IMG/VR virus record: IMGVR_UViG_3300045988_005581 | Length of the DNA: 44,370 bases | From: a virus | Lineage: Duplodnaviria; Heunggongvirae; Uroviricota; Caudoviricetes | Reading direction: 5' to 3' (one strand) | Part shown: one piece after another, positions 1-44,370 of the stretch | How positions within the stretch are numbered: the stretch's first letter is position 1 | How the letters are laid out: each line of letters starts with the position of its first letter | The notes under the pieces: model-generated | Databases searched by the model: none | What the model was told of the DNA's origin: nothing | Seen by the model: only the letters and a program-made list of their open reading frames with translations | Translations under genes and position numbers: made by a program

Positions 1-119
1 ATTTTTTTTATCTATTTTCTGTGATGACTAGTTGACTATTATCCTCGACCCTATTATATTTACTTCATCGACAACGAGAACGGAGTAGAGAGAAATGGGC
101 AACGTATCGACGATAGAAA
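1..119. repeat. Terminal duplication (copy 1), identical to 44252..44370
   Basis: Bases 1..119 match 44252..44370 exactly by eye; the junction lies in the T-run of the terminator at 44231..44260. Implies a unit length of 44,251 bp; the repeat touches both window edges so its true extent is unknown. Confidence 0.9.
32..60 (+). promoter_or_regulatory. sigma70-like promoter TTGACT-N17-TATATT
   Basis: TTGACT at 32-37, 17-bp spacer, TATATT at 55-60; about 35 nt upstream of the first ORF (ATG 95). Confidence 0.5.
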
Positions 120-295
120 TAACCGAAGAACTCGAAGTTAAATGTATCGCATCAGCTATAATAGGGAATGGTTCGGTGGAAAAACTACAGATGAGGGCTG
201 CTGCGGGCTACATACGCAGGGCTAATAGCGCGCAGACTGATGTTTTACGTAAACGTTACCTCGTGAAAGCGTTAGAAATACTGGAGAATAACTAA
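95..295 (+). CDS. hypothetical small protein (66 aa), first gene of a coupled small-ORF chain
   Basis: ATG at 95 with purine-rich RBS (GGAGTAGAGAGAA); stop overlaps next start (TAATG). No recognisable motif. Confidence 0.6.
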   Translation: MGNVSTIEITEELEVKCIASAIIGNGSVEKLQMRAAAGYIRRANSAQTDVLRKRYLVKALEILENN

Positions 296-444
296 TGAAA
301 ATCACAGATATCGAAGCATTCAAAGACGCGCAACTGATGGCGCGCATCGCAGTTAGTAACCTGAGCAACAGCATTCCAGCGGACGCGTTCTGGTTCGCTG
401 CGATGCAGACACTTAAAGCAGCTTATGCAGGAGAGAAGAAATGA
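295..444 (+). CDS. hypothetical small protein (49 aa)
   Basis: ATG at 295 overlaps the preceding stop (TAATG); ends TGA 442-444 overlapping the next ATG (441). Below the 60-aa cut-off of the ORF track; called from translational-coupling geometry. Confidence 0.45.
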   Translation: MKITDIEAFKDAQLMARIAVSNLSNSIPADAFWFAAMQTLKAAYAGEKK

Positions 445-638
445 AAGTTAAAGCCGCTAAAATTCTCTGGTTAGCCGCCCTTGACTATGTGACAGAGGGT
501 AAAGTGTACGATGTGTACAACCCGACAGCTACTGGTTTCGGTTATATAGACTCCGACGACGACTGCTGTATTTTCATAGACTTTGGTAACGATGAAGGTG
601 ATGGCTTCCACGGCGTTAAATGGGAGATTGTAGAATGA
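441..638 (+). CDS. hypothetical small protein (65 aa)
   Basis: ATGA start/stop coupling at both ends; acidic, Cys-containing; no recognised motif. Confidence 0.6.
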   Translation: MKVKAAKILWLAALDYVTEGKVYDVYNPTATGFGYIDSDDDCCIFIDFGNDEGDGFHGVKWEIVE

Positions 639-793
639 GCGAACAAGGTCAAGTAAGCCAACCACTACGGGTAGGCCGTAAAGTCAGCCACACCCCGTTC
701 CCGACACGCGAGGAACTGATGAAACGTAACAGTTTCCCTGGGCCGGACAAGAACAAGTATCTCAATCGCATGTGGGGAGAGCGTAAAGTATGA
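635..793 (+). CDS. hypothetical small protein (52 aa)
   Basis: ATG 635 overlaps upstream stop (ATGA); stop 791-793 overlaps ATG 790 of the next ORF. Not in the ORF track (<60 aa). Confidence 0.45.
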   Translation: MSEQGQVSQPLRVGRKVSHTPFPTREELMKRNSFPGPDKNKYLNRMWGERKV

Positions 794-1014
794 CTAATAA
801 CGAATATGAAAAAGCATGCGTCGAATCCGCGACCGGTGAATCTGAAATAGCGTGGATTGACACCCACATCGAACACCACTTACGGCAGGTGGATAATCTT
901 ATGGAACGCCGCCGTGAGCTGATTAGCCGCTTCAACATGAACAAGGGGCGCGCTATTTCTGACGATTTCGATGGGGATTACCGAAATGGCGATTTTTATG
1001 AGGGAGCCGAATAA
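790..1014 (+). CDS. hypothetical protein (74 aa)
   Basis: ORF-track ORF; ATGA coupling upstream, TAATG coupling downstream. Confidence 0.6.
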   Translation: MTNNEYEKACVESATGESEIAWIDTHIEHHLRQVDNLMERRRELISRFNMNKGRAISDDFDGDYRNGDFYEGAE

Positions 1015-1304
1015 TGCCTAAAATCACAATCGCGTCACTTGAGCGTCGTATTCTGGTCCTTGAGTCAGAGAAACAGACGTTAGGCGGGCAACTGTCAATT
1101 AACGGTGAGTTTCAACTGGAGGCGTTTAAGGAGTTACTGGCTATTAAGACGCAAGAACCGAACGTGTACGCGGGGTTGTTCGTCGGTGAAGACAGTTCTT
1201 CGCTGGCTTATTACAACACGGCAACCGCAGCTTCAAAGGATGGGGCTGATGTGATAATCCCGCTGTACGACAATGTTGTCGGACCAGAAGATGAAAGCGC
1301 CTGA
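1014..1304 (+). CDS. hypothetical protein (96 aa)
   Basis: ORF-track ORF, ATG 1014 overlapping the preceding stop. Confidence 0.6.
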   Translation: MPKITIASLERRILVLESEKQTLGGQLSINGEFQLEAFKELLAIKTQEPNVYAGLFVGEDSSSLAYYNTATAASKDGADVIIPLYDNVVGPEDESA

Positions 1305-1473
1305 ACCGGTAGTTATTGATGGCGTCCTGTGGAAACCATACTCGGTTAACCACATCGACGCCGACGGGAAGAAGTTTAGCTTCTACATTTTTGCAATTAG
1401 CCGTGAGCACGCCGCTTGCGTGGTTTCCGATATACGAGAAACGGCGTGGCTCGGTGATGAGATAGTGGGGTGA
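1291..1473 (+). CDS. hypothetical protein (about 60 aa; alternative start 1273)
   Basis: In-frame ATGs at 1273 and 1291; 1291 gives ATGA-type overlap with the end of the upstream ORF (stop 1302-1304). Start uncertain. Confidence 0.45.
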   Translation: MKAPEPVVIDGVLWKPYSVNHIDADGKKFSFYIFAISREHAACVVSDIRETAWLGDEIVG

Positions 1474-1477
1474 GAGT

Positions 1478-1570
1478 ATGAGTCTCGAGGTGGTTATTGG
1501 CCTTGTAGCAGCAGGTTATTTTATCGGCGTATTGATTGGGTTTATGTGGGGTAGAGACAGTGTTCAGTGA
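1478..1570 (+). CDS. possible 30-aa hydrophobic peptide
   Basis: ATG 1478 preceded by GGTGAGAG; translates to a single predicted TM-like segment (MSLEVVIGLVAAGYFIGVLIGFMWG...). Very short; speculative. Confidence 0.3.
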   Translation: MSLEVVIGLVAAGYFIGVLIGFMWGRDSVQ

Positions 1571-1730
1571 CATCAACGCAGCAATCGAAGAGGCAATCTG
1601 GCGCCGCTACAACGGAGAGCAGCAGCGGCACTTCTGCCTGGTGCAACGCGGCAACATGGTCGCCGTAGTGCAGGACCGCGATAACAAATATCCGAATGCG
1701 ATGTGGACGACGAGGAATTTCTTAAGATGA
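1536..1730 (+). CDS. hypothetical protein (start uncertain, non-ATG)
   Basis: ORF-track ORF; no ATG near the 5' end, candidate GTG at 1560; stop 1728-1730 overlaps ATG 1727 of the next ORF. Confidence 0.4.
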   Translation: MGLCGVETVFSDINAAIEEAIWRRYNGEQQRHFCLVQRGNMVAVVQDRDNKYPNAMWTTRNFLR

Positions 1731-1963
1731 TTACCAGCATTCCTAACCTTATTAAAGAATTTGGCACGATGGCGGAGACGTGCCGACAAACAGGCCTCAA
1801 CGAAATGACGATTGCGAAGTACAGCAAAGACGTGAAATGCGAGCGCCATGTAATTTATAATAACCGCCTTATGACGCACGTTAAGACAAGCCCGGTGTTA
1901 TTCACGCGCCGTGGTATCACTAAAACAGAGCAACGCATTGCGCGAGAGGAGAGCGGGGAATGA
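1727..1963 (+). CDS. hypothetical protein, possible HTH (78 aa)
   Basis: ATG 1727 in ATGA overlap with upstream stop; tool start 1703 is GTG. Segment TGLNEMTIAKYSKD is weakly HTH-like. Confidence 0.5.
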   Translation: MITSIPNLIKEFGTMAETCRQTGLNEMTIAKYSKDVKCERHVIYNNRLMTHVKTSPVLFTRRGITKTEQRIAREESGE

Positions 1964-2232
1964 TTGAATATGATAACTACCACATAAACCGGTGTGAGGC
2001 ACTTGAATTTTTGTCCAGAAACTTCCACGATTTCCCAGAACACATGCCTAATGTACGCGAAGTTGCGGAGGGTATTTCCGAGAACATATTCAAAGGCTGG
2101 CGATTCGTCGTTATTGATTCTGGTGAGTTGGTTTTCGCTGATTGCCTTTCACCATGTATTCGTAAAATAGACCTTGAGGAATTTAATGCAACTTTTAGTC
2201 TTTCCGAATGCCTGGGTTATAGCGGTAGCTAA
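1960..2232 (+). CDS. hypothetical protein (90 aa)
   Basis: ATG 1960 with GAGGAG RBS and ATGA overlap; followed by an intrinsic terminator. Confidence 0.55.
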   Translation: MIEYDNYHINRCEALEFLSRNFHDFPEHMPNVREVAEGISENIFKGWRFVVIDSGELVFADCLSPCIRKIDLEEFNATFSLSECLGYSGS

Positions 2233-2291
2233 CGACCATTACGGCGGCGACGGTAAACGAGCGCCACGCCACGGCCTATATAACTGATACA

Positions 2292-2314
2292 AGCCCTCTA
2301 CGGAGGGCTTTTCT
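2292..2314 (+). terminator. rho-independent terminator after the small-gene block
   Basis: Stem AGCCCTC (2292-2298) / GAGGGCT (2303-2309), 4-nt loop, then TTTTCT. Confidence 0.6.
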
Positions 2315-2343
2315 GTACATCCCGCCCAATCCCCTTATATAAT
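2314..2343 (+). promoter_or_regulatory. candidate promoter TGTACA-N18-TATAAT upstream of terminase genes
   Basis: Perfect TATAAT at 2338-2343; weak -35 (TGTACA 2314-2319). Followed by a perfect hairpin AGACGCG-TAGGG-CGCGTCT (2350-2368). Confidence 0.35.
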
Positions 2344-2408
2344 CCCTTTAGACGCGTAGGGCGCGTCTGGTGCGCTCTGATGGTCAGACGCATATGCAAG
2401 GGGATTCT

Positions 2409-2918
2409 ATGAAGCTGAAACTTAAGCAGCCATCGCCAGAGGTGGTACAAGCTGCACATGAAGAAGCTGTTAGCGCAAACCGTCGCCGTAAACGACCGCG
2501 CGGTAAACAGAGCCTTTATCAATCATCCCGTAATTCCGCCGCGTTGTGGGACCCGGGCTATTGCGATGCACTAATCGAGTTCTTCGACCGCACGTCGTGG
2601 GAGCTTGTGCCTACGTCTAAGGGTGACGAACGCCCGCTGATTCAGGATAAACCACCGTCACTGGCCCGCTTCGCCTTACACATCGGAGTCACTATCCCGA
2701 TTATTAAGCTTTGGCTGCGTGAGATTCCCGCATTTGCAGAAGCCTGGGAGACAGCACAGGCGCTGGAAGAGGCATACTTCACTGAAACGGGGGCCGCGGG
2801 CATCTCTGCTACGTTTGCTGCCGCGAAACTGGGCCTGAATAAAACAGTTGTCGCCGAAGAAGTACGCGACGAGCCAATCAGCGAAGTAACAATTAAGGTG
2901 GTGTCCGGTGAACGTTAA
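2409..2918 (+). CDS. terminase small subunit (putative)
   Basis: ATG 2409 with AAGGGG RBS (tool start 2370 lies upstream); basic N-terminal region; located immediately upstream of and overlapping the large terminase. Assignment by position and composition. Confidence 0.6.
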   Translation: MKLKLKQPSPEVVQAAHEEAVSANRRRKRPRGKQSLYQSSRNSAALWDPGYCDALIEFFDRTSWELVPTSKGDERPLIQDKPPSLARFALHIGVTIPIIKLWLREIPAFAEAWETAQALEEAYFTETGAAGISATFAAAKLGLNKTVVAEEVRDEPISEVTIKVVSGER

Positions 2919-4179
2919 TATCACGGCAACGGAGCCGCAAGGCGCGTTTCTCGGTATGCATTGCAAGTTTCCGGCATTCGTAGCTGGCTTCGGTACGGGT
3001 AAATCCGAAGTTATGTGCAACTCTGCACTACTCGACAGCATGGAAGGTGGTAGCGATTCTATCATCGCCATGTATGAGCCGACTTATGACCTGGTGCGCC
3101 TCATCCTTGCACCGCGTATGGAAGAAAAGCTCACCGACTGGGGTATCCGGTACAAATACAACAAGTCTGACAACATAATCTATACGTCTTCCGGACAATT
3201 TGGGGATTTTGTTCTGCGTACACTTGATAATCCAGCACGAATCGTTGGCTACGAATCGTTTCGTGCGAAAATCGACGAGTTGGACACCCTTAACATGGAG
3301 CACGCCGAGCACGCGTGGAACAAAGTCATCGCCCGTAACCGCCAGTTGCCGCGGACATATAAACCTATTACACCGAAACCTGCTAATACCGTTTCCGTGT
3401 TCACTACCCCGGAAGGATTCCGTTTCGTACATGACCGCTGGGTAGTCAAAAAGAATCCAGGCTACGAGATGATTCAGGCGTCCACCCTGTCTAACCCGTT
3501 CCTGCCAGAAGATTATGTGCAGTCGTTACGCGACACATACCCAGGTCAGTTGATTGACGCCTACATCAACGGCGAGTTCGTCAACCTGACGGCGGGGACT
3601 GTCTATTACGCCTATGACCGCAGGAAAAACAGCAGCCGCGAAACAATAAAACCAGGCGAGACTCTGTATATCGGGCAGGACTTTAACGTAGGCCACATGG
3701 CTAGTACAGTTTACGTGCAACGTGGCAAAGTCTGGCATGCAGTCGCCGAGTTGGTGGATATGTTCGATACGCCCGATGTGGTGAGAGCCGTAACAGAGCG
3801 CTGGAAAAGTAAGGGCCACTATATCGTTATGTACCCCGACGCAAGCGGTAAAAACCGTAAAAGTAACAACGCCAGCACATCTGATATCGCCCAGTTACAG
3901 CAGGCCGGCTTCGAAGTGCGCGCTAAATCGACAAACCCACCGGTTAAAGACCGCGTAGCGGCGATGAATAAGGCGCTTGAATCTGGTATGGTCATGATTA
4001 ATGAACAGGCTTGCCCTGTTACCGCACGATGCCTGGAGCAACAGGCTTACGACAAGAACGGCGAACCGGATAAATCAGGCGGTGTGGACCACCAGAATGA
4101 TGGAACCACATACCCTATCGCGTATGAAATGCCGATTCGCAAACCAGTTATTAACGTCCCGGTGACTTTCGCACTTTAA
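2908..4179 (+). CDS. terminase large subunit
   Basis: Walker A-like GFGTGKS near the N-terminus, 423 aa, followed by portal gene. Tool start is GTG 2908; alternative ATG at 2956. Confidence 0.85.
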   Translation: MNVNITATEPQGAFLGMHCKFPAFVAGFGTGKSEVMCNSALLDSMEGGSDSIIAMYEPTYDLVRLILAPRMEEKLTDWGIRYKYNKSDNIIYTSSGQFGDFVLRTLDNPARIVGYESFRAKIDELDTLNMEHAEHAWNKVIARNRQLPRTYKPITPKPANTVSVFTTPEGFRFVHDRWVVKKNPGYEMIQASTLSNPFLPEDYVQSLRDTYPGQLIDAYINGEFVNLTAGTVYYAYDRRKNSSRETIKPGETLYIGQDFNVGHMASTVYVQRGKVWHAVAELVDMFDTPDVVRAVTERWKSKGHYIVMYPDASGKNRKSNNASTSDIAQLQQAGFEVRAKSTNPPVKDRVAAMNKALESGMVMINEQACPVTARCLEQQAYDKNGEPDKSGGVDHQNDGTTYPIAYEMPIRKPVINVPVTFAL

Positions 4180-4191
4180 GAGGATTATTCA

Positions 4192-5673
4192 ATGTTAACT
4201 ATGAACGGTCAGAATCAGGGTGTTAAGACAAAACACCGGGAATGGCTGCATCACTTCGATAAATGGCAGAAGGTACGCCACGCTCTTGAAGGCGACCTTA
4301 TCCGCTATCTGCGCAACGTCGGGAAGAACGAGCCTGACCAGACCTACGCAGCACAGCGACAGGAAGAATACGAGAACGGCGCTATCTGCTACAATTTCAC
4401 CAAACGCACGCTGGCGGGGATGACGGGGTCAGTGATGCGCAAAGACCCTGAGCAGATTATCCCGCCTGAACTTGAGTACCTGTTGCACAACGCTGACGGT
4501 TCAGGTGTCGGGCTGTGGCAGCACGCGCAGGATACGCTGATGGAGATTAACTCGATAGGCCGTGGCGGGTTGCTGGTGGACGCCCCGGAAACAGCCGCAG
4601 CAACGGCGGCAGAGCAGAACGCGGGATTATTAAACCCGGTAATCGCATTCTATACCGCGGAGAACATTATCAACTGGAGACTCACCCGCATCGGTTCAGT
4701 GAACCGCGTGACGATGGTTGTATTGCGTGAGGCATGGGAATACTCGGAACCAGGCGCTGAGTTTGAAACAAAATTCGGCGAGCAATACCGCGTCCTTGAC
4801 CTGATTGACGGTCGCTACCGCCAGCGCATCTACCGCTTCGATGCCGAAGGTGGCGCACAGGATGAAGTAATCGAAATCTTCCCGGAACTCGGCGAACAGT
4901 TGCGCGGTAAAATCCCGTTCACGTTCATTGGCGCAAGCAACAACGACGCCACTATAGACGATGCGCCTTTACTGCCGTTAGCTGAGCTAAATATAGGACA
5001 CTTCAGAAATTCGGCCGATGTGGAAGAGGCCAGCTTTATAGTAGGTCAACCGACACTGTTCATTGCCCCCGGCGAGAACATGAGCATGGAGCAGTGGAAA
5101 GAAGCCAACCCACACGGCATACGCATGGGGTCGCGTTCAGGCCACAACATCGGCTCCGGCGGAAATGCGTTTCTGGTTCAGGCGGCGGAAACTAACCTCG
5201 CCAAACAGAACATGCTGGATAAAGAGAATCAGGCCATCCAGATTGGCGCGCAGCTTATCACCCCGACGCAGCAAATCACCGCGGAATCGGCCCGCCTGCA
5301 ACGCGGCGCCGACACGTCAGTCATGGCAACAATAGCACGTAATGTAAGCATGGCGTATACCGATGCGTTGCGCTGGGTTGCGGGTATGCTTGGGCTTAGT
5401 GAAGATACTGAGATTGAGTTCAAGCTGAATATGGAATTCTTCCTGCAACCGATGACCGCTCAGGACCGCGCTCAGTGGATGGCGGATATTAACGCTGGCC
5501 TGCTACCCGCCACCGCTTACTATGCTGCGTTGCGCAAGGCAGGTGTGACTGACTGGACAGATGAGGACATTCAGAACGCTATTGAAGACGCACCTCTGCC
5601 GTTGGGTTCTGTTGCTCAGGTAGCGGGAGAGATTCCGCAGTCGGCGCAGCAACAGGACACCACTCAGCAGTAA
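4192..5673 (+). CDS. portal protein
   Basis: 493 aa directly downstream of TerL, strong RBS AAGAGGA, acidic Gln-rich C-terminus; assignment by size and synteny. Confidence 0.8.
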   Translation: MLTMNGQNQGVKTKHREWLHHFDKWQKVRHALEGDLIRYLRNVGKNEPDQTYAAQRQEEYENGAICYNFTKRTLAGMTGSVMRKDPEQIIPPELEYLLHNADGSGVGLWQHAQDTLMEINSIGRGGLLVDAPETAAATAAEQNAGLLNPVIAFYTAENIINWRLTRIGSVNRVTMVVLREAWEYSEPGAEFETKFGEQYRVLDLIDGRYRQRIYRFDAEGGAQDEVIEIFPELGEQLRGKIPFTFIGASNNDATIDDAPLLPLAELNIGHFRNSADVEEASFIVGQPTLFIAPGENMSMEQWKEANPHGIRMGSRSGHNIGSGGNAFLVQAAETNLAKQNMLDKENQAIQIGAQLITPTQQITAESARLQRGADTSVMATIARNVSMAYTDALRWVAGMLGLSEDTEIEFKLNMEFFLQPMTAQDRAQWMADINAGLLPATAYYAALRKAGVTDWTDEDIQNAIEDAPLPLGSVAQVAGEIPQSAQQQDTTQQ

Positions 5674-5683
5674 GTTCACCTAT

Positions 5684-5704
5684 AGCCCCGAAAGGGGCTT
5701 TCTT
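5684..5704 (+). terminator. terminator-like hairpin between portal and head-morphogenesis genes
   Basis: AGCCCC-GAAA-GGGGCT then TTCTT; probably partial or stabilising. Confidence 0.4.
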
Positions 5705-5709
5705 ATAGT

Positions 5710-6786
5710 ATGCTATTAACTTTAGCGCCACAGGGTTTATCTATGAGCTTACTTACATCCCTAATCAGCCATCAGATATGGCTGCAACGCACCGCATCCG
5801 GTGAAGTGAAAGACCTCACGCCGTTCATTCAGGAGATAAGGGATGAAATCAAACGGCAGGTGCTGTTATTCGGTGACGACGGTCGCAGCACTGCGCGACT
5901 GAATAAACTGTTACGCGACCTGGAAGAAGCACTAACCGGTATTACGGGTGACTGGCAAACAAAGCTAACAGACGACCTTAAGGAACTGGCGGCGTACGAG
6001 GCTGAGTGGAACGTAAAGACACTGACCGCCAACGTAGACGCGGAATTTGTTACGCCTACCGCTGAGCAGGTATGGGCCGCTGCCGAGTTTCAACCATTAT
6101 CATTGAGCGACAAGCCCGTTGATTTCACCAAGCTGATGTCTGGATGGGGCGAAACGGAAGTAGCACGTCTTGTAACTGGAGTTAAGATGGGCTTTGTGCA
6201 AGGTCAAACCACACGGCAGATTGTTAAGAATGTTGTTGGCGCTGGTGGACTAGCCGACATCTCAGAACGTAACGCGACTACGGTAATCCGCACCGCGCTG
6301 TCCCACGTATCCAACGAGGCCCGTAACGAGACGTACCGCCAGAACGACGACATCATCGAGAAATATGAGTGGGTGTCAACTTTGGACAGCCGTACCAGCA
6401 CGATTTGCAGGGCCAGAGACGGAATGACGTGGGAAATCGGTAAAGGTCCGATGCCACCAGCCCATCCTAATTGCCGAAGTACCACTGCACCGGTAATCAG
6501 TTCAGAGTTCGACTTCCTTGATAAAGGCGCAAAACGTGCGGCTAAGGGTGCGTACGGCGGTACTCAGGTAAGCGCAGACACCACCTATTACGAGTTCCTG
6601 AAACAACAACCAGCATGGTTTCAGGACCAGGCGATCGGTCCTGTTCGTGGTAAGATTTTCCGTAACAGCGGTATATCGCCGGAAGAGTTTCGCGTAAAAT
6701 CTGTAGATGGTTTCGGGAATCCGCTTACGCTTAAGCAGATGGCGGAACTCGATAAACGTGTTGCTGATTATCTGAAAGGGGATTAA
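5710..6786 (+). CDS. head morphogenesis protein (Mu F / SPP1 gp7-like)
   Basis: Contains TLDSRTSTICRARDGMTWE, matching the conserved D-x-R-T...C...DG signature of Mu F-like minor head proteins as I recall it; sits after the portal gene. Start could be 5710 or 5740. Confidence 0.8.
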   Translation: MLLTLAPQGLSMSLLTSLISHQIWLQRTASGEVKDLTPFIQEIRDEIKRQVLLFGDDGRSTARLNKLLRDLEEALTGITGDWQTKLTDDLKELAAYEAEWNVKTLTANVDAEFVTPTAEQVWAAAEFQPLSLSDKPVDFTKLMSGWGETEVARLVTGVKMGFVQGQTTRQIVKNVVGAGGLADISERNATTVIRTALSHVSNEARNETYRQNDDIIEKYEWVSTLDSRTSTICRARDGMTWEIGKGPMPPAHPNCRSTTAPVISSEFDFLDKGAKRAAKGAYGGTQVSADTTYYEFLKQQPAWFQDQAIGPVRGKIFRNSGISPEEFRVKSVDGFGNPLTLKQMAELDKRVADYLKGD

Positions 6787-7247
6787 TGATGGGCTTTTTC
6801 AAAGTAACTGATGTGCCGTCACGTCGCGTAGTCCAGTACGCTCGGGTGTCTGGCTCTGGTGAGAACGTGGTGTTTATTGAGGATGAAAGTGTACTGGGTA
6901 CACCGGTAGACGACATGCCGTTTGCGGATAAAACCGGCATTGCGCTGCCTGCGGCCGGTATGCTCTATGAGATTCCGTATCTGGCGGACGCAGGCGATGT
7001 GTATTTCTCTGTGCAACCAAAAGACGCTGAACTGGCCGACGGCAGCGCGACTATCACTGTCGAAGTTAAAGCAGGTGAAGCGCCGTATGCACTGACCTGG
7101 TACAAAGACGGTAAGGAAGTTGTCAACGCCCCGGAAGAGGCACTTTCCTTGACGGTTAACGCAGTGGGTGAATACTTCGTTAAAGTTACCGATGCTGATG
7201 GTGTAGAGGCTGTCAGTAAAGCTGCGAAGGTCACTAAGCCCGAATGA
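6786..7247 (+). CDS. Ig-like domain protein (possible head decoration)
   Basis: C-terminal segment YALTWYKDGKEVV...GEYFVKVTDADG resembles Ig-like/BIG-type domains; shares the motif with ORF 10559..10909. Confidence 0.6.
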   Translation: MMGFFKVTDVPSRRVVQYARVSGSGENVVFIEDESVLGTPVDDMPFADKTGIALPAAGMLYEIPYLADAGDVYFSVQPKDAELADGSATITVEVKAGEAPYALTWYKDGKEVVNAPEEALSLTVNAVGEYFVKVTDADGVEAVSKAAKVTKPE

Positions 7248-7251
7248 TAAA

Positions 7252-7278
7252 AGGCCCCATTAAGGGGCCTTAGTTTTC
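7252..7278. terminator. bidirectional intrinsic terminator
   Basis: AGGCCCC (7252-7258) / GGGGCCT (7264-7270) with 5-nt loop; T-runs on both strands. Lies between convergent genes. Confidence 0.65.
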
Positions 7279-7480
7279 AACGGAATCTTGTGTTTAAATC
7301 CTGCTCGTGGACGACCCTCAGAACAGTGTCATAATCCCCGTATCTTCCAGGTTCAAATACATCTAATGCCTTGTAAGCAGACATTGCGTCAGGGAAAACC
7401 TGCAGAACCTTTTTAACACGGCACAAGTCACCGTCGAACTCTTCATCGAACTCTTGAACTACTTCGCAAATTGCATACAT
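7277..7480 (-). CDS. hypothetical acidic protein (67 aa), solitary antisense gene
   Basis: ATG at 7480 (minus) preceded by GGGGGTG RBS and a sigma70-like promoter; terminated by the bidirectional terminator. Confidence 0.5.
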   Translation of the reverse strand: MYAICEVVQEFDEEFDGDLCRVKKVLQVFPDAMSAYKALDVFEPGRYGDYDTVLRVVHEQDLNTRFR

Positions 7481-7507
7481 TTTTCACCCCCTGCTTAAGT
7501 TAACTGA

Positions 7508-7536
7508 ATAGTACCCTATTATATTGGGGTGTGCAA
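7508..7536 (-). promoter_or_regulatory. sigma70-like promoter TTGCAC-N17-TACTAT (minus strand) with embedded dyad
   Basis: On the minus strand: TTGCAC (7531-7536), 17 bp, TACTAT (7508-7513); dyad AATAG-N4-CTATT at 7507-7520. About 25 bp upstream of the ATG at 7480. Confidence 0.5.
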
Positions 7537-7602
7537 ACTATTTATTTACTTATTCCAGTTATTCCGCTCAATTGTAAATGTTGGAATAAACTATTCGAAT
7601 AG

Positions 7603-7631
7603 TTGACTTTTCACTAAAAATATGATAAGCT
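7603..7631 (+). promoter_or_regulatory. promoter P_A: TTGACT-N17-TGnTAAGCT (extended -10)
   Basis: TTGACT 7603-7608, 17-bp spacer, TG 7623-7624, TAAGCT 7626-7631. Identical core promoter at 39890..39918. Preceded by the perfect palindrome ACTATTCGAATAGT (7590-7603). Confidence 0.6.
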
Positions 7632-7637
7632 CCACCT

Positions 7638-7838
7638 GAGCTTGTGAAGTATGAACAAGCGACCGCGGCGCGGGCAGGTAACGGAGCGGGACGTAAGTCC
7701 TGAGTGTAGTTACGCTGACGCGTTCGGAAGGGCCATACTCTATTGCTTGTGTAAAAAGTAACAGGTTTACTTAGATTACGCCGTTTCTATGTTTAAATGA
7801 TAAGGACTAGCGCCCTGCTTTAAGGCAGGGCTTTACTT
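7638..7838 (+). ncRNA. candidate short terminated transcript / structured leader (element A)
   Basis: Region between P_A and the terminator at 7812..7838; shares a 43-nt identical 5' arm (7626-7668) and a 23-nt identical 3' arm (7723-7745) with element B at 39913-40032. Not shown to be transcribed. Confidence 0.35.
7812..7838 (+). terminator. intrinsic terminator 18 nt upstream of the spanin start
   Basis: GCCCTGC (7812-7818) / GCAGGGC (7825-7831), loop TTTAAG, then TTTACTT. Confidence 0.6.
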
Positions 7839-7855
7839 ATCGAGAAAGGGGAAAC

Positions 7856-8242
7856 ATGAATCTTAAAGCAACCGTCGTAGCAGGAGCATGTTTCATCATC
7901 CTGGCTTACACACACGGCATTTATCAGTACCGCAGCGGCTGGCACGAAGGCCGCGCTAATCTCGTTTCGCAGCAACAGCAGAAAGCACAGGCCGAGTTAG
8001 CGAAGAAAACACAACGGCAGCAGCAAGATGAATCAAAGGCCGCCGCCGCTGACAACGAAGGCAAGACGAAATCAGAGGTGATCACCCGTGAAGTCGTTAA
8101 GTACATTAAAACTCCTGGTCGCAGCGTGTGCACTTTCGACCCTGAGCGCGTGCAGCTCAAGTCCCGCGCCGTCGCAAACGCCAATTCCATCCCCGGATAC
8201 GACGATGATGCAGCCGCCGTGCAAGCTGGCACCGCCGAGTAG
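7856..8242 (+). CDS. i-spanin (Rz-like inner-membrane spanin)
   Basis: N-terminal TM segment (VVAGACFIILAY), charged Gln/Ala/Lys-rich coiled-coil-like middle region, and an out-of-frame lipoprotein ORF overlapping its 3' half. Confidence 0.7.
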   Translation: MNLKATVVAGACFIILAYTHGIYQYRSGWHEGRANLVSQQQQKAQAELAKKTQRQQQDESKAAAADNEGKTKSEVITREVVKYIKTPGRSVCTFDPERVQLKSRAVANANSIPGYDDDAAAVQAGTAE

Positions 8243-8351
8243 CGACGCTGACGAGGATTTAGCTATCGACGTTCAGAACGCTGAATGCGTACGGCAGCTG
8301 CGGCTGAAAGTGTTCATGTTGCAGGATTACGTGAGGAATATTCTGGAATAG
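8088..8351 (+). CDS. o-spanin (Rz1-like outer-membrane lipoprotein), overlapped architecture
   Basis: GTG start at 8088 with GAGGTGA RBS; signal peptide plus lipobox LSAC; proline-rich mature region; +1-frame overlap with the i-spanin extending beyond its stop. Confidence 0.75.
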   Translation: MKSLSTLKLLVAACALSTLSACSSSPAPSQTPIPSPDTTMMQPPCKLAPPSSDADEDLAIDVQNAECVRQLRLKVFMLQDYVRNILE

Positions 8352-8433
8352 TTGCCTTGCATGTTGGAATAATTTATTCTTGACATGTAAATCCGGGTGG
8401 CCCGGGTTCCAACGTCCAGGGGACATACTGACT

Positions 8434-9138
8434 ATGAATCGTTTTTTACGTTATCCGTTCCAGGAAGAAGCTGGGGCAGAAGATAAAGCTGGTGGCGGTG
8501 ACGCGCCGAAAATGTTCACCGCTGAAGAAGTTCAGGCGCTGATTGAGAAAGAAGTTGCCGGGCTTAAGGCTAATCAGGAAGCATTGTTGGCGGAGAAGAA
8601 AGAAGCCGCTCGCAAAGCAAAAGAGGCCGAAGAAGAACGGCAGCGCGCGCACCAGGAGGCGTTAAAAGCCGCTGGTAAGATGGATGAGTTCGAAAAGACG
8701 ATTCGTAGCCAGTATGACCCGGTGTTAGCCGAGAAAGACGGTCGCATCTCCAGAATGGCAGAGCGTATCCTCGGCAGCGAACGTAAAGCGGTGCTAGGCT
8801 CTTTCGCGGGTGACTTTATTACCCCAGAAGCAGTGGACATTCTTGCGCCGTTCGTTAAGACTGAGTTCGAAGGCGATGATGTGGTTACTAAGTTTGTTGG
8901 CGCAGACGGCAACGTAATCACGACTGACCCGGAACAGTTCCGCAAATACTTGCGAGAACACAAAGCGTTTTCACATTTGATTAAAGCAAATGCAGCTTCC
9001 GGCGGCGGGGCTTCCGGTAGCAAAGGCGGCGGGGCCGCACCAGCGTTTAAAGACATGAGTGAAGCGGAGCGTATCGCTCTGTACGAATCGAACCCTGCCG
9101 AATTTGAACGGCAACTTAAAGCCCTGAGGAAAAAATAA
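8434..9138 (+). CDS. scaffolding protein (putative)
   Basis: ATG 8434 (tool start 8380 is TTG); Glu/Ala/Lys-rich predicted coiled coil; immediately upstream of the major capsid gene. Confidence 0.6.
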   Translation: MNRFLRYPFQEEAGAEDKAGGGDAPKMFTAEEVQALIEKEVAGLKANQEALLAEKKEAARKAKEAEEERQRAHQEALKAAGKMDEFEKTIRSQYDPVLAEKDGRISRMAERILGSERKAVLGSFAGDFITPEAVDILAPFVKTEFEGDDVVTKFVGADGNVITTDPEQFRKYLREHKAFSHLIKANAASGGGASGSKGGGAAPAFKDMSEAERIALYESNPAEFERQLKALRKK

Positions 9139-10187
9139 TGGCAATTACTACTATCGGCGACATCGTAACTGGTAAAGAATCGGTAATCCTGTCCTACATG
9201 ACAGAGGACCCGGTAGAGAAAACCGCGTTCTTCCAGTCCGGTATCCTTACCTCGACTCCGTATGCCGCCGCTATCGCAAACGGCCCGTCCAACAAAGCGG
9301 TCCTGCCGTACTGGAAAGCTATTGATACCTCTATCGAGCCGAACTACTCGAACGACGTATATCAGGACGTCGCCACCCCGCGTAACGTGCAAACCGGTGA
9401 GATGGATGTTCGCGTAGCTTACCTGAACGAAGGTTTTGGTCAGGCTGACCTGACGGTAGAACTGACCAGCCAGAATCCGCTGCAATCCGTGGCTTCCCGT
9501 CTGGATAACTTCTGGCAGCGTCAGGCACAACGCCGTCTTATTGCTACCGCGCTCGGTCTGTACAATGATAACGTAGCGGCTACCGATGCGTACCACGAGC
9601 AGAACGACATGGTTATTGACGTGTCCGCTACTCTGGGCTTCGACTCCGGCGCGTTCATCGATGCTACCCAGACTATGGGCGATGCGCTGATGGGTAACGG
9701 TGGTGAAGTGCTTGGCGCTATCGCGATGCACAGCTTCGTTTATGCGCAGGCGCGTAAGCAGCAGCTTATCGACTTCATTCGCGACGCTGACAACAACACC
9801 ATGTTCGCCACCTACCAGGGCTATCGTGTGATTGTTGACGACAGCATGACCGTAGTCGGAACTGGCAACAGCCGTAAGTTCATCTCCATCATCTTCGGCA
9901 ACGGTGCTATCGGTTACGGCGAAGGTTCTCCGTCAAACCCGCTGGAATACGAGCGCGAAGCGTCTCGCGGTAACGGTGGTGGTGTCGAAACCCTGTGGAC
10001 CCGTAAGACCTGGTTGCTGCATCCGTTTGGTTACAGTTTCACCAGCACTGTAATCACCGGCAACGGCACCGAGACTATCGCCCGCTCTGCTTCCTGGCAG
10101 GACCTGGCGAACGCTTCCAACTGGAACCGTGTGGTTGACCGTAAGCATGTACCGATTGCCTTCCTGGTAACTGGTGTCGGGGCTTAA
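9138..10187 (+). CDS. major capsid protein
   Basis: 349 aa, strong RBS GAGGA, follows scaffold and is followed by a strong intrinsic terminator (typical for highly expressed capsid genes). Assignment by synteny and size. Confidence 0.8.
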   Translation: MAITTIGDIVTGKESVILSYMTEDPVEKTAFFQSGILTSTPYAAAIANGPSNKAVLPYWKAIDTSIEPNYSNDVYQDVATPRNVQTGEMDVRVAYLNEGFGQADLTVELTSQNPLQSVASRLDNFWQRQAQRRLIATALGLYNDNVAATDAYHEQNDMVIDVSATLGFDSGAFIDATQTMGDALMGNGGEVLGAIAMHSFVYAQARKQQLIDFIRDADNNTMFATYQGYRVIVDDSMTVVGTGNSRKFISIIFGNGAIGYGEGSPSNPLEYEREASRGNGGGVETLWTRKTWLLHPFGYSFTSTVITGNGTETIARSASWQDLANASNWNRVVDRKHVPIAFLVTGVGA

Positions 10188-10203
10188 GGTTAAGATATAA
10201 TCG

Positions 10204-10230
10204 AGAGGGACTTCGGTCCCTCTTTTCATT
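10204..10230 (+). terminator. intrinsic terminator after the capsid gene
   Basis: AGAGGGA (10204-10210) / TCCCTCT (10217-10223), loop CTTCGG, then TTTTCATT. Confidence 0.6.
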
Positions 10231-10246
10231 TACTAAGAGGTAAATT

Positions 10247-10546
10247 ATGGCTAAGACCGGAAAAGGCTTGCCTCGCAGCCTTCAGAATGTCGACTTCGGC
10301 GACTTTGACATCCCAGTAACGCCGGCTACTACCAGCGTAGTTGGTGGGGTTAAAAAGTCAGCTACTGTAGCCGCCCCCGCGGCCATTACCGCTGCCGCCG
10401 GGTCGCAGTCCGCTGCGGACCCGACTAAGACCGAGTTCGATGCCCTTGTAGCCGAGTACAACAAACTTCGAACTGATGTAACCACGCTGCGCACTACCGT
10501 AGCAAATCTGTTGACTGCGCTTAAAAATGCAGGAACTGTAAGCTAA
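10247..10546 (+). CDS. hypothetical Ala/Thr-rich protein (99 aa; possible head decoration/fibre)
   Basis: RBS AAGAGGT; low-complexity Ala/Thr-rich centre and C-terminal coiled-coil-like segment. Confidence 0.5.
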   Translation: MAKTGKGLPRSLQNVDFGDFDIPVTPATTSVVGGVKKSATVAAPAAITAAAGSQSAADPTKTEFDALVAEYNKLRTDVTTLRTTVANLLTALKNAGTVS

Positions 10547-10558
10547 AGGAGCTTAAAA

Positions 10559-10909
10559 ATGGTTGATGTAATCAAACGTCGTATTACTGGTGTTTCTGAT
10601 GATTCTCCTGCCGATGGTCAGGTTGAAATCGATATGGCGAATATCTCGCCCGCATCTTTTTCTACCGCACTTGCCGCTACCACTACCAAGTCTACGGGGC
10701 AGACGATGACTCTTACCGTAGCCGTAACTGGCGGTCTGGCCCCGTACACATACCAGTGGTACAAAGATAACAACGCTATCCCAGGCGCTACCGCCGCCAC
10801 CTACGAGAAAACTTCGCTCGCTACTACCGATTCCGGTACGTATAAAGTGGTTGTCCACGATGTATATGGTAATATTATCTCCAGCAGCACCGTAGCAACT
10901 GTATCTTAA
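10559..10909 (+). CDS. Ig-like domain protein (116 aa)
   Basis: YTYQWYKDNNAIPGA...GTYKVVVHDVYGN resembles Ig-like domains; paralogous motif to 6786..7247. Confidence 0.6.
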   Translation: MVDVIKRRITGVSDDSPADGQVEIDMANISPASFSTALAATTTKSTGQTMTLTVAVTGGLAPYTYQWYKDNNAIPGATAATYEKTSLATTDSGTYKVVVHDVYGNIISSSTVATVS

Positions 10910-10945
10910 TACCGCAGCCCTTCGGGGCCGTAATAAGGAAAGGTC

Positions 10946-11125
10946 ATGGCAGATAATTATGTAATCCGCGAAAAGTACACCCACGTTGATGTTGTTGACG
11001 GTCAGGTTATGCCCGTTCGCGGTGTTGTAGAAGCGGATGAACTGGTAGCGGTTCAACCGGACAACGAAGAAGCGCACAACAACGGCGGTGGCACTAAGCG
11101 TCGCCGCCGTAAGTCAGAGGAATAA
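10946..11125 (+). CDS. hypothetical small protein (59 aa) with basic C-terminus
   Basis: ATG 10946, stop 11123-11125; not in ORF track (<60 aa); C-terminal KRRRRK. Confidence 0.4.
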   Translation: MADNYVIREKYTHVDVVDGQVMPVRGVVEADELVAVQPDNEEAHNNGGGTKRRRRKSEE

Positions 11126-11128
11126 TTT

Positions 11129-11641
11129 ATGCCGCTAATCGTGGAAACTGGGGCAATCGTCCCGAATGCCGACAGTTACGTTAGTCTGGCTGACGCCCGC
11201 GCGTTAGCGGCTAATTATGGCCTGGAGCTACCGGAAGACGATACTGCCACCGAAGTAGCCTTGCGCAACGGCGCTACTTATGTCGGGCTTGCAGAACCGC
11301 AGATGTGCGGCCGCCGTGTGTCCGCCGAGCAGTCCCTGGCGTACCCACGTACGGGAACAACACTAAACGGCTTCACCGTAGCTGATAATGTTATCCCACC
11401 GCAGTTAATCCGGGCGCAGGTAATCGCCGCTGTTACGTATGGAGCGGGCACTGATGTTCGGGCTAACTCCGATGGACGTTCCGTGCAGACCGAGCGTGTA
11501 GAGGGTGCGGTAACAGTGACCTACTTCAACAATGGCAACAGTGGCGCTACGACCGCGATTACCGCTGCTGACGACGCTTTACGCCCGTTATTGTGTGGCG
11601 GTCTTAACAATGGTTTCTCGTTTAACGTGTACCGGGGTTAA
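11129..11641 (+). CDS. head-tail connector / head completion protein (putative)
   Basis: 170 aa with RBS GAGGAA; assigned only by position between capsid and tail genes. Confidence 0.5.
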   Translation: MPLIVETGAIVPNADSYVSLADARALAANYGLELPEDDTATEVALRNGATYVGLAEPQMCGRRVSAEQSLAYPRTGTTLNGFTVADNVIPPQLIRAQVIAAVTYGAGTDVRANSDGRSVQTERVEGAVTVTYFNNGNSGATTAITAADDALRPLLCGGLNNGFSFNVYRG

Positions 11642-11643
11642 AA

Positions 11644-12258
11644 ATGGCGAAGACTAAATCAGAGATATTCACGCTAATCGGTTCCGAGCTACCGGACAAC
11701 ACGACCGGACTTATTACGCCTGCGAAGTTGCGCGGGGTATTAACCCAGATGGCTGACTCACCTATTTACGCCACTCCGGGTGTTAAAGAGGTTGAAGTTC
11801 TACGCGCTGCGTCGACAGTAGCGCAAGCGCCTACCGCAGTAGATACGGCGTTGCAGGTATCGTTCGGCTCTGCTCAGGGTAGTGCATCTGACCCGGTAAT
11901 GATTAATGCTGCGGGGCTGGTTACATTCAACACCGCGGGTAACTATGCCGTTCGCATCAAGTTACAGGCCGGTCGCTCCGGCGCTAGCGGAACGTCTATC
12001 CTGTTGTCGCGTATCCTCATTAACGGCGCTCAGTACGGCTCACCAGCAGCTACGAAACTTGTTAGCTCGGAAACCACCATCCCTATTGAATCCCGTGTAG
12101 TGATTAACCCAACCGCCGGGCAAACATTCGCCGTTCAGATTATGCGAGATAGCGCCGGGACTAACTTCGGAGGCGTATACCCGCAGGTGGCTACTGTAAC
12201 TGCATGGGGCACGGCACCGTCCGCGCTACTGGTTATTTCGAGACTGGAGGCTGCCTGA
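11644..12258 (+). CDS. structural protein (putative head-tail joining)
   Basis: 204 aa, tightly packed in the head-to-tail block; no motif identified. Confidence 0.5.
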   Translation: MAKTKSEIFTLIGSELPDNTTGLITPAKLRGVLTQMADSPIYATPGVKEVEVLRAASTVAQAPTAVDTALQVSFGSAQGSASDPVMINAAGLVTFNTAGNYAVRIKLQAGRSGASGTSILLSRILINGAQYGSPAATKLVSSETTIPIESRVVINPTAGQTFAVQIMRDSAGTNFGGVYPQVATVTAWGTAPSALLVISRLEAA

Positions 12259-12617
12259 TGAGCACTGCTTTCAGTAAACGTATGCAAGGCGTGGGTACAC
12301 GCCTGCTAACCAAATTCGGCAGCACGGTATCTTTGGTTCGCGCTGGCTCGAAAGTGTGGGACGAAGTTCTCGGTGAGTACATCTGGTCCGCCGATGAAGT
12401 TCTGCCGTTGAAAGCCGTGCCTGTTCCGGTTAACGCAGGTTTGGTTAACGGCACAACCATTCAGGCCGGAGACATGATTGTCAAAGCCGATTGCAGCGTC
12501 GTTCCGAAGATGGAGGACAAGGTGCAATTCGGCGGCGAGCAATGGTCCGTCGTAGCCATTGAGAAGAAGGTGGTTAACGATGATGTTGTGGCCTACTTTA
12601 TTCAGGTGAGAAAATGA
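12258..12617 (+). CDS. head-tail joining protein (putative)
   Basis: ATG 12258 overlapping the upstream stop (TGATG); tool start 12204 is upstream in the same frame. Confidence 0.55.
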   Translation: MSTAFSKRMQGVGTRLLTKFGSTVSLVRAGSKVWDEVLGEYIWSADEVLPLKAVPVPVNAGLVNGTTIQAGDMIVKADCSVVPKMEDKVQFGGEQWSVVAIEKKVVNDDVVAYFIQVRK

Positions 12618-13009
12618 GTTTCGCGCTGGACGTCTCTAAGTTCGTGGAAAAGGCGAAGAAGAACCCTGAGAAGGTGATGCGTCAGGTGTCTATCAAGCTG
12701 TTTTCCGCTATTATAAAGGCGAGTCCGGTAGATACTGGTCGGTTTCGCATGAACTGGATGGCATCTGGCGGTACTCCTGCTTCCGGGATTACGGATGCTA
12801 CGGATAAATCAGGAAACACAGCAACCGGAAACGCTACAAGTTTCGTGCTGAAAGCCACCGACTGGCATGAGTTCACGCTGACAAATAACCTGCCGTATGC
12901 ACAACGGCTGGAGTATGGCTGGTCGCAACAGGCCCCGCAAGGATTCGTCAGGACTAACGTGTCCCGCTTCCAGCAACTCATTAACGAAGAAGCTAGCAAG
13001 GTGAGATGA
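12614..13009 (+). CDS. neck / tail completion protein (putative)
   Basis: 131 aa, ATGA-coupled to neighbours; assignment by synteny only. Confidence 0.5.
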   Translation: MSFALDVSKFVEKAKKNPEKVMRQVSIKLFSAIIKASPVDTGRFRMNWMASGGTPASGITDATDKSGNTATGNATSFVLKATDWHEFTLTNNLPYAQRLEYGWSQQAPQGFVRTNVSRFQQLINEEASKVR

Positions 13010-13422
13010 TGGGCTACTTTGAGGACTTAACAAAAGCGTTTGATGTGCCGCTGGTAGCCTTCGGAACCACCAACGGAATCAAGGTAGCGCTTGAAAACAT
13101 CGACGCGCCGACGTCAACAGATACGCCGTATCTGGCAAGTTACATGTTGCTGGCGGATACCGAGCAGGCTGACTTATTCTTCACGGAACAACGCGCCGGT
13201 GTCTATCAGATAGACATTAACTACGCATCGGTGAAAGGTAGCGCGCCAATCAATAAAATGGCAGACTTACTTAACACGGCGTTTAAATCAGGTAAGGCAT
13301 TTTCGCGTAACGACATCTGCGCCGAGGTTCAATCGGTTAGCCTGGGGCCGCTGATTGTAGAAAACGGATGGGCCAAACGACCATTGTCAATTAACTTTAT
13401 TGCATTCACCAAGAGGCTGTGA
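13006..13422 (+). CDS. tail terminator protein (putative)
   Basis: 138 aa directly upstream of the major tail protein gene; assignment by synteny. Confidence 0.5.
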   Translation: MMGYFEDLTKAFDVPLVAFGTTNGIKVALENIDAPTSTDTPYLASYMLLADTEQADLFFTEQRAGVYQIDINYASVKGSAPINKMADLLNTAFKSGKAFSRNDICAEVQSVSLGPLIVENGWAKRPLSINFIAFTKRL

Positions 13423-13424
13423 AT

Positions 13425-14591
13425 ATGGCTACAACTCCTTTTAAGGGCGCGAATACCGCGCAATTCTATGTGGCGGAAACTACCCCTGGCGTAACACCGA
13501 CTAACCCGGTATGGTCGCCGTTGCGTAACACGGGCGGCGTTCCCGCTGTAACCCGCGATGCACTGACTTCCAACGAACTGGACGGCAGCCGTGAAACTAC
13601 ATCCATCCGAACCGGTAACAAGCAGGTTAGCGGGGAGTATGCCATCGAACTTAGCTCTCGTAGCCAGGATGATTTCCTTGCGGGAGCGATGACTTCTACG
13701 TGGCAAGCTGGGGTAGAGATTACTGGCGCCGAAATTACGGTCGCCCCAGCAGGTAAAACATTCACCCGCGCTGCTGGTAGCTTCATTACTGGCGGTGTAG
13801 AAGTTGGCGACCTTATTGCGTTCACCGACTTAACCGGCGACAACGCAAAACCGTTTATCGTGACCGCGGTTTCCGCTCTGGTAGTTACGGGCGCAGGTAT
13901 TCAGCACACGCTGACAGCAGAGACAGTAACCACTGACGCAAAAACTGGCGACAAGCTGGAAACCGGTAACGCGTGTAAGACGTTCTCCATCCTGACGTGG
14001 TTCAAGGGCCAGTGTGGTAACCCGGACGCGTACATGCTGACCAAAGGTGTGGAAATCTCTGGCTTTACCGTAGAGCAGGCGGTTAACGCCATGGTCACCG
14101 GCAGCTTCCCGTTCATCGGCCTTAGTCAGGAGATTCTTACCGCGCCGCCGTCTGGCTCTGATTTCTCTCAGGTTACGTTCACCGATGAGCCGTTCTCGTC
14201 GGTAGATGTGTCGGTGTTCGATGGCTCCACGCCGTTGCGTTGCGATACTCTCACCATCACCAACGACAACGGAGCTTCCGCGCAGTTCGAACTCGGTAAC
14301 AGTAGCGTGGCGTTCGTCGAACGTGGACGCGCAGCTAACACATTCTCTATCTCTGGCAAGCTGTACGACATGGCGATGATTCAGAAGTTTATCAACGAGC
14401 AGCAGGTAGAGATTAACTCTATTCTGGCAGGGGTAAACGGGGCTATGTCTTTCAGTTTGAAACGTGCAGAGCTTACGGCGGTTACACCTGAGATTGGTGG
14501 GCCTGAGTCAATCACTCAGTCCATTGAAGGCCAGGCTACCGGCAATCGGTACCAGTCGTCTATCGTAATTCAACGTATCACCTACGCATAA
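13425..14591 (+). CDS. major tail (tube) protein
   Basis: ATG 13425 with AAGAGG RBS (tool start 13419 is GTG); about 388 aa, Thr/Gly/Ser-rich; followed by a strong terminator and precedes the chaperone/tape-measure genes. Confidence 0.7.
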   Translation: MATTPFKGANTAQFYVAETTPGVTPTNPVWSPLRNTGGVPAVTRDALTSNELDGSRETTSIRTGNKQVSGEYAIELSSRSQDDFLAGAMTSTWQAGVEITGAEITVAPAGKTFTRAAGSFITGGVEVGDLIAFTDLTGDNAKPFIVTAVSALVVTGAGIQHTLTAETVTTDAKTGDKLETGNACKTFSILTWFKGQCGNPDAYMLTKGVEISGFTVEQAVNAMVTGSFPFIGLSQEILTAPPSGSDFSQVTFTDEPFSSVDVSVFDGSTPLRCDTLTITNDNGASAQFELGNSSVAFVERGRAANTFSISGKLYDMAMIQKFINEQQVEINSILAGVNGAMSFSLKRAELTAVTPEIGGPESITQSIEGQATGNRYQSSIVIQRITYA

Positions 14592-14596
14592 AACTA

Positions 14597-14620
14597 AGGC
14601 CCCTTTCGGGGCCTTTTTCT
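14597..14620. terminator. bidirectional intrinsic terminator
   Basis: AGGCCCC (14597-14603) / GGGGCCT (14608-14614), loop TTTC, T-runs on both strands; separates the tail-shaft operon from the convergent minus-strand cassette. Confidence 0.7.
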
Positions 14621-15174
14621 TACAAACCTAATTTTAAAGCAATGTCTATAACGTTCGATTTAACGTCACCCGGTATGATGTAGGTGTCGTAATCTTTTAC
14701 ACCACTAACATCGTACAGATAGCCACGGCTATCGCAGATGAACGTATAGCCGTCACGATGGAGGCGGACGATTCGCACGTCATGCCCCGCGGCGACGATA
14801 GGGGCAACTTCACTGGCGAATCCACCATCGGACACTACAAAAACTTCGTCGCCGTCAGGCAAGTTTTCAGCAAGATACTTACCGAAATAATCATCGCCGA
14901 ATACCGGTTTAATGAATTGCTCAGAAATGGCAATCATTAACCGGCGGCGGGACAACCCATTAAGAAAACCCTCGGGTTTTTCTTTCCGCGCCCGGTCGTC
15001 GTAGCCGTCGAGAAATTCGTGGTAAGCATCCTGGCCTAACGCTGCCAAAGCAATATTGAACATTGGATTCTTGAAACTGGTAGTTCCTTTCGCAAAGCCC
15101 ATTTCTACCAGCGCCATAGCAAGCGTGTCTTTCCCGCAACCCGCAGGGCCATTAAGAATAATTACCTTAGCCAT
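14620..15174 (-). CDS. deoxynucleoside monophosphate kinase-like P-loop kinase
   Basis: P-loop GPAGCGKDT near the N-terminus; the GKDT variant and overall spacing resemble T4 gp1-type dNMP kinases (recalled, not aligned). 184 aa. Confidence 0.65.
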   Translation of the reverse strand: MAKVIILNGPAGCGKDTLAMALVEMGFAKGTTSFKNPMFNIALAALGQDAYHEFLDGYDDRARKEKPEGFLNGLSRRRLMIAISEQFIKPVFGDDYFGKYLAENLPDGDEVFVVSDGGFASEVAPIVAAGHDVRIVRLHRDGYTFICDSRGYLYDVSGVKDYDTYIIPGDVKSNVIDIALKLGL

Positions 15175-15662
15175 TATTTATCGCTCCCGTGTGGTTTTAA
15201 GTGTGTAGAGTTCCCGTTACAGTCGTATTCGGTAACTGCGTGTGCGGTTATGCCGAGGTCACGGAAATGCTTTATTACCGCTGGAGAGTCGTCGAACGCA
15301 CACAAGATTCTTTCCAGTCCGAAAGCACGCAACACCTCTTCTTTAATTACGATGTCTTTTCTGTTGTCGTGTTTGCTGCGCATGATTAGCGTGTCAAACC
15401 TAACGTTATTCTCTCGTAACCATTCGCGAGTCTCCTCCTCAGCGTCATCACTTCGCCCGGTAAGGATAATTATAGTAAGTCCGGAATGCCACAGTACGCT
15501 ACACAAATGGATATTGTCGTATATCGGAGCGTCATCTTTGCAGGCCATGTTAAATGGCTTCCACGCCCACGTTTCTCCGTAGTTATCTTTTGGTAACAGG
15601 TGTAAGCGATGGGTACCGTCAGCCAATGTCCCGTCTAAATCGAAAATTACAATATCTTTCAT
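15174..15662 (-). CDS. HAD-superfamily phosphatase
   Basis: N-terminal DLDGTL (HAD motif I, DxDxT); 162 aa; TAATG-coupled to the kinase gene. Confidence 0.7.
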   Translation of the reverse strand: MKDIVIFDLDGTLADGTHRLHLLPKDNYGETWAWKPFNMACKDDAPIYDNIHLCSVLWHSGLTIIILTGRSDDAEEETREWLRENNVRFDTLIMRSKHDNRKDIVIKEEVLRAFGLERILCAFDDSPAVIKHFRDLGITAHAVTEYDCNGNSTHLKPHGSDK

Positions 15663-16789
15663 CCCAGCATCTCCGGTGAAATAGTTAAACGTGCGACCTC
15701 GCCATATTCGGCGCTATAAGTAATTACATTTGCACTGCGGCCCGACATCCATCCGCCGCGAGAGGCGTAGGCGTCTTTAGCCGCTAAGGTGCGGTGTTGC
15801 TCAACAATCATGTTACGGCTTTCTACAATCTTCTGGTGGTGCAGATGGCCTACGTGGGCGTAGCTGTAAACACTCTCGCCGAACGCTTTACGGAACTTGG
15901 CAATCATAACCGGTTCGATAGCGTCGAATCGTGCTTTATGCCCGTGATGGAAGAACAGCGTCGTTTTGCCGTGTTGCACCATCTTGTAAACATCCGGCGA
16001 CGTATCGACGAACACGCGCGGCTCATTGTCGTACAGCGTACTGAACATCTCAGCCAACCAAATCATACCCGATTCGTCGTGATTCCCTTGCACGATAAGC
16101 AAGCGAACATTTTTATGCTTAACCAACGCCATATCAACGACACGGCGGACCATACGAATCATGTAACGGACCAGTTTCTGATAGCGCGTGTCAGCGTCAA
16201 GGACATGACCGCTTGCGGGCGTAACGGCATCAAGACTATCGAAGTGCGCTAAGTCGCCAAGAAGATTGATAACCCCAGTACCGGCATCCGGTGCTTTCTG
16301 GAATGCTGCATCGAACCAACGAGAGAACAGGTCTTCCGCAATCTTCATGTCCCAGTCGTCGCCGCTCTCGTCGGCCCAGGCCAGCATACCGAGATGGAAA
16401 TCGGATACAGTGTAAAGATTGAGCAGCTTATCGTCCCGTTTGGCACGAACGGCTTTAACAGGTGCAACGGGCGTAATCTCCGATTTCATGCCTTCGATCA
16501 CGGCTTTCATCAATTCAACCTGACGTTCGGCGTCAGTGTCGGTCTTAACCCATTGCAACTTAGTGTTGCCGAACTCATCCACCAGTGACGACGTTCCTTT
16601 AATCTTATAGCCGTCCGGGACAAGGTGGCTAACATCACGTCCGTGACCTACACCTTTCTTAGCCAGCTTCGCTTTACGGATACGAATTACGCGGTCTGAG
16701 ATGCCGTATTTACGGGCGATGTCTACATTCTTCATTCCGGCGTTCAATTCTTCCTGTAACTGTTCGTCGGTTATTTTCTTCCGGGCCAT
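15659..16789 (-). CDS. calcineurin-like metallophosphoesterase with N-terminal HTH-like domain
   Basis: Motifs SDFH, GDLAHFD, GNHDE, HHGH and GHLHH match metallophosphoesterase signatures; N-terminal NVDIARKYGISDRVIR is HTH-like. RBS GAGGAAG. Confidence 0.75.
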   Translation of the reverse strand: MARKKITDEQLQEELNAGMKNVDIARKYGISDRVIRIRKAKLAKKGVGHGRDVSHLVPDGYKIKGTSSLVDEFGNTKLQWVKTDTDAERQVELMKAVIEGMKSEITPVAPVKAVRAKRDDKLLNLYTVSDFHLGMLAWADESGDDWDMKIAEDLFSRWFDAAFQKAPDAGTGVINLLGDLAHFDSLDAVTPASGHVLDADTRYQKLVRYMIRMVRRVVDMALVKHKNVRLLIVQGNHDESGMIWLAEMFSTLYDNEPRVFVDTSPDVYKMVQHGKTTLFFHHGHKARFDAIEPVMIAKFRKAFGESVYSYAHVGHLHHQKIVESRNMIVEQHRTLAAKDAYASRGGWMSGRSANVITYSAEYGEVARLTISPEMLG

Positions 16790-16827
16790 GCTTACTTCCT
16801 CGTGTTTAGGATTTGTCTTATAGTAGC

Positions 16828-17019
16828 CTACTTCTCTTTCACGTTCGAGTTACAAGCCCAGATTAAAATGAATACCCACGGCAACAGAACCCACCCGAGA
16901 AATAAGTTAGCCATGAATATCGCTAGCTTTGCTTTATGGTTTCGCATATGGGCCACAAAAAACGGGATAAAATAAACGCCTACAACAATAATTAAAAAGA
17001 ACATAGCGATACCGGTCAT
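16828..17019 (-). CDS. superinfection-immunity-like small membrane protein
   Basis: Two TM segments with YFIPFFVAHMRNH...LFLGWVLLPWVFILIWA, resembling the Imm_superinfect family signature from memory. ATG 17019 with AGGAG RBS (tool start 17046 upstream). Confidence 0.6.
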   Translation of the reverse strand: MTGIAMFFLIIVVGVYFIPFFVAHMRNHKAKLAIFMANLFLGWVLLPWVFILIWACNSNVKEK

Positions 17020-17061
17020 AACATAACTCCTGATTTGAGATAACATCGTTGGTGTAAGTGA

Positions 17062-17090
17062 ATAGTACGCTATTATATCAGGGTGTGCAA
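17062..17090 (-). promoter_or_regulatory. sigma70-like promoter TTGCAC-N17-TACTAT (minus strand) with embedded dyad
   Basis: TTGCAC = 17085-17090, TACTAT = 17062-17067 on the minus strand; dyad AATAG-N4-CTATT 17061-17074; near-identical to the element at 7505-7540. Confidence 0.5.
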
Positions 17091-17197
17091 GTAGTATGTT
17101 AGAATAATTTTGCGCCTAGTGTCGCACACGAAAAGCGGGTGGTTCCCGTCTGGCGCATTTCCTTTAACCAGTAACCTCTTAACCAAAGGATTAAAGA

Positions 17198-17614
17198 ATG
17201 AAACTTTCTGATTTTTATTACGAAGCTGAAGCTGAAAAGGGTGCACGTATGCCGATACCATTAAAAGACGGTACCGATTCCGGGGAATGGCTTAATGTTG
17301 TTTCTCCTGAGGCAGACGTTGCCGTTAAGGCTATGCGCGCGTTCACCCTTGCATACCGGGCAGTGTTAGGGAAATTAAAACCGCTTCGTGATAAGTGCGA
17401 AGAGATGAAAGATTTCTCTGAATACAACCTGAAGATGGAAGACGCGGCGACGGACCTTAACCGTCAGTTAGCGGTTGAATTGGTTAACGGGTGGAGCCTT
17501 GACGACGAATTCAATAAAGAGAATCTGAACACACTCCTGACGCAATATAAACGACTCGCGGAACTTGTTGTTGTGTTTCATAACGAACAACTGCACCAGC
17601 TACAGGAAAAGTAG
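17198..17614 (+). CDS. tail assembly chaperone (G-like)
   Basis: 138 aa immediately upstream of the tape-measure gene, RBS AAGGA; the -1 frame stays open through its 3' end. Confidence 0.6.
   Translation: MKLSDFYYEAEAEKGARMPIPLKDGTDSGEWLNVVSPEADVAVKAMRAFTLAYRAVLGKLKPLRDKCEEMKDFSEYNLKMEDAATDLNRQLAVELVNGWSLDDEFNKENLNTLLTQYKRLAELVVVFHNEQLHQLQEK
17605..17611 (+). promoter_or_regulatory. putative -1 programmed ribosomal frameshift site (G GAA AAG)
   Basis: Heptamer GGAAAAG ends one codon before the chaperone stop (TAG 17612-17614); the -1 frame is open from 17584 to 17979. Analogous to the lambda G/GT site GGGAAAG. Confidence 0.35.
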
Positions 17615-17619
17615 ACGCG

Positions 17620-17979
17620 TTGCTCCAGTTCGCCCGTTGGAACTTCATAACCCGCCACAAACGGCGGGAATTTGACAGTATCGCCGATGGGCATAAAGCC
17701 GCGCTAATTGCTATGGGGGTTATGCAAGACGCGCCGGACGCAACGCAGGCCACTGGGCCGGAATGCCCCCCTGAACTACTAACCACATTTGAGAAGTACA
17801 GGGAAATTAAATTCACCCGCCGAGTGGACGACGACGGCATCAAGATGTACCCGCGCGAGCAATTACGATGGTCAGATTTAGTGGCGTACAGCACCGTTTC
17901 AGGCCAGAATATAGGGATGTTCGAATCTGACATCATCATGAGCTTAGACGCTATTTTCGAGGGTAGAAACGATGGCTGA
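17620..17979 (+). CDS. tail assembly chaperone frameshift extension (T-like)
   Basis: ORF in the -1 frame relative to 17198..17614, no convincing independent start (tool start is TTG); ends overlapping the tape-measure start. Confidence 0.45.
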   Translation: MLQFARWNFITRHKRREFDSIADGHKAALIAMGVMQDAPDATQATGPECPPELLTTFEKYREIKFTRRVDDDGIKMYPREQLRWSDLVAYSTVSGQNIGMFESDIIMSLDAIFEGRNDG

Positions 17980-20311
17980 TGTAGCTAGTTTAGTCGTAAA
18001 AGTATCAGAGCAAGGCGCGAAAGCCACATCAGACCGTCTTGATAATCTTTCAAAGTCCGCAAAAGTAGCGGGGGCCGCCGTAGCAGGCCTCGCTTCTATC
18101 GTAGCGGCTACCGCGTATAAAGCCGCCCAAGAACTAGTTGACTCACAGCGGCAACTGGACAAGATGTCCGCCAGTTTGAAGACCTTAACCGGAAGTACCC
18201 AAGGTGCTAAACAGGCGCTAAGTATCCTGCAAGATTTTGCACGCGACACCCCATACGGACTGGAGCAGGCGGTGGAAGGCTTCCGTAAGCTGGTGGCCCT
18301 TGGCCTTACCCCATCCGAGGAGGCGTTGCGGTCCTACGGCAATACCGCATCGGCTATGGGTAAGGACCTTAATCAGATGATTGAGGCGGTAGCCGACGCC
18401 AGTACGTTTGAGTTCGAACGCCTCAAAGAATTCGGCATCAAAGCCAAGCAGAACAAAACCGACGTAGAGTTTACGTTCCAGGGAACGACAACCGTAGTTA
18501 AGAAAAGCGCTGCCGATATTGAGCAGTATTTACTTAACATTGGTAACGTAAATTTTGCGGGGGCTATGGCTGACCAGGCCAACACCCTTAACGGCGCTAT
18601 CGCGAGTGCCAGTGACTCATGGTCGCAGCTAAAAATGACGCTTGCCACCAGTCTTGATGTTGGCGCACTTGCTGAACCTATCAGGTATATCGATGACTTG
18701 ATTCAGGAATTAAACGCGTCTGTTGCTTCCGGTGAATTAGCCGCTGAAATGCAGATGTGGGGGAACATCGCGTCGGAAGTAGGAAGCGCTATCGAGATGT
18801 CATTCGACGCTGCGTTTGGCTTTGTTGGCGATGCCATCAACGGGCTTAATGAACTGTGGGATTTCAGCAGCAAGAGTATTACGGATAGCGGAGAACAAAC
18901 GGCTACTACCATCGCTGAATCCGCCGCCGATGCGCTTGACTTCATCGCGGAAGAGTTCACCGCGATGGAGAGATTCTTTGAAGATATGGTTAAAGGCGCG
19001 CAGGACGCGGGCCGTCTTGTACGAGCCGCTTTTACCCCCGGGGAATCAGTAGACGTAGCTAAAAATATCAACTTCCAGCTTGGCCTGGCTTTGGATACCC
19101 AGCGCGATGTCGCCGACGTTACGCGTAAAAGTTTCCGCGAACAGGTAGAAGCTCAACAGGATATTGTAGCGTTAAAACGCGCGGCGTATGACATCGATAA
19201 GGAGTCCGCAAAAGCTGAGGGGTTAAACAAATTTAAGGTAACCGGAACTGGCGGCGGTTCTGACGATGACGGGTCAGCCGCAAAAGCCGCTAAGAAAGCG
19301 GCGGACGCGTTCGAGCGCCAGAAAAAAGCGGCGGAAGACTTCTACTATCAGTCAATCCATCTTAATGATGACGTATTTCAGAAAATAGAAGCTAACCAGG
19401 AAGAGCAACTGTCTAAGTTGCAGGACTTCTATAGCAATAAGCTTCTTAGCGACCAACAGTACGAAAACGCCAAGACGCAGATTATGTTATCCGCGGAACA
19501 GGCCCGCCAGGAAGAACTGGATAAGAAAAGGAAGGAGGCCCAGGAGAATCGGCAGAAAGGCGAGGATTTCATGGCTCAGATTATGGGTCAGAACGCCACC
19601 GAGCTTGAGCTTCTGGATATTCAGGAACAGCAGAAACTGGCAGTAGCCGATAAGTACCGTGAACAGGGTCTTATTAGCGAGAAGCAGTATCAGGCCACGC
19701 TTAACGCCATCAACGAGCAGTACGCAACCAAGCGAGCCGATGCAACGGCAACCGCTTTCGGCAACATGGCGTCCAATATTGGGTCCGCGTTAGGGGAGGC
19801 ATCCGGGGCTTATAAGGCGTTCGCTATTGTACAGGCCACTATCGCTACGTACACTGCAGCTATTGAGGCGTACAAATCTACAGCGGCTATCCCGGTTGTC
19901 GGGCCGTTCCTCGCACCGGTAGCCGCTGCCGCTGCCGTTGGCGCAGGCATGGCGCAGGTTTCCGCTATCCGGTCTGCGCGAGAGCAGGGCGGTCAGTTAT
20001 CCGCAGGGCAGGCATCGACCATCGCAGAACGTGGTAAACCAGAAGTTATCATGCCGGCTGGCGCATCTCGTGTACGAACTGCGCAGCAGATGAAAGAAAT
20101 TATGGGGCAAAACGGGTCTTCTTCCGGCCCGTCTAATGTTACCATCGTAAACAACACGAGTTCTCAAATCGGCAACGTATCCACTGAACAGGATGATGAA
20201 GGCCGTCTACGCATCATCATAGAAGAGCAAGTTGCTGCATCTTTGCAGAACAGCAACAGTAAGATTAGCAAGGCCCGCAAGGCCACAAGAAATGCGCCGG
20301 GGTTCAAATAA
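17972..20311 (+). CDS. tail tape measure protein
   Basis: 779 aa, longest gene of the tail block, Ala/Gln/Glu-rich with coiled-coil character and a hydrophobic Gly/Ala-rich segment (AAIPVVGPFLAPVAAAAAVGAGMA). Confidence 0.8.
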   Translation: MADVASLVVKVSEQGAKATSDRLDNLSKSAKVAGAAVAGLASIVAATAYKAAQELVDSQRQLDKMSASLKTLTGSTQGAKQALSILQDFARDTPYGLEQAVEGFRKLVALGLTPSEEALRSYGNTASAMGKDLNQMIEAVADASTFEFERLKEFGIKAKQNKTDVEFTFQGTTTVVKKSAADIEQYLLNIGNVNFAGAMADQANTLNGAIASASDSWSQLKMTLATSLDVGALAEPIRYIDDLIQELNASVASGELAAEMQMWGNIASEVGSAIEMSFDAAFGFVGDAINGLNELWDFSSKSITDSGEQTATTIAESAADALDFIAEEFTAMERFFEDMVKGAQDAGRLVRAAFTPGESVDVAKNINFQLGLALDTQRDVADVTRKSFREQVEAQQDIVALKRAAYDIDKESAKAEGLNKFKVTGTGGGSDDDGSAAKAAKKAADAFERQKKAAEDFYYQSIHLNDDVFQKIEANQEEQLSKLQDFYSNKLLSDQQYENAKTQIMLSAEQARQEELDKKRKEAQENRQKGEDFMAQIMGQNATELELLDIQEQQKLAVADKYREQGLISEKQYQATLNAINEQYATKRADATATAFGNMASNIGSALGEASGAYKAFAIVQATIATYTAAIEAYKSTAAIPVVGPFLAPVAAAAAVGAGMAQVSAIRSAREQGGQLSAGQASTIAERGKPEVIMPAGASRVRTAQQMKEIMGQNGSSSGPSNVTIVNNTSSQIGNVSTEQDDEGRLRIIIEEQVAASLQNSNSKISKARKATRNAPGFK

Positions 20312-21720
20312 TGACTGACTTATATTTCCCACGTAGCCTTAAGCCCATCGTATCAAAAGGCTACTCAATGACCAGACGTAACAACGTCTGGAGTGTTGAT
20401 TTAGCCGGTGGCGGGGTGCGTCAGGGCCGTGACACGTATTACGACGTGTTCCCTGTTAGCGTAACCCTGATTACATCCGCGCTTGGGCGGCAGGCGTTTC
20501 TGTCGTTCCTAGAAAAAGTAGACGGCGGTGCGTCAAGTTTCTGGATGGCTCACGATTTCGGCATGGGTATCGAGGACTATCAGGTCACCATCACGTCCAC
20601 CATCGCTGAGTCCACCGAAGACGGGATTAACTGGACGATTACTTTCACGGCAACCGCCGAGAAATCCCCGTTCCAGGACCTTGAGAACCAGTGCCTGATT
20701 AACAATCTGCCAGATTTGTATGGCTGTTACGGGGATTGTCTGGGTAGTTTCCTGAAAATATACGCGAACTATGAGACTACGTTCCCGCGCATCTGGAACA
20801 ATGAAGGGCCAGCCGGCTATCCACCGATCAACCTTCTGGCGCTCACGCTGGATAGTCGCATTGTGTATGACGGGCCGCGATTATTCTACATAGACAAAAC
20901 CGGCGACTTGGTCAGAACTGATGCGAACGAGTGGCCTCTTACGTTTATCGACGGGGTTGCAGTTGGGCGTGTACCACCTGAATTAGCCGCAACTAATCTA
21001 CTGTTCCGGTCAGGTCAAATGGATTACTCAGAATGGGTTAAATCTAGAGTTACTGTTGTAACGGACGCTGCGGACTTTCCCACTACGATAACCTCAGCCG
21101 AAAAAATAGTAGAGACAACGGATAATAACACGCACTTTATACAGCAGACCATAACTCCCGCCGGAGCGACGACTTACACATTCAGTGTGTTCCTTAAAGC
21201 AGAGGAGCGTTCGTCCGCTCGTGTTTATTTTGGTATTTTTGGCAGCCAGCAAGCAGCAAATATCGTAACTGTTGACATATCTGGGCAAACGATAACATCC
21301 GCTACAGACACTTCAAGATGTGGGATAATGCGAGTTAACGACGACTGGGTTCGGGTATACACGACAATAACGACCGTCGAAGCGCCAACAACAACAATAA
21401 ACGGCACCATCCAACTGTTATCACCGACAGGCAGCACCAGTTACGCCGGTGACGGGACCAGCGGTTTTTATGCATTTGGCGCACAAATGGAACTGGGCAG
21501 CAAACCAACATCATACATATCAACCCCGTCGGCAGCCCTGACTCGCGGCGCTGCAACAGCAAAAGTAGCAATGAATGGTGCAACAAGCATCGACATTACC
21601 TACTCCGACGGCTCTACCGTAAACGTGCCTGCAGTAGATAACTTCGCTGTTATCCCGCGGGCGGACTCCGCGTGGGGTAGTAAATATATCACTCGTATCG
21701 ACTTTAATGTGGACGGTTAA
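20311..21720 (+). CDS. minor tail protein (distal tail protein-like)
   Basis: 469 aa, ATGA-coupled to the tape-measure gene; assignment by position. Confidence 0.6.
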   Translation: MTDLYFPRSLKPIVSKGYSMTRRNNVWSVDLAGGGVRQGRDTYYDVFPVSVTLITSALGRQAFLSFLEKVDGGASSFWMAHDFGMGIEDYQVTITSTIAESTEDGINWTITFTATAEKSPFQDLENQCLINNLPDLYGCYGDCLGSFLKIYANYETTFPRIWNNEGPAGYPPINLLALTLDSRIVYDGPRLFYIDKTGDLVRTDANEWPLTFIDGVAVGRVPPELAATNLLFRSGQMDYSEWVKSRVTVVTDAADFPTTITSAEKIVETTDNNTHFIQQTITPAGATTYTFSVFLKAEERSSARVYFGIFGSQQAANIVTVDISGQTITSATDTSRCGIMRVNDDWVRVYTTITTVEAPTTTINGTIQLLSPTGSTSYAGDGTSGFYAFGAQMELGSKPTSYISTPSAALTRGAATAKVAMNGATSIDITYSDGSTVNVPAVDNFAVIPRADSAWGSKYITRIDFNVDG

Positions 21721-21723
21721 TTT

Positions 21724-22239
21724 ATGAGCCAGGAATCAGTAGAAGCCGCCTATCGCCGTAAGCTGGCCTCCAACCCCGACGGCGAGATGGACTACATCAC
21801 GTTGCAAATCAGCCACCCGTTGTTGTCGAAGACGTACTATCTTGTGCGCGGGCTACAGGAACTTACTGCAACACTGGAGACAGGCGAAATTATCACGTTC
21901 GAGCCAACCCCGATGGAGGCGTCGGGAGCCGCTAACAACAGTGATATGGACCAGACGACGACATTTACTTTACCGGATATTCTCAATCAACTTGACGATG
22001 AGATGGATAAAATCCCGATGAGCAATACCGAGTTGCCGAAGTTCGTCTTCCGCCGTTACGTCAGCACCGACCTGTCTTACCCGGCGGATGGCCCTGTCGT
22101 GTACGAGTTACAGGCCATCAACCAGGAGAAGGGCGAGTTCTCTGCGGATGTCGGTACACCTATGCTGAACCAACGAAGCACTGGTATACTGATGACACCT
22201 AAAGAGATACCGTTATTACGCGGCCTGTTGACTACATGA
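21724..22239 (+). CDS. minor tail protein
   Basis: 171 aa; position equivalent to lambda M/L-type minor tail proteins. Confidence 0.55.
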   Translation: MSQESVEAAYRRKLASNPDGEMDYITLQISHPLLSKTYYLVRGLQELTATLETGEIITFEPTPMEASGAANNSDMDQTTTFTLPDILNQLDDEMDKIPMSNTELPKFVFRRYVSTDLSYPADGPVVYELQAINQEKGEFSADVGTPMLNQRSTGILMTPKEIPLLRGLLTT

Positions 22240-22601
22240 ATATTAACGACTACACGGGAATACCTTACGACTTTCGCAAACGTAATTGCTGGCATCACGT
22301 GCGCATTGTCCGCGCGGATGCCGGGTTAGAAACCCCAGCGTTCGACGTTGCAAGCCCAACGGCGATTAACGAAGCGTTCGACGAAGGACATCGCAACACG
22401 AAGGGACTTACAAAAATTGATAAGCCTGAAAACTTCTGTGCGGTGCTTATGGGGTATCGCCGCGGCGGTCGTATCGTGTGGCACGCAGGAGTTTACTTCG
22501 ACGGGATGGTGAGCCATTGCGAGCTTGCGTCCCGTCAGGTACGGCTTGACAGGCTGGCGGATCTCAGAGACACGTACACGGAGATTGAATTTTGGCGATA
22601 A
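22236..22601 (+). CDS. tail assembly protein (possible NlpC/P60-like)
   Basis: 121 aa with a Cys...His...His pattern (NCWHHV ... VWHAGVYF ... SHCE) resembling lambda K-type tail assembly proteins; tentative. Confidence 0.45.
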   Translation: MNINDYTGIPYDFRKRNCWHHVRIVRADAGLETPAFDVASPTAINEAFDEGHRNTKGLTKIDKPENFCAVLMGYRRGGRIVWHAGVYFDGMVSHCELASRQVRLDRLADLRDTYTEIEFWR

Positions 22602-25159
22602 TCCTGCACTACACGCGAAACGCTGATGGCGCTTTCAACCGTACAAAACACGTCGGGATGCCGATGGAGTTTGTCGTTAACCGTATCCCGGGCGGCGTTC
22701 CGGTACGCGTCTATCTTGGCGAGATTGGTGATGATACTGATGTTACAGACGACTTCGACGCGCTCAAAGACGAGGACGCCGTGTACCACATTATTGAGGG
22801 CGCTGGCGGCGGCATTGGCGACGCCATCGGGAGTGTATTCAGTTTCATCCTTAAGCCAATCGCCAAATTGTTCGGGCTAAACACAGCGGCTAACGCTAAT
22901 TATTCCGCTACCAACAATCAGGCTACGTCGCCTAACAACAGTCTCACCGACCGCTCAAACAAGCCACGACCTTATGAGCGTTCCTATGATATCTGCGGGA
23001 CAGTGCAGACTATACCCAATGACCTGATGCAGACGTATAAGGTGTTTAACGCCACGGGGGCGCTTATTGAATATGCGTACTATGACGCCGGTCGAGGGTA
23101 TCTGCATATTGAGGAAGACGGTGTAACTGAGGCAGATACCCGAATCAGCGAGATAACTGGCTCGTCGGTGACGGTGTATTCTCCTTACACTTCGCCGAAT
23201 AACACCAGCACACCACAATTGCATATCGGCGACCCTATAGACCAGAAATTGTACGTTACATTTAAAAACGCCGATGTCGATGGCGCTGTTCTTCCCGCCC
23301 CTAATGATATCGCTATAGACGTGCAGGACTACACTGTCCAGCGGCAGGGAACAACCGGCGTTGTAGTAGGCGATGACGCTGGTTTCGATGAGTTTTTGGC
23401 GGTCGGGGACCTGGCATACTTCGATAACGTATATGCAGATACAACCCCAGGGTCTTTGGGTAATGAGGTTAACCTGGACGGGAGGTACACGGTTCTTTCT
23501 GTTAGTGAAACGACCCTTATTGTGGACGTCAGTACAAATCAATCAATATGGAACCAGCTAGGAACATCTGTATGGTTTATAGGTGAAGAGGGCAACCATC
23601 TTATAGGCCCGGCGGATACTTACGCGGCTTCCCTCTCTGAATGGGCGTACATCACCCGCGGAACCGTCGACCGTGTTGTAGCCAATGTGGCTGCCAGCAA
23701 CGGCATGTACAAATACAACGGCGACTATAACCGCGCTTCAGTGACAGTCGAACTGCAATACCAGATGGTAGATGAATTGAAACAGCCTGTAGGTGACATA
23801 TTTACCGTACGAGGAACCGTAACAGGCCGGAACACGGATTACACAGGGATTACTCTTTACGGAAGTTTACCAACTGCTTCCAGATTCCGCGCCCGTATGC
23901 GTCGTGTTTCGGACACCGATAAAGATTTTGAAGGTACTGTTAGCGACGAGGTTACTTTCACTAATCTGTATGGGCAGTCGCTGGACACAACCCCCCACTA
24001 CGGCAACCGTACTACCGTACACTGCGCCCGTAAACAAACCCCACGTGCAGCCGAGGTGTCCGAACCGGAACTGCGCATGATTGCAACCGAGATGTGCTAC
24101 AAATACTTAGGTAACGGCGTATTCGATACGGTAATGACACCGAACACTCAGGCCGTGCAGTCGCTAATCAGGCTGGCGCGTGACCCTGTGGTGGGTAATC
24201 TGGAACTGACAACGGCAAATATGGACAAGTTACTTGCCGTGCAGGAAGAAATTGAGTCGTATTTTGACAGTGAATTAGCCGGGCAGTTCTGCTACACATT
24301 CGACGACTACGACACAACCATGCAAGACATCGTTCAGACCATCGCGGAAGCCGTGTTTTGTACGGCATACCGTAAAGGTGCTGATATTATGCTGCGATTC
24401 GACCGTCCTGTTGCGGGGCCTGAGATGGTTTTCACCCACCGCAGCAAAACGACCGGTACGGAGAAATGGACGCGCACGTTCAACGATTCGACAACCTACG
24501 ATAGCCTGTCGTTCTCGTACATTGACCCGGATACAAACGTACAGGAGACGATTTATATCCCGGAAGAACTCGGCGCGAACACCGAGGAGTACGAATCGAA
24601 GGGTGTACGTAACTATCAGCAAGCGTACTGGCTGGCGTGGCGTCGCTACCAGCGCAACACGTTAAGTAAAGTTGTCGTAGAGTTCGAAGCTACCGAAGAA
24701 GGCGCTCTCGCTACTCCCGGCGGCGTAATCAGTGTGGTTAAAGGCTCGCGTATCGCGCCGCAGGATGGTTATGTTGTTGCCGTCAATGGCCTTACGCTGA
24801 CGCTGTCTCAGCCTGTTACGTTTACTCCTGGTGATGACCATTCCATCATTCTTAAGAAGCGCGACGGCTCTGTGCAGAGTATTTCTGTTATCAAAGGAAG
24901 CCACGACCGCGAAGTGATTATGCTCTCCGCGCCGGAGGAGGCAATCTACACGGGGAATAGCGCACTAAAAACTGAGTTTTCATTCGGCAACGAAGCAAGG
25001 CATAATGCTCAGAAGATAGTTGTTTCTTCAATCGACCCCGGCGACGACCGCACGGTCAAGATTACGGGCTACAACTATGACGACGGATTCTATAAATACG
25101 ACGGCGTCGCGCCATACGGCAGCAGCTTCTCCGACGGATTCAGCAATGGTTTTAATTAA
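22592..25159 (+). CDS. tail tip / central tail fibre protein (J-like)
   Basis: 855 aa, largest tail-tip gene, follows the K-like gene. Tool start is TTG; first in-frame ATGs at 22658 and 22664, so the start is uncertain. Confidence 0.7.
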   Translation: MAIILHYTRNADGAFNRTKHVGMPMEFVVNRIPGGVPVRVYLGEIGDDTDVTDDFDALKDEDAVYHIIEGAGGGIGDAIGSVFSFILKPIAKLFGLNTAANANYSATNNQATSPNNSLTDRSNKPRPYERSYDICGTVQTIPNDLMQTYKVFNATGALIEYAYYDAGRGYLHIEEDGVTEADTRISEITGSSVTVYSPYTSPNNTSTPQLHIGDPIDQKLYVTFKNADVDGAVLPAPNDIAIDVQDYTVQRQGTTGVVVGDDAGFDEFLAVGDLAYFDNVYADTTPGSLGNEVNLDGRYTVLSVSETTLIVDVSTNQSIWNQLGTSVWFIGEEGNHLIGPADTYAASLSEWAYITRGTVDRVVANVAASNGMYKYNGDYNRASVTVELQYQMVDELKQPVGDIFTVRGTVTGRNTDYTGITLYGSLPTASRFRARMRRVSDTDKDFEGTVSDEVTFTNLYGQSLDTTPHYGNRTTVHCARKQTPRAAEVSEPELRMIATEMCYKYLGNGVFDTVMTPNTQAVQSLIRLARDPVVGNLELTTANMDKLLAVQEEIESYFDSELAGQFCYTFDDYDTTMQDIVQTIAEAVFCTAYRKGADIMLRFDRPVAGPEMVFTHRSKTTGTEKWTRTFNDSTTYDSLSFSYIDPDTNVQETIYIPEELGANTEEYESKGVRNYQQAYWLAWRRYQRNTLSKVVVEFEATEEGALATPGGVISVVKGSRIAPQDGYVVAVNGLTLTLSQPVTFTPGDDHSIILKKRDGSVQSISVIKGSHDREVIMLSAPEEAIYTGNSALKTEFSFGNEARHNAQKIVVSSIDPGDDRTVKITGYNYDDGFYKYDGVAPYGSSFSDGFSNGFN

Positions 25160-25171
25160 AGAGGACTCTAT

Positions 25172-27157
25172 ATGTCAAGCGGATGCGGTGACGTTTTAAG
25201 CCTGGCGGATTTACAGACCGCCAAGAAACATCAGATTTTCGAGGCCGAGGTTATCACTGGCAAATCCTGCGGTGTAGCTACGGGTGCAGACATTGATTAC
25301 GCAACAAATCAGGTTACCGGGCAGACGCAGAAGACGCTTCCTGCCGTGTTGCGCGACGCGGGTTTTTCTCCTGTGTCATGGGATTTCTCCACAGGCGGCA
25401 CGTTAACCGTTAACGACCGGGACAAGGTGGTGTATGACCCTGTTAGCAAAACATGGTACTCGTACGCAGGTACGTTACCAGTTGTTGTCCCTGCATCGTT
25501 TAATCCAGTCGGTAACGCTAACTGGAAGCCGCAGACAGACCCAAATTTGCGTAATGATTTGGCGTCAAGTACCGCCGGTTTAGGGGCTTCACTGGTGTCT
25601 TTTTCCAACGGTAACACCGTTGAAACATTATCTGACGCGGAAGGTGCCAAGAACATAGGCAGTGGCGAAAGGAGTTTGCTTGCACGTAACAATGATATTA
25701 AGCATTCTGGCGACTTTTCTACCCTTCAAGCCGCGGTAGATGCGTCGTTAACTAAAAACGACTTAATTGTTTCTCCGGGTGAGTATACAGAAGCAATCAC
25801 TCTGGGTAGTAAGCAGATAAAAGGTGTAGGTGGTGCTGCAATATTAAAACCATCGGCAAACTATGCAAATACTGTACAGGTTAATTTATCCACCCCGCAC
25901 TGGCAGTTTCGACACAGCGGTGGTTTTGCCGTAGATGGTACAGGTACAACTGGGGCCGTAGGTATTAGTTTTGACCCGTCAGACCAATATTCCGGACGTC
26001 ATAATTTTAGTGATTTATACATCCACAACATCAACAAGGCCATTCAGAAGCCTTCCGGGAACATCGGTAATACATGGAGAAATATTGGGGTATCTACGTG
26101 TGATTGGGGGTATTACGCGATTAGTGGCTCAGAGATGCATTGCGGGGCCGATACCCTCTACAATATCCACTTCGACGGCATCTCCACCTATGCCGTCTAC
26201 CTAAACGGCACTGTCGATAACGGCGGGATAGGCGGATGGTGGCTTAAAGACTCCATTATTGAGGCTTCCGGAGGCGGCGGGATATATTTAAAAAGCAAAT
26301 CAGGTGACTGCCCTACATCTCCATGCGGGGTATCCAATGTATGGACGGACGCGATTGCAACATCATCGGCTGTTCAGGTAGACGGCGTGGCGCAAAAACC
26401 GCGAGTTCTCAAGTTGGTAGACACCGCGATATTCTTTGCTGAGTATTCTTATCTCAACAACATCGAGCTATCCAACTCCAACTTAGTAACTTATGGTTGC
26501 CGTTTTGACAACGCCGATGGTAATCAGGATATTGTAGTGGATGCACAAAGCACCATCGTAGCCCACGACGTGTATTTAAACGGCAGCTCTGGAAAGGACG
26601 TTATTGTAGAGTCTGTCGCGTCGCAATCCGCAACGATAGCCACTACAAACTTGTCTCTACGAGGAAATTTAACAAGGGGACGAGTGTTTAATACGCCGAC
26701 GGGGAATAAGTTAAAAGCTATCACATTTGACTCAGGTAGCTGTAATTTTTCTGGTAGCGGTACCGTTAACGGTTCGACTGTATCTGACGGACTTCACGCC
26801 GCTACATGTACCGAATTTTCATTCCCTGGGTCCGGTTTATATGAAATGGTAGCGTCAAGAACGACACTTACATCCGGTAGATGGTACGTGTGGGGCGTCA
26901 ACTCTCGCCTCCAATCAGGAACAGCAGATGTGAGTATAACGTCAGGTATTACTATGGGTAGCGTTTATACTAAGTCTGGTGAGTGGATTAGCACATTTGG
27001 GGTGGGTAAAGCTTCCGCTAACGGTACTGTAGGTCTGTACGTCTCTACTGGGGGAGGTTCAGGTGCTGTTATCAGATTTAGTGACTTCTTCATCGCTGAG
27101 TTTACGACGCAGGCTCAGGCTTTAGCTTTCGCTAACTCCCGAATGTCGTTGGCTTAA
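25172..27157 (+). CDS. tail fibre / tailspike with beta-helix-like receptor-binding domain
   Basis: 661 aa; RBS AAGAGGA; N-terminal anchor-like region followed by Gly/Asn/Ser/Thr/Val-rich repeats typical of right-handed beta-helix folds; last gene of the tail operon, followed by a terminator. Confidence 0.75.
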   Translation: MSSGCGDVLSLADLQTAKKHQIFEAEVITGKSCGVATGADIDYATNQVTGQTQKTLPAVLRDAGFSPVSWDFSTGGTLTVNDRDKVVYDPVSKTWYSYAGTLPVVVPASFNPVGNANWKPQTDPNLRNDLASSTAGLGASLVSFSNGNTVETLSDAEGAKNIGSGERSLLARNNDIKHSGDFSTLQAAVDASLTKNDLIVSPGEYTEAITLGSKQIKGVGGAAILKPSANYANTVQVNLSTPHWQFRHSGGFAVDGTGTTGAVGISFDPSDQYSGRHNFSDLYIHNINKAIQKPSGNIGNTWRNIGVSTCDWGYYAISGSEMHCGADTLYNIHFDGISTYAVYLNGTVDNGGIGGWWLKDSIIEASGGGGIYLKSKSGDCPTSPCGVSNVWTDAIATSSAVQVDGVAQKPRVLKLVDTAIFFAEYSYLNNIELSNSNLVTYGCRFDNADGNQDIVVDAQSTIVAHDVYLNGSSGKDVIVESVASQSATIATTNLSLRGNLTRGRVFNTPTGNKLKAITFDSGSCNFSGSGTVNGSTVSDGLHAATCTEFSFPGSGLYEMVASRTTLTSGRWYVWGVNSRLQSGTADVSITSGITMGSVYTKSGEWISTFGVGKASANGTVGLYVSTGGGSGAVIRFSDFFIAEFTTQAQALAFANSRMSLA

Positions 27158-27162
27158 AACTA

Positions 27163-27185
27163 AGGCCCCAAACGGGGCCTTTTCT
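27163..27185. terminator. intrinsic terminator closing the tail operon (bidirectional-looking)
   Basis: AGGCCCC (27163-27169) / GGGGCCT (27174-27180), loop AAAC, then TTTTCT. Confidence 0.7.
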
Positions 27186-27323
27186 CTACTCTTCTGATAA
27201 CTTCTCCAGTACAAACGCCAGTTGCGCATTAGCGGCGTCTCTTTGCTGACGTAGCCGCAGAACCTCTTCTTCGAGTTCCTTGATACGTTTTTGCAATGCC
27301 GGAATTGGGGCTATGATGTTCAT
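27186..27323 (-). CDS. possible 45-aa coiled-coil peptide
   Basis: ATG at 27323 overlaps the stop of the upstream Toprim gene (ATGA); RBS-like GAGGAAA; predicted helical (KRIKELEEEVLRLRQQ). Speculative. Confidence 0.3.
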   Translation of the reverse strand: MNIIAPIPALQKRIKELEEEVLRLRQQRDAANAQLAFVLEKLSEE

Positions 27324-27835
27324 CTGGTAAATTTCCTCGCAAGATACGTTATTTCTTCTTCACAAAGTTCATCAAGGTCGTTAGATACAAATCCTCTGGT
27401 GAATGTTTTGCTGAACTTTAATCCAGCTTTATCATTGTCGCCAGCGCACACCCAGTCATACGGCAAAAGTGACATTTGCTGCCGTAGGTCTGTTGATATA
27501 TTTGACCCCAGTGCGCTTACAGCATTGAACCCGCAATTCATCAAGGCTACGGCTTTGAATATGCTTTCGGTAACAAATACCACCCCGCTTTCCGGCAAAT
27601 ACTCAAGCCCCCATAAACACGGCCTTGTTGTTCTGGTAAAGTACCGCGCGTCTTTAGGGTTTTTACAGTTCTTTTCGGCATGTGGTTTGTAATGCTGGTA
27701 TCCGCGAAGCCTACCGTCAAACCCCCACAGGTAAAACGTAGCTACTCCAGGGGCTAAGACTACCTGGAGACGGTCAGCGTCAAACCCACGCGCCAGCAGA
27801 TGAGCTTTAAGTAGAAACTCTTCGAAATCCATCAT
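27320..27835 (-). CDS. Toprim-like domain protein
   Basis: VFVTESIFKAV...DWVCAGDNDKAG carries a conserved Glu and a DxD motif in the spacing of Toprim domains; ATGA-coupled to the helicase gene. Confidence 0.5.
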   Translation of the reverse strand: MMDFEEFLLKAHLLARGFDADRLQVVLAPGVATFYLWGFDGRLRGYQHYKPHAEKNCKNPKDARYFTRTTRPCLWGLEYLPESGVVFVTESIFKAVALMNCGFNAVSALGSNISTDLRQQMSLLPYDWVCAGDNDKAGLKFSKTFTRGFVSNDLDELCEEEITYLARKFTR

Positions 27836-29256
27836 TTCTTACCTCGTCTCTTCATGTAATTAAGCAACTCTTCCTGTACCGATTTCTTCTCGTCGGTACG
27901 CGCGGCGACAACCTCGTCCAGAGTGTCTTTAGCAACGATGTGATAAAGGAACACCGGGCGCTCGTGACCCGCCTGTTTCTGGCGGACTGGGCCTATGCGC
28001 TCAACAACCTGCAAATAGTGCTCAAGGTTCCAGCCTTGCGAGATGAACGCCAGATGATGACCCCCGTCCTGTAAATTCAAACCATGCCCGGCTGACGCAG
28101 GATGCACGCATAAAATCTCGATTTCCCCACGGTTCCACGCTTCCATCTGCTTGTTCCCCCTAGCGCCTTTGGCGAACGCCTGTGCCTGTGGGAATCGCTT
28201 AAGGATACGCTCCAGTTCGTGTTTAAACTGATAGGCTACCAGCAACGGCGCACCCTGCAACTCCTCAACAATCGACTCGAGCGCATCCAGTTTCGTGTCG
28301 TGCACTTTCTCCCAGTCTTTGGTCGCTTCGCCATCCGGCCCTGACACATACACGGCACCAGATGCAATCTGCAAGCACTTTGAGGTCTTCGCCGCAGCGT
28401 TAGCCGCTTCAACTTCCCCGCTCTCCAGTTCTGCGAATAACTTCTCCTCCATATCTATGTACGCCTGACGCGCTTTCTTCGGCAGGTCTATTTCCACCGG
28501 TACGATAACAGGCGCTTCACAACCAAACCACTCGGCGGGGTCTATGGTCAGGCTGATGTCTTTCATCTTCTGATGAATCTCATTATCCGCACCCGGTCGT
28601 GCATGATACTCGCGGGCCATAGCCGATTTACCTTTCTGTACCGAGTTAAACCAGCGGTCGGTGAATGCTGTGTACGAAGAGCCGAGGCGCTCGCCAGCGT
28701 CGATAAACCAGTTCTGACCCCACAAGTCTTTGAGGCCGTTTGGCGACGGTGTGCCTGTCAGGTTGATGAAACGCTTAACCTTTCCGAACGCAACCTTGCT
28801 GAGCGCCTTTGCCCGCTTGCTACCACCCGAACGGCTGCGGAACGATTTAAGCTTCGTGCTTTCATCGGCAACGATAACCGTAAAAGGCCAGTCGTCTTTG
28901 CCGTAGTAGTCAATTAGCCACTCGATAACTTCGTAGTTAGTGCACACCACGTTAGCATCTGACTCCAGCGCTGCGATGCGGCGCTTCTCCGAACCAGTTG
29001 CATCTACGACACGCAGACAAGGGAATTGCCATTTCTCTTGTTCAGCGGGCCACGTACCGGACGCAACACGTAACGGGGCAAGGATTAACACGCGGTCCTC
29101 TTCCGTAAGCTGCCCGTTGCGGAACAGGCGGTTGAGCACCCACATAGTGGAGGAGGTTTTACCTCCCCCCATTCCGCACCAGATATTACAGCGCGGGTGT
29201 TGCAGCATGAACGAGGTCATGAGCTTCTGGTACTCGCGTCTTTGAAACTTAGACAT
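27832..29256 (-). CDS. SF2 (SNF2-like) helicase
   Basis: Motif I GMGGGKT, motif II VIVADEST, C-terminal helicase motifs (HPASAGHGLNLQ). ATG 29256 with GAGG RBS; tool start 29379 would overlap the upstream gene by 130 nt. Confidence 0.8.
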   Translation of the reverse strand: MSKFQRREYQKLMTSFMLQHPRCNIWCGMGGGKTSSTMWVLNRLFRNGQLTEEDRVLILAPLRVASGTWPAEQEKWQFPCLRVVDATGSEKRRIAALESDANVVCTNYEVIEWLIDYYGKDDWPFTVIVADESTKLKSFRSRSGGSKRAKALSKVAFGKVKRFINLTGTPSPNGLKDLWGQNWFIDAGERLGSSYTAFTDRWFNSVQKGKSAMAREYHARPGADNEIHQKMKDISLTIDPAEWFGCEAPVIVPVEIDLPKKARQAYIDMEEKLFAELESGEVEAANAAAKTSKCLQIASGAVYVSGPDGEATKDWEKVHDTKLDALESIVEELQGAPLLVAYQFKHELERILKRFPQAQAFAKGARGNKQMEAWNRGEIEILCVHPASAGHGLNLQDGGHHLAFISQGWNLEHYLQVVERIGPVRQKQAGHERPVFLYHIVAKDTLDEVVAARTDEKKSVQEELLNYMKRRGKK

Positions 29257-29932
29257 GATTAGCCTCGTAAACTGCTTTTGCGAAACCCCGAGGAGTAAGG
29301 CTGCGGATTGTTTTTGTCCGCACTGATTTACCGCCAAGTTTGTTGTGCTGGTCAGAATACCCATCACCCACGGCAACACCTGACTTAACCGGCATTACGA
29401 AACCATTACCCGTCCAAAGACATGTCTTTTTAGGGTACGCGTCTCGGGGTTTTATGTATTCAGGGAACATTGGATGCGTATCGTCTTCCGGTAGATAGCC
29501 GCCGTATTCGTAAGGATTGAACACATAATCGGGCTTACGCCACAAAGACGAGAGGACGCTAACTGGGTTCTCAATCATATAAGGTACGTTATACCTTTTA
29601 GCCAGGCGTGCCGCCACTTTGCATGTGATAACAGCCTCTACCTGAAACGTTGGGTTCTTCTTACGCTTCGTTTCGAAATGCGCCGCACCACTAACGGCTA
29701 AATCTGTGCAAGGAGGGAACGCAAAAATAATATCTGGCGAAACCTCGAAGTCGAACTTATTATCAATCCACGCGTTTATATAGTGGATGTTCTCGTGTTC
29801 AACTTTTGCGCCCAATCGCGCGTAGTCGCCGTGGTCGGCACCGTCGTAGTTGAAACAATAGCAAGTATGGCCCGCTTCTGCCCACGGTTGGGCCATAAGG
29901 CCCGAACCGTCAAACAATGACCAGACAATCAT
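29249..29932 (-). CDS. short DNA (cytosine-5)-methyltransferase-like protein
   Basis: LFDGSG (motif I-like FxGxG), FPPC...SG (motif IV-like PC), ENP (motif VI-like ENV); only 227 aa, so a full target-recognition domain is unlikely. Confidence 0.55.
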   Translation of the reverse strand: MIVWSLFDGSGLMAQPWAEAGHTCYCFNYDGADHGDYARLGAKVEHENIHYINAWIDNKFDFEVSPDIIFAFPPCTDLAVSGAAHFETKRKKNPTFQVEAVITCKVAARLAKRYNVPYMIENPVSVLSSLWRKPDYVFNPYEYGGYLPEDDTHPMFPEYIKPRDAYPKKTCLWTGNGFVMPVKSGVAVGDGYSDQHNKLGGKSVRTKTIRSLTPRGFAKAVYEANHV

Positions 29933-30063
29933 TTTGCCACCAGCACCAGCTCTTTACACCCGAACGCCGTATCAACGGCAACAGGGCGACGTGTCTTAAC
30001 GTTGAAAATCATGTCGCCAGGTACGATGTCACGTGCTGGTTTACGGTCATATTCGTGTTTCAT
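29929..30063 (-). CDS. hypothetical small protein (44 aa)
   Basis: ATG 30063 with AAGGA RBS just downstream of the minus-strand promoter; stop overlaps the methyltransferase-like start (ATGA). Not in the ORF track. Confidence 0.35.
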   Translation of the reverse strand: MKHEYDRKPARDIVPGDMIFNVKTRRPVAVDTAFGCKELVLVAK

Positions 30064-30093
30064 TTCTCAATTCCTTATATTGTTGGTGTATGG

Positions 30094-30381
30094 CTAACTA
30101 TAATAGTTTGCTATTAGGTCGTCAACCTGTTTAAACGAACCAACGACAAAAACATTTGCACCGCGTTTACGCATCCGCTCATGCTCACGTAACTGGTGCG
30201 GGTCTGGCTTCGTGTTTTCGTCTTTCTTAACCTCGACAAACCAGATGATACCGCCAGGGAGAATTACCAGCAGGTCGGGAGCGCCGGAACGTCCTTCGTA
30301 GGAGAGCTTGCGAACGAGGCCGCCGAGGGCCTCGAATCGCTCTTTTGCGTATTTCTGTATGCGCCCCTCAGGCGTACTCAT
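30094..30381 (-). CDS. VRR-NUC domain nuclease
   Basis: 95 aa with PDLLVILP...VEVKK, the PD-(D/E)xK-type signature typical of VRR-NUC proteins. Confidence 0.7.
   Translation of the reverse strand: MSTPEGRIQKYAKERFEALGGLVRKLSYEGRSGAPDLLVILPGGIIWFVEVKKDENTKPDPHQLREHERMRKRGANVFVVGSFKQVDDLIANYYS
30097..30125 (-). promoter_or_regulatory. sigma70-like promoter TTGACG-N17-TATAGT (minus strand) with embedded dyad
   Basis: On the minus strand: TTGACG = 30120-30125, TATAGT = 30097-30102; dyad AATAG-N4-CTATT 30102-30115. Confidence 0.5.
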
Positions 30382-30583
30382 CTATACACCCCTCACGTTT
30401 CGTATGCTCAATACCGCAGCGCGGACAGATTCGGCAGTCTTCCTCATAAAACCAGTAAATTTTCATTCCAGCACCCACAGATAAATTGCTACTAACATAC
30501 CCAATACGGCGACCATCATGCCGTATTGGCCCTCGTGACAGTAGACAACTGCGGCGAATCCCGCCAGTACCGCGATAATCAGT

Positions 30584-32764
30584 TTACTTAGCATAGCGCT
30601 TCATCTCCGCACCTTCCGCCACAAGAGGGAACCCCTCCGCCCATTCCGGTAATTCACACATCAACCGCTCAAGCTCTGCAACATTGTATTCCGGTAAATC
30701 AGGTGTCTCGCAGATAATCTCATCGTGTACATGAAGCACAATAGGGTAGCCGTTTGCCTCTACGTTCAGCAGGGCGTTAGCCAGCAAATCACGGCACAGC
30801 GCCTGAGTGCAGTTTTCCACCAGTTTACCGGAGTAGGTGTACTGGAAGCCCCACTGCCTGGTTAACTGATTTTCACCCTGATACTTGATGCGCACGTTAG
30901 TAGAAACTTTTCCGTCTTCGTCTGTCTCTTTTGACACGCTCAACCCGACGCCCGGGTATGACATAACGCGACCTGACGGCAACGTCATGCGCAACCACCA
31001 ACCAGCGACTTTGTTGCCGTTGTTGTCTGTTTCTACGTTGCGAGAAAACTTAACCCCGCGAGGGCCAGCGGTGAACTCTTTCCCCGGATTACGGATTGCT
31101 GCCATAGCTGCGTCTTCAATATCACGCCAGAAAGCTACTGTTTCCGGGTGGGACTCCCGCCACATACGCTTAATTGCGTCGCATGTACGCCAGACTTTCT
31201 TATCAAGAATATATGATGGTCGGTCATCCTTTTCACCCGGACGCGGTGGTAGCTTGGCTTCCTGAATACGCGCCCACTCGTACCCGCGCGCGGTAGCGGC
31301 CCAGATGTGGTCAGGGAAAGTCCCATCCATTGTTTTTGCCATATCTACAAGGTCAAGGCCGAGGTTCTTGGCGAACTGAACGAAAGCACCGACACCGCCC
31401 GCGTATCCGAGGCCCAATTCGCAGGCTTTACCAATCTGGCGTAAGTCTTTACGTTCTTTCTTAATGTAATCCGGCTCCATGCCAAACATCTTACCTGCTG
31501 TTACGCAGTAAATATCCAGTCCGGCGCGGAACGTATCTAGCGCGGTTTCTTCGCCTGCCAGCCACGCAAGCCCGCGACCCTCAACGTTAGAGTAATCGGC
31601 GACGACAAACTTATGCCCAGCTTCCGGTATAATGCAGCTACGAACGGTAGATGCCGTCAGCTTGGCTACGTCAAATCGGCGGTGCGCCCGGCCCTTAAGT
31701 AACGCTGAAATGCCTTTATCCAGTTCATCATCGTGATAGTACCCACGCGCCAGGTTCTGTGGCTGGAAGCCTTTACCCGCGAACCGTAACGTACGCTTTG
31801 CCCCACCGTACTGGATACAACCGCGGCGTCGGTCGTCCGACGAGCGGCCTAACAGCAGCGGGTTATATTTCGTGGACGCTGTTGACGCGGCCCCGAGGCG
31901 CATTTCGATAATCATCCGGGCGTCGTCCGGTAAATCATCATCTGCCAACAGGTCGTTAAGCGTCGACTTCTGTGCATTGTGTATGCGGTGCGCGGGCGCA
32001 AGTTCACGCAGAATCGGAAGGAAGTCTTTACCGGTAAGCGAGCCGCCGTATTTACGTTGAGCTTCTTCCTGTAACTGTGCCTTGTGCTTCTCTACGGCTT
32101 CAATCGCGGCTTCCGCCAGTGCGACGTCAACCTTAAATCCGCGGTCGTTGATTAACTGGTCAAGTTCCAGTACACGGTCTTCGAACTCGGAGTTACCCCA
32201 ACGCGGCAGCTTATGGAAGACTTCACGCATCGCAGTGATGTCGCTCACGGCGTACCTGATGAACATCGCCCACTCGTCAGGGTGAGTTTCTGCGGTGTAG
32301 CGGCGGATTTTGTAGTTCTTCGGCGTCGGTTTAGAGAAACGCTTAATCAGAGCCTTGCCGCGTTTATCTTTCGCGTTGTCTGCAGACACGCCCAGCACTT
32401 CGCACAGCGCATCAAGAGAACCCGGCAGCGCGTGACGGAACGCCCAAATCATAGTATCAATGGTGTTACTTACCGGAATATCAAAGTCCCAGCAGTGTTT
32501 CATGATTAGGCGATCGAAAAGTCCACCGTTGTGCCACACCATCTTGATGCGGCTGTTGGGCTTAACAAGGCGGCGCAGTGCGCGGTGTAAATCCCCCGGC
32601 ATGTCGCTGCCGTCGGTGCAATCCCATACCCGCACAGGTTCGTCGTCAAAAGCATATGTACAGATAAGCACTTCGGTTGACGGGTGTTCGGCGTAAGCGT
32701 AAGAACCGACTTTCTTCAAATCGGCTTCTGAGAATGTTTCAAAGTCTAAGAACAGGTAACTCAT
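30584..32764 (-). CDS. DNA polymerase, family A, with 3'-5' exonuclease domain
   Basis: Exo I-like LFLDFETFS; Pol motif A ADYSNVEGR; motif B-like KACELGLGYAGG; motif C HVHDEI. 726 aa. Confidence 0.9.
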   Translation of the reverse strand: MSYLFLDFETFSEADLKKVGSYAYAEHPSTEVLICTYAFDDEPVRVWDCTDGSDMPGDLHRALRRLVKPNSRIKMVWHNGGLFDRLIMKHCWDFDIPVSNTIDTMIWAFRHALPGSLDALCEVLGVSADNAKDKRGKALIKRFSKPTPKNYKIRRYTAETHPDEWAMFIRYAVSDITAMREVFHKLPRWGNSEFEDRVLELDQLINDRGFKVDVALAEAAIEAVEKHKAQLQEEAQRKYGGSLTGKDFLPILRELAPAHRIHNAQKSTLNDLLADDDLPDDARMIIEMRLGAASTASTKYNPLLLGRSSDDRRRGCIQYGGAKRTLRFAGKGFQPQNLARGYYHDDELDKGISALLKGRAHRRFDVAKLTASTVRSCIIPEAGHKFVVADYSNVEGRGLAWLAGEETALDTFRAGLDIYCVTAGKMFGMEPDYIKKERKDLRQIGKACELGLGYAGGVGAFVQFAKNLGLDLVDMAKTMDGTFPDHIWAATARGYEWARIQEAKLPPRPGEKDDRPSYILDKKVWRTCDAIKRMWRESHPETVAFWRDIEDAAMAAIRNPGKEFTAGPRGVKFSRNVETDNNGNKVAGWWLRMTLPSGRVMSYPGVGLSVSKETDEDGKVSTNVRIKYQGENQLTRQWGFQYTYSGKLVENCTQALCRDLLANALLNVEANGYPIVLHVHDEIICETPDLPEYNVAELERLMCELPEWAEGFPLVAEGAEMKRYAK

Positions 32765-32780
32765 TATTTTTGACCCCTAG

Positions 32781-32803
32781 TAAAAAGGCCCAATGAAGGG
32801 CCT
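32781..32803 (-). terminator. intrinsic terminator (minus strand) between SSB and polymerase genes
   Basis: On the minus strand: AAGGCCC / GGGCCTT stem with 6-nt loop followed by TTTTTA. Confidence 0.45.
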
Positions 32804-32823
32804 TAGTTAAATTGATTCAGATA

Positions 32824-33450
32824 TTAGCGGCGGCGACGTTCGCGGCGCGGTGCTTCATCTTCTTCGTCGTCTTCCAGGTCATTGACGCTCGCAGCGACTT
32901 TAGAACCGCCGAACGCTTTGCCTTCGCCAACGTATTTAATCGCCAGCAGGTTAACGCCGAGGACTTTGTATTTCTGGCTGAACCAGATTTCAACGCTTAC
33001 GTTAGCTAAGCACCCGCTGTAAACCTGTTCACCTTCAATCTGTTCACCGTCTACATTGAAGTCCTGTTCTACCTGAGTCTCACCTTTTTTAGAGGTTACA
33101 ATCAGCGGCTGCTTCTGTGCCTTCGCTTTGAAGTAGAAGCCTTCCGGGAAGTCTTCAAACGGATTGTCACGCTCGGCAATGTCTTTAATCGCACATTTAT
33201 CCATGTGCTTACCTTCGCCGTAGTTGGACTTCATCCACTTCTCGGCGGCGGCTGCACCTAACGCTTCTTCAACTACAGCGTAAACGGTGTCGTAGAGCGC
33301 GTCGATTTGCGCGTGGTCGGACGGCAGGATAATAGTCGCGCTGTACTGACCTTTAGTGATTGAACCATCATCATTTTCACGGTCTTTTTCGCGTTCGAAT
33401 ACGTTAACCCAAGCAGTGTTTACTTTACGCAGATTTAATTTCAGTCCCAT
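32824..33450 (-). CDS. single-stranded DNA-binding protein (DUF2815-like, putative)
   Basis: 208 aa with strongly acidic C-terminal tail (DLEDDEEDE) then basic end; partnered with a Cas4-like nuclease as in phage recombination/replication modules. RBS GAGGA. Confidence 0.6.
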   Translation of the reverse strand: MGLKLNLRKVNTAWVNVFEREKDRENDDGSITKGQYSATIILPSDHAQIDALYDTVYAVVEEALGAAAAEKWMKSNYGEGKHMDKCAIKDIAERDNPFEDFPEGFYFKAKAQKQPLIVTSKKGETQVEQDFNVDGEQIEGEQVYSGCLANVSVEIWFSQKYKVLGVNLLAIKYVGEGKAFGGSKVAASVNDLEDDEEDEAPRRERRRR

Positions 33451-33505
33451 TTCTCGATTCCTCAGTTTTCAGTTTACTCCGGGAGCTGCCCGGCCAGTGA
33501 TTAGA

Positions 33506-33534
33506 ACTATAATAGCTAACTATTCAGGTGTCAA
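33506..33534 (-). promoter_or_regulatory. sigma70-like promoter TTGACA-N17-TATAGT (minus strand) with embedded dyad
   Basis: On the minus strand: TTGACA = 33529-33534, TATAGT = 33506-33511; dyad AATAG-N4-CTATT 33511-33524. Confidence 0.55.
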
Positions 33535-33723
33535 ATAAAATTTCGCAATACGGACTATGTTCTCGAAATCATTCATATCAACGGGTTCGAATTCATCCTC
33601 CACATGGTTGTATCGCACCATCGTGCCGTTCAGGAACGTAAACGATTCCGAATGGATATAACCGCCCCAGCGCCATATCATCACAAAATCTTTATCTGTG
33701 GGCATTTCATTTACTTGAATCAT
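33520..33723 (-). CDS. hypothetical protein (67 aa)
   Basis: ORF-track ORF; start overlaps the nuclease gene stop; 3' end overlaps the promoter of the SSB gene. Confidence 0.5.
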   Translation of the reverse strand: MIQVNEMPTDKDFVMIWRWGGYIHSESFTFLNGTMVRYNHVEDEFEPVDMNDFENIVRIAKFYLTPE

Positions 33724-34961
33724 TATAAATCCTCCTCTGTTACCCTATTCCACTCAGGACGTTTGTCGTCTGCCGTTGCAACACATGGTGCGCCGGGCTT
33801 ACGGGTAATGAAGTCTTTCAGTTCTTCTTCCGGTATGACTTTAACCGCTTCGGTTGGCGTCATGAGCACTTGCTTCATTAGCGCTATGCCATACTTGCCA
33901 GCCACTTTCTCTGCATCTTTCCACGCACGATTACCCGGGCGGCCTTCAACCAGCTTGTACCCCGGCACTTTCTTACCGGAATGCAACGCGGCAGCCATCG
34001 CTTTCTCAACCTTGTCGATGTGCTGGCGCAACAACGGCAACTTCTCATACTCAGCTACGAGTTGCTCCGGCGTAAGTTCCAGGGCAAAGTCGTCCTCCAG
34101 TTCTTCCGCCAGCACAGAGTTAACCGTCTTTGTACGCGCGGCGCACTGTTCAGAGAACCGGCACCACTGACAACCATCAACCGACGGCTTGAAGTCTGAC
34201 GCTTTCAGGTTCTTCTTGCCACGGTGATAAGCATCAAGCGCTAACAGTGCGCGTTTCTGTGCGAACTTAGCGAACAGCTCCATACCTTCAACCGAGATGT
34301 CCCACTCCGACGCGCCGCCAGTGTACGGCTGGAAGATTACCAGACGAACAACTGTTATGTTATAACGTCTCTTGAGTCGGCGATAAACACCGAGAGCGTA
34401 AAGCATAAGCTGCTTGTTTTCTTTCGCTTCGACGCGATGCCGCCCGGTTTTCAGGTCGCCGATAATGAGCATGTGCTCGTCGGTGTTTGCCAGTTCCTGG
34501 ACAGCAACGAGGTCAGCGGTTCCGAACGTCTCAACGCCTTCATACCCCGGATGCAATACCTCAGTAAGATTGACACGCATTTCCAGCTTGGCGTAAGTCG
34601 CTACGTCTATAATCGCTTTGCAGTAGTCGGTGTACTTGCGCACCTGCTCAATCATGTCCGCCGTAATCAGTACCGCGCCTTTCATCGGGCTGATTAGCGC
34701 CTTAATCTGACCTTTGCCTTCATCCAGTACGTAAGCGCCGACTTCACGCTCCAACGGCAACGCAGTGCCGCGTATATAGGCGTTGAGATGGACCTCAGCT
34801 ATGGTGTGCATGGCGGTTCCTAATACAGCGGCTTTACCCGACGTGTTAGGGGTATCTTTTTCACACGCCAGCGACGCAGCGCATGACAGCCACTTTTTAG
34901 CGCCTGACGGTGACAGTAAGGCGTGTACATCATTATTGCCGCCTCGTTCTTTTAGAATCAT
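33723..34961 (-). CDS. Cas4/RecB-like PD-(D/E)xK exonuclease (DUF2800-like)
   Basis: 412 aa with a C-terminal Cys cluster CQWCRFSEQC plus an N-terminal Cys (WLSCAASLAC), the arrangement seen in Cas4-type Fe-S nucleases. Confidence 0.7.
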   Translation of the reverse strand: MILKERGGNNDVHALLSPSGAKKWLSCAASLACEKDTPNTSGKAAVLGTAMHTIAEVHLNAYIRGTALPLEREVGAYVLDEGKGQIKALISPMKGAVLITADMIEQVRKYTDYCKAIIDVATYAKLEMRVNLTEVLHPGYEGVETFGTADLVAVQELANTDEHMLIIGDLKTGRHRVEAKENKQLMLYALGVYRRLKRRYNITVVRLVIFQPYTGGASEWDISVEGMELFAKFAQKRALLALDAYHRGKKNLKASDFKPSVDGCQWCRFSEQCAARTKTVNSVLAEELEDDFALELTPEQLVAEYEKLPLLRQHIDKVEKAMAAALHSGKKVPGYKLVEGRPGNRAWKDAEKVAGKYGIALMKQVLMTPTEAVKVIPEEELKDFITRKPGAPCVATADDKRPEWNRVTEEDL

Positions 34962-35218
34962 TATTTAGCCTCCTCCGGTAGTTCTGGTAAATACATCCAG
35001 TGTGTTATACCCATCTCGATATACCGTTTCGTATATAACTGATTTCCGTTTTCATCCAGCCCAGCAGTAATGTCGTCGAAATAGTCCTGTATATGCACAA
35101 AATCAATTCCGCCTTCCGGGAACCCATTATCGTCACATTTACTTCCGTCTACTGAGCAAACTAAAACAGAATCATCTTTTGACTCTGGTAGTGCTTCGTT
35201 TACGCTAACCCAATTCAT
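34961..35218 (-). CDS. DUF551-like protein
   Basis: C-terminal ITHWMYLPELPEE, matching the conserved THWMPLPEPP-type DUF551 end; paralogue at 40990..41175. Confidence 0.6.
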   Translation of the reverse strand: MNWVSVNEALPESKDDSVLVCSVDGSKCDDNGFPEGGIDFVHIQDYFDDITAGLDENGNQLYTKRYIEMGITHWMYLPELPEEAK

Positions 35219-35487
35219 ACCCTGTTATCCCACTGGTCAATTAAATGTCGTGTCTTATGGTCGCAGTGCATGGCCCACCCATACATCGACTCGAAGACAT
35301 AAAAGTCAGGCTTGGCGAAAGTTGTGCGCTTAATCTGTGACACGTGACGGCCTATATCTTTAGGCCGTGGTACTTTTCCTAAGTACGCCATCTCTTCCAT
35401 CTGGTGCGCACCGGACGGAGCACGCAATAGCCATAGCGCCTCTGTGTTATCCCGCCTGTCGACGGCTCGGTAGAGTTGGTAAATCAT
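35215..35487 (-). CDS. hypothetical protein (90 aa)
   Basis: ORF-track ORF coupled to the downstream gene; no motif recognised. Confidence 0.5.
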   Translation of the reverse strand: MIYQLYRAVDRRDNTEALWLLRAPSGAHQMEEMAYLGKVPRPKDIGRHVSQIKRTTFAKPDFYVFESMYGWAMHCDHKTRHLIDQWDNRV

Positions 35488-35500
35488 AATTCCGACCCTC

Positions 35501-35523
35501 AGTTAAAGCGGCCCGAAGGCCGC
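35501..35523 (-). terminator. terminator-like hairpin (minus strand)
   Basis: GCGGCC / GGCCGC stem (35508-35523) followed on the minus strand by TTTAACT; weak U-tract. Confidence 0.35.
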
Positions 35524-35530
35524 GAGATAG

Positions 35531-36031
35531 TTATTCTTCTTCGAAATACTTGTTCTTGATTGCTGTCAGGCGTTCCAGGTACTCAACCAGGTCTTCGTCT
35601 TTAATCGCGGCAATCTTCATCTTCTTACCTGTGAACTCTTCCAGCAGTTCATCAGAATCATCGCACGCGGCATCGCTAGGACCTTCATTAATTGCATCGT
35701 CGATGGCCTGAATCTGGTCACGCAGAGACTTGTAATCGACTTCTTCTTTCTCTTCTTCCGGTTCTGGCGCAGGTTCCTCTACTTTAGCTTTACGCGGCTT
35801 GAGTTTTGGCTTCTCTTCCTCCGCCGGTTTAGTGTCAACTACGTCTTCACCTTCAACCGGGATTTCTTTTGTTGCTTCTTCAGCGCACTCAGCTACCGCT
35901 TCTTTGGTGTACGATACCGTCTCTACTTCCGGCGGCGTGGCAACCTGAACAACTTGTTTCGCACTGTTCGCGGCAATCAGTTCGTGCGCAACTACGAAAC
36001 GTTCCAGTAATACTAAGAATTTCTCTAACAT
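35531..36031 (-). CDS. hypothetical acidic protein (166 aa)
   Basis: Glu/Asp/Lys-rich low-complexity middle region; ATG 36031. Confidence 0.5.
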   Translation of the reverse strand: MLEKFLVLLERFVVAHELIAANSAKQVVQVATPPEVETVSYTKEAVAECAEEATKEIPVEGEDVVDTKPAEEEKPKLKPRKAKVEEPAPEPEEEKEEVDYKSLRDQIQAIDDAINEGPSDAACDDSDELLEEFTGKKMKIAAIKDEDLVEYLERLTAIKNKYFEEE

Positions 36032-36055
36032 TATTTATTCTCCTGTTTATTTGGG

Positions 36056-36283
36056 TTACTCGCCGTCGCCTTCTGTAAGGCTATCGTCTATTAATTCAAA
36101 TTTACCGTTTGGGTGTTGAATAGCTTCTTGCCCGCAATGGTCGCAGACAACAAGTTTATCGAACCCATCAAACTCGTCCCCGACTACGCAAGAAAGTACA
36201 AATTTATGTTTTGTGCACACTTCCTGCGATTCTCCGAAAATTGCTAGAAAACCTTTAGCTATGGCTCCCGTTATTGTGTTCAT
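36056..36283 (-). CDS. hypothetical zinc-ribbon-like protein (75 aa)
   Basis: Two Cys pairs (C..C ... CDHC); first gene downstream of the minus-strand promoter at 36312..36340. Confidence 0.5.
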   Translation of the reverse strand: MNTITGAIAKGFLAIFGESQEVCTKHKFVLSCVVGDEFDGFDKLVVCDHCGQEAIQHPNGKFELIDDSLTEGDGE

Positions 36284-36311
36284 ATCCGCCCCTCTCGTTT
36301 GGTATGGGCTA

Positions 36312-36340
36312 ACTATAATAGCGAACTATTCACATGTCAA
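36312..36340 (-). promoter_or_regulatory. sigma70-like promoter TTGACA-N17-TATAGT (minus strand) with embedded dyad
   Basis: On the minus strand: TTGACA = 36335-36340, TATAGT = 36312-36317; dyad AATAG-N4-CTATT 36317-36330. A second imperfect dyad AATAT-N4-CTATT lies at 36361-36374. Confidence 0.55.
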
Positions 36341-36404
36341 TGGGCTTTTCTAAAATAATTAATATGGTACTATTCACATATCAACTGACTAAGGAGTAAT
36401 TGAC

Positions 36405-36620
36405 ATGCAACCATCTGAACTAGGTATCCGTGTAGAACAACGCCGTAAAGAACTCGGCATCTCCCAGCGCAGTTTGGCGGCCCTGACCGGCGTTTCCCAG
36501 GGCGTGATTAACCAACTGGCACTTGGAGTAACTCAGGACGTCCGCTCGGCAACGCTGTTCAAACTGGCGGAAGTTCTGGAAGTAGACGCCAAGTGGCTGG
36601 CGTTAGGTGAAGGGGCTTAA
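36405..36620 (+). CDS. Cro/CI-type HTH transcriptional regulator (XRE family)
   Basis: 71 aa with LGISQRSLAALTGVSQGVINQL helix-turn-helix; RBS AAGGAG; the only rightward gene inside the leftward replication module, divergent from it. Confidence 0.75.
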   Translation: MQPSELGIRVEQRRKELGISQRSLAALTGVSQGVINQLALGVTQDVRSATLFKLAEVLEVDAKWLALGEGA

Positions 36621-36635
36621 AGCCCCTTTCTTTTT
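36611..36635. terminator. intrinsic terminator overlapping the HTH gene stop
   Basis: AGGGGCT (36611-36617) / AGCCCCT (36621-36627), loop TAA (which is the stop codon), then TTCTTTTT. Confidence 0.6.
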
Positions 36636-36948
36636 ATAGCAACTTATCGAGTTCTTCCAAATTCTTAATAGTGTGTTGCACGTTCAGGTACTGAATCCAG
36701 GCGAGAAACCACGCACTTACAGGAAAACTTATAACAATAGTTATCGATATAATTAATTTGAAAAGGCACTTTATAATCTCTGCCAGCGTCATGTCTAAAA
36801 TGTCTTTAAACTCCGCAAAAATCCCCGCTGCATACACACAAAAAGTCCACCAGTTGTTGCTTACAGCGGAAACACATGTCAGGTATGACGGGCGGTATCC
36901 TGCCTTCACTGCTTTAAACGGGTTATCTATAAAATCGTAAATATTCAT
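36634..36948 (-). CDS. hypothetical membrane protein (104 aa)
   Basis: Two or three hydrophobic segments; ATGA-coupled to the end of the primase-helicase gene. Confidence 0.5.
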   Translation of the reverse strand: MNIYDFIDNPFKAVKAGYRPSYLTCVSAVSNNWWTFCVYAAGIFAEFKDILDMTLAEIIKCLFKLIISITIVISFPVSAWFLAWIQYLNVQHTIKNLEELDKLL

Positions 36949-39197
36949 TCCAAATCCTCCTCGGTCACTGTCAGCATTTCATTCGGCTCGTATATTGTCT
37001 TCGGAATCTTGTTATCTGTTATCATGGTGTTCAGTCTGTAACGGCCTGGGATTATCTGATTGTTTTCGTCAGTACCCGGAACAAGATACCCAGCCTCAAC
37101 CATTTTCTTAATCTTCCCGCGTTCTATGGCTTCTTTGGAGTTAAACGCCTTTGCGTTGGGGTCAGACTGCGCGAGCTTATTCGCTGCGGATACCGTGATG
37201 CCCTCGTTGCCGTTGTAGGTCCCCTCCGCCAGTTCAAACGCCGCGAGTATCGTGGCCTCGGAACTGTTGACGGCGTTCTCTATGGTTTTACGTACATTTT
37301 GTTTACCTTCGTTAGTTAACCCTTCTTCCCTCTCTTTCTCCTCGTCGGTCTTGAATGGCTCGAAGCCCCACGGCATCAATACAAGCGCCTTGTGCGGCTC
37401 AGGCAGGTCGAGGTTTACTATTGTGCCGTATTCCTCTGTGCTACCGAGGAACTCAACCGCGCGGTACTCTTTCGGCGGCGGTGCTTCACGGAACTGTACA
37501 GACTCCAGTACCATGCCAACCGTCTTCTGTTGCGGACCGTGCTTAAATTTAGAGTGGTATACGTTTATCTGACGGTCGGTAGCGCGTTCGATTGTCAGTT
37601 CCACGTCGACACCCGCATACAATGCTCCACTGCCGCGGGCTTTCTTTCCGCCCTTCGGAGTATGGTGAACGACACCGACAGCGGCTTTAGTTGCATCGCG
37701 CACTTCTTTCAGGATGGCGATAACTTTACCCATACCGATTGCCGTTGATGAACTGTTCTCGTCGAACTTATCAATCGTCAGGGCCAGCGTCTGGTTAAGG
37801 GTGTCGAAGGCAACCATGCCAATAGGTTCATCCCCCGCGGTTTCGCGCATCCTGCGGATTAGAGCTGGAATTTTTTTATCACCATGCGTAGCGAGTATTT
37901 CGCCCATATCGATGACATGTACATAATCTTTACCTTCCTCGCCATATTTAGCCGCGAGTGCATCAATACGTGTTCGTGTAGCTGCACCACCCTCGCCGTC
38001 AATATAGAAATGGTGGCAACGTTGGGTGTCAGCCCCCGCAAACCGGTACCCGGCGGCGCTCAGGTACATCATCCCCAGCGTATAGAATGATTTGTACGTG
38101 CCGGATTCCCCGACAATATCCCAGATACAATCCGACGGCATGTACCCCTCAACGACGAAATCAGCCTTTACCGGTTCTGGTAACTCGTCCTCTTCTTCAA
38201 GGTCTTCCAGCGTGCAAGTTACAGGCTCCTCGTTCTCTGTGCGGTGCAGTTCTTCAATCTCTTCATCCGGTAAATCAGGCAGAGCCGCACGAATGCTGTT
38301 AATACTGATAGGTTGCTTGTCTACGTTAAGCTCGTCTGGCAGGCCGCACATACGCAGGGCCAAATGCTGTCGGCGGTTAAGCTCGGTGCAAGCGCCGTTG
38401 TTTGTATGCTGGCACACAAAGCGCACTTCTTTACCATCAAGCATGATGCTTGTGGAGCCTTTGCCTGTATGCAGATGTTCGTTAGGGCATGGGACTTCGT
38501 ACCCGCGCCCGGAAGATAAAGCGTCAAGGCCAAGCTCGGCTTCGCAGAAATGCGCTATATCAGCATTAAGCCCATACTCATCGGCGGCAAGTGTCTTAAC
38601 TTCACGTTTACTCAACCCCATCTCTTCGGCTTTCTTGATGTACCGCTCGGCACGGATAACACGCCCTTCTGTAACCGTTATCTTTGACTCTCTATGTGGC
38701 AGATAGATAAGGCGGTTGCCGTCTTCCGTGCAGTGGTCACGCAAGGCTTCATCTATTTCTAACTCTGCACAAATAGCCCGTTGGACCATCCACGCGTCGT
38801 TAGAGTTAAACGGCGTGCGAGCCGGAACCAGAACGCGGAAGGCGTAATCACCGTTTTTACACACATGCTGATGCGATGCCGTTGTATGCAGAATATTGAA
38901 GAACGGTGCGTTCTTGAATTTGCGGGTAAGGTCGCGGTACTGAGTACGGTTGAGATGGTCAAAATCGAACTTAACCACACTGTCTTCCAGGATAGCGTTT
39001 TTACGGCGACCCCCAACAGGCGCAATAGCTTTCTGCTTAATCTTGGCAGCGTCGTACTCTTCCTTAGACCACGACGGATCCACGGATAAACGCTTCGATG
39101 TATCGCAGACATACTCCACAAACTGCTCGAGCGGCATCTCACGCGCTACAGGGTTTTTATCGAATGTGTTGCGCAGCGTTGCAAAAACAATATTCAT
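36945..39197 (-). CDS. primase-polymerase / replicative helicase fusion protein
   Basis: 750 aa; N-terminal region with AEP-like VVKFDFDH and Cys/His cluster; C-terminal RecA-like domain with Walker A GESGTYKS and Walker B-like VAFDTLNQ. Confidence 0.8.
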   Translation of the reverse strand: MNIVFATLRNTFDKNPVAREMPLEQFVEYVCDTSKRLSVDPSWSKEEYDAAKIKQKAIAPVGGRRKNAILEDSVVKFDFDHLNRTQYRDLTRKFKNAPFFNILHTTASHQHVCKNGDYAFRVLVPARTPFNSNDAWMVQRAICAELEIDEALRDHCTEDGNRLIYLPHRESKITVTEGRVIRAERYIKKAEEMGLSKREVKTLAADEYGLNADIAHFCEAELGLDALSSGRGYEVPCPNEHLHTGKGSTSIMLDGKEVRFVCQHTNNGACTELNRRQHLALRMCGLPDELNVDKQPISINSIRAALPDLPDEEIEELHRTENEEPVTCTLEDLEEEDELPEPVKADFVVEGYMPSDCIWDIVGESGTYKSFYTLGMMYLSAAGYRFAGADTQRCHHFYIDGEGGAATRTRIDALAAKYGEEGKDYVHVIDMGEILATHGDKKIPALIRRMRETAGDEPIGMVAFDTLNQTLALTIDKFDENSSSTAIGMGKVIAILKEVRDATKAAVGVVHHTPKGGKKARGSGALYAGVDVELTIERATDRQINVYHSKFKHGPQQKTVGMVLESVQFREAPPPKEYRAVEFLGSTEEYGTIVNLDLPEPHKALVLMPWGFEPFKTDEEKEREEGLTNEGKQNVRKTIENAVNSSEATILAAFELAEGTYNGNEGITVSAANKLAQSDPNAKAFNSKEAIERGKIKKMVEAGYLVPGTDENNQIIPGRYRLNTMITDNKIPKTIYEPNEMLTVTEEDLE

Positions 39198-39322
39198 TTC
39201 TTTTTCTCCGCACGTTCTAAGGCTTCCTGCATACGGCGCATTGCGCGGTTCATCTTTACCGGTGCGAAGAAGTCAGCGCCGTGTTTCTGGCGGCGTAGCT
39301 GTGGAACTATTAACTTTGTCAT
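39194..39322 (-). CDS. possible 42-aa basic peptide
   Basis: ATG 39322 with AAGGA RBS; stop overlaps the primase-helicase ATG (ATGA). Not in ORF track; speculative. Confidence 0.3.
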   Translation of the reverse strand: MTKLIVPQLRRQKHGADFFAPVKMNRAMRRMQEALERAEKKK

Positions 39323-39390
39323 TGTATAATCCTTATGCTTACTTTGATGATTTGTACTTTAGCCCCGACGTTCTGGCGTTGGGGTTTCTT

Positions 39391-39603
39391 TTACTTAACG
39401 CCCGCAATCCACGCACGCTCCGAAGCGTAGAAACGACACTTACTTAAAGCCTCGATTGGCATCTTAATAATGCGTGTCGGTTCCAACAAATGATTAGGCT
39501 TACATATTTCCGCATAGAATCCGCTGTCAGTAATTTCCGGCGCAAACTTAAACCGGTATTTAACTTTACAGTTTTCAAAGTAACAACCCATACGCCCAAT
39601 CAT
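39391..39603 (-). CDS. hypothetical protein (70 aa)
   Basis: ORF-track ORF, ATGA-coupled to the upstream HTH gene. Confidence 0.5.
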   Translation of the reverse strand: MIGRMGCYFENCKVKYRFKFAPEITDSGFYAEICKPNHLLEPTRIIKMPIEALSKCRFYASERAWIAGVK

Positions 39604-39782
39604 TTCACGTTCTCCTTAATCCATGCTTCAACTTTATTACGGTCAAATGTTCCTGGTAAACGGCGACCCATAACCTTAATACAGCAATCAGGGAATTTAC
39701 CGCTGCGCAACCAGTTATTAATTGTTTGACGTGTCACCCCGATACGTTCAGCCACTTCATTCTGTGTCATGTAATGCTGCAT
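39600..39782 (-). CDS. AlpA-like HTH DNA-binding protein
   Basis: MTQNEVAERIGVTRQTINNWLRSGKFP resembles AlpA/excisionase-type HTH proteins; ATG 39782 with AGGAG RBS (tool start 39854 upstream). First gene of the leftward module. Confidence 0.6.
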   Translation of the reverse strand: MQHYMTQNEVAERIGVTRQTINNWLRSGKFPDCCIKVMGRRLPGTFDRNKVEAWIKENVK

Positions 39783-39813
39783 TTTTATATCTCCTGTTTG
39801 TTTGGTGAAAACG

Positions 39814-39842
39814 AGTATAGGATAGCGTGAATGTAAAAGCAA
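39814..39842 (-). promoter_or_regulatory. candidate promoter TTGCTT-N17-TATACT (minus strand) for the leftward module
   Basis: On the minus strand: TTGCTT = 39837-39842, TATACT = 39814-39819; about 30 nt upstream of ATG 39782. Confidence 0.4.
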
Positions 39843-39889
39843 CCAAAACACCACACAAAGTTACTGATATACAAAAGATGCTAATGGTA

Positions 39890-39918
39890 TTGACTTTTAC
39901 TAAGAAATGTGCTAAGCT
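39890..39918 (+). promoter_or_regulatory. promoter P_B: TTGACT-N17-TGnTAAGCT (extended -10)
   Basis: TTGACT 39890-39895, 17-bp spacer, TG 39910-39911, TAAGCT 39913-39918; same hexamers and spacing as P_A at 7603..7631. Confidence 0.6.
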
Positions 39919-39924
39919 CCACCT

Positions 39925-40160
39925 GAGCTTGTGAAGTATGAACAAGCGACCGCGGTGCGGCAGGAAACGGAGCGGTGCGTCAGCACTGAGTGTAGTGTCG
40001 CTGCCTGCATTCGGAAGGGCCATACTCTATTGTAAATCCCGTCTAAATAACCCAAGTCACTAATAATTAAAAGTTTCTATAGTTGCCGTAAGCAAGGTAG
40101 AGAGTACTTCACTCCGCTGGGGTGGGCTAAAGCCCACCCGCTGCGTTGCGTACTCTTTAA
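39925..40160 (+). ncRNA. candidate short terminated transcript / structured leader (element B)
   Basis: Paralogue of element A: identical 43-nt and 23-nt arms flanking a 54-nt core with about 12 substitutions and one indel; followed by GC hairpin GGTGGGC-TAAA-GCCCACC (40121-40138) and a U-rich stretch. Not shown to be transcribed. Confidence 0.35.
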
Positions 40161-40198
40161 AGAAACAAAAGAATCACAACGGCAACGTAACTATTATC

Positions 40199-40227
40199 TC
40201 GCACACCCCAACATAATAGGATACTAT
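40199..40227 (+). promoter_or_regulatory. sigma70-like promoter TCGCAC-N17-TACTAT with embedded dyad
   Basis: TCGCAC 40199-40204, TACTAT 40222-40227; dyad AATAG-N4-CTATT 40215-40228; same element as 7505-7540 in reverse orientation. Confidence 0.5.
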
Positions 40228-40261
40228 TCACTTATCGGAACGAGACAGAGGAGTGATGGTT

Positions 40262-40447
40262 ATGTTTAAGAAGGGTCAGTTGGTTAAAACAAAACGCGGC
40301 GGACAGTACGTAATAGTTACCCAGAATGAGGATGAATATAGTACCGCTGTAGACGTATGGGGTCTTGTACGAAAGAAACATGGTTACGCTTTCAGAGATA
40401 ATTTAACACTCATCGGCAACAATTTTAAATTCAAAGGGGTGAAGTGA
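40262..40447 (+). CDS. hypothetical small protein (61 aa)
   Basis: ATG 40262 with GAGGAG RBS at correct spacing (tool start 40253 is GTG); first ORF of a translationally coupled chain. Confidence 0.55.
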   Translation: MFKKGQLVKTKRGGQYVIVTQNEDEYSTAVDVWGLVRKKHGYAFRDNLTLIGNNFKFKGVK

Positions 40448-40680
40448 TGCAAATCATAATTACAGATAACACCGTTATCTACGAAGAAGATGGTGATACT
40501 CTCGAGAAAATAGGCGTAAATGTGGGTGATGTTTTCAATGTACTGGATTCCTGTGAGGATGGCTGGTGGATTAAGACAGGAAGATACACAATCCCGGTAA
40601 CTAAGGCAGAAGCGAAGGTATACACAACGGCATCTAATCATGATGCTCGTGCCGACGACTCTGAGGGAGGTTGCCGTTAA
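40447..40680 (+). CDS. hypothetical acidic protein (77 aa)
   Basis: ATG 40447 overlapping upstream stop (TGATG), RBS AGGGGTG. Confidence 0.55.
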   Translation: MQIIITDNTVIYEEDGDTLEKIGVNVGDVFNVLDSCEDGWWIKTGRYTIPVTKAEAKVYTTASNHDARADDSEGGCR

Positions 40681-40835
40681 TGAAAATTCGAATAACTGAC
40701 CGCAGGCTTATAGATTTCGGTATCTCGGTAGGTGATGTTTTTCTGGCGTTCAGCAGCAACCATTATGGTTTTATGATTGAGTACAAAGGGTCATTATTGT
40801 TCGTGTATCGGGATGAATGCGAGGTTCTGGTATGA
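40680..40835 (+). CDS. hypothetical small protein (51 aa)
   Basis: TAATG coupling upstream and ATGA coupling downstream; not in ORF track. Confidence 0.4.
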   Translation: MKIRITDRRLIDFGISVGDVFLAFSSNHYGFMIEYKGSLLFVYRDECEVLV

Positions 40836-40993
40836 GAGAAGCATTCGAACGGTGGGCCATCGTCGAGGGTCTGCCGGTTAATAAGGGTTCGAAGAAAGAG
40901 TACCTGAACGTTAAGACGCGTCTCGCGTGGCGGGCGTGGAAAGCTGGTGCGAATGTAATGGCTGGCGCATTTGAGAAGAGAGGCGATTTATGA
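40832..40993 (+). CDS. hypothetical small protein (53 aa)
   Basis: ATGA coupling at both ends; not in ORF track. Confidence 0.4.
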   Translation: MREAFERWAIVEGLPVNKGSKKEYLNVKTRLAWRAWKAGANVMAGAFEKRGDL

Positions 40994-41175
40994 GCAAGTG
41001 GATTAAGTGTAGTGAGCGGATGCCGGAGCCTTATGAATACGTTCTTGTAACTGATTGTTTTGTTGGCTGTGAGGTTATGCGTGTTAATTCAGATGGCTAC
41101 TGGGGGCCTGCAAAGAGTTTATATCACGGTGATATAACGCACTGGATGCCGTTACCTGAGCCGCCGGAGGTGTGA
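40990..41175 (+). CDS. DUF551-like protein
   Basis: C-terminal ITHWMPLPEPPE matches the DUF551 signature; paralogue of 34961..35218. Confidence 0.6.
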   Translation: MSKWIKCSERMPEPYEYVLVTDCFVGCEVMRVNSDGYWGPAKSLYHGDITHWMPLPEPPEV

Positions 41176-41333
41176 TGTTCAATAGTTTGGGATTTTACTG
41201 AGTGACTTACGCTGCTACACAGCAGCGTACAACTTTAACTTAGTGTCGTCAAAAAGCGACACTTCCCTAAAACACTGTTGGTGCTGGAATAAAGTGTCTC
41301 CGATTAGCGACACTAAGCACCAATAAAATTTAC

Positions 41334-41362
41334 TTGCACACTGGGATAGAATAGACTACTAT
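41334..41362 (+). promoter_or_regulatory. sigma70-like promoter TTGCAC-N17-TACTAT with embedded dyad
   Basis: TTGCAC 41334-41339, TACTAT 41357-41362; perfect dyad GAATAG-N4-CTATTC at 41349-41364. Confidence 0.55.
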
Positions 41363-41392
41363 TCATTTACACAGACGGGAGGAGAGACAGAG

Positions 41393-41542
41393 ATGGTTAC
41401 TTTGATGGTTATGGAATTCGAAAACAGCGCAGCAACTTACCGTGAGATGACTATGGCGCAGGCATATCACCTGGCCTCAAACGGCAACTTCTACAAGGCT
41501 CAAATCATCAATGAGTTCGGGGTAATTGACTATGAATTTTAG
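41393..41542 (+). CDS. hypothetical small protein (49 aa)
   Basis: ATG 41393 with GGGAGGAGAG RBS; not in ORF track. Confidence 0.4.
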   Translation: MVTLMVMEFENSAATYREMTMAQAYHLASNGNFYKAQIINEFGVIDYEF

Positions 41543-41810
41543 CAGCTACACCGTGACTGTTGATTTTGAGGGGCTGGAGTTGCCCCTCCCTAACAACTAC
41601 CGGTACATAACTCGCGATAGTAACGGGTTTATTCAGGGGTGGCGGAACAAACCGACAGACACCGAGTTCGGGATGTCAGGAGGAGGAGAAGAGTTGCCGA
41701 TCACGTTCGGGCACCAAAGTAGTAATGAAGAACTTAAAACTGTGATTCGTAAGTACCGCCGCCGCCGCGGCAACACGGGGCTTATCGCAATAACAGGCGC
41801 TGTTGAATAA
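41532..41810 (+). CDS. hypothetical protein (92 aa)
   Basis: ATG 41532 overlapping the preceding ORF (tool start 41526 is TTG); basic C-terminus RKYRRRRGNTG. Confidence 0.5.
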   Translation: MNFSSYTVTVDFEGLELPLPNNYRYITRDSNGFIQGWRNKPTDTEFGMSGGGEELPITFGHQSSNEELKTVIRKYRRRRGNTGLIAITGAVE

Positions 41811-41828
41811 ACGAGAGGAGAGGCAGAG

Positions 41829-41942
41829 ATGTACAGCGAATTTGATTTGTGGGACGTGGTTCTTATGTGGGCCTCCGGGGAAGATGTTGTTTGCGACTGC
41901 GACACGTTAAGTATCATATGCGAGGAGCCAGAAGATGAGTAA
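41829..41942 (+). CDS. possible 37-aa acidic peptide
   Basis: ATG 41829 with GAGAGGAGAGG RBS; stop overlaps next start. Speculative. Confidence 0.3.
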   Translation: MYSEFDLWDVVLMWASGEDVVCDCDTLSIICEEPEDE

Positions 41943-42372
41943 CAAAAACGAAGTATTCGAGTACCTGATTGACCAACTACGGCAGCAGCTAAATAACAAC
42001 CCATACAAGCAACAGTGCGAAGACCTGGCCCATGAGGTGCCGTCACTCAAGAACCAGTTACGTGATGCGTCGGCGCAGATTAAGGAGTTGCATACGGCTC
42101 TGGTCAAAGCTACGGGTGACGTGGAGGCGTACAAACTTATCCGCAATGGTGAACATGGACCTGAGCAATCTGGCTGCCGTAAAGAAGACGTGCAGGAATG
42201 CAGGCATGATTGGGTTCTGGACGAAAAAGGGGACTACTTCGTTTGCTATAAGCGCGGTAAGCAAGAAGCGGAATTGAGCGATTGCCCACACGCTAATACC
42301 GTCGGTTTGCGCAAAGGCTTTGCGCCGGGTTTTACTAAAAAGTGTCTTGATTGCGGGGCTAAACTGAAATGA
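41935..42372 (+). CDS. hypothetical protein with C-terminal zinc-ribbon-like motif (145 aa)
   Basis: Coiled-coil-like N-terminus; C-terminal CPH...C..CG. Confidence 0.55.
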   Translation: MSNKNEVFEYLIDQLRQQLNNNPYKQQCEDLAHEVPSLKNQLRDASAQIKELHTALVKATGDVEAYKLIRNGEHGPEQSGCRKEDVQECRHDWVLDEKGDYFVCYKRGKQEAELSDCPHANTVGLRKGFAPGFTKKCLDCGAKLK

Positions 42373-42572
42373 CCAGCATCTTATTTATCTGGGTATTGTC
42401 GGCGGGCCAGATGCAACTAGCGGCATCAGAAACGTTTTACTCGATGGAGGCGTGCCCGTCAGCGGCACGCGCCGCAGAGAACGCGCACTTTCTGTTTCAG
42501 GGTGACAAGCCCAACGATTCAGAGGTACGCGCTATCTGCTCACCTAAGCGACTTGGTAAACAGGAGAAATAA
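42369..42572 (+). CDS. small secreted/periplasmic protein (signal-peptide-like N-terminus)
   Basis: N-terminal hydrophobic segment ILFIWVLSAGQMQLAAS resembling a signal peptide; ATGA-coupled. Confidence 0.5.
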   Translation: MTSILFIWVLSAGQMQLAASETFYSMEACPSAARAAENAHFLFQGDKPNDSEVRAICSPKRLGKQEK

Positions 42573-42573
42573 C

Positions 42574-42756
42574 ATGGTACAGAGATATACCTACGACCAG
42601 ATATTCGGGTTTACTCCTGATGTTGAGGGCGTGTTAGTGCTTTACGAAGATTACGCGAAACTCGAAGCCGAGTTACAGAAATACAAGGACCAGTTTCCTG
42701 ATTACGTTGAGTGCGCGAACTGTGGGTCAGTTACACATGTGGAGGGGGTGGAGTGA
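42574..42756 (+). CDS. hypothetical protein (60 aa)
   Basis: ATG 42574 with AGGAG RBS (tool start 42502 upstream); C-terminal C..C pair. Confidence 0.5.
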   Translation: MVQRYTYDQIFGFTPDVEGVLVLYEDYAKLEAELQKYKDQFPDYVECANCGSVTHVEGVE

Positions 42757-43049
42757 TGTCTCTTGCAACTGACATCCTGAAACGAAGCGGCCTTGCGCCG
42801 CTGTCACCGAGAACGAACACCCGAATATACAAGCGCCGCCGTAACGCGCTGTACCCTGAGATTCAAGCCAGACGCAAAGCCATCCGCGCCTGCGGATTCC
42901 AGAGCGGGAAGGCCGTTAATCTAGGCGAGTTTAAGACGAAGGAACGCGCAGCAATCGCTAATCGGTTATTTAATTACTGGAAATCGCTGGGGTATGAGGA
43001 TATTCCGACGAAACCGCAGAGACGACAATACATCTGGCGTCATAAATAA
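42756..43049 (+). CDS. hypothetical basic protein (97 aa)
   Basis: ATG 42756 overlapping upstream stop (TGATG); Arg/Lys-rich; last gene before the lysis cassette. Confidence 0.5.
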   Translation: MSLATDILKRSGLAPLSPRTNTRIYKRRRNALYPEIQARRKAIRACGFQSGKAVNLGEFKTKERAAIANRLFNYWKSLGYEDIPTKPQRRQYIWRHK

Positions 43050-43079
43050 ACCGTTATTAAGATAATTCCTAACCGTGCT

Positions 43080-43119
43080 ATCCTCCAGTTACTGCATACT
43101 TAATACGCACCTGGAGGAT
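43080..43119 (+). promoter_or_regulatory. RNA hairpin sequestering the holin Shine-Dalgarno sequence
   Basis: Perfect 9-bp inverted repeat ATCCTCCAG (43080-43088) / CTGGAGGAT (43111-43119); the 3' arm contains the GGAGGA RBS of the holin gene, which starts with TTG at 43125. Confidence 0.4.
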
Positions 43120-43124
43120 TCATC

Positions 43125-43433
43125 TTGGATAAATTTACTGAAACAGTGACGGGGTGGCTTCTCGCTGCCGCATTAGCTGGTGGGGTAATAGGCTTACGGC
43201 AACACAAAGCCACTATTACCGGCCCTGTCGATGCTCTCTGTTTTCTCGCCACTGGCTTTGCGTGCGCCGTATTCGGTGCGCCTCTCGCCGCTCAATGGTT
43301 CGGTATCGCAGGTGAACGCGAAATAGCGGGCCTTGGATTCATCATTGCTATTCTCTGGATGCCAATTTATTCCCGTCTCTCTGGCATTGTCGCCGGAGAA
43401 TACATCGCACGTCGCGGAGGTGGTAATGAATGA
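43125..43433 (+). CDS. holin (putative)
   Basis: 102 aa with at least two hydrophobic TM-like segments and a charged C-terminus; TTG start 6 nt after GGAGGA; directly upstream of the endolysin gene. Confidence 0.6.
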   Translation: MDKFTETVTGWLLAAALAGGVIGLRQHKATITGPVDALCFLATGFACAVFGAPLAAQWFGIAGEREIAGLGFIIAILWMPIYSRLSGIVAGEYIARRGGGNE

Positions 43434-43698
43434 GTTATTCTGGTTTGGTGGTATGCTCGCAATCGGGAGCACATCGCTGTTTAACGTATACCACCCCAGC
43501 GTAGATGATGGGCTGTTCGGGCGTGTGCTTTATATTCTGACTGCTATTGTCTGCGCCGCCGGTTGTATCCACTTGTTACAGGGCAGCATGTCACCTACGC
43601 TGCCTGAGACATTAATCACATTAGTTGCGCTGCGTCAGATTCGCCAGGCGTGGCTGTCATACGGAGGACATAAGCGTGTCTCGAAACATTTCAGATAA
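43426..43698 (+). CDS. second membrane protein of the lysis cassette (holin/antiholin-like)
   Basis: ATG 43426 overlapping the holin stop; two hydrophobic segments; 3' end overlaps the endolysin start. Confidence 0.5.
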   Translation: MNELFWFGGMLAIGSTSLFNVYHPSVDDGLFGRVLYILTAIVCAAGCIHLLQGSMSPTLPETLITLVALRQIRQAWLSYGGHKRVSKHFR

Positions 43699-44164
43699 TG
43701 GGTTGCATTTCACCGCAGCATTTGAGGGATTCCGCGGAACCGCGTATCGCGCTACGCCAAATGAGAAGTACCTGACTATTGGGTACGGTCATTATGGGCC
43801 AGACGTAACGCCAGGCAAGACCATCACCCCGGGACAAGGCCTCCTGTTACTGAATCGTGATATGGCTAAGGCCGTAGCTGCGGTTGACGCAGCAGCACAC
43901 CATTCATTGACACAGGCACAGTTCGATGCAGTGTGCGACCTGGTATACAACGCAGGTGCTGGTGTGATTGCTGCTACTACCGGCACGGGTAAGGCACTGC
44001 GTTCTGGTGATATTGCAACGCTGCGGGCTAAGCTGGCGCTGTTCATCAACCAGAACGGCAAACCGATACTTGGACTGCGTCGTCGTACCGCCGGTCGTCT
44101 GGCGCTGTTCGACGGTAAACCGTGGCAGGAGGCTGAGGCTATCGGGCGCGCGGTGAAAGGTTGA
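43676..44164 (+). CDS. endolysin, lysozyme-like (GH24-type)
   Basis: GTG start 43676 with GGAGGA RBS; FEGFRGTAY...TIGYGH resembles the catalytic region of T4/lambda-type lysozymes (recalled). Confidence 0.8.
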   Translation: MSRNISDNGLHFTAAFEGFRGTAYRATPNEKYLTIGYGHYGPDVTPGKTITPGQGLLLLNRDMAKAVAAVDAAAHHSLTQAQFDAVCDLVYNAGAGVIAATTGTGKALRSGDIATLRAKLALFINQNGKPILGLRRRTAGRLALFDGKPWQEAEAIGRAVKG

Positions 44165-44230
44165 CACATAAGACTAATCCGACGATACTTAAATCACCTC
44201 CTGCTCCATCCCTCTGCTCTCCAGTTTTAT

Positions 44231-44260
44231 CCCGGCCCTGACCCAGCCGGGATTTTTTTT
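44231..44260 (+). terminator. strong intrinsic terminator after the lysis cassette
   Basis: CCCGGC (44231-44236) / GCCGGG (44246-44251), 9-nt loop, then eight consecutive T (44253-44260). Confidence 0.75.
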
Positions 44261-44370
44261 ATCTATTTTCTGTGATGACTAGTTGACTATTATCCTCGAC
44301 CCTATTATATTTACTTCATCGACAACGAGAACGGAGTAGAGAGAAATGGGCAACGTATCGACGATAGAAA
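44252..44370. repeat. Terminal duplication (copy 2), identical to 1..119
   Basis: Exact repeat of the window start, including the promoter at 32..60 and the first 25 nt of the first ORF. Confidence 0.9.

What the first reader, a model, noticed from the sequence alone, without database searches (positions are those of the whole stretch)
36284..36404. Divergent control region with two dyad sites between a Cro-like gene and the replication module
The only rightward gene inside the leftward replication module is a 71-aa Cro/CI-type HTH protein (36405..36620). Its 120-bp upstream region holds a strong leftward promoter (36312..36340) and two dyad sites (36317-36330 perfect, 36361-36374 imperfect) about 44 bp apart centre to centre. 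The rightward promoter for the HTH gene appears weak (TACTAT -10 at 36368-36373, poor -35), as expected for an autoregulated or activated promoter. The layout resembles a lambda OR-type switch, unusual in a phage with no integrase.
Basis: partly seen in the sequence, partly recalled or inferred. Interest (0 to 1): 0.5.

Follow-up and report, generated by a model that had tools for sequence, protein, structure and literature searches.

The report
Cro-like repressor and its phage-wide operators
The region is a real two-way promoter region of a virulent E. coli phage (Kagunavirus): a small Cro-like protein most likely binds a 14-base palindrome here and at about nine other promoters, so it looks like a genome-wide brake on early transcription, not a lambda-style lysis/lysogeny switch.

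Summary
Positions 36284-36404 hold a near-consensus leftward sigma-70 promoter (TTGACA-17-TATAGT). They also hold two copies of the dyad AATAG-N4-CTATT (36317-36330 perfect, 36361-36374 one mismatch), upstream of a 71-aa HTH_3 gene with a 434-Cro-like fold.

New points:
- **Genome-wide motif.** The dyad is the most over-represented palindrome in the whole 44.25-kb genome: 7 exact and 11 within one mismatch, against 0.05 and 1.2 expected. Almost all copies sit on core promoters.
- **Conservation.** The half-sites are invariant in 38 Kagunavirus variants while the central 4 bp vary. Orthologous sites persist in Jerseyvirus.
- **Covariation.** Cornellvirus, whose HTH has a different recognition helix, carries TATTA-N6-TAATA instead.
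- **The gene's own promoter.** It is TGnTACTAT, an extended -10 that lies under dyad 2.

Best reading: a Cro-type dimer represses the leftward replication operon, its own gene and the other dyad-bearing promoters.

It is not a lambda OR-type bistable switch. There is no CI partner, no integrase, only two sites 44 bp apart, and no prophage copies in 5,426 E. coli genomes. The motif was already published as a PHIRE "phage promoter" consensus. Protein binding is inferred, not shown.

The parts
36405..36620 (+). 71-aa Cro-like HTH_3 gene, the proposed repressor
   Evidence: ORF. Pfam HTH_3 at E=5.4e-12. phmmer against PDB gives 434 Cro at E=1.9e-4, aligned end to end. The AF2 model has five helices, pLDDT 78. 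Foldseek finds SinR-N, C.AhdI and 434 Cro at TM 0.74-0.80.
36391..36396 (+). Shine-Dalgarno AAGGAG of the HTH gene
   Evidence: Read from the sequence. Nearly invariant: 37 of 38 Kagunavirus variants.
36365..36373 (+). Extended -10 TGgTACTAT of the HTH gene's own promoter; inferred transcription start about 36380
   Evidence: TG and TACTAT are invariant and only the n varies (G/C/A) in 38 variants. Jerseyvirus orthologues have TTGCAC/TTGCGT-17-TACTAT without TGn. The same TACTAT -10 occurs in four other 'class B' promoters, TTGCAC-17-TACTAT.
36361..36374 (.). Operator O2, AATATGGTACTATT (one mismatch); covers about -19 to -6 of the HTH promoter
   Evidence: The mismatch is conserved in all 38 variants.
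36317..36330 (.). Operator O1, AATAGCGAACTATT (perfect); lies in the spacer, about -25 to -12, of the leftward promoter
   Evidence: Half-sites are invariant or nearly so, while N4 positions 1-2 and the 3-4 nt next to the -35 are hypervariable and include an indel.
36312..36340 (-). Strong leftward sigma-70 promoter TTGACA-17-TATAGT, driving the 75-aa gene and the replication/recombination operon
   Evidence: 11 of 12 matches. Both hexamers are invariant in 38 variants. Two paralogous promoter-plus-dyad modules lie at 33505-33534 and 30096-30125 (family D3).
36329..36356 (+). Alternative + strand promoter candidate TTCACA-16-TAAAAT; doubtful
   Evidence: 10 of 12 matches. The -35 varies, and TAAAAT is lost in the L052-L054 lineage.
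36609..36629 (+). Intrinsic terminator of the HTH transcript; the T-run is on the + strand only
36056..36283 (-). First gene of the leftward operon in this phage (75 aa, unknown function). It is a mosaic insert: conservation with most relatives starts at about 36291.
33511..33524 (.). Exact dyad in the leftward promoter TTGACA-17-TATAGT, upstream of the gp2.5-like SSB gene
   Evidence: Orthologous site in Jerseyvirus at L048:30682.
30102..30115 (.). Exact dyad in the leftward promoter TTGACG-17-TATAGT, at the end of the resolvase gene
   Evidence: Orthologue at L048:27369.
40215..40228 (.). Exact dyad over the -10 of a rightward class B promoter (TCGCAC-17-TACTAT), upstream of the early gene at 40262
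   Evidence: Orthologue at L048:36450.
41350..41363 (.). Exact dyad over the -10 of a rightward class B promoter (TTGCAC-17-TACTAT), upstream of the gene at 41393
   Evidence: Orthologue at L048:37545.
7507..7520 (.). Exact dyad over the -10 of a leftward class B promoter, upstream of the 67-aa gene 7480..7280
17061..17074 (.). Exact dyad over the -10 of a leftward class B promoter, upstream of the SbcD-like exonuclease island
   Evidence: Orthologue at L048:15200.
7598..7611 (.). One-mismatch dyad overlapping the -35 of TTGACT-17-TAAGCT; uncertain regulon member
   Evidence: The paralogous promoter at 39890 lacks the dyad.
5704..5717 (.). One-mismatch dyad between the portal and head-morphogenesis genes; uncertain member
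44278..44291 (.). One-mismatch dyad overlapping the -35 of TTGACT-17-TATATT, downstream of the lysis genes. It is the same sequence as 27-40 because of the terminal overlap of the assembly. Uncertain member.
   Evidence: Orthologue at L048:40519.

Best explanation
The window is a complete genome of a virulent Kagunavirus (Guernseyvirinae). Positions 36284-36404 are a divergent promoter/operator region.

The 71-aa protein is a single-domain, 434-Cro-like HTH. It most likely binds as a dimer to the 14-bp dyad AATAG-N4-CTATT.

- **O1** (36317-36330, perfect) lies in the spacer of the strong leftward promoter TTGACA-17-TATAGT. A bound dimer would exclude RNA polymerase and turn down the leftward replication/recombination operon.
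- **O2** (36361-36374, one conserved mismatch) lies over the extended -10 (TGgTACTAT) of the gene's own weak promoter. This would give negative autoregulation at a higher protein level.

The same dyad overlaps the core of six more promoters exactly, and three more with one mismatch, on both strands. The protein would therefore act as a genome-wide brake or feedback on early and middle sigma-70 transcription during lytic growth. This is the job Cro does in lambdoid phages, but here without a CI partner and without lysogeny.

**Shown:**
- the sequence features and their statistical excess;
- their position on promoters;
- their conservation pattern;
- the fold of the protein.

**Inferred:**
- that this protein is the binder;
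- that it binds as a dimer;
- that binding represses;
- the transcription start sites.
For: 1. **Excess.** 12 hits within one mismatch against 1.14 expected. It is the top palindrome of all 5-gap-5 dyads in the window, in Bas70 and in Jerseyvirus Shelanagig. Counts are 7 exact and 11 within one mismatch, against 0.05 and 1.2 under a Markov null.
2. **Location.** In the annotated relative Bas70, 8 of 12 sites are centred in the 5% of the genome that is intergenic (binomial p about 2e-8). The sites sit at fixed registers of sigma-70-like promoters upstream of genes in the correct orientation.
3. **Footprint.** Across 38 distinct Kagunavirus variants the half-sites, the -35 and the -10 are invariant, while the centre of the N4 and the adjacent spacer vary in sequence and length. 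Jerseyvirus keeps the dyad at orthologous promoters with different N4 and flanks.
4. **Covariation.**
   - Two Cornellviruses (HTH helix TQSAISH, against SQGVINQ here) have no K-type dyads. They have TATTA-N6-TAATA instead: 3 exact copies in each, and 8 and 7 within one mismatch against 0.85 expected (the expectation was computed for Shemara only).
   - At the two orthologous leftward promoters examined in Shemara, the promoter-unconstrained half-site changes from CTATT to CTAAT.
5. **Other DNA-binding candidates fit less well.**
   - The HTH_17 protein is absent from phiEap-2, which keeps the dyad.
   - The NinH-like protein is about 70% identical in all four lineages, and its putative HTH stretch (identified by me from resemblance to lambda NinH) differs by only two residues in Cornellvirus, where the dyad differs.
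6. **The protein.** HTH_3, 71 aa, five-helix fold, closest in sequence to 434 Cro and 434 repressor. Established knowledge: 434 Cro is also 71 aa and binds 14-bp dyad operators.
7. **Proximity.** Two dyads flank this gene's own promoter, the usual signature of an autoregulated repressor.
8. **Virulent lifestyle.** No integrase or CI. No match in 5,426 complete E. coli genomes. Among species-representative genomes only a contaminating phage contig was found.
Against: - No binding, footprint or reporter data exist, here or in the literature searched.
- The covariation rests on a single evolutionary switch (Cornellvirus).
- A more distant relative, Klebsiella phage VLCpiS11a, has an HTH homologue but no detectable over-represented dyad.
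- Kagunavirus and Jerseyvirus HTH proteins are only about 49% identical, with different recognition-helix residues, yet share the same dyad. This is possible, since 434 Cro and 434 repressor do the same, but it is not predicted.
- The half-sites resemble -10 hexamers and overlap them. Part of the conservation could therefore be promoter constraint.
- Three of the one-mismatch sites (7598, 5704, 27/44278) may be chance or different in kind.
- In the only time-course RNA-seq of a Kagunavirus, the gene I take to be this one (004, next to the AAA gene) is classed 'middle'. That neither proves nor disproves the role.
Confidence: 0.6

Rival explanations
1. The dyads are real operators, but another factor binds them. 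Candidates are another small phage protein (the NinH/Fis-like protein at 1727-1963, the HTH_17 protein at 39600-39782, or an unannotated early protein) or a host protein. The 71-aa HTH would then regulate something else.
For: - Nothing ties the protein to the DNA directly.
- The HTH_17 gene is reported as an early gene, assuming it is gene 008 of the RNA-seq paper.
- The NinH-like protein is conserved in all lineages.
- Kagunavirus and Jerseyvirus share the dyad although their HTH_3 proteins are only 49% identical.
Against: - HTH_17 is missing from phiEap-2 and Cornellvirus, while phiEap-2 keeps the dyad.
- The putative HTH stretch of the NinH-like protein (ETGLNEMTIAKY here, ETGLSELTIAKY in Shemara) differs by only two residues in Cornellvirus, where the dyad changed.
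- A 14-bp palindrome suits a Cro-type dimer.
- Two sites bracket the HTH_3 promoter, and none was seen at the putative HTH_17 promoter.
- I know of no E. coli regulator with this consensus (from memory, not tested).
Confidence: 0.2
2. The motif has no dedicated binding protein. It is a phage-type promoter element, or a by-product of overlapping -10-like hexamers (TATAAT, TATAGT, TACTAT) in duplicated promoter modules. This is the published PHIRE reading ('phage promoters').
For: - PHIRE-based genome papers report the same consensus as phage promoters: tgAATAGTa-ccTATTat-T in fBC-Eco01 and TAATAGTACCCTATTATGTT in SGP-C.
- The half-sites overlap or abut -10 hexamers.
- The three leftward modules are 77-90% identical paralogues.
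Against: - The phage has no RNA polymerase gene and no unassigned ORF large enough for one.
- The dyad sits in two different registers and both orientations relative to the -10: about -25..-12 in class A and -19..-6 in class B. A core-promoter element would not do this.
- The half-site inside the spacer has no known promoter role, yet it is invariant while its neighbours vary.
- The symmetric change of both half-sites in Cornellvirus is what a dimeric protein would impose.
Confidence: 0.1
3. The region is a true immunity-type bistable switch, as the first reader and the SGP-C paper propose. The HTH would act as Cro or repressor in a lysis/(pseudo)lysogeny decision, possibly with episomal carriage.
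For: - Cro/CI-type fold and divergent promoters.
- The SGP-C paper reports immune 'lysogens' of a related Salmonella phage and calls the orthologue Cro.
- O1 is centred about 40 bp upstream of the start of the alternative + promoter. A CI-like activator could use that position (inference).
Against: - No second repressor gene, no integrase, no partition or plasmid-maintenance genes.
- Operators are dispersed over about 11 promoters rather than forming OL/OR clusters.
- Zero matches in 5,426 complete E. coli genomes, including their plasmids. None among species representatives except a contaminating phage contig.
- The family is described as strictly lytic.
- The alternative + promoter is not conserved.
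Confidence: 0.07

Closest known systems
Phage 434 Cro (and the N-terminal domain of 434 repressor) with its 14-bp operators
   Same: - Same length (71 aa) and the same five-helix HTH_3 fold.
- Best sequence match among solved phage repressors: E about 2e-4, 35-39% identity in structural alignments.
- 14-bp dyad sites overlapping sigma-70 promoters, with a variable centre (the 434 side of this comparison is established knowledge).
- Inferred autoregulation of its own promoter.
   Different: - Different half-site: AATAG, against ACAA in 434.
- No partner CI.
- Two sites 44 bp apart instead of three adjacent ones.
- About 11 sites spread over the genome.
- The phage is virulent.
Lambda OR (CI/Cro, PR/PRM) bistable switch
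   Same: Divergent promoters separated by operator dyads, with a small HTH gene on one side. The operators differ in quality (perfect and imperfect), so graded occupancy is possible.
   Different: No CI, cII, integrase or cooperativity domain. The leftward transcript encodes replication/recombination genes, not a repressor. There is no evidence of bistability or lysogeny.
Dispersed-operator repressor regulons of temperate phages (P1 C1; mycobacteriophage L5 gp71 'stoperators')
   Same: One small repressor with many sites scattered over the whole phage genome, many of them on promoters (established knowledge).
   Different: Those sites are asymmetric and are bound by monomers. They maintain lysogeny. 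Here the sites are palindromic and the phage has no lysogenic state.
Restriction-modification controller (C) proteins, e.g. C.AhdI and C.BclI
   Same: Very similar fold and size (Foldseek TM 0.73-0.79). Small autoregulatory HTH_3 dimers that time gene expression through dyads at their own promoter.
   Different: C-boxes are two adjacent dyads immediately upstream of the C gene. They activate and then repress. Here there are no R-M genes, the sites are 44 bp apart, and they recur genome-wide.

Membership tests
Cro/CI-type (XRE, Pfam HTH_3) single-domain phage repressor | Five-helix HTH_3 DNA-binding domain | tested here: met
   Pfam HTH_3 at E=5.4e-12. AF2 model with helices 5-17, 21-28, 32-39, 48-57, 62-66. 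Foldseek to 2cro at TM 0.74/0.80.
Cro/CI-type (XRE, Pfam HTH_3) single-domain phage repressor | Small protein without a C-terminal oligomerisation or peptidase domain (Cro-like rather than CI-like) | tested here: met
   71 aa, aligned end to end with the 71-aa 434 Cro.
Cro/CI-type (XRE, Pfam HTH_3) single-domain phage repressor | Binds as a dimer to dyad-symmetric operators that overlap promoters | not testable with these tools
   Suitable dyads exist on promoters and covary with the HTH lineage. Binding itself is not shown.
Cro/CI-type (XRE, Pfam HTH_3) single-domain phage repressor | Operators at its own promoter (autoregulation) | tested here: met
   O2 covers the TGnTACTAT -10 of the gene's promoter. 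The functional consequence is inferred.
Lambda OR-type bistable immunity switch | Divergently transcribed CI-type repressor gene opposite cro | tested here: not met
   The left neighbour is a 75-aa protein with no Pfam hit, belonging to a PHROG of unknown function and absent from most relatives. Replication genes follow it.
Lambda OR-type bistable immunity switch | Three adjacent operators with graded affinity between the two promoters | tested here: not met
   Only two dyads, 44 bp apart (43 in another lineage, 55 in Jerseyvirus), each on its own promoter.
Lambda OR-type bistable immunity switch | Associated lysogeny functions (integrase or plasmid maintenance) and existence of prophages | tested here: not met
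   None annotated or found. No match in 5,426 complete E. coli genomes. Only a contaminating phage contig among 185,579 species representatives.
Dispersed-operator phage repressor regulon (P1 C1 / L5 gp71 type) | Many operators scattered over the genome | tested here: met
   7 exact and 4 one-mismatch sites between 27 and 41363.
Dispersed-operator phage repressor regulon (P1 C1 / L5 gp71 type) | Asymmetric sites bound by a monomeric lysogeny repressor | tested here: not met
   The sites are palindromic 5+4+5, and the phage shows no lysogeny.
R-M controller (C) protein system | Paired adjacent C-boxes directly upstream of the C gene, with neighbouring restriction and methylase genes | tested here: not met
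   The dyads are 44 bp apart. The neighbours are replication genes.

The most novel reading that the evidence does not exclude
A 'Cro without CI' design. In strictly virulent Guernseyvirinae, a single 71-aa Cro-like dimer occupies one palindrome placed on nearly every early and middle sigma-70 promoter, including its own. It would act as the phage's global transcription timer or homeostat. Its specificity has co-evolved with the whole set of sites: AATAG-N4-CTATT in Kagunavirus, Jerseyvirus and phiEap-2, and TATTA-N6-TAATA in Cornellvirus. Late genes would escape by other means, possibly through the structured leader RNA seen at 7629-7750.
Probability: 0.45. Interest if true: 0.55.

Novelty: new member of a known kind. 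Interest (0 to 1): 0.4.

Why it matters
- **Phage-therapy screening.** More than 500 deposited Guernseyvirinae genomes annotate this gene as 'Cro', 'repressor' or 'DicA'. Many of these phages are candidates for therapy or food biocontrol. At least one paper used the gene to argue for a temperate lifestyle. If it is instead a lytic-cycle regulator with a defined operator set, and the family has no prophage forms, that removes a false safety flag.
- **Correcting the literature.** Published genome notes assign the repeated motif to a phage RNA polymerase that these phages do not encode.
- **A testable regulon.** The work predicts about 7-11 sites and gives a natural specificity variant in Cornellvirus.
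- **A possible tool.** It offers a compact repressor/operator/promoter set in a phage group already used as a synthetic-biology chassis.

Tried and rejected
- **Palindrome ATTCACATGTCAAT (36328-36341) as the operator.** Rejected: its centre is hypervariable and carries an indel in relatives. It is just the leftward -35 next to TTCACA.
- **9-bp inverted repeat CATGTCAAT / ATTGACATG (36333-41 / 36399-407) as a third half-site or a -35.** Rejected: the right arm varies (CTGACATG, TTGTCATG, ATGACATG, CATTATG).
- **+ strand promoter TTCACA-16-TAAAAT as the main HTH promoter.** Downgraded: not conserved.
- **RNA element in the region.** No Rfam match beyond chance.
- **IMG/VR hits at 35-44% identity (L041 and others).** L041, the only one examined, is an unrelated temperate immunity region with its own repeats. 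The weaker hits (L042-L047) were not examined. None was used for covariation.
- **Klebsiella phage VLCpiS11a.** HTH homologue present, but no over-represented dyad found.
- **Supplementary tables of the K1B4 RNA-seq paper.** The part held as text (the file was cut when stored) shows only host gene annotation, so the identity of genes 004 and 008 rests on gene order.
- **The search for homologous proteins.** Returned only close relatives. The large representative search was not used.
- **Host regulators.** I considered ArgR, OxyR, CRP, Fis and IHF consensus sequences from memory. None fits, but this was not tested.

Full report
**What the window is.** The window is a whole phage genome of about 44.25 kb; bases 1-119 repeat at 44252-44370. 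It is 90-98% identical to Escherichia Kagunavirus phages (Guernseyvirinae). The closest is vB_EcoM_SHAK7858. I transferred a gene map from the annotated relative Bas70. It shows structural genes rightward, a long leftward replication/recombination module (about 27.2-40.2 kb), and then small rightward early genes and the lysis genes. The 71-aa gene at 36405..36620 is the only credible rightward gene inside the leftward module.

**The observation.**
- The leftward promoter is TTGACA (36340-36335), 17 bp, TATAGT (36317-36312): 11 of 12 matches.
- Dyad 1 is AATAGCGAACTATT (36317-36330). Dyad 2 is AATATGGTACTATT (36361-36374). Both lie inside a 25-nt direct repeat with 44-bp spacing.
- The protein matches Pfam HTH_3 at E=5.4e-12.
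- It aligns end to end with the 71-aa 434 Cro.
- Its AlphaFold2 model is a five-helix bundle with pLDDT 78.
- The best structural matches are the SinR N-domain, C.AhdI and 434 Cro, at TM 0.74-0.80.

**The dyad is a genome-wide signal, not a local one.**
- AATAGNNNNCTATT with at most one mismatch occurs 12 times in the window against 1.14 expected.
- An unbiased count of every 5-gap-5 palindrome puts AATAG-N4-CTATT first in this genome, in Bas70 and in the Jerseyvirus Shelanagig: 7, 7 and 5 exact copies. No dyad exceeds 3 copies in shuffles. One search gives 7 exact and 11 within one mismatch, against 0.05 and 1.2 expected.
- In Bas70, 8 of 12 sites are centred in the 5% of the genome that is intergenic (p about 2e-8). 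Two more lie in dubious 30-38-aa ORFs.

**Two promoter classes.** Read in context, the sites fall into two classes.
- **Class A** (30102, 33511, 36317; all leftward): TTGAC(A/G)-N4-AATAG-N4-CTATT-ATAGTT. The dyad lies in the 17-bp spacer, at about -25 to -12.
- **Class B** (7507 and 17061 leftward; 40215 and 41350 rightward): TTGCAC-17-TACTAT. The dyad covers the -10, at about -19 to -6, some 45-50 nt upstream of a start codon.

Dyad 2 of the finding is a class B element that lacks the -35. One palindrome, in two registers and both orientations on core promoters, is what an operator looks like. It is not what a promoter element looks like.

**Comparative footprint.** I compared 38 distinct Kagunavirus versions of the intergenic region.
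- TATAATAG, CTATT, TGTCAA and the -10 are invariant or nearly so.
- The first two bases of the N4, and the 3-4 bases between CTATT and the -35, vary freely and include an indel.
- The spacer half-site is therefore conserved between two variable stretches, although a sigma-70 spacer has no known sequence requirement.
- The block around dyad 2 (AATTAATATGnTACTATTCACATATCAA) is almost invariant. Only the n of TGn changes (G, C, A).
- Jerseyvirus orthologues have TTGCAC/TTGCGT-17-TACTAT and no TGn.
In Kagunavirus an extended -10 compensates for the missing -35.
- The alternative + strand promoter found by the scan (TTCACA-16-TAAAAT) is not conserved.
- Jerseyvirus keeps dyads at the orthologous promoters with different N4 and flanks.

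**Who binds it.** No experiment exists, so this step is inference.
- The HTH_3 gene is present in every Guernseyvirinae lineage I examined.
- The HTH_17 'excisionase-like' protein (39600-39782) is present only in Kagunavirus and Jerseyvirus. phiEap-2 lacks it and still has the dyad: 1 exact copy and 10 within one mismatch, against 0.8 expected.
- The NinH/Fis-like protein is about 70% identical everywhere. Its putative HTH stretch differs by only two residues in Cornellvirus.
- In two Cornellviruses (Shemara, PhiSTP1) the K-type dyad is absent (0 sites). TATTA-N6-TAATA takes its place at orthologous promoters: 3 exact copies, and 7-8 within one mismatch against 0.85 expected.
- This is a symmetric change of the central base of each half-site. 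It goes with an HTH only 39% identical, whose recognition helix reads TQSAISH instead of SQGVINQ.
- At the two orthologous leftward promoters examined in Shemara, the unconstrained half-site reads CTAAT instead of CTATT.
- This is a single evolutionary event. A more distant Klebsiella phage shows no clear dyad. The link is therefore likely, not proven.

**Mechanism proposed.** A Cro-type dimer bound at O1 would block the strong leftward promoter. Bound at the weaker O2, it would block its own promoter. Bound at the other dyads, it would turn down the early rightward operons, the internal promoters of the replication module and two leftward islands. The result would be a dose-dependent brake on early and middle transcription. 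The one published time course classes the gene next to the AAA helicase-primase as 'middle', and an HTH gene four positions away (probably HTH_17) as 'early'. The gene identities there are inferred from gene order only.

**Why it is not a lambda OR switch.**
- There is no CI-type gene opposite. The left neighbour is a mosaic 75-aa gene absent from most relatives; homology with them begins at about 36291.
- No integrase was found in the mapped or the unmapped ORFs.
- There are two sites rather than three.
- The operators are dispersed.
- There are no Kagunavirus-like sequences in 5,426 complete E. coli genomes or their plasmids. A scan of species representatives found only a contaminating Jerseyvirus contig.
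- In Cornellvirus and phiEap-2 the HTH gene simply heads the rightward operon that contains the helicase-primase. Its isolated position in Kagunavirus and Jerseyvirus is explained by an inversion of the primase block.

**What was known.** The motif has been printed before as a PHIRE 'phage-specific promoter' consensus, in the fBC-Eco01 paper (PMC9825357) and the SGP-C paper (PMC8790156). One of these ascribes it to a phage RNA polymerase that these genomes do not encode. GenBank records call the gene Cro, repressor or DicA. I found no paper that connects the two, maps the sites onto promoters, or tests binding.

**Verdict.** The finding is a sound, ordinary-in-kind regulatory region: a Cro-type repressor with dyad operators. 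Its worthwhile twist is a conserved genome-wide regulon in a virulent phage family. Interest is moderate.

Noticed in passing
window 7603-7750 and 39890-40037 (+): A direct repeat of about 145 nt (89-96% identical). Each copy begins with a TTGACT-17-TAAGCT promoter followed by a conserved GC-rich leader. The leader folds into a long hairpin with 5 covarying pairs across 9 variants. A covariance model finds both copies in the window, one in Bas70 and one in Jerseyvirus Shelanagig (L048:5821-5928, E about 9e-6), always upstream of the spanin/scaffold/capsid genes. There is no Rfam match. Deposited annotations place small ORFs on it. It may be a cis-acting leader RNA, possibly a put-like antiterminator; this is untested.
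   Followed up: partly
window 17109-17173 (+): A borderline Rfam hit to int-alpA RNA (RF02996): 36.6 bits against a gathering score of 35.8. It lies in the divergent region between the SbcD-like island and the tail assembly chaperone gene.
   Followed up: no
window 36634-39860 compared with L051 (Shemara) and L049 (phiEap-2): The helicase-primase block is inverted in Kagunavirus and Jerseyvirus relative to Cornellvirus and phiEap-2, where it lies downstream of, and co-oriented with, the HTH gene. In the window the HTH gene ends in a terminator with a T-run on the + strand only (36609-36629). Leftward primase-operon transcripts may therefore read antisense through the HTH gene.
   Followed up: partly
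L051 and L069 (Cornellvirus Shemara, PhiSTP1): These phages have no AATAG-N4-CTATT sites at all. They have TATTA-N6-TAATA at orthologous promoters instead: a natural specificity variant of the regulon.
   Followed up: yes
window 7507/17061/40215/41350 flanks: Class B promoters share an extended -35 region, TTGCACAC(C), that goes well beyond the sigma-70 consensus. It may be a second recognition element, for example for an activator.
   Followed up: no
window 7550-7604: The divergent region upstream of the late promoter holds TTATTCC twice (7550-7556, 7559-7565), GGAATAA (7583-7589), and a perfect 16-bp palindrome AACTATTCGAATAGTT (7589-7604) made of the same half-sites in the opposite arrangement. 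phiEap-2 has GAATAA-N-TTATTC four times; the two copies seen in printed context lie in the homologous region.
   Followed up: no
window 36201-36311: The 5' part of the 75-aa gene, together with its ribosome-binding site and leader up to the -10, is 83% identical to a segment in T7-like Kayfunavirus podophages (hits H73-H77). Most Kagunaviruses lack the gene, and their homology resumes at about 36291. This is a mosaic junction placed exactly at the Shine-Dalgarno sequence.
   Followed up: no
window 1-119 = 44252-44370: An exact 119-bp terminal duplication. It is probably an assembly overlap of a circularly permuted or terminally redundant genome. The dyad at 27-40 is therefore the same site as 44278-44291.
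   Followed up: yes
L070 (Taishania pollutisoli scaffold22): A Flavobacteriia genome assembly contains an 18,987-bp contig. The 11.9 kb of it that I examined looks like Jerseyvirus phage DNA: its HTH protein is identical to that of Salmonella phage Kenya-K53 and it carries the same dyads. Probable contamination.
   Followed up: partly

Follow-up and report, generated by a model that had tools for sequence, protein, structure and literature searches.

A conserved, strand-specific structured RNA behind two identical promoters of a Kagunavirus genome, with a possible put-like role

Two intergenic regions of the phage genome studied here carry the same promoter followed by nearly the same leader, and the question they raise is what such a leader is and what it might do at the head of two separate operons. 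The DNA analyzed, referred to below as the window, is the whole 44,370-nucleotide stretch of IMG/VR record IMGVR_UViG_3300045988_005581. It is a complete, circularly permuted genome, with ends that overlap by 119 nt, and it is that of a Kagunavirus (subfamily Guernseyvirinae), a lytic siphovirus of E. coli. The region around the second of the two leaders (copy B) matches 189 phage records, nearly all of them from Escherichia or Salmonella phages, and the gene order agrees with that of annotated relatives such as Bas72 and fBC-Eco01. Copy B occupies a divergent intergenic region, between a leftward HTH_17 gene of the Xis/AlpA superfamily (39600-39854, minus strand), which lies immediately upstream, and a rightward operon whose first ORF starts at 40253 on the plus strand. 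This operon contains small ORFs, holins and an endolysin and, past the window junction, the terminase, portal and head-morphogenesis genes. Copy A is flanked on one side by a short leftward ORF and on the other by a rightward operon that encodes the spanin (start codon at 7856, plus strand), scaffold, major head, connector and tail-tube proteins. The preliminary description, made from the sequence alone, placed both copies in front of late-type genes. This holds for copy A but only partly for copy B, whose operon opens with small ORFs and continues with holin and endolysin and, after these, with terminase and portal. The third rightward operon, which encodes tail proteins, has no element according to the covariance model described below.

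Promoter B (39890..39918, plus strand), as read from the sequence, consists of a -35 hexamer TTGACT (39890-39895) and a -10 hexamer TAAGCT (39913-39918) separated by a 17-nt spacer that contains TG at 39910-39911, which makes it an extended -10 promoter of sigma70 type. Promoter A (7603..7631, plus strand) has the same hexamers, spacing and TG. The identity of the two had been pointed out at the start, and the window indeed contains the combined pattern, TTGACT-N14-TGN-TAAGCT, at two places only, 7603-7631 and 39890-39918, as compared with 0.25 occurrences expected by chance. The promoter is conserved upstream of every homologue, with the element directly behind it at a fixed distance. From promoter B, transcription is predicted to start at about 39925/39926, some 7 nt past the -10 hexamer, and RNA from this predicted start begins GAGCUUGU. 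The -10 hexamer is repeated 3-5 nt downstream, as TAAGCT-CCACC-TGAGCT in the Kagunavirus (K) type of the element, where the repeat also forms part of the first helix, and as TACGCT-ACC-TACGCT in the Jerseyvirus (J) type. A palindrome, AAGCTC-N5-GAGCTT, covers the region from -10 to +6.

The two leaders share identical arms on either side of a diverged core. The 43 nt at 39913-39955 are the same as those at 7626-7668, and the 23 nt at 40010-40032 the same as those at 7723-7745; both matches stop exactly at these limits. The coordinates first given for the arms proved exact throughout. Apart from the 119-nt terminal overlap, the window has no internal direct repeats longer than these arms (families D2 and D7). 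Each core is 54 nt long, as had been noted, but the two are separated by 11 substitutions and two single-base indels, with one indel in each half of the hairpin, rather than by about 12 substitutions and one indel.

Homologues were gathered from IMG/VR, by exact-word scans, and from GenBank phages. The A and B1 types, which are unambiguous, were combined with a structure specified by hand to build a covariance model (R1); this served to align the remaining types, after which the model was rebuilt (R2) and the sequences realigned. Model-based alignment was used because MAFFT alone misaligned the B3 and B4 types. R1 and R2 match copy B at 39923-40033 (125.5 and 120.7 bits, respectively) and copy A at 7636-7746 (140.7 and 133.8 bits), and the element itself, of about 105 nt, was placed at 39925..40032 and 7638..7745, in both cases on the plus strand. 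Both copies have two hairpins, P1 and P2, and a 3' tail, CGGAAGGGCC...CUAUUG. P1 is a 6-bp helix with a 9-nt loop that begins at about +2/+3 and is followed by a GA linker; in copy B, nucleotides 39927-39932 pair with 39942-39947 around the loop 39933-39941, and in copy A 7640-7645 pair with 7655-7660. P2 (39950-40014 in copy B, with the apical hairpin at 39973-39988; 7663-7727 in copy A) is a 65-nt interrupted hairpin made up, from its base, of P2a, a bulged C, P2b, P2c, P2d, an internal loop and P2e. P2a is CCG/CGG, P2b is GGYGC/GCRUU and includes two invariant G.U pairs, and P2c is GGCAG/CUGNC. The internal loop is asymmetric, with GGAGC opposite GAGUGUAG, and P2e, the apical hairpin, has 5-6 bp. 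The single-stranded tail, AAGGGCC-N6-CUAUUG, occupies 40015-40032 in copy B and 7728-7745 in copy A. The same architecture was found by RNAalifold and in single-sequence folds of both window copies and of five further sequence types.

The preliminary description had proposed that homologues be aligned and tested for covariation. Among 39 distinct homologues, 93.6% of 1117 pair cells were canonical, as compared with 29-38% when the 3' partners were slid by 1-3 columns; both sides had changed in 18 of the 30 pairs, and the covariation score was reached by none of 500 shuffles. These figures come from alignments fitted to the model and from the diversity of about six lineages, and lineage structure alone yields many spurious covarying column pairs. 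Several pairs occur as three or four Watson-Crick types, for example those of columns 39/109 (C-G, U-A and A-U), 64/81, 65/80, 67/78 and 68/77. An earlier set restricted to Kagunavirus had given 95.4% canonical cells and 11 pairs changing on both sides. RNAalifold, making its own prediction, recovered P1, P2a-c and P2e, and 14 of its 23 pairs were compensatory. In Jerseyviruses P1 has been swapped wholesale, from GCUUGU/ACAAGC to ACGCU/AGCGU. Single-sequence folding energies are unexceptional (z = -1.3 and -1.9 for the two copies). Despite these caveats of lineage and energy, the fold is secure because the covarying pairs are contiguous and because of the slid controls.

A comparison of the two window copies alone points the same way. 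It had been thought that they differ by at most one clean compensatory pair change, but 8 of the 11 substitutions make up four such pairs (C-G to U-A, U-A to A-U, G-C to U-A and A-U to G-C). The other three core substitutions repair a G.A mismatch, break one pair and fall in the apical loop, and both core indels are bulges. The alignment contains 113 G.U cells, and pairing is 93.6% in the sense strand vs 84.2% in the antisense strand; given these G.U pairs, the structure is strand-specific. The element is therefore a conserved, strand-specific structured RNA, and of the two original readings, a structured RNA or a recognition element in place of neutral intergenic DNA, the former is borne out both in the homologues and between the window copies.

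These results leave little room for an account in which conservation stems from the DNA level only, through an operator, pause element or recent duplication, with the fold as a by-product. The palindrome and the repeated -10 hexamer are what such signals might look like, and recombination between the A and B loci homogenizes the arms. Yet compensatory changes, arising in several independent events, have maintained three separate helices; G.U pairs favor one strand; and the K and J types keep one fold with about 40% of positions changed. This account is disfavored and we give it hardly any credence.

Sequence conservation in the element does not simply follow its pairing. The best conserved stretches, ACCGCGGYGC, GCRUUCGGAAGGGCC and the internal loop, are unpaired or lie at the base of P2. 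The consensus of the internal loop, GRAGC opposite AGYGUA, is conserved in sequence; the middle helices of P2 covary, and the apical hairpin above the loop does so freely. The unpaired nucleotides, that is the internal loop, the bulged C and the AAGGGCC tail, are strictly kept across the K, B and J types.

Three further readings of the element were considered and rejected. The first was a pseudoknot between AGUAUG in the P1 loop and CAUACU in the tail, which is perfect in both window copies and is present in the minimum-energy fold of copy A. Among the homologues the P1 loop is constant but the tail is not, its variants including CAUAGU, CAAAGU, CAUAAU and CGUACU; the J and B2 loops differ, and no contiguous additional covarying helix was found in the alignment. 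The second was a small protein gene, since an ORF starting at the AUG of the P1 loop is shared by the two loci (7651-7761 and 39938-40063). It is frame-shifted between the copies: the peptides are alike only at their ends, with wholly different middles, because the two bulge indels shift the frame, and the AUG is absent from the B2 and J types. In GenBank, a "hypothetical protein" is annotated across the element in several records, on one strand or the other. The third was an origin in, or mimicry of, the host, which was rejected on the result that blastn found no match to the element in 5,426 complete E. coli genomes.

The K type of the element was found by blastn at 224 places in 181 phage records, so that about 40 records have two copies. 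Salmonella phage SETP3 carries a diverged element at the same locus as copy A, scoring 41 bits with R1 and 65 bits with R2. In this J type, the -10 hexamer is TACGCT, and P1, the middle helices and the apical hairpin all differ; it retains ACCGCGGUGCGG...GCAUUCGGAAGGGCC and the internal-loop core, GAAGC opposite AGCGUAA. A further 269 phage records have the J type, which brings the number of records with an element to about 450. Since a tblastn search with the capsid protein finds about 462 records of Guernseyvirinae type, copy A is essentially universal in the subfamily. Copy B, by comparison, is limited to a subset of Kagunaviruses. The preliminary description held that relatives with the same gene order but no element would speak against it, and such phages exist at the B locus, where Bas72, fBC-Eco01 and SETP3 have unrelated structured leaders, though there the promoters are different as well; copy A is near-universal. 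In Bas72 and fBC-Eco01, the substitute leader ends with a strong terminator. B-type cores are present at some A loci (L014 and L161), and hence the two loci recombine. Copy B is thus probably a paralogue that serves the second rightward operon in some Kagunaviruses, its core apparently exchanged with that of copy A by recombination.

Outside the subfamily, little was found. The outgroup phages PW916 and JWT, which have related capsid genes, have no copy, and their head operon is unbroken. A pattern with 26 specified bases, searched in 185,579 species genomes, hit one 738-bp contig, apparently phage contamination. In a pattern scan of metagenomes, among the 120 loci listed, 11 plus 2 further copies on the same contigs passed the model, all of Guernseyvirinae type. 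After filtering with R2, the IMG/VR and metagenome scans together gave Guernseyvirinae-type copies only, the rest being chance matches in GC-rich DNA. The window has no Rfam 15 match at gathering thresholds, and neither do fBC-Eco01 or SETP3; a search of 39850-40260 found nothing on 39925-40032 at E values up to 10. A search of the literature found no description of the element. A public time-course RNA-seq data set exists for the Kagunavirus vB_Eco_K1B4, a relative of the two-copy phage ST20, although the paper gives gene-level counts only (PMC12645636). The structured RNA family is real and apparently undescribed, and it appears to be a new, non-homologous form of the structured promoter-proximal leader RNAs already known from phage operons.

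GC-rich hairpins follow the element at both loci, at about +190 to +215. Behind copy A, a terminator scan identified the intrinsic-terminator-like hairpin GCCCUGC-UUUAAG-GCAGGGC followed by UUUACUUAUC (7812..7841, plus strand; fold -16.5 kcal/mol). The hairpin proper, at 7812-7831, lies 65 nt past leader A and 25 nt before the spanin start codon, and its stem covaries in relatives (GCCCCGC/GCGGGGC, GCCCGGC/GCCGGGC and GCCCGAC/GUCGGGC). There is no room for another promoter, so the spanin, scaffold and capsid genes must be transcribed through leader A and its hairpin. About 90 nt past element B is the hairpin GGUGGGC-UAAA-GCCCACC (40120..40139, plus strand; -22 kcal/mol with its extension), which is conserved in B1- and B2-type loci. 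It had been reported as a GC hairpin at 40121-40138 and is present there; however, it has no U tract behind it and would thus be a poor intrinsic terminator, and it is absent from the terminator scan list. A convincing terminator follows the element only at the K-type copy A, the Jerseyvirus U tract being poor (UUAGCGUAU) and copy B having none. The scan also placed terminator-like sites within operons, at 5684 and at 10203; that at 10203 is strong and follows the capsid gene. Between leader B and its first ORF stands a second, operator-bearing promoter-like site (40211-40228, plus strand), in which an operator-like palindrome, AATAG-N4-CTATT (40215..40228), overlaps a -10-like CATAAT. This palindrome occurs seven times in the window vs 0.06 expected, and relatives have a promoter annotated at the position of 40215-40228.

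One reading of this layout is that promoter, element and hairpin together form the gene for a discrete, abundant, trans-acting RNA of 200-220 nt, with read-through into the operon incidental; such an RNA might occupy a host RNA-binding protein or defense system in the manner of a sponge or decoy, or regulate host or phage mRNAs. The hairpins at a similar distance at both loci would suit it, as would the terminator-ended leaders of Bas72 and fBC-Eco01. At locus B, the genes need not depend on promoter B, because the separate promoter-like site precedes the first ORF. At locus A it is implausible, with the spanin start codon 25 nt past the terminator and the scaffold and capsid genes transcribed through the leader. 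Furthermore, U tracts are missing after copy B and in Jerseyviruses, no similar sequence that it could mimic was found in E. coli genomes, and a universal core element at a fixed site before structural genes is unlike the variable accessory genes of anti-defense. On balance we think a small RNA gene unlikely.

That the element is a riboswitch aptamer, responding to a host metabolite or signal and so setting read-through into the late genes, is much harder to reconcile with the findings, and we regard it as highly improbable. Covarying helices around a sequence-conserved internal loop or junction do resemble an aptamer, and copy A has a terminator behind it. But no Rfam 15 family matches even at E values up to 10, the gap of about 65 nt between element and terminator shows no evident mutually exclusive antiterminator pairing, and terminators are missing or weak after copy B and in Jerseyviruses.

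The reading that we rank first, tentatively and with less than even confidence, is that the element is a cis-acting, put-like RNA that modifies RNA polymerase. The element would form the 5' end of transcripts from the two identical sigma70-type promoters; the nascent RNA would fold as it leaves the exit channel and stay on the RNA polymerase that made it, and elongation would thereby become resistant to pausing and termination. The targets would include the terminator 65 nt past copy A, ahead of the most highly expressed structural genes, and, in addition, Rho acting on the untranslated leaders of 220-330 nt and the terminators within operons. That conservation is highest at unpaired positions and at the P2 base argues for recognition by a conserved partner, possibly the host RNA polymerase, an enzyme that is nearly identical in E. 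coli and Salmonella. We place this reading first because the element is fused to a promoter, conserves unpaired positions and is followed by a terminator before structural genes, and because no N, Q or AlpA match was found among the 30 small ORFs scanned. A put RNA is about 70 nt long and has two stem-loops; a genome carries two similar copies, of which putL lies directly behind its promoter, and no phage protein is needed (PMC9378689). RNA-only processive antitermination extends beyond put to canT of Tn916 (PMC11658703). The unrelated structured leaders in the B slot of other phages resemble the interchange of nut and put among lambdoid phages.

Several observations hold our confidence in a put-like RNA down: U tracts are missing at copy B and in Jerseyviruses, the tail operon is without the element, and the strong terminator at 10203 fits poorly with all polymerases from promoter A being termination-proof. 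The start, the terminator activity and the read-through are predictions, and there is no likeness to put in sequence or model. Homology to put was in fact rejected, with both covariance models and blastn negative against HK022. R1 and R2 found nothing in the entire HK022 genome at E values up to 1 and 0.1, respectively. When putL was compared with the window by blastn-short, and the element with HK022, the only matches were chance words of 9-11 nt, outside the relevant regions. HK022 putL itself is unmatched in Rfam, so there is no put model for the reverse test. The broader proposal, that this is a second, independently evolved class of protein-free antiterminator RNA in enterobacterial phages, one that binds E. 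coli and Salmonella polymerase and drives the structural operon of a strictly lytic subfamily, is one we hold with slightly less confidence.

Conservation of specific bases would also be expected if the leader were a nut-like site on the nascent RNA at which a protein controls elongation, stability or translation of the operon. Candidates for the protein include the HTH_17 regulator, small proteins of unassigned function, a Nus factor, a ribosomal protein and Hfq or ProQ, and the contacts would be at the P2 base, the tail or the internal loop. The best conserved parts are sequence-specific and not merely paired, as is typical of a binding site; the repeat of the -10 hexamer could give a sigma-dependent pause as in factor loading; and the HTH_17 gene adjoins copy B, divergently. 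AlpA-type proteins can be promoter-loaded antiterminators (PMC7969949). However, the HTH_17 gene adjoins copy B only, while copy A is the universal copy, and AlpA and Q are known to act at DNA sites, between -35 and -10, and not at RNA structures. A boxA (CGCUCUUA / UGCUCUUUAACAA) was looked for and rejected: exact YGCTCTTWA is absent from the window, and one-mismatch matches are below chance (25 vs 35 expected), with none in leader A and one at 40151, past the copy B hairpin. A scan of 30 small ORFs with PHROGs, 10 of them also with Pfam, gave no N, Q or AlpA (PF05930) family match, though many of these proteins are functionally unassigned; the only regulators recognized were the HTH_17 protein (33.6 bits, no PF05930 match) and a Cro/C1 HTH_3 protein. 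We consider a protein-recognition site rather unlikely.

The position of P1 brings in a further alternative, in which the leader is a 5' module for stability or processing that shields late mRNAs from decay by RppH and RNase E, or an RNase III site that sets their half-life. A hairpin at the extreme 5' end has the geometry that protects bacterial mRNAs, and P1 stands at about +2/+3 in the K and J types despite its entirely different sequence; P2, a long imperfect duplex of about 25 bp, resembles phage RNase III sites. Stability alone nevertheless fails to explain the conserved internal loop, bulged C and AAGGGCC tail, and as the main function of the element it seems improbable to us.

Members of the Guernseyvirinae (Kagunavirus and Jerseyvirus) rank among the most often isolated phages of E. 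coli and Salmonella, and their use in therapy and biocontrol is widely proposed. The element is the most conserved non-coding feature of their genomes, and it heads the capsid operon. If it does modify polymerase, Gram-negative systems would have just one other known class of RNA-only antiterminator, and the element, acting on E. coli polymerase, would be ideal for structural work; if it instead binds a protein or acts in trans, a new regulatory node has been identified. Either way, it provides a compact part, promoter plus 105-nt leader, together with a covariance model for annotation.

Among known systems, canT of Tn916 and EAR of the Bacillus eps operons are likewise structured leader RNAs that act in cis and allow polymerase to pass terminators in long mobile-element operons (PMC11658703). 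They function in Gram-positive hosts, are larger (canT is about 450 nt) and have no detectable similarity to the present element, with which they would have only the category of mechanism in common. Lambda nut, which works with N, likewise places a pair of paralogous RNA sites close to the promoters of two operons, and these too have conserved and diverging parts; the element described here, unlike nut, has no boxA and is far larger than the 15-nt boxB hairpin, and no N-like protein was detected. The lambda region PR'-qut-6S RNA-tR' is similar in that a strong, constitutive-looking promoter is followed by about 200 nt of leader and, immediately ahead of the late genes, by a hairpin or terminator. 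Like qut and the AlpA systems, the present loci have a -10-like repeat near +1 and, beside copy B, an HTH gene of the Xis/AlpA superfamily; but theirs is a DNA element between -35 and -10, and their leader fold is unconserved, whereas here an RNA structure is kept. The put RNAs of HK022 differ from the element in size (about 70 nt vs about 105 nt), in the 65-nt P2 with its conserved internal loop and in the 3' tail, and no triplex-forming stem I is evident here; put serves the early operons of a temperate phage, while this element precedes structural and lysis genes in strictly lytic siphoviruses. In layout alone, however, the two have much in common: two copies per genome, two stem-loops behind the sigma70 promoters of long operons, terminators downstream and, here, no recognizable dedicated antiterminator protein. 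As in putL, the first stem-loop starts at +2/+3, and the stretch transcribed first contains a -10-like hexamer.

In some phages a core of the B1 or B3 variant, otherwise typical of copy B of the leader element, was located at the A locus, where the upstream flank and the promoter spacer are both of the A type (L014, 2185-2330; L161, 2136-2247; both related phages). There is therefore sequence exchange between the paralogous loci A and B, through recombination or gene conversion, and this accounts for the perfectly identical arms of copies A and B in the window. In phages without copy B, the same slot is occupied by leaders unrelated to it, whose long hairpins carry a CCCGA or CCCAA loop and after which comes a terminator or hairpin (L043, 37490-37735; L042, 37265-37515; L122, 37530-37810). 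In Bas72 and fBC-Eco01 this hairpin is GUUGACGAACCCUC-CCCGA-GGGAUUCGUCAAC; in SETP3 it is GUUCCGC-CCCAA-GCGGAAAC. Rfam gave no match for these leaders, whose function may be analogous to that of the element. At locus A as at locus B, a short box, (U/C)GCCGUA, recurs 40-60 nt beyond the leader (window 7780-7790 and 40078-40095), in many cases with GUUUCUAU in front of it, and relatives have it too. The same box is found 3' to the unrelated B-locus leader of fBC-Eco01, and a variant, UGCCGAA, follows that of SETP3.

At both promoters the -10 hexamer recurs 3-5 nt downstream of itself (hexamer plus repeat at window 7626-7643 and 39913-39930, and at 341-356 of the related phage L123). Kagunavirus has TAAGCT-CCACC-TGAGCT, Jerseyvirus TACGCT-ACC-TACGCT; hexamer and repeat vary together between the two genera. 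The downstream copy could be a σ70-dependent pause signal, or no more than the 5' strand of hairpin P1.

The DNA upstream of promoter A (7545-7602) contains two direct repeats of TTATTCC with an inverted GGAATAA, as well as a perfect 16-bp palindrome, AACTATTCGAATAGTT, that abuts the -35 hexamer. The TTATTCC/GGAATA repeats are kept in the Jerseyviruses and are absent upstream of promoter B; the palindrome was found only at A loci of the K (Kagunavirus) type. These differences suggest that a DNA-binding protein controls promoter A and does not control promoter B.

A second palindrome, AATAG-N4-CTATT, occurs seven times in the window against 0.06 copies expected (7507-7520, 17061-17074, 30102-30115, 33511-33524, 36317-36330, 40215-40228 and 41350-41363). 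All copies are intergenic and overlap the -10 or spacer of predicted σ70 promoters, among them those of repeat family D3, three strong promoters that point leftward and are nearly identical (TTGACA-17-TATAGT). The motif, annotated as 'phage promoters' in fBC-Eco01, probably serves as operator for one of two phage regulators, the HTH_3 protein or the HTH_17 protein.

The first and last 119 nt of the window (1-119 and 44252-44370) are identical, representing either circular-assembly overlap or terminal redundancy, and the unique genome is therefore 44,251 bp. The two points at which rightward and leftward operons converge are each occupied by one of two near-identical bidirectional terminators (14586-14617 and 27152-27183), AAGGCCCC-loop-GGGGCCTT, flanked on each side by A and T tracts.

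The leader of the third rightward operon, encoding the tail, is kept in Bas72 and fBC-Eco01 (~91%) and, at 75%, in SETP3, and its stems show compensatory changes. It appears to be a second structured leader RNA of these phages, different from the element. The fBC-Eco01 and SETP3 leaders score below the Rfam gathering score for int-alpA RNA (RF02996), 35.8; the window leader (17109-17173, plus strand) matches this family at 36.6 bits, only just over that score.

Follow-up and report, generated by a model that had tools for sequence, protein, structure and literature searches.

Two DUF551 genes of a Kagunavirus-like coliphage genome belong to separate subfamilies and are very probably independent accessory cassettes

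The window analysed here, a stretch of viral DNA of 44,370 nucleotides (IMGVR_UViG_3300045988_005581), carries two small genes of the uncharacterised DUF551 family on opposite strands, and the question it raises is why a compact phage genome should hold two copies of one domain. The first-pass annotation regarded them as paralogues, whose retention as two divergent copies would suggest distinct partners or targets. The explanation that we consider the best overall, with a probability of about 0.6, is that both genes are DUF551 accessory cassettes acting as modulators.

The genome and its two DUF551 genes

The 33-43 kb region of the window matched about 498 phage records, most of them Guernseyvirinae siphoviruses of Salmonella and Escherichia. 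The top matches were Kagunavirus-type coliphages, with SHAK7858 in first place (95.9% identity over 86%), followed by KMB35, BASEL Bas70-76 and 22664BS2. These matches identify the window as the genome of a Kagunavirus-like coliphage (Guernseyvirinae). In annotated relatives, the leftward block contains, in this order, the helicase-primase, small ORFs, the PD-(D/E)XK exonuclease, a Gp2.5-like SSB/annealase and the DNA polymerase, and on the rightward side very small ORFs in a divergent array precede the holin and endolysin. The GenBank record of SHAK7858 (OR594183.1, vB_EcoM_SHAK7858) bears the taxonomy line Autographiviridae; Studiervirinae; Kayfunavirus, and the "M" in its name stands for a myovirus; its sequence is nonetheless 96% identical to the Kagunavirus-type siphovirus region of the window, and the record is probably mislabelled.

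Two further elements of the layout were noticed. In a short leftward/rightward switch region before the tail-assembly genes, positions 17109..17173 (plus strand) matched the Rfam int-alpA RNA (RF02996) with 36.6 bits, against a gathering score of 35.8 (E=4.7e-4). The divergent intergenic DNA between the leftward and the rightward early units holds a hairpin at 40120..40139 with a perfect 8-bp stem (GGGTGGGC-TAAA-GCCCACCC), after which no T-run is present on either of the two strands.

The first-pass annotation had placed one DUF551 gene on the plus strand at 40990..41175 and the other on the minus strand at 34961..35218, both ending in a THWMPLPEPP-like signature, and we found both ORFs exactly there. 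The former, designated here ORF-B, encodes a minimal DUF551 protein of 61 aa (7.1 kDa, pI 4.86; C-terminal end ITHWMPLPEPPEV), and the latter, ORF-A, a protein of 85 aa (9.6 kDa, pI 4.05, net charge about -13; C-terminal end ITHWMYLPELPEEAK). The signature reads THWMPLPEPP in ORF-B and THWMYLPELP in ORF-A. The Pfam scan that had been proposed as a check placed both proteins above the gathering cut-off of PF04448 (DUF551), which is 22 bits: ORF-B scored 58.4 bits (E=1.3e-15, profile 1-68/68) and ORF-A 36.6 bits (E=8.3e-9, profile 2-68/68), values well outside what chance would give. The C-terminal motif common to both can be written as T-H-W-M-x-L-P-E-x-P, with the H, the W and two P invariant in a 40-sequence alignment. 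An N-terminal motif, W-[IV]-x5-[LM]-P-E, is represented by KWIKCSERMPE in ORF-B and NWVSVNEALPE in ORF-A, and its W and P were also invariant in the 40-sequence alignment.

Beyond DUF551, neither protein matched anything in Pfam, be it an HTH or another DNA-binding domain; neither matched Ead_Ea22 (PF13935), and both are stand-alone DUF551 domains. Their PHROG matches were phrog_924, phrog_60 and phrog_7704, all of unknown function. Neither protein matched a PADLOC family of anti-phage defence at E<=0.1, the NCBIfam search gave no meaningful match for either, and a six-frame scan for W-x-x-[LIMV]-P-x-x-P gave no third DUF551 copy in the window. A metal site in ORF-B (Cys7, Cys23, Cys27 and His51) was considered and rejected, as these cysteines are not shared throughout the family.

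The dN/dS ratio of ORF-A was 0.026 in comparison to its LSPA1 orthologue (dS 0.38) and 0.027 in comparison to Snoke (dS 1.10), and that of ORF-B was 0.115 in comparison to SHAK7858; both ORFs are under purifying selection. The low dN/dS, together with the start/stop overlaps with neighbouring genes described below, indicated that they are genuine protein-coding genes, and we regard it as practically certain that ORF-A and ORF-B are real DUF551 genes.

DUF551 is among the most abundant uncharacterised small phage domains, with about 55,000 cluster representatives (54,987 at E<=1e-3 with a profile of both subfamilies described below, counted in 50% identity clusters) and no solved structure. The search of the PDB by sequence with both subfamily profiles yielded no solved structure and one chance match (E=0.37). 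The confident AlphaFold2 model of ORF-A (pLDDT 90.2, pTM 0.76) shows a small, predominantly beta protein that also has two short helices; the ORF-B model was of low confidence (pLDDT 68.9). The ORF-A model matched the BFVD models of DUF551 proteins from Serratia phage Hera (TM 0.87) and Yersinia phage phiR1-RT (TM 0.64), and this search returned only other DUF551 models. In the fold search, no known fold, and none that is DNA-binding, matched the DUF551 model. Ten longer DUF551 proteins, when scanned with Pfam, contained only tandem DUF551 and no partner domain of known function, so that fusions offered no hint of what the domain does. The full-text literature search gave only 12 papers in which DUF551 is mentioned, with no function assigned to it in any of them, and the time-course transcriptome of a Kagunavirus (PMC12645636) does not report ORF-A or ORF-B individually.

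Genomic positions of ORF-A and ORF-B

ORF-A overlaps a neighbouring gene at each of its ends. Upstream, an ATGA overlap combines the ORF-A start codon with the stop codon of a 90-aa ORF (35215..35487, minus strand; phrog_4965, function unknown); downstream, the start of a DUF2800 / PD-(D/E)XK exonuclease gene (33723..34961, minus strand; Pfam DUF2800 1e-66, PDDEXK_1 1.2e-9) shares one base with the ORF-A stop codon. A sigma-70-like promoter on the minus strand (36312..36340; TTGACA-17-TATAGT, 11/12 matches) heads the leftward unit 36283 to 33723, which includes ORF-A; it is a consensus match only, the total number of such sites in the region being at or below the shuffle expectation. From this layout we infer that ORF-A is co-transcribed with the unit. 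The site is also one half of a back-to-back pair of promoter-like sites (36312..36356), the other half being TTCACA-16-TAAAAT on the plus strand. The pair sits upstream of a small plus-strand ORF (36405..36620), which lies where relatives have a Cro-like HTH gene and terminates in a strong terminator-like hairpin (36609..36629). Together, the sites, the ORF and the hairpin look like a compact regulatory switch within the leftward block.

Elsewhere, the two subfamilies to which these genes belong occupy distinct and reproducible early-operon positions, with A repeatedly adjoining recombination genes and B situated in the distal accessory region. The subfamily-A genes of six prophage places are part of a lambdoid early-left operon, downstream of N and beside Kil or cIII, and upstream of Gam/GamL and a RecT or ERF recombinase. 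The homologue of ORF-A in phage IME207 stands first in a unit that also contains ParB-like and RusA-like genes, and that of MyoSmar belongs to a run of small hypothetical ORFs located downstream of the primase gene, at a distance of about 2 kb. Subfamily B, as seen in three E. coli prophage places, was located in the distal pL region, after recombinase, Anti-RecBCD_p2 (Abc2) or Ead_Ea22 genes, and near the integrase or the prophage end.

Such neighbours bring up the possibility that ORF-A is an accessory of the recombination module, for example an acidic DNA-mimic inhibitor of a host nuclease (RecBCD/defence), or a partner of the exonuclease or annealase. On this reading, lambda Gam and T7 gp5.9 would be analogues of ORF-A in position and charge, and the very acidic nature of the ORF-A protein agrees with such a role, as does its translational coupling to the PD-(D/E)XK/DUF2800 exonuclease. 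Subfamily A was found just upstream of RecT/ERF in 6/6 of the prophage places examined; in 3/6, however, it co-occurs with Gam or GamL, which makes it no simple Gam substitute, and the idea of ORF-A as a Gam replacement was down-weighted for this reason. The RusA-like resolvase gene of IME207 lies in the same array, about 1.4 kb downstream of the ORF-A homologue, whereas the MyoSmar copy is not beside a recombinase. In Pfam, PDB and fold searches, neither its sequence nor its fold resembled Gam, Abc2 or a solved DNA mimic. In addition, ORF-A is absent from about 98% of the related Guernseyvirinae records with the same exonuclease, so the module works without it. This absence, together with the coexistence with Gam/GamL, argues against an essential or Gam-like role, and we consider it unlikely that ORF-A serves the recombination module.

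In comparison to the closest genome, SHAK7858, ORF-A is a precise one-gene indel with unchanged neighbours. Only 26 of 50,697 phage records carry it, nine of which are Guernseyvirinae records (seven phages). The nucleotide identity of ORF-A was 93% to LSPA1, where the flanks were 87-93% identical, and 86% to Snoke, with flanks of 88-90%. As its divergence tracks that of the flanks, the gene may represent, at this position, an old polymorphism with repeated loss and not a recent acquisition. Thus, besides the transfers between genera, ORF-A here looks like an old presence/absence polymorphism that moved with its flanks.

ORF-B is the last gene of the rightward array of small ORFs (40253..41175), and its ATG forms an ATGA overlap with the stop codon of the preceding ORF (40817..40993, plus strand; 58 aa, phrog_15836). 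This upstream gene is kept in relatives and constitutes the left boundary of the ORF-B slot; the right boundary is a hairpin 3' of ORF-B (41208..41229, plus strand; TACGCTGCT-ACAC-AGCAGCGTA), with a 9-bp stem and a 4-nt loop. We aligned the slot of the window with those of SHAK7858, DUEC01, 22664BS2 and Snoke, and the upstream gene, the downstream hairpin and the intergenic block beyond the hairpin were all conserved in this five-genome alignment. The hairpin was kept in 5/5 genomes, in 22664BS2 with a GTGT loop and an unchanged stem; since no T-run follows it, it is not a typical intrinsic terminator. Between the two boundaries, the ORF-B alleles (61-101 aa) have only the first ~35 and the last ~25 nt in common, with an unalignable middle in which the nucleotide identity of divergent alleles was 37-52%, and in Snoke the whole ORF-B is deleted. 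The sigma-70 scan gave no convincing promoter for the ORF-B unit, the site counts not exceeding those of the shuffles.

The first 13 codons of ORF-B (40990..41030) are conserved down to synonymous positions: in three divergent alleles, 19/19 degenerate codons were identical, in comparison to 9/27 in the middle (Fisher p ~2e-6, for comparisons that are non-independent). The 3' end (41140..41175), with 16/28 identical codons, did not differ significantly from the middle. This pattern fits the replacement of ORF-B alleles by recombination, one junction of which would fall within the conserved N-terminal codons. Alternatively, the identical 5' codons could be explained by selection on translation initiation or coupling. 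In the remainder of the rightward array (40253..40993), relatives share only segments of 43-130 nt at the gene junctions and the interiors are replaced; this is a classic mosaic cassette pattern. Several ORFs of this part of the array matched only PHROGs of unknown function.

In the intergenic DNA that follows ORF-B, we noticed on the plus strand two 22-nt palindromes located 51 nt apart, AGTGTCG-N8-CGACACT (41242..41263) and AGTGTCT-N8-CGACACT (41293..41314). Of these, DUEC01 has one copy, and SHAK7858, 22664BS2 and Snoke have none. The palindromes look like putative operator or protein-binding sites. They are followed by a block (~41320..41392) conserved in 5/5 genomes, before the next gene. 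The ORF at 41393..41542 (plus strand) is a DUF7170 ORF with homologues in relatives, and this family, as well as those of the DUF2737, NinH and NinZ-like genes of relatives, is also present in the pL/nin regions of lambdoid prophages (three loci), which suggests an accessory-gene pool common to virulent Guernseyvirinae and temperate lambdoid phages.

Independent acquisition and possible function

ORF-A and ORF-B were 28% identical in a MAFFT alignment, and the direct BLASTP alignment was limited to the 12-residue C-terminal motif. When the two subfamily alignments were compared by hhalign, they proved clearly homologous (99.3% probability, E=7.5e-21). The HMM scores were about 30 bits across the subfamilies and 99-148 bits within the own subfamily. 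In the subfamily alignments, the ORF-A subfamily has an additional invariant core, VHIQDYFDDITxGxDxxGNQLYTK, and the ORF-B subfamily a hypervariable, indel-rich middle. Such differences in the central region would be consistent with binding partners that also differ.

The unrelated Shuimuvirus IME207 encodes a protein with 88% identity to ORF-A; the identity of ORF-A was 63-67% to proteins of Serratia/Erwinia myoviruses, 60-70% to those encoded in Klebsiella, Citrobacter, Rahnella and Serratia genomes, 47% to Acinetobacter phage proteins and 38% to proteins of T4-like Yersinia phages. E. coli prophages encode proteins that share 82-88% identity with ORF-B, relatives of which are also found in hundreds of Stx and Salmonella phages. 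Among the relatives of the window, presence is patchy. Both genes were found in 22664BS2, fTaEco01 and fTaEco03, as in the window (HMM scan and annotated records), and ORF-A only in Snoke and LSPA1, whose whole genomes were scanned. TU03 has ORF-A and no ORF-B within the 5.3-kb region examined, and SHAK7858 and DUEC01 have ORF-B and no ORF-A at the exonuclease slot (regions of 10-13 kb examined). The closest relatives in other phage genera and prophages, together with the patchy presence, point to independently acquired family members and not to a local duplication; we therefore consider it highly probable that the two genes are independent accessory cassettes and not local paralogues.

The claim that a DUF551 pair of divergent sequence lies on opposite strands thus stands, as indicated by Pfam and by the low identity, whereas the claim of retained paralogues is not supported, given the patchy presence and the closer relatives elsewhere. 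If the two genes were local paralogues of this lineage, both retained in a compact genome and sub-functionalised towards different partners, one would expect what was indeed observed in part: both are DUF551 genes with differing cores, both are under purifying selection, and they occur together in at least four genomes (that of the window and those of the three phages named above). At 28% identity, however, the copies fall into separate subfamilies with members in unrelated phages and prophages, and neither is fixed among close relatives. Moreover, multiple copies of DUF551 are common, so two copies need no special explanation. Many of the best matches in the profile search carry 2-4 DUF551 stretches per polypeptide, and Pfam confirms up to three in one protein. 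Of 80 IMG/VR loci that the profile picked out, 15 had two or more DUF551 ORFs within the up to 20 kb fetched for each; one of these 15 resembles a split gene, and in two the pair is on opposite strands. The local-paralogue explanation is largely refuted by this distribution, and we hold it to be quite improbable. We see in ORF-A and ORF-B dispensable members of a known and very large family, very probably acquired independently of each other, and the first-pass interpretation over-reads them.

Dispensable genes of this kind could also be selfish or effectively neutral passengers, with no host-directed function, spread by recombination at gene junctions. The patchy presence, the indels exactly at gene boundaries, the conserved junction DNA and the viability of isolates without ORF-A or ORF-B agree with it; strong purifying selection (dN/dS of 0.03 for ORF-A, at dS of 0.38-1.1, and 0.12 for ORF-B) and the tens of thousands of family members with invariant Trp, Pro and His do not, and we consider the passenger explanation very improbable.

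In our preferred reading, that of accessory cassettes acting as modulators, the two genes would represent two old subfamilies drawn from an accessory-gene pool common to enterobacterial phages, with one optional slot for each. ORF-A would be a one-gene cassette, translationally coupled between the phrog_4965 ORF and the exonuclease in the leftward replication/recombination operon, and ORF-B a gene whose core is swapped between the conserved 5' junction (the first ~13 codons) and the downstream hairpin. Both would yield small, acidic and soluble proteins from early or DNA-metabolism operons, the timing being judged from the operon position. The conserved Trp/Pro-rich N- and C-terminal motifs would build a common beta-rich scaffold, which for ORF-A and ORF-B is demonstrated at the sequence-profile level only, and the variable central segment would bind and modulate a host or phage protein target. 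With cores that differ in this way, ORF-A and ORF-B would most likely act on different targets.

The small proteins of the lambdoid pL operon, Kil, cIII, Gam and Ral, act by binding a host protein. They are encoded at the same early-left operon positions as the subfamily-A genes and, according to Pfam, have no homology to ORF-A or ORF-B; the proposed analogy is positional. Size, charge, genomic position and this analogy suggest that ORF-A and ORF-B may be early protein-binding modulators with distinct targets, a tentative proposal to which we give somewhat less than even odds. Another proposal, and a more doubtful one, is that DUF551 is a phage-specific scaffold with a "fixed clasp" and a "variable core". 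In such a scaffold, the Trp/Pro termini would be constant and the central segment would be swapped or diversified to retarget host proteins, with the 5' end of ORF-B doubling as a recombination junction; A would be tied to the recombination module in temperate and virulent phages, and B would form a separate specificity class. If this were true, a genome with A and B would neutralise two different host factors, for example of defence or DNA metabolism. It is hardly credible that the two proteins are DNA-binding transcriptional regulators of early operons, since, in spite of their early regulatory regions, the nearby Cro-like and excisionase-like HTH genes and the DUF551 fusions to HTH or sigma-70 proteins reportedly present in InterPro (PMC10834534), they are acidic, as are their subfamilies (median pI 4.4 for A and 4.3 for B), which argues against DNA binding, they contain no HTH or DNA-binding Pfam domain, and their beta-rich predicted fold matches no DNA-binding fold.

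Comparison with known systems

DUF551 proteins of the Guernseyvirinae have already been deposited (IPR007539), including LSPA1_42 (YP_009113189, "DUF551 domain-containing protein") and 22664BS2_062, and TE1_053 of fTaEco01 and TE3_054 of fTaEco03 are annotated as "belongs to DUF551 superfamily". At the same genomic position as ORF-A, 22664BS2 has a 100% identical protein and LSPA1 one of 97.6% identity (LSPA1_42); for ORF-B, proteins of 100% identity are encoded by phiEc3, K-01 and K-02. The arrangement of A on the minus strand and B on the plus strand is the same in 22664BS2, fTaEco01 and fTaEco03, from which the window differs in nothing of substance. As proteins identical to one or the other copy and the two-gene arrangement are public, and DUF551 has long been catalogued, the locus is already known. 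The window pairs a 22664BS2-type ORF-A with a phiEc3-type ORF-B, a combination present in 0/9 of the relatives examined. The useful leads are the subfamily-specific positions and the natural presence/absence panel: the Kagunavirus isolates with A only, with B only, with both, or with swapped alleles form a ready, isogenic-like panel for studying the function of the domain.

Outside the Guernseyvirinae, a DUF551 motif is contained in YfdS, encoded in the yfdQRST cluster of the E. coli cryptic prophage CPS-53 (PMC4776307). Over-expression of yfdQRS or yfdQRT inhibits the initiation of chromosomal replication, with only YfdR binding DnaA; the loss of yfdS leads to H2O2 sensitivity, YfdS is interchangeable with YfdT, and no activity was assigned to DUF551 (PMC4776307). 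By description, YfdS can be likened to the window proteins in its DUF551 motif and in its phage-type origin, being prophage-encoded.

In the Ea22-V2 protein of Stx phages, an early protein of the exo-xis region, the C-terminal DUF551 is a portable acidic module (PMC10834534). YfdS and Ea22-V2 are thus both early products of a prophage or phage, and each has a phenotype directed at the host. The solved C-terminal domain of lambda Ea22 is not DUF551. Unlike Ea22-V2, ORF-A and ORF-B are stand-alone proteins without the Ead_Ea22 N-terminal and coiled-coil parts; in E. coli prophages, relatives of ORF-B occupy the same distal pL region as Ea22-V2, one of them near an Ead_Ea22 gene.

Follow-up and report, generated by a model that had tools for sequence, protein, structure and literature searches.

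What is a hairpin-rich stretch of non-coding DNA doing between two gene clusters that are read in the same direction, in a virulent phage whose lysis genes lie at the far end of the second cluster? The stretch belongs to a viral record of 44,370 nucleotides, the whole of which was analysed here and is called the window. The window (44.4 kb) is the complete or near-complete genome of a virulent, Kagunavirus-like E. coli siphophage (Guernseyvirinae), and its closest relatives in the databases share 87-94% identity with it over 40.0-44.4 kb. Upstream, five small rightward genes occupy positions 40253-41175, the last of them encoding a DUF551 protein. Downstream, a rightward cluster starts at 41393 with a DUF7170 gene and reaches holin and endolysin genes on the same strand (43125-44164), which were identified from the lysis-gene annotation of relatives. 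The region is a junction between two co-directional transcription units. An earlier, sequence-only reading had described a 158-bp gap between two rightward operons; the two rightward clusters stand, but the non-coding gap really spans 217 bp (41176-41392), and its final 59 bp are a promoter and a 5' leader. The features of the junction are the following.

40990-41175, plus strand: gene of a 61-aa DUF551 protein, last of the upstream rightward cluster (list of open reading frames; Pfam DUF551, E = 1.3e-15).
41181-41207, plus strand: conserved block before hairpin 1, AATAGTTTGGGATTTTACTGAGTGACT, found by alignments.
41208-41229, plus strand: hairpin 1, TACGCTGCT-ACAC-AGCAGCGTA, without a U-tract in the window (dG -13.9 kcal/mol, z -4.8).
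41242-41263, no strand: palindrome 1, AGTGTCGTCAAAAAGCGACACT, a TGTC-N10-GACA sequence and candidate QseF/GlrR-type site resembling glmY ABS2.
41278-41285, plus strand: left arm of a clamp stem, TTGGTGCT, not kept in the only other carrier.
41293-41314, no strand: palindrome 2, AGTGTCTCCGATTAGCGACACT, a second candidate QseF/GlrR-type site.
41316-41323, plus strand: right arm of the clamp stem, AGCACCAA.
41334-41369, plus strand: sigma70-type phage promoter motif, TTGCAC-N17-TACTATTCATTTA, present in four copies in the window and carrying a PHIRE annotation in fBC-Eco01.
41370-41392, plus strand: 5' leader with the ribosome-binding site GGGAGGAGAG for the DUF7170 gene starting at 41393.

A small ORF is annotated over the gap in some relatives (e.g. 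Bas72_0062); in the window this frame ends after 8 codons, and an ORF of that type is therefore not a gene here. An Rfam search of the region gave no family match. Gathering context through the neighbouring DUF551 gene was abandoned, since the DUF551 family is too widespread and the viral loci retrieved were mostly unrelated.

All three inverted repeats of the sequence-only reading are present where it had placed them. The first, given as ACGCTGCT-ACAC-AGCAGCGT at 41209-41228, extends by one pair to the 9-bp stem TACGCTGCT/AGCAGCGTA at 41208-41229. The second, AGTGTCG...CGACACT at 41242-41263, was confirmed, and the nested hairpin takes the form TTGGTGCT...AGTGTC...GACACT...AGCACCAA, spanning 41278-41323. 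The predicted fold of the 158 nt has an energy of -50.2 kcal/mol, compared to -31.5 +/- 3.8 in dinucleotide shuffles (z -4.9; 0/200 shuffles equal), each of the three hairpins is significant individually against shuffles, and the opposite strand folds similarly strongly by the same comparison. Both GACACT repeats share one geometry, AGTGTC-N10-GACACT, which the sequence-only reading had not mentioned. Palindromes 1 and 2 have identical arms and spacing and different spacers, and their centres are 51 bp apart.

The octamer GCGACACT, which occurs at 41256-41263 and 41307-41314, and the related TAGTGTCGC at 17116-17124 had been proposed as a motif worth following through the whole genome. The copies exist, but the enrichment check did not bear the proposal out: GCGACACT has 4 copies in the window versus 1.67 expected (6/100 shuffles reach 4), and the hexamer AGTGTC/GACACT occurs 20 times versus 21.7 expected. 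In a self-BLAST the octamer copies at 17118 and 39994 appeared as 9-10-mers with E = 8-32, and the downstream promoter was the only significant paralog. The 39994 copy sits in a separate two-copy element, other versions of which read AGTTACGC, AGTTCCGC or AGCCTCGC, and phage Bas72 keeps the 17118 copy yet lacks the palindrome. We rejected GCGACACT/AGTGTC as a genome-wide phage regulatory motif, as it is not enriched and the copies at 17118 and 39994 are due to chance or belong to other elements. Other phage promoters do not carry the palindrome motif, to which the copy at 17116 is unrelated.

When E. coli genomes were searched with palindrome 1 by short BLAST, a match came up at an unannotated spot between purL and qseE (glrK), a locus where Rfam identified the sRNA gene glmY (L231 2176-2323, 144.7 bits). 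In E. coli, glmY is preceded by three TGTC-N10-GACA palindromes and, after them, the sigma54 promoter TTGGCACAGTTACTGCAT. OR851500, a record mislabelled as 'phage', is Salmonella chromosomal DNA with glmY (L238 532-679; Rfam 148.6 bits), and at this locus three host sites likewise precede a sigma54 promoter upstream of the gene. QseF (GlrR) is the NtrC-family, sigma54-dependent response regulator of the QseE/QseG/QseF envelope-signalling system, and QseF sites are also found at the sigma54 promoters of glmZ in many Enterobacteriaceae. The three palindromes upstream of glmY are the activator-binding sites ABS1-3 of GlrR (QseF), with the consensus TGTCN10GACA; together with IHF they are required for sigma54-dependent transcription of glmY, and ABS2 and ABS3 are essential in E. 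coli (PMC3045617). The consensus has also been written TGTN12ACA, QseF sites serve rpoE P2 as well, and QseF is partly phosphorylated during normal growth (PMC6075780).

In the window, TGTCN10GACA is matched with zero mismatches at 41244-41261 and 41295-41312. Read on its other strand (AGTGTCGCTTTTTGACGACACT), palindrome 1 is identical to the glmY ABS2 of E. coli ST2747 (CGTGTCGCTTTTTGGCGACACT) at 20/22 positions, and at 12/14 of the positions that the consensus leaves free (binomial p = 3e-6). ABS2 of Salmonella, taken from OR851500, is AGTGTCGCTAAAAGGTGACACT; the variant of palindrome 1 in BCH953P1 agrees with it at 20/22 positions, and palindrome 2 agrees with its reverse complement at 19/22. 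Random perfect palindromes were simulated and compared with all nine host sites in both orientations, the palindromic structure being respected. Agreement at >=20/22 positions had P < 5e-7 for 7-bp arms, and agreement at >=19/22 had P = 4e-6 for 6-bp arms; when the core consensus and palindromic arms were both given, P(>=20/22) was 1.1e-4. These comparisons suggest that palindromes 1 and 2 are near-copies of host QseF/GlrR binding sites. The earlier proposal of binding sites for a late-gene regulator was thus sound as to kind, in that the palindromes match the host QseF/GlrR consensus and nearly copy the glmY sites, but not as to identity, because they are not a late-gene motif of the phage.

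No homolog of a larger piece of the glmY upstream region was found in any phage record, and capture of a larger host fragment was rejected on that ground. The 20-bp core of palindrome 1 (seventh base free) was absent from enterobacteria among species-representative bacterial genomes, and in IMG/VR the ABS2-type pattern gave only chance-looking matches in coding sequence outside Guernseyvirinae. A mobile palindromic element was also rejected, as a scan of IMG/VR with a 14-base pattern returned only single scattered matches outside the subfamily. The window has a third TGTC-N10-GACA sequence (42757-42774), which the codons MSLATDI at the start of a gene account for; it resembles no ABS, its best match being 14/22.

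The locus was followed through the subfamily in GenBank relatives, in 47 IMG/VR loci for which hairpin 1 served as the anchor, and in 10 loci from metagenomes. First comes the DUF551 gene, next a conserved block that has hairpin 1 at its end, and then one of two alleles; beyond the allele come a conserved leader, whose ribosome-binding site TTTCACCAAACGCAACAATCGAAGCGACTATTGCAGGAGATGCAACAATG serves a variable and often deleted small ORF, then ACACCAATAAAATTTAC, and finally the promoter TTGCAC-N17-TACTATTCAYTTA. In many Escherichia and Salmonella relatives the block at 41181-41207 hardly varies; it also has a second allele. The majority, or T, allele has the sequence TCATTTTTCTCATTTTTGTTCTA, or CCATTTTTGTTAATATTTTTCTA in Salmonella phages. 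In the P allele it is replaced by CAACTTTAACTT-AGTGTCGTCAAAAAGCGACAC, a 33-35-bp segment bearing palindrome 1. Palindrome 1 was found in 78 phage records, once per genome, among both Escherichia and Salmonella phages, that is in 78 of ~440 related records (about 18%), and is dispensable. The window carries the P allele, and where the leader and ORF slot would be it has a 55-bp segment with palindrome 2 in a clamp stem of 8-10 bp. No match to this segment or to palindrome 2 turned up among 50,697 phage records, nor among 5,426 E. coli genomes. The only homolog of the segment is in the metagenomic phage contig L186 (the contig that also holds L221), where palindrome 2 is 21/22 identical to that of the window with its core intact. 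The clamp arms have diverged there to TTGGGTCA and AACACTAA, and the nested outer stem is therefore not a conserved feature. Two sites, 51 bp apart, are present in the window and in L186, and every other P-allele phage has one.

This distribution bears on an origin-like element, which the sequence-only reading had offered as one possibility. The palindromes could then serve replication as iteron-like or hairpin signals, or have some other essential role in cis, and the two repeated 22-bp palindromes do adjoin an AT-rich stretch, AATAAAATTTAC. Palindrome 1, however, is missing from most relatives and palindrome 2 is present in only one other known genome; the region is away from the replication genes (27.3-39.2 kb, minus strand), and no direct iterons were found. 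Because the palindromes are dispensable, as no essential origin could be, we regard an origin function as effectively excluded and give the idea hardly any credence.

The sequences of the palindromes themselves are under constraint. Palindrome 1, loop included, is nearly invariant in ~20 distinct contexts with varying flanks, the only variants being AAAAAG to AAAAGG and one C to T. When the window is compared with L186, identity is 43/44 in the two palindromes and 41/50 in the spacers (Fisher p = 0.018). All three substitutions seen lie outside the TGTC/GACA core, two of them reproduce natural ABS2 variants, and the positions that are polymorphic in the phage site are those that differ among host ABS2 sites. 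From this pattern purifying selection is seen to act on the 22-mers, as judged by comparison among phages. The loops of palindromes 1 and 2 are conserved and that of hairpin 1 is not. Conserved loops, shared arms and varying flanks together argue for sequence-specific recognition of a symmetric site, and not for a purely structural RNA hairpin.

Hairpin 1 itself is a different kind of element. It is stable and GC-rich, begins 33 nt past the DUF551 stop codon on the sense strand, and has an invariant stem with a free loop (ACAC, GAGT, ACTC, GTGC, GTGT) in all relatives examined, which were themselves retrieved by similarity to its block. On these features it is the predicted stem of a terminator-type hairpin found across the subfamily. 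In the majority allele it is followed by the T-rich tract TCATTTTTCTCATTTTTG (tail score -3.37, compared to -1.79 in the window), and the combination of hairpin 1 and the T allele is, as predicted from its sequence, a textbook intrinsic terminator. The window differs. Tail scores are -1.79 for hairpin 1, -2.40 for palindrome 1 and -2.01 for palindrome 2 plus clamp, and a terminator consensus scan of the window called none of the three hairpins and found none with a canonical U-tract. The segment with palindrome 1 stands in place of the U-tract, and intrinsic termination at hairpin 1 of the window is therefore probably weak. Of the terminator that had been proposed for the gap, the subfamily-wide terminator-type stem remains, but the U-tract has been replaced and no hairpin has a canonical U-tail. 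Compared to intrinsic (Rho-independent) phage terminators, tandem hairpins included, the locus shares a stable 9-bp stem after a stop codon and, in relatives, the T-rich tail; it differs in that the tail is replaced in the window, leaving no U-tract on any of three hairpins, and in that the stem is invariant, not co-varying, among the relatives examined.

A reading at the level of RNA alone has to be weighed at this point. The repeats would act as plus-strand stem-loops, whether as tandem weak terminators, as 3' barriers against exonucleases or as RNase III-type processing sites where the upstream operon ends, and their likeness to QseF sites would be coincidental. They begin about 30-65 nt past the stop codon, where relatives have the terminator tail, and the region folds strongly (z -4.9). 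Both of the C-to-T substitutions observed in the stem keep G.U pairs in the plus-strand RNA hairpin and the A-to-G change lies in the loop, so that changes of both kinds preserve or extend plus-strand pairing; in relatives palindrome 1 is followed by TTTCAC, with a borderline tail score of -2.9 to -3.1. However, no hairpin of the window is followed by a U-tract or called by the consensus scan, the loops of the palindromes are conserved and that of hairpin 1 is free, and the outer clamp stem is broken in L186, the only other carrier. A chance match of two palindromes to the sites of one regulator at 19-20 of 22 positions would moreover have P ~1e-6 or less for each. We regard a purely RNA-level role as improbable.

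Host QseF sites work at sigma54 promoters, and the surroundings of the palindromes were searched for the same context. With the GG and GC fixed, no sigma54 promoter (TGGCAC-N5-TTGCW) was found within +/-450 bp in the window and 22 other P-allele loci, nor was the IHF consensus WATCARNNNNTTR in the same intervals. Genome-wide, sigma54-like matches numbered 31 versus 37 in shuffles, which is chance level. We call the palindromes orphan QseF-type sites because neither a sigma54 promoter nor an IHF site is nearby. As candidate members of the QseF site class they have its recognition sequence and lack its sigma54-enhancer part. Set beside the host sites of glmY, glmZ and rpoE P2 (ABS1-3), they have the same half-sites and spacing, their variants fall within host ABS2 variation, and the two sites of the window are clustered on roughly the same helix face. 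Unlike the host sites, they number one or two and not three, have no sigma54 promoter or IHF site, and stand in a virulent genome between a degenerate terminator and a sigma70-type promoter, where QseF binding is predicted.

That promoter begins about 20 bp beyond palindrome 2. Its motif has 4 copies in the window versus 0.02 expected and holds an internal palindrome, GAATAG-N4-CTATTC, across the -10 region. Transcription is predicted to start at about 41365-41369, which centres palindromes 2 and 1 ~65 and ~116 bp upstream of the start, respectively. Scanning the plus strand over 41400-44160 gave no promoter-like and no terminator-like site, and the promoter apparently stands at the head of an operon whose final genes encode the holins and endolysin. 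Palindrome 1 and the promoter are 100-330 bp apart in relatives, and a fixed promoter-proximal role would therefore be specific to the window and L186.

The palindromes might still be canonical enhancers, if the scan overlooked a sigma54 promoter that is non-canonical or lies farther away. Sigma54 activation at glmY cannot do without sites of this type, a pair of dimer sites separated by 51 bp (about five helical turns) is reminiscent of a minimal enhancer, and palindrome 1 is always 100-330 bp upstream of the same conserved promoter. Against this, no conserved GG-N10-GC element with TTGC exists in the 23 loci and the IHF consensus is absent. The conserved promoter has TTGCAC where the -24 box of a sigma54 promoter needs GG, and no -12 GC at the proper spacing. 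We consider this very unlikely.

The explanation that we lean towards, and hold to be somewhat likely as a whole, is a junction of three layers, namely a degenerate terminator, QseF-bound palindromes and a sigma70-type promoter, at which QseF would have a local effect. We infer that host QseF occupies palindromes 1 and 2, and likewise each effect downstream of its binding. Dimers of phosphorylated QseF would sit ~65 and ~116 bp upstream of the predicted start. Bound QseF could act as a protein block against read-through from the upstream operon, a substitute for the lost U-tract, and/or could hinder RNA polymerase at the adjacent sigma70-type promoter. Expression across the junction and into the lysis-gene operon would thereby track the envelope-stress state of the host. 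Taken by itself, the local effect of bound QseF at the junction is possible but doubtful. Enhancer-binding proteins of the QseF family are not known as activators of sigma70 promoters. The closest analogue for a local effect independent of sigma54 is a protein of the same family near a sigma70 promoter, NtrC, whose sites repress at the sigma70 promoters glnAp1 and glnL. Those repressor sites overlap the core promoter, unlike the phage palindromes at about -65 and -116. Most P-allele phages carry one site, compared to three plus IHF at host glmY, and occupancy may therefore be weak.

A protein encoded by the phage was considered as the binder instead of QseF. The two candidates, an HTH_17 protein (39603-39782, minus strand) and an XRE-like protein (36405-36620, plus strand), were rejected, as the variants of neither co-vary with the P and T alleles. 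Among genes within +/-3 kb (30 loci, 95 clusters) none was associated with the P allele (best p = 0.024). The slot in which the element sits is hypervariable and is otherwise filled by small accessory ORFs; the element and the genes around it assort independently.

Replicating phage DNA might instead titrate QseF, a reading almost as likely as the local effect. The palindromes would then bind QseF with no role at the junction, drawing it off the glmY and rpoE P2 enhancers, and the GlmY/GlmZ/GlmS envelope-precursor circuit and the sigmaE response would be dampened during infection. We think such a decoy rather unlikely, although not negligible. It draws on the same sequence evidence for QseF recognition as the junction model, it suits sites that are unaccompanied by a sigma54 promoter or an IHF site and an element that behaves as accessory in its hypervariable slot, and the second site doubles the dose in the window. 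Infection by an unrelated lytic coliphage reportedly responds when the RapZ/GlcN6P pathway is disturbed (PMC8546717). However, one or two sites per genome make a modest sink, the literature searched gave no precedent, and a decoy leaves the exact use of the U-tract slot unexplained.

QseF/GlrR sites are known from enterobacterial chromosomes, the promoter is already annotated in relatives, and the terminator hairpin and the promoter are themselves ordinary. The new part would be host enhancer-type sites, orphaned from sigma54, as an optional allele of virulent phages. A subset of virulent Guernseyvirinae may well carry orphan, high-quality host QseF/GlrR enhancer sites with which they read or sabotage envelope-stress signalling, a generalization that we put forward tentatively and stop short of calling probable. 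If they read it, transcription into the lysis-gene operon would be coupled to QseE/QseF; if they sabotage it, QseF would be titrated off glmY and rpoE. Either way this would be mimicry in cis of a host enhancer lacking its sigma54 promoter, and the literature searched held no report of QseF/GlrR sites in lytic phage genomes. Should QseF bind, the window would clearly exemplify a strictly lytic phage with cis copies of the enhancer sites of a host two-component regulator. Phage expression or host manipulation would then be linked to the QseE/QseG/QseF - GlmY/GlmZ - GlmS and sigmaE envelope circuits, which govern the synthesis of peptidoglycan and LPS precursors. Nature has provided an allele pair at one locus, a U-tract terminator versus a QseF-type site, across otherwise similar phages that include members of the BASEL collection, and the hypothesis is therefore directly testable with existing phages and host knockouts. 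Natural carriers of the P allele are K1G, Bas70, Bas75 and Bas76, and Bas72 has the T allele.

The sigma70-type motif at 41334-41369 is the element annotated at the same position in fBC-Eco01, one of the Kagunaviruses (with Golestan) for which 'phage promoters' were derived by PHIRE. The published PHIRE consensus, tgAATAGTa-ccTATTat-T, is the reverse complement of the promoter core of the window. The literature search found no transcriptome or promoter mapping for Guernseyvirinae. In the PHIRE papers the motif is credited to a phage RNA polymerase, whereas the motif of the window resembles a sigma70 promoter that contains an operator-like palindrome; we noticed no RNA polymerase gene among the ORFs listed for the window or in the annotations of four complete relatives. 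The PHIRE promoter motif is a neighbour of the palindromes and a separate element from them.

In phages of Escherichia and Salmonella the stem of hairpin 1, the terminator-type hairpin that follows the DUF551 gene, is conserved above the adjoining coding sequence together with about 27 nt 5' of the stem (window 41181-41229). No compensatory changes were detected in the stem across these phages. Plain terminators do not usually show this pattern; 41181-41229 could possibly be an element that a protein recognises, or else a conserved small RNA derived from the 3' UTR. Beyond hairpin 1 the relatives carry the following feature, which in the window is replaced by 41264-41320:

Hairpin 1 to promoter, in relatives (e.g. 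1600-1835 in the retrieved record L001): hypervariable accessory-gene slot

At least three unrelated small ORFs in this slot are served by one conserved leader and ribosome-binding site, TTTCACCAAACGCAACAATCGAAGCGACTATTGCAGGAGATGCAACAATG. In an alternative form of the slot, also in relatives, a deletion joins the TTTCACCAAACGCAACAATCGAAGCGACTATTGCAGGAGATGCAACAATG leader directly to the promoter. No promoter was evident by inspection of the leader, and the slot ORFs would therefore need read-through of hairpin 1.

A conserved promoter motif, TTGCAC-N17-TACTATTCAYTTA, was observed four times in the window, against an expected count of 0.02, and its core was found in two more copies:

7501-7536, minus strand: promoter motif
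17055-17090, minus strand: promoter motif
40199-40234, plus strand: promoter motif
41334-41369, plus strand: promoter motif
36323-36333, plus strand: core copy, AACTATTCACAT
36368-36376, plus strand: core copy, TACTATTCACAT

Both core copies lie upstream of a small XRE/DicA-like gene (36405-36620). Inside the promoter motif the palindrome (G)AATAG-N4-CTATT(C) covers the -10 region and has the look of an operator to which a phage repressor would bind.

Copies of the promoter motif also adjoin each copy of a second repeated feature, both copies of which are housed in divergent regulatory regions:

7603-7745 and 39891-40034, plus strand: two-copy element, about 115-130 nt

The two copies are 88% identical to each other, and relatives hold divergent versions. 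The element has its own sigma70-like promoter (TTGACT-17-TAAGCT). One of its hairpins reads alternatively GGACGTAAGTCC, GTGCGTCAGCAC, GTGCCATTAGGCAC or CACGTCTCGACGTG, such that the sequence changes and the pairing is kept. In addition, one long-range pair occurs as three Watson-Crick types with 0 mismatches in 16 sequences. No Rfam match was obtained at E below 10. The element is likely a structured non-coding RNA. It possibly extends as far as hairpins at approximately 7812-7832 and 40119-40140.

The sequence-only reading had drawn attention to a motif upstream of the tail operon, where it found no sigma70-like promoter:

17097-17156, plus strand: region upstream of the tail operon

A consensus scan revealed no promoter there in which a -35 box and a -10 box are both present, but an extended -10-like TGtTAGAAT occurs at 17097-17105. 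A transcript from about 17112 would open with a GCGCC...GGCGC stem containing that motif, TAGTGTCGC. The fold was no better than that of shuffled sequences (z -1.2).

Two other matches were considered in relation to QseF-type sites and sigma54:

42757-42774, plus strand: third TGTC-N10-GACA palindrome, GATGTC-N10-GACATC
39838-39853, minus strand: sigma54-like TGGTGTTTTGGTTGCT, just upstream of an HTH_17/excisionase-like gene

The palindrome covers the first seven codons (MSLATDI) of an ORF starting at 42756, and K1G and XY2 differ from it at synonymous positions without any change to the protein. Because it resembled no host QseF activator-binding site (best 14/22), it is probably a coding-sequence coincidence. 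The TGGTGTTTTGGTTGCT match is at chance level, since 31 sigma54-like matches occur genome-wide and 37 were expected. The true start of the excisionase-like gene is ATG at position 39782 instead of a GTG at 39854. The intergenic stretch that holds TGGTGTTTTGGTTGCT is nevertheless a promoter region, and the QseF-type sites are 1.4 kb away.

One retrieved record requires separate mention:

GenBank OR851500.1, 1,780 bp: 'Salmonella phage S.Kent 1-2-1'

Rfam places the glmY sRNA gene in it at 148.6 bits, and the sigma54 promoter of glmY and its three QseF sites are there too. The record appears to be Salmonella chromosomal DNA, not phage, probably originating from host contamination in a phage assembly.

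Follow-up and report, generated by a model that had tools for sequence, protein, structure and literature searches.

Why does the ribosome-binding site that opens a lysis cassette lie inside a perfect inverted repeat, and which transcripts would such a repeat affect? We asked this of the window, the whole stretch of 44,370 nucleotides of viral DNA that was analysed, which is the complete, terminally redundant genome of an E. coli phage of the genus Kagunavirus (Guernseyvirinae), with positions 1-119 repeated at 44252-44370. Across the lysis region its nearest relative is Escherichia phage Bas72 (94.6% identity). The repeat sits in a 75-nt spacer between a small gene of unknown function (phrog_9632, 42756-43049), which lies directly upstream of the spacer, and a cassette of three lysis genes. 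Because the upstream genes between 40257 and 43049 overlap or adjoin one another, and because a terminator scan found no + strand terminator before the repeat, transcripts that read through from the upstream operon into the cassette are to be expected. At its far end the lysis operon is closed by a terminator-like hairpin that we read from the sequence (44231..44260, + strand; CCCGGC and GCCGGG separated by 9 nt, then A and T8), and a promoter scan placed a strong, near-consensus sigma-70 promoter (TTGACT-17-TATATT, 44283-44311) after it.

The lysis cassette and its TTG start codon

The first gene of the cassette (43125..43433, + strand) has a TTG start and encodes a protein of 102 aa with three hydrophobic segments, annotated as a holin or antiholin. 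Its product matches phrog_2359 'holin' (E 3.7e-29), the curated Schulenburg record describes it as 'antiholin/holin class II, 3 TMD, N-out C-in', and the gene adjoins lysis genes, being located two genes upstream of the PF00959 lysozyme. Homologues of the protein are found at 47% identity in Dhillonvirus and at 25% identity (E 2e-8) in Jerseyvirus and its sister group. The second gene (43426..43698, + strand) starts with ATG, overlaps the stop codon of the first and encodes another small membrane protein (90 aa, phrog_2508 'holin'). This protein is 40% identical to its homologue Hol41 of the Jersey-type phages, which is toxic in E. coli. The third gene, the endolysin (43676..44164, + strand; Pfam Phage_lysozyme PF00959, E 8e-27), begins before the second has ended; it has a GTG start with the Shine-Dalgarno (SD) sequence GGAGGA 7 nt upstream. 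For the first gene 'holin' is a family label only, and either of the two small membrane proteins may be the true holin.

The initial annotation placed the start of the first gene at TTG and saw in this codon a means of restraining holin synthesis. The start itself is secure. TTG at 43125 is the first possible start codon of the open reading frame, and it is invariant in the 68 Kagunavirus-type loci that we compared, which were drawn from viral contigs, metagenomes and GenBank and comprise 33 distinct spacer sequences. Four published records (Bas72, K1ind3, fBC-Eco01 and Schulenburg) also begin the gene at this codon, and the N-terminus that it yields, MDK, aligns with the ATG-initiated MDK of the Dhillonvirus homologues. 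TTG starts are uncommon in the genome as a whole, being found in 5 of its 71 crude gene calls. The idea of a restraint survives only in part: TTG is invariant in Kagunavirus, but it is not a conserved property of the element, as relatives use ATG or GTG. Over the nine lineages described below, three have TTG, one has GTG and five have ATG. A weak start codon is favoured, yet it is no defining part of the module.

A hairpin over the Shine-Dalgarno sequence

The arms of the repeat, ATCCTCCAG at 43080-43088 and CTGGAGGAT at 43111-43119, are 100% complementary and form a 9-bp stem with 22 nt between them (the loop, 43089..43110, + strand). The 5' arm (AUCCUCCAG, 43080..43088, + strand) contains the anti-SD-like sequence CCUCC. 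The 3' arm (CUGGAGGAU, 43111..43119, + strand) contains the SD sequence GGAGGA at 43114-43119, which is followed by 5 nt, TCATC, and then by the TTG at 43125. That a perfect 9-bp repeat buries GGAGGA, and that its 5' arm carries CCUCC, had both been pointed out in the initial annotation, and we found the coordinates, the sequences and the complementarity to be correct. RNA folding agrees: on 91 nt the hairpin is the minimum-free-energy (MFE) structure (-21.9 kcal/mol, z -2.85), and it reaches -14.7 kcal/mol both on 55 nt (z -2.43) and on 49 nt (z -4.71), where 0 of 200 shuffles were equally stable. MFE and ensemble folds alike pair 43114-43119 with 43080-43085, and in read-through RNA the SD bases 43114-43117 have an unpaired probability of ~0.

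Is such a repeat exceptional in this genome? A count of perfect inverted repeats over the whole genome (stem 9 bp or longer, loop 3-40 nt) gave 10, where dinucleotide shuffles lead one to expect 7.3±3.9. The 9-bp repeat by itself is unremarkable; its placement on the SD and its conservation go beyond chance. Although structured, the first gene's initiation region is no extreme case in this genome, ranking 7th among 71 gene calls (z ~ +1.3), and no Rfam family was found at the hairpin element, even with a relaxed E-value.

Across the Kagunavirus-type loci, conservation is much higher in the block from ~43050 to the start codon than on either side of it, even though protein identity goes down to 79% and two unrelated kinds of gene are found upstream. 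In the loop, 8 of the 22 positions vary among these relatives, while the stems stay fixed. Over the 18 stem positions in the 68 loci only one substitution recurs, A43087 to G, and it preserves the pairing as G·U; a natural variant locus (L100) has a single U-to-C change that leaves an A·C mismatch in the stem. No full double compensatory change was found among the Kagunavirus loci compared. In TU03 and LSPA1-type phages, loop substitutions add four base pairs, giving -20.4 kcal/mol. This conservation fits selection on the helix. Taken alone it is weak evidence, since the SD makes up the 3' arm and a promoter-like hexamer covers most of the 5' arm.

We therefore looked at hairpins on the ribosome site of the homologous gene in nine lineages, all of them enterobacterial siphophages, which share ancestry and are thus not fully independent trials. 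In every one of them a hairpin is formed by the 30-40 nt that precede the start codon, and the sole SD-like purine run lies in its 3' arm. The arm sequences are entirely different from lineage to lineage, and the spacing between the arms ranges from 10 to 22 nt. The Kagunavirus stem, ATCCTCCAG/CTGGAGGAT, has its counterparts in AGTCCCAGT/ACTGGGACT in Dhillonvirus (HK578, SO-1), in CCCCAGT/ACTGGGG in the unclassified contig lineage L057, where a T-A pair is replaced by C-G, and in CCCCCGTG/CACGGGGG in L058, another unclassified contig lineage. Jerseyvirus has AATCTCCGAA/TTCGGAGATT and its sister group, made up of L076, L078 and L080 (the L076 group), has CTCCGTAT/ATACGGAG. The stems of the remaining lineages are TCCCCG/CGGGGA in KW1E_UTAR, GCCTCGG/CTGAGGC in the Serratia phage Otaku and GGCCCC/GGGGCT in the Serratia phage Scapp. 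Compared with shuffles, the hairpins have z-scores of -3.2 to -7.7, with the exception of Scapp (-1.3). RNAalifold returned no consensus structure for the nine lineages on a sequence-only MAFFT alignment, in which the arms are out of register, and for that reason the helices were compared lineage by lineage. From this covariation of the whole helix across lineages, it is very likely that the element is a functional RNA hairpin over the ribosome site, and the hairpin very probably represses translation.

How far does this architecture extend? A scan of bacterial genomes found no relative, and hence no prophage copies, and a metagenome scan recovered only loci of the Kagunavirus, Dhillonvirus and L057 types, with no new lineage. 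The architecture is not universal for the protein family, since it is absent from more distant homologues in Pectobacterium phage Wc4-1 and in the G+C-rich contigs L060-L062. In TU03/LSPA1 and in VT223 we observed reciprocal relics, in which a module that is complete but has a truncated holin comes first and a second one, with the working holin, follows.

The lineages also differ in what follows the stem. In Dhillonvirus, L057, L058, Jerseyvirus and KW1E, 6-8 T come after it, directly before the start codon, and from this sequence pattern the hairpins of these lineages probably also terminate read-through RNA. There is no U-run after the stem in the L076/L078/L080 group or in Otaku, and Scapp has a separate annotated terminator upstream. 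The feature common to the lineages is the SD masked in the 3' arm, not termination.

A candidate promoter in the 5' arm and the possible gating of the cassette

The 5' arm of the hairpin (43080-88) overlaps a candidate extended -10 element, TGcTATCCT (43076..43084, + strand), such that the first 5 nt of the arm are the last 5 nt of the -10 hexamer. TG stands at -15/-14 and TATCCT at -12..-7, with -11A and -7T present. The predicted transcription start, A43091, lies 7 nt after the -10, which is standard sigma-70 geometry, and falls within the hairpin loop. The bases that E. coli sigma-70 promoters cannot do without are -11A and -7T, and TGn can stand in for the -35 element. On these grounds TGcTATCCT is a credible, if weak, candidate for a host-type sigma-70 promoter. 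The C residues at -9 and -8 make TATCCT a poor hexamer, and a generic promoter scan, which requires a -35 match, made no call at 43076-43084. No functional Kagunavirus-type copy departs from TG or from TATCCT, the 'n' of TGn being C or G.

A similar arrangement was found in the other lineages. In 9 of 9, a -10-type hexamer, TAnnnT (A at position 2, T at position 6), overlaps or abuts the 5' arm, and the +1 predicted 7 nt past this hexamer falls at most 2 nt from the first base of the loop. The element reads TGcTATCCT in Kagunavirus, TGaTATAGT in Dhillonvirus and L057, TGtTAATAT in L058, TG(t/c)TAATCT in Jerseyvirus and TG(a/c)TAA(T/C)CT in the L076 group; in KW1E it is TTGACC-17 nt-TACTAT, in Otaku TATACT and in Scapp TAATCT. 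The extended TGn is thus present in 6 of the 9 lineages, and in Kagunavirus as in Jerseyvirus the base that varies is its 'n'. As a background we took 132 perfect hairpins of the genome with stems of 7 bp or more: a TAnnnT is so placed in 6.1% of them, and one that also has TGn in 0.8%, a figure that corresponds to a single hairpin, which may be the lysis element itself.

At the -35 position, upstream of the candidate -10, an A/T-rich block contains the box GATAATTCCTAA (43061..43072, + strand), which is nearly invariant in the 33 distinct Kagunavirus-type sequences. Similar boxes, GATAAATCCTAA and GATTAATCCTAAA, occur upstream of the module in Jersey-type loci, L076-type loci and Serratia phage Otaku. 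The motif of the box at 43061-43072 is not enriched elsewhere in the window; GATAATTCCTAA may belong to the promoter or serve as the site of a regulator. Because TGNTATCCT and RGATAAWTCC are likewise not enriched in the window, the lysis element is not one of a repeated promoter family, and in this it is unlike the GAATAGT-N5-CTATTATA promoters, which do form such a family. In the literature on Kagunavirus, Jerseyvirus and Dhillonvirus, the start sites and promoters given are software predictions only (PHIRE, ARNold), none of them at the hairpin. The ARNold 'terminator' of fBC-Eco01 is placed within the holin gene and not at the hairpin. A Kagunavirus RNA-seq paper offers no detail on start sites or promoters. 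In the searchable literature on these three genera we found neither start-site or reporter data nor a description of a promoter-hairpin-SD module.

What might a hairpin do if one of its arms is also the end of a promoter? From the arrangement of these sequence elements, we lean toward a reading that follows the design of T4 gene e, in which read-through RNA would fold and go untranslated, and RNA from the nested promoter, lacking the 5' arm, would be translated. The 75-nt spacer would then be a three-part module composed of a weak extended -10, a hairpin and an SD inside the 3' arm, the 5' arm being encoded by the end of the promoter and the discriminator. Polymerase arriving from the upstream operon would transcribe both arms, which would hide the SD and lead to poor translation. 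RNA from the nested promoter would start at about A43091, in the loop and without the 5' arm, and would therefore leave GGAGGA exposed. Translation of the cassette would be set by its dedicated weak promoter and its weak TTG, and not by the abundance of the upstream transcript. The second gene would follow the first by translational coupling, the start of the endolysin gene overlaps the second, and the hairpin element may in this manner gate the whole lysis cassette.

We compared the two predicted RNAs by the cost of opening the ribosome site. With an RNA that starts at 43091, the region from -14 to +5 costs 7.1 instead of 11.8 kcal/mol to open, and 43112-43130 costs 4.6 instead of 10.2 kcal/mol. 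In the other lineages, the change from long to short RNA takes the cost from 11.5-26 to 1-10 kcal/mol. In the short RNA of the window the SD is predicted to pair with 43160-43167 instead, so that unmasking is only partial in silico. We considered this pairing as a possible second mask and rejected it: it is unconserved, TU03 has CTTATG at this place, and the pairing is weaker.

Further downstream, no initiation region among the 71 gene calls costs more to open than that of the second gene, at 17.8 kcal/mol against a mean of 7.3±2.9 kcal/mol. In the fold, its SD and AUG are paired, ~43342-43361 with ~43410-43430. Since its own ribosome site is predicted to be buried and its start overlaps the stop of the first gene, the second gene would depend on translation of the first, and on this folding model it is probably translationally coupled to it.

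The initial annotation had taken the hairpin as a general brake on holin synthesis. What stands of this is that the SD is masked and that the hairpin is kept, with compensatory changes, in nine lineages. What does not stand is the generality: a candidate -10 overlaps or adjoins the 5' arm in all lineages, and probably only read-through RNA is masked, because a transcript from A43091 would begin in the loop and could not form the stem. The sequence arrangement thus indicates that the hairpin may discriminate between transcript classes rather than throttle all holin mRNA. A role of the nested promoter in the timing of lysis is, at this point, a conjecture. More tentatively still, and with rather more doubt than confidence, promoter, hairpin and SD might together constitute a portable 'lysis-cassette insulator', present in at least nine lineages that include Kagunavirus, Jerseyvirus and other Guernseyvirinae, Dhillonvirus, Scappvirus and KW1E-like phages. 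Such an insulator would place two locks on read-through RNA (termination and SD masking), would use a dedicated weak promoter that a factor acting on the GATAAWTCCTAA box may govern, and would travel with the holin gene in mosaic recombination, as is suggested by the reciprocal relics in TU03/LSPA1 and VT223.

Other explanations have to be weighed against discrimination between transcripts. There may be no internal promoter at all, in which case all holin mRNA would have both arms, and the hairpin and the TTG would act as a constant throttle that sets lysis time. The masked SD would suit such a throttle, as would a TTG that never varies among the 68 Kagunavirus-type loci and is rare genome-wide, the non-ATG starts of 4 of the 9 lineages, and the silence of the generic promoter scan. 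There is a precedent in lambda S, which likewise has an upstream stem-loop over its SD and in which the rate of holin translation sets lysis time. A constant throttle leaves unexplained, however, why the distance from hexamer to loop is fixed in 9 of 9 lineages when the rest of the spacer has diverged, and why the hexamer mostly comes with TGn; five lineages, moreover, use ATG. We regard this explanation as unlikely. A lower probability still attaches to the proposal that the hairpin is mainly a terminator or insulator of the upstream operon, that its overlap with the SD results from tight packing, and that the lysis genes are read from the nested promoter. The T-runs right after the stem in Dhillonvirus, L057, L058, Jerseyvirus and KW1E speak for it. 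In the window, however, the loop is 22 nt long, the tail is UCAUCUUG and the terminator scan made no + strand call at 43080-43130; the L076/L078/L080 group and Otaku lack the U-run, Scapp has its own terminator upstream, and it is the SD inside the 3' arm, not the U-run, that all lineages share.

It is also conceivable that the repeat acts as DNA, its arms being operator half-sites for a phage or host regulator of the lysis promoter, with RNA folding irrelevant. The overlap of the repeat with a promoter-like element and the conserved small box just upstream would be in keeping with an operator. But arms that differ wholly between lineages, at spacings of 10 to 22 nt, are hard to reconcile with it, the 3' arm always coincides with the SD, and G·U-preserving changes such as A43087G fit RNA pairing and not DNA symmetry; we consider an operator very improbable. 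Least probable, and disfavoured here, is a chance repeat with no function. The genome-wide count of perfect repeats lies within the range expected from shuffles, as such a view would have it, but the stem is fixed in 68 loci (33 distinct sequences) while the loop varies, and equivalent hairpins with other sequences occur in eight further lineages.

If the hairpin does discriminate between read-through and nested-promoter RNA, several consequences would follow. Lysis timing is a central fitness trait of phages, and lysis proteins would here be timed or dosed by a very small, transplantable element, with a promoter, a translational mask and sometimes a terminator packed into ~50 nt. The T4 lysozyme logic of 1986 would have arisen, or been retained, in unrelated phages that use unmodified host polymerase. 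The abundance of holin transcript would not predict holin synthesis, which would call for caution in annotation and expression studies. The element would also be a simple handle for engineering lysis time, and phages of Kagunavirus, Jerseyvirus and Dhillonvirus are widely isolated for therapy and biocontrol, which gives the question practical relevance.

Comparison with known systems

The closest design that we considered is that of T4 gene e, whose long early transcripts fold over the lysozyme ribosome site and are poorly translated (McPheeters et al. 1986, reviewed in PMC3014915). Translatable RNA comes from two late promoters, which lie in the DNA that encodes the structure's 5' strand, and T4 soc, 49 and I-TevI behave like gene e (PMC3014915). 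As in gene e, a lysis gene of the window has its SD buried in a hairpin on long read-through transcripts, and a promoter motif, here a candidate at the level of sequence, lies over the DNA encoding the 5' strand. The differences are as instructive. The promoter-like element here is a host sigma-70-like extended -10, TGcTATCCT, whereas T4 uses the late promoter TATAAATA with gp55/gp33; no T4-type late promoter TATAAATA is present in 43040-43124, and the phages concerned are siphophages that are not related to T4 and have no known late sigma. What would be gated is the holin/antiholin gene that heads a coupled three-gene cassette, not the endolysin gene, and in several sister lineages the hairpins also look like intrinsic terminators. 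As read from its sequence, the lysis element would work like the T4 examples, and it does not belong to the T4 late-promoter set.

Lambda S offers a second parallel, as it has an upstream stem-loop (sdi) over the SD together with a dual-start motif. The stem-loop of the window is similarly located just upstream of a holin gene and overlaps the SD. The first lysis gene has no dual start (TTG GAT AAA TTT ACT...), the other in-frame starts being a GTG at codon 8 without an SD and an ATG at codon 79. The lambda stem partitions initiation between two codons of one mRNA, whereas the stem here is predicted to tell apart two classes of mRNA. The elements of Dhillonvirus, Jerseyvirus, L058 and KW1E resemble rho-independent terminators in that a G+C-rich stem is followed by a T-run; the element of the window is unlike them in its 22-nt loop, its poor U-tract and the lack of a scan call.

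For the remainder of the cassette, the likeness is to the coat and replicase genes of MS2, which are translationally coupled through a buried downstream initiation region. In the same way, the SD and AUG of the second lysis gene are predicted to pair within the coding region of the first, whose stop codon overlaps the start of the second.

Candidate leader repeat at the heads of two operons

We found a repeat of ~145 nt on the forward strand at 7603-7745 and 39890-40032, the two copies sharing 85-90% identity. One copy opens the structural-gene operon; the other stands at the start of the rightward operon, whose last genes form the lysis cassette. Each begins with a predicted promoter (TTGACT-17 nt-GATAAG or TGcTAAGCT), which is followed by a structured leader for which RNAalifold predicts 32 pairs, four of them compensatory between the copies. 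Homologues occur in 181 Guernseyvirinae records of Escherichia and Salmonella phages, as a single copy in most, and no Rfam family was found for either copy. The repeat could represent a leader or a regulatory RNA that has so far gone unannotated, possibly one of the antitermination type.

Upstream box and mosaic relics of the lysis module

The candidate promoter and hairpin that precede the first lysis gene are themselves preceded by a GATAAWTCCTAA box (43061-43072, forward strand), which is kept 5' of the lysis module throughout the Guernseyvirinae and is also present in the upstream regions of the related loci L076 (the Jersey sister group), L121 and L063 (Salmonella phage VT223). The distance from the box to the -10 element is 6 nt in Kagunavirus and in the Serratia phage Otaku, and ~30 nt in Jersey-type phages. 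Where an HslV-like gene lies upstream, its stop codon falls inside the box.

Relatives also carry remnants of a second module. Salmonella phage TU03 (985-1200 of locus L040) and the similar phage LSPA1 retain a whole Jersey-type promoter-hairpin module together with a Jersey-type holin cut to 47 codons, and a Kagunavirus-type module with an intact gene lies 3' of this relic. The arrangement is reversed in VT223 (1495-1765 of L063), so that the relics of these phages are reciprocal; the one in VT223 has lost its TGn, and its outermost stem pair is disrupted.

Second lysis gene and the end of the operon

Of all initiation regions in the genome, that of the second lysis gene (ATG at 43426) is the most structured, its opening energy being 17.8 kcal/mol compared with 7.3 kcal/mol on average. 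Because the ribosome site there is predicted to pair, within a forward-strand structure at 43340-43435, with 43342-43361 inside the first gene, the fold suggests that translation of the second gene would be coupled to that of the first. The outer portions of the pairing are kept in relatives as coding sequence; covariation is not established.

The GenBank record of phage fBC-Eco01 (L064) places an ARNold-predicted terminator at 768-811, within the first lysis gene. This corresponds to ~43208-43251 in the window, where we found imperfect inverted repeats at 43154-43213, 43184-43220 and 43202-43263. No spanin genes were found 3' of the endolysin (44165-44260), where a terminator closes the operon; according to the fBC-Eco01 paper, Kagunavirus spanin genes are located elsewhere in the genome. 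Positions 1-119 are identical to 44252-44370, and the window is therefore a complete genome with assembly or terminal redundancy.

Promoters with a palindromic spacer

A family of sigma-70-like promoters carries a conserved inverted repeat, GAATAGT-N5-CTATTATA, in its spacer. Members lie on the forward strand at 7501-7536 and 17055-17090, and on the reverse strand at 30096-30125, 33505-33534, 36311-36340, 36360-36384 and 40214-40238. Directly 3' of one such promoter, upstream of the tail genes, is a forward-strand match to the int-alpA RNA (RF02996; 17109-17173), which scores 36.6 bits in Rfam against a gathering score of 35.8. The palindrome suggests a shared operator for a phage regulator, and the promoter family agrees with the PHIRE "phage promoter" consensus reported for fBC-Eco01.

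Follow-up and report, generated by a model that had tools for sequence, protein, structure and literature searches.

The 119-bp duplication at the ends of the window (the whole stretch of DNA analysed here, 44,370 bp) is almost certainly an artefact of assembling a circular path and represents no biological feature of the phage. The first-pass annotation had left two options side by side, an assembly overlap and a genuine direct terminal repeat (DTR). The former is supported by the k-sized length of the duplication, by a breakpoint that ranks first in the sort order of the graph in two contigs, and by a 55-bp overlap at another place in NODE_139, a contig carrying the identical genome. The latter found no support, as the length equals a k value of MEGAHIT, the breakpoint coincides with the colexicographic minimum, and the junction is situated in the interior of related sequences.

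In the whole-window comparison, positions 44,252–44,370 and 1–119 were identical at 119 of 119 bases, so that the exact duplication described earlier holds base for base. No longer sequence is both the prefix and the suffix of the window, and the two copies form the very first and the very last bases of the contig. As an exact match of 119 bases cannot be accidental (its chance origin has a probability of about 4^-119 per position pair), the window comprises one 44,251-bp unit (G+C content, 50.5%) and 119 additional bases; hence the size of the genome unit proposed in the first-pass annotation is confirmed by the same identity of prefix and suffix. The repeat search revealed no further copy of the 119-bp sequence, or of its first 30 bases, elsewhere in the window. 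The 5' copy (1–119) is genuine genome sequence, containing the T-tract of a terminator, a putative promoter and the beginning (25 nt) of a small ORF; the 3' copy (44,252–44,370) is redundant and is regarded here as the k = 119 overlap from a cyclic path in the de Bruijn graph, neither copy being assigned to a strand.

The length of the duplication belongs to the k-list of MEGAHIT (21, 29, 39, 59, 79, 99, 119, 141; COBRA paper, PMC10914622), and contigs from both MEGAHIT and metaSPAdes are reported to retain end sequences as long as maxK (PMC10914622). Similarly, SPAdes gave identical 77-bp contig ends on circularly permuted phage genomes, where the right-hand copy was removed (PMC9409062). Names in the MEGAHIT style, k119_128671 and k141_99454, are found among ENA contigs of this phage group. 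When a cycle comprising 44,251 edges is spelled out as a string, it has 120 + 44,250 = 44,370 bases, in exact agreement with the length of the window. With the k-mer-length overlaps of circular de Bruijn contigs the window shares the exact match of prefix and suffix, the k-sized length and a position independent of genes. Compared with the known k-mer end overlaps, nothing essential differs, the added detail being that here the breakpoint can be traced to a sort-order minimum, the U-tract of a terminator.

The duplication most probably arose in the following way. Short reads from the phage would form a closed cycle in the de Bruijn graph at k = 119, and the assembler, which we infer to be most probably MEGAHIT, would print this cycle linearly, passing through all 44,251 edges a single time. 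Such a linear spelling of a cycle would necessarily repeat the first k bases at the end. The circle would be opened at the first edge in the colexicographic order, that is, at the k-mer whose last bases form the longest A-run; on the opposite strand, this run corresponds to the terminator U-tract located 3' of the endolysin gene. A MEGAHIT loop contig of the 44,251-bp circle would then begin with ATTTTTTTTATC or its reverse complement. By its source code, MEGAHIT presumably opens isolated loops at the smallest (lowest-indexed) edge.

We ranked all 88,502 (k+1)-mers of the circle, taken from both strands, colexicographically by k-mer, which is the order used in the succinct de Bruijn graph. Rank 1 of 88,502 was taken by the reverse complement of positions 1–120. 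This minus-strand (k+1)-mer, which fixes the breakpoint, ends in ...GATAAAAAAAA followed by T and hence is the first edge in the colexicographic order. It takes this rank because no other A/T homopolymer in the genome is as long as the T8 tract at 2–9; the next edge in the order that lies outside this tract has rank 3 and corresponds to a T7 run at 37,871. Allowing for four candidate edges and two orderings, the chance of a rank-1 breakpoint is about 9e-5.

The same was observed for an independently assembled sister contig, IMGVR_UViG_3300045988_002593 (43,922 bp), which was rebuilt in full and has the same first and last bases as the window. It carries a 119-bp overlap, has a unit of 43,803 bp, and its breakpoint edge has rank 1 of 87,606, while its identity to the window ranges from 88 to 99.6% across aligned blocks, with indels. 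The ends common to the two contigs follow from a shared colexicographic minimum, and no physical terminus is needed to explain them; accordingly, the interpretation of the shared ends as a real terminus was rejected, the common minimum accounting for both. The sort-order rule has been demonstrated for two contigs, the window and the sister contig. In 16 further IMG/VR relatives, neither a start of the type 'N + T-run' nor an end of the type 'A-run + N' was found; for 15 of these one end was seen, the signature being one-ended, and they possibly come from other assemblers or are non-circular. The counterpart of the T-run is interior in two relatives with MEGAHIT-style names, k141_99454 (L066) and k119_128671 (L065), which need not represent closed circles.

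The window and the sister contig differ mainly in the early region 5' of the lysis cassette (40,250–42,355 of the window versus 7,283–9,216 of L001), where blocks of 89–99% identity are split by indels; outside the early region, the identity is 96–99.6% in the compared sequence. Differences of this kind among small ORFs are typical of mosaic variation.

The sequence at the junction is unremarkable, consisting of the terminator of the lysis cassette, a putative promoter and a small ORF. The last gene on its 5' side encodes an endolysin of 162 aa (43,676–44,164, plus strand; Phage_lysozyme PF00959, E = 1e-26), which also matches PHROG endolysin families and has its counterpart in the lysin gene at 817–1,305 of MZ234010. 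An intrinsic-terminator-like hairpin with a T8 tract (44,229–44,260, plus strand) lies 3' of this gene and spans the junction. It was identified by folding, since the terminator scanner had skipped it due to a loop of 9 nt exceeding the scanner limit of 8. The hairpin (44,229–44,253) has a folding energy of -13.8 kcal/mol (z = -2.1), its stem is formed by 44,229–44,236 and 44,246–44,253 with the G+C core CCCGGC/GCCGGG at 44,231–44,236 and 44,246–44,251, and the T8 tract occupies 44,253–44,260. The hairpin region is retained in relatives, with T-runs of 7–10 (20 loci).

The earlier reading had placed the junction in the U-tract of the endolysin terminator. The assignment to the terminator stands, but the junction does not fall inside the T-tract; it is situated between the G+C stem and the T-tract, with the A at 44,252 preceding T8. 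Since no A/T run of the genome is longer than the U-tract, the seemingly meaningful position of the junction at the terminator is a by-product of k-mer sorting and no sign of a physical end.

On the other side of the junction, a candidate sigma-70-like promoter, TTGACT-17 nt-TATATT, is predicted by consensus match only (10 of 12 positions) at 32–60 on the plus strand, and its second copy is at 44,283–44,311; thus the duplicated stretch would contain a complete promoter, in agreement with the first-pass annotation. It also contains, as had been noted there, the start of the first small ORF (66 codons; 95–295, plus strand), whose ATG at 95 recurs at 44,346 and of which only the first 25 nt belong to the duplicated stretch. 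This ORF corresponds to a hypothetical protein gene at 1,487–1,687 of MZ234010, and a 66-aa gene was called at the equivalent place in L068, L071, L078, L079, L080 and L082; profile searches gave no Pfam or PHROG match for its product.

In related phages the sequence runs through the junction without interruption. A 971-nt query spanning it was aligned in one piece and in the interior of the record in 116 GenBank records. The match to MZ234010 (541–1,511) is 97.3% identical, and all 971 positions are aligned without gaps both there and in MZ576217 and PQ435593. A shorter query of 401 nt was contiguous in 20 out of 20 loci (L063–L082; NCBI, ENA and Logan assemblies), being ungapped and 100% identical in five of them. 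Among the related records and contigs, no start at window position 1 was seen except in the sister contig 3300045988_002593. They begin at many other positions, and their ends are not conserved; hence the positional conservation of ends among close relatives that would be expected of a genuine DTR is not observed. The circle closes with no sequence missing at the junction, as it does for a circularly permuted genome packaged by the headful mechanism.

The identical genome was also found in an assembly opened at another place. The ENA contig NODE_139_length_44306 (ERZ784187; SPAdes naming) has a common prefix and suffix of 55 bases and, again, a unit of 44,251 bp. We observed no mismatches to the window in the 15.2 kb compared, including 9.3 kb across the window junction, which is an interior position of NODE_139 (30,343|30,344). 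The breakpoint of NODE_139 corresponds to window positions 13,909–13,963, inside the tail-tube gene; it was predicted from coordinates, the start being located via the predicted product of the cut gene and the end via an exact flank. The exact tailspike and TerL of the window are present on several contigs of 44,306 bp, a length equal to 44,251 + 55; three such contigs were found in addition to NODE_139. In a relative, 3300045988_013455, the overlap likewise comprises 55 bp and lies inside a tail gene. Like 119, the value of 55 is an assembler k. The unit remains constant while the overlap differs in length and place, therefore both length and place follow the software.

As the window sequence probably derives from a bulk metagenome, and the same genome recurs in several metagenome assemblies, in which intracellular replication intermediates and concatemers are sampled as well, the sequenced molecule might have been a covalently closed circle, such as a replicative or plasmid-like form from infected cells. 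We consider this unlikely, given the description of Kagunaviruses as virulent siphophages (PMC11990801). The same circular graph results from concatemers and from permuted virion DNA, so the data cannot separate them from a closed circle, and the 119-bp copy would remain an artefact either way.

Apart from the question of its ends, the 44,251-bp genome apparently recurs in independent metagenome assemblies (ERZ784187, ERZ784147, ERZ28644644 and ERZ28646244), and the exact 661-aa tailspike is found on eight contigs. The strain would thus seem to be widely distributed and highly stable.

By sequence comparison, the phage is a Kagunavirus-like siphophage of E. coli (Guernseyvirinae, Sarkviridae). 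The first 20 kb of the window matched 494 records, mostly of Salmonella and Escherichia phages of Guernseyvirinae. The closest isolate is Escherichia phage vB_EcoS-22664BS2 (MZ234010; Guernseyvirinae, Kagunavirus), whose identity of 92.8% over 100% of the query is the best seen for the first 20 kb only and should not be taken as whole-genome identity. The gene order in MZ234010 is the same as in the window: holins, endolysin, small ORFs, TerS, TerL and portal, the latter being encoded in the window at 4,192–5,673 on the plus strand (DUF4055).

Several other features of this genome were recorded. A 71-nt direct repeat (7,603–7,673 and 39,890–39,960, plus strand; 89% identical) starts with TTGACT, includes a small inverted repeat AAGCTC..GAGCTT, and looks like a promoter or leader element duplicated at two distant sites. 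The IMG/VR contig 3300045988_013548 starts inside a copy of this element (GACAGGAAATATGCTAAGCTCGTCCTGAGCTTGTGAAGTATGAAC), which would fit an assembly break at a repeat longer than k. A 30-nt motif occurs three times, at 30,096–30,125, 33,505–33,534 and 36,311–36,340 (AACTATAATAGC.AACTATTCA..GTCAA; 77–100% identical). Its reference copy reads TTGACA-17 nt-TATAGT on the minus strand, and the three motifs are probably related promoters of the minus-strand block of replication genes. Two near-identical G+C hairpins, at 14,586–14,617 and 27,152–27,183 (AAGGCCCC-loop-GGGGCCTTTT), are found where plus-strand and minus-strand blocks meet, 3' of the tail-tube gene and 3' of the tailspike gene, respectively; they look like bidirectional terminators.

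Some close relatives carry insertions at two places. An HNH_3 endonuclease gene (171–177 aa) is located directly 5' of the endolysin gene in L066, L074, L080 and L081, and in L065 (6,836–8,773) the Mu_F-like head protein has 645 aa versus the usual ~347–358 aa, an intein being annotated there in GenBank relatives. The window has neither the HNH_3 insertion nor the insertion in the Mu_F-like head protein.

The real ends of virion DNA are determined by the terminase genes. In the window these encode the small subunit, TerS (2,370–2,918, plus strand; phrog_3064 'terminase'), and the large subunit, TerL (2,908–4,179, plus strand; Terminase_6N and Terminase_6C). TerL is 88.9% identical to that of Salmonella phages Kenya-K2 and Kenya-K68, which, judging by their names, presumably come from the Kenyan study of K47 and may belong to its Jerseyvirus (MT1) group. 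Judged by TerL identity, the terminase does not group with known DTR packagers, and TerL had no match among the PDB sequences at E ≤ 0.01, which offer no structural anchor for the packaging class. Its identity is ~89% to the TerL of Salmonella phages of the Jerseyvirus type and only ~54% to that of Kagunavirus K1ind2, LF7074P1 and L AB-2017, which suggests that, at the sequence level, there may be two terminase types within Kagunavirus, or that the packaging module has been exchanged.

An assembly is expected to close into a circle whether the genome is circular, circularly permuted or terminally repetitive, thus the 119-bp copy is uninformative with respect to the physical ends. Terminus analyses of related phages are available in several cases. 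For Jerseyvirus K47 from Kenya, PhageTerm indicated P1-like headful packaging, the EcoRV map was circular-like and PFGE gave a broad band (PMC10783031); the Kenyan Jerseyvirus group falls together with P1 and uses headful packaging (PMC10783031). For the Guernseyvirinae phage Se_F1, PhageTerm reported redundant, random and permuted ends (PMC9409062). For the Kagunavirus fBC-Eco01, whose structural region shares 88% identity with that of the window, a PhageTerm analysis at 651x yielded no termini (PMC9825357). A literature search on the terminal redundancy of Jersey-like phages returned no match. Based on the TerL identity and on the terminus analyses of the related phages, we infer that the virion DNA is most likely linear, terminally redundant and circularly permuted as a result of headful packaging. 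As with headful phages such as P22 and P1, K47 and Se_F1, the genome of the window is circular in every assembly, and it has a Jerseyvirus-like TerL; however, headful redundancy spans kilobases at variable positions, whereas the repeat in the window is a fixed sequence of 119 bp.

The duplication could be artefactual and the virion DNA nevertheless have fixed ends elsewhere, in the form of either cohesive (cos) ends or a DTR that the assembler had collapsed. Genomes with cohesive ends or collapsed repeats also circularise in short-read assemblies. In cos phages, genes span the contig ends (PMC9409062). One phage of Sarkviridae is listed with 'termini not determined', and the fBC-Eco01 paper loosely mentions a cos site, giving no data on it (PMC9825357). 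Against this, the analyses within the subfamily yielded permuted random ends (Se_F1) and headful packaging (K47), fBC-Eco01 had no termini in spite of its coverage, and TerL is close to those of Kenya-K2 and Kenya-K68. Besides, the repeat search in the window found no repeats longer than 71 nt other than the end overlap, so that no other long repeat could serve as a terminal one; this candidate for the terminal redundancy was rejected. Fixed ends elsewhere are therefore very improbable, and an assembly overlap on a genome probably packaged by the headful mechanism is the reading that we retain.

That the 119 bp themselves are a genuine short DTR, generated by fixed-end packaging of the T7 or T3 type, hardly deserves any credence. 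Short DTRs of 100–300 bp do occur in other phage groups, those of T7-like phages being ~150–250 bp long. The window resembles the T7-like DTR phages in carrying ~100-bp direct repeats at its two linear ends, in non-coding or promoter-rich sequence; exactly these ends are common to two contigs, and the boundary is intergenic and adjoins a terminator. However, unlike the DTRs of T7-like phages, the ends of the window are not conserved, their length is k-sized, their position follows the sort order, and both the terminase type and the published work on relatives indicate headful packaging. The length is that of an assembler k, and the boundary coincides with the colexicographic minimum of the window and of the sister contig alike, which also accounts for the ends that they share. 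The identical genome has a 55-bp overlap at another place; except for the sister contig, no record of a relative starts here, and the junction is interior in the 116 records and the 20 loci. Finally, PhageTerm detected no termini in a Kagunavirus at 651x (PMC9825357), and the experimentally studied Jerseyviruses, together with the Kenya phages sharing the 88.9% identical TerL, point to headful packaging. It is extremely improbable that the breakpoint coincides with a real packaging feature, such as a short terminal repeat or an intergenic site where packaging begins, 3' of the lysis cassette and 5' of the operon leading to the terminase genes, so that the 119 bp would partly represent true ends.

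Being an assembly overlap, the last 119 bases of the window should be removed before any annotation or comparison, any count of genes or any statistics on genome length; in the untrimmed window, the putative promoter and the start of the ORF are counted twice. Completeness tools label self-circular overlaps of this kind 'DTR', and such a flag on the window contig denotes closure of a circular assembly and says nothing about the packaging mode. More generally, the k-mer that terminates in the longest A-run may be where assemblers based on sorted graphs open a circle. Checking whether a breakpoint is the colexicographic minimum provides a way to recognise artefactual contig ends with no reads at hand. 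In phage genomes, the longest A-run is often the U-tract of a terminator, and since the breakpoint then falls at this U-tract, artefactual ends can look biologically placed and recur at the same base when related genomes are assembled independently.
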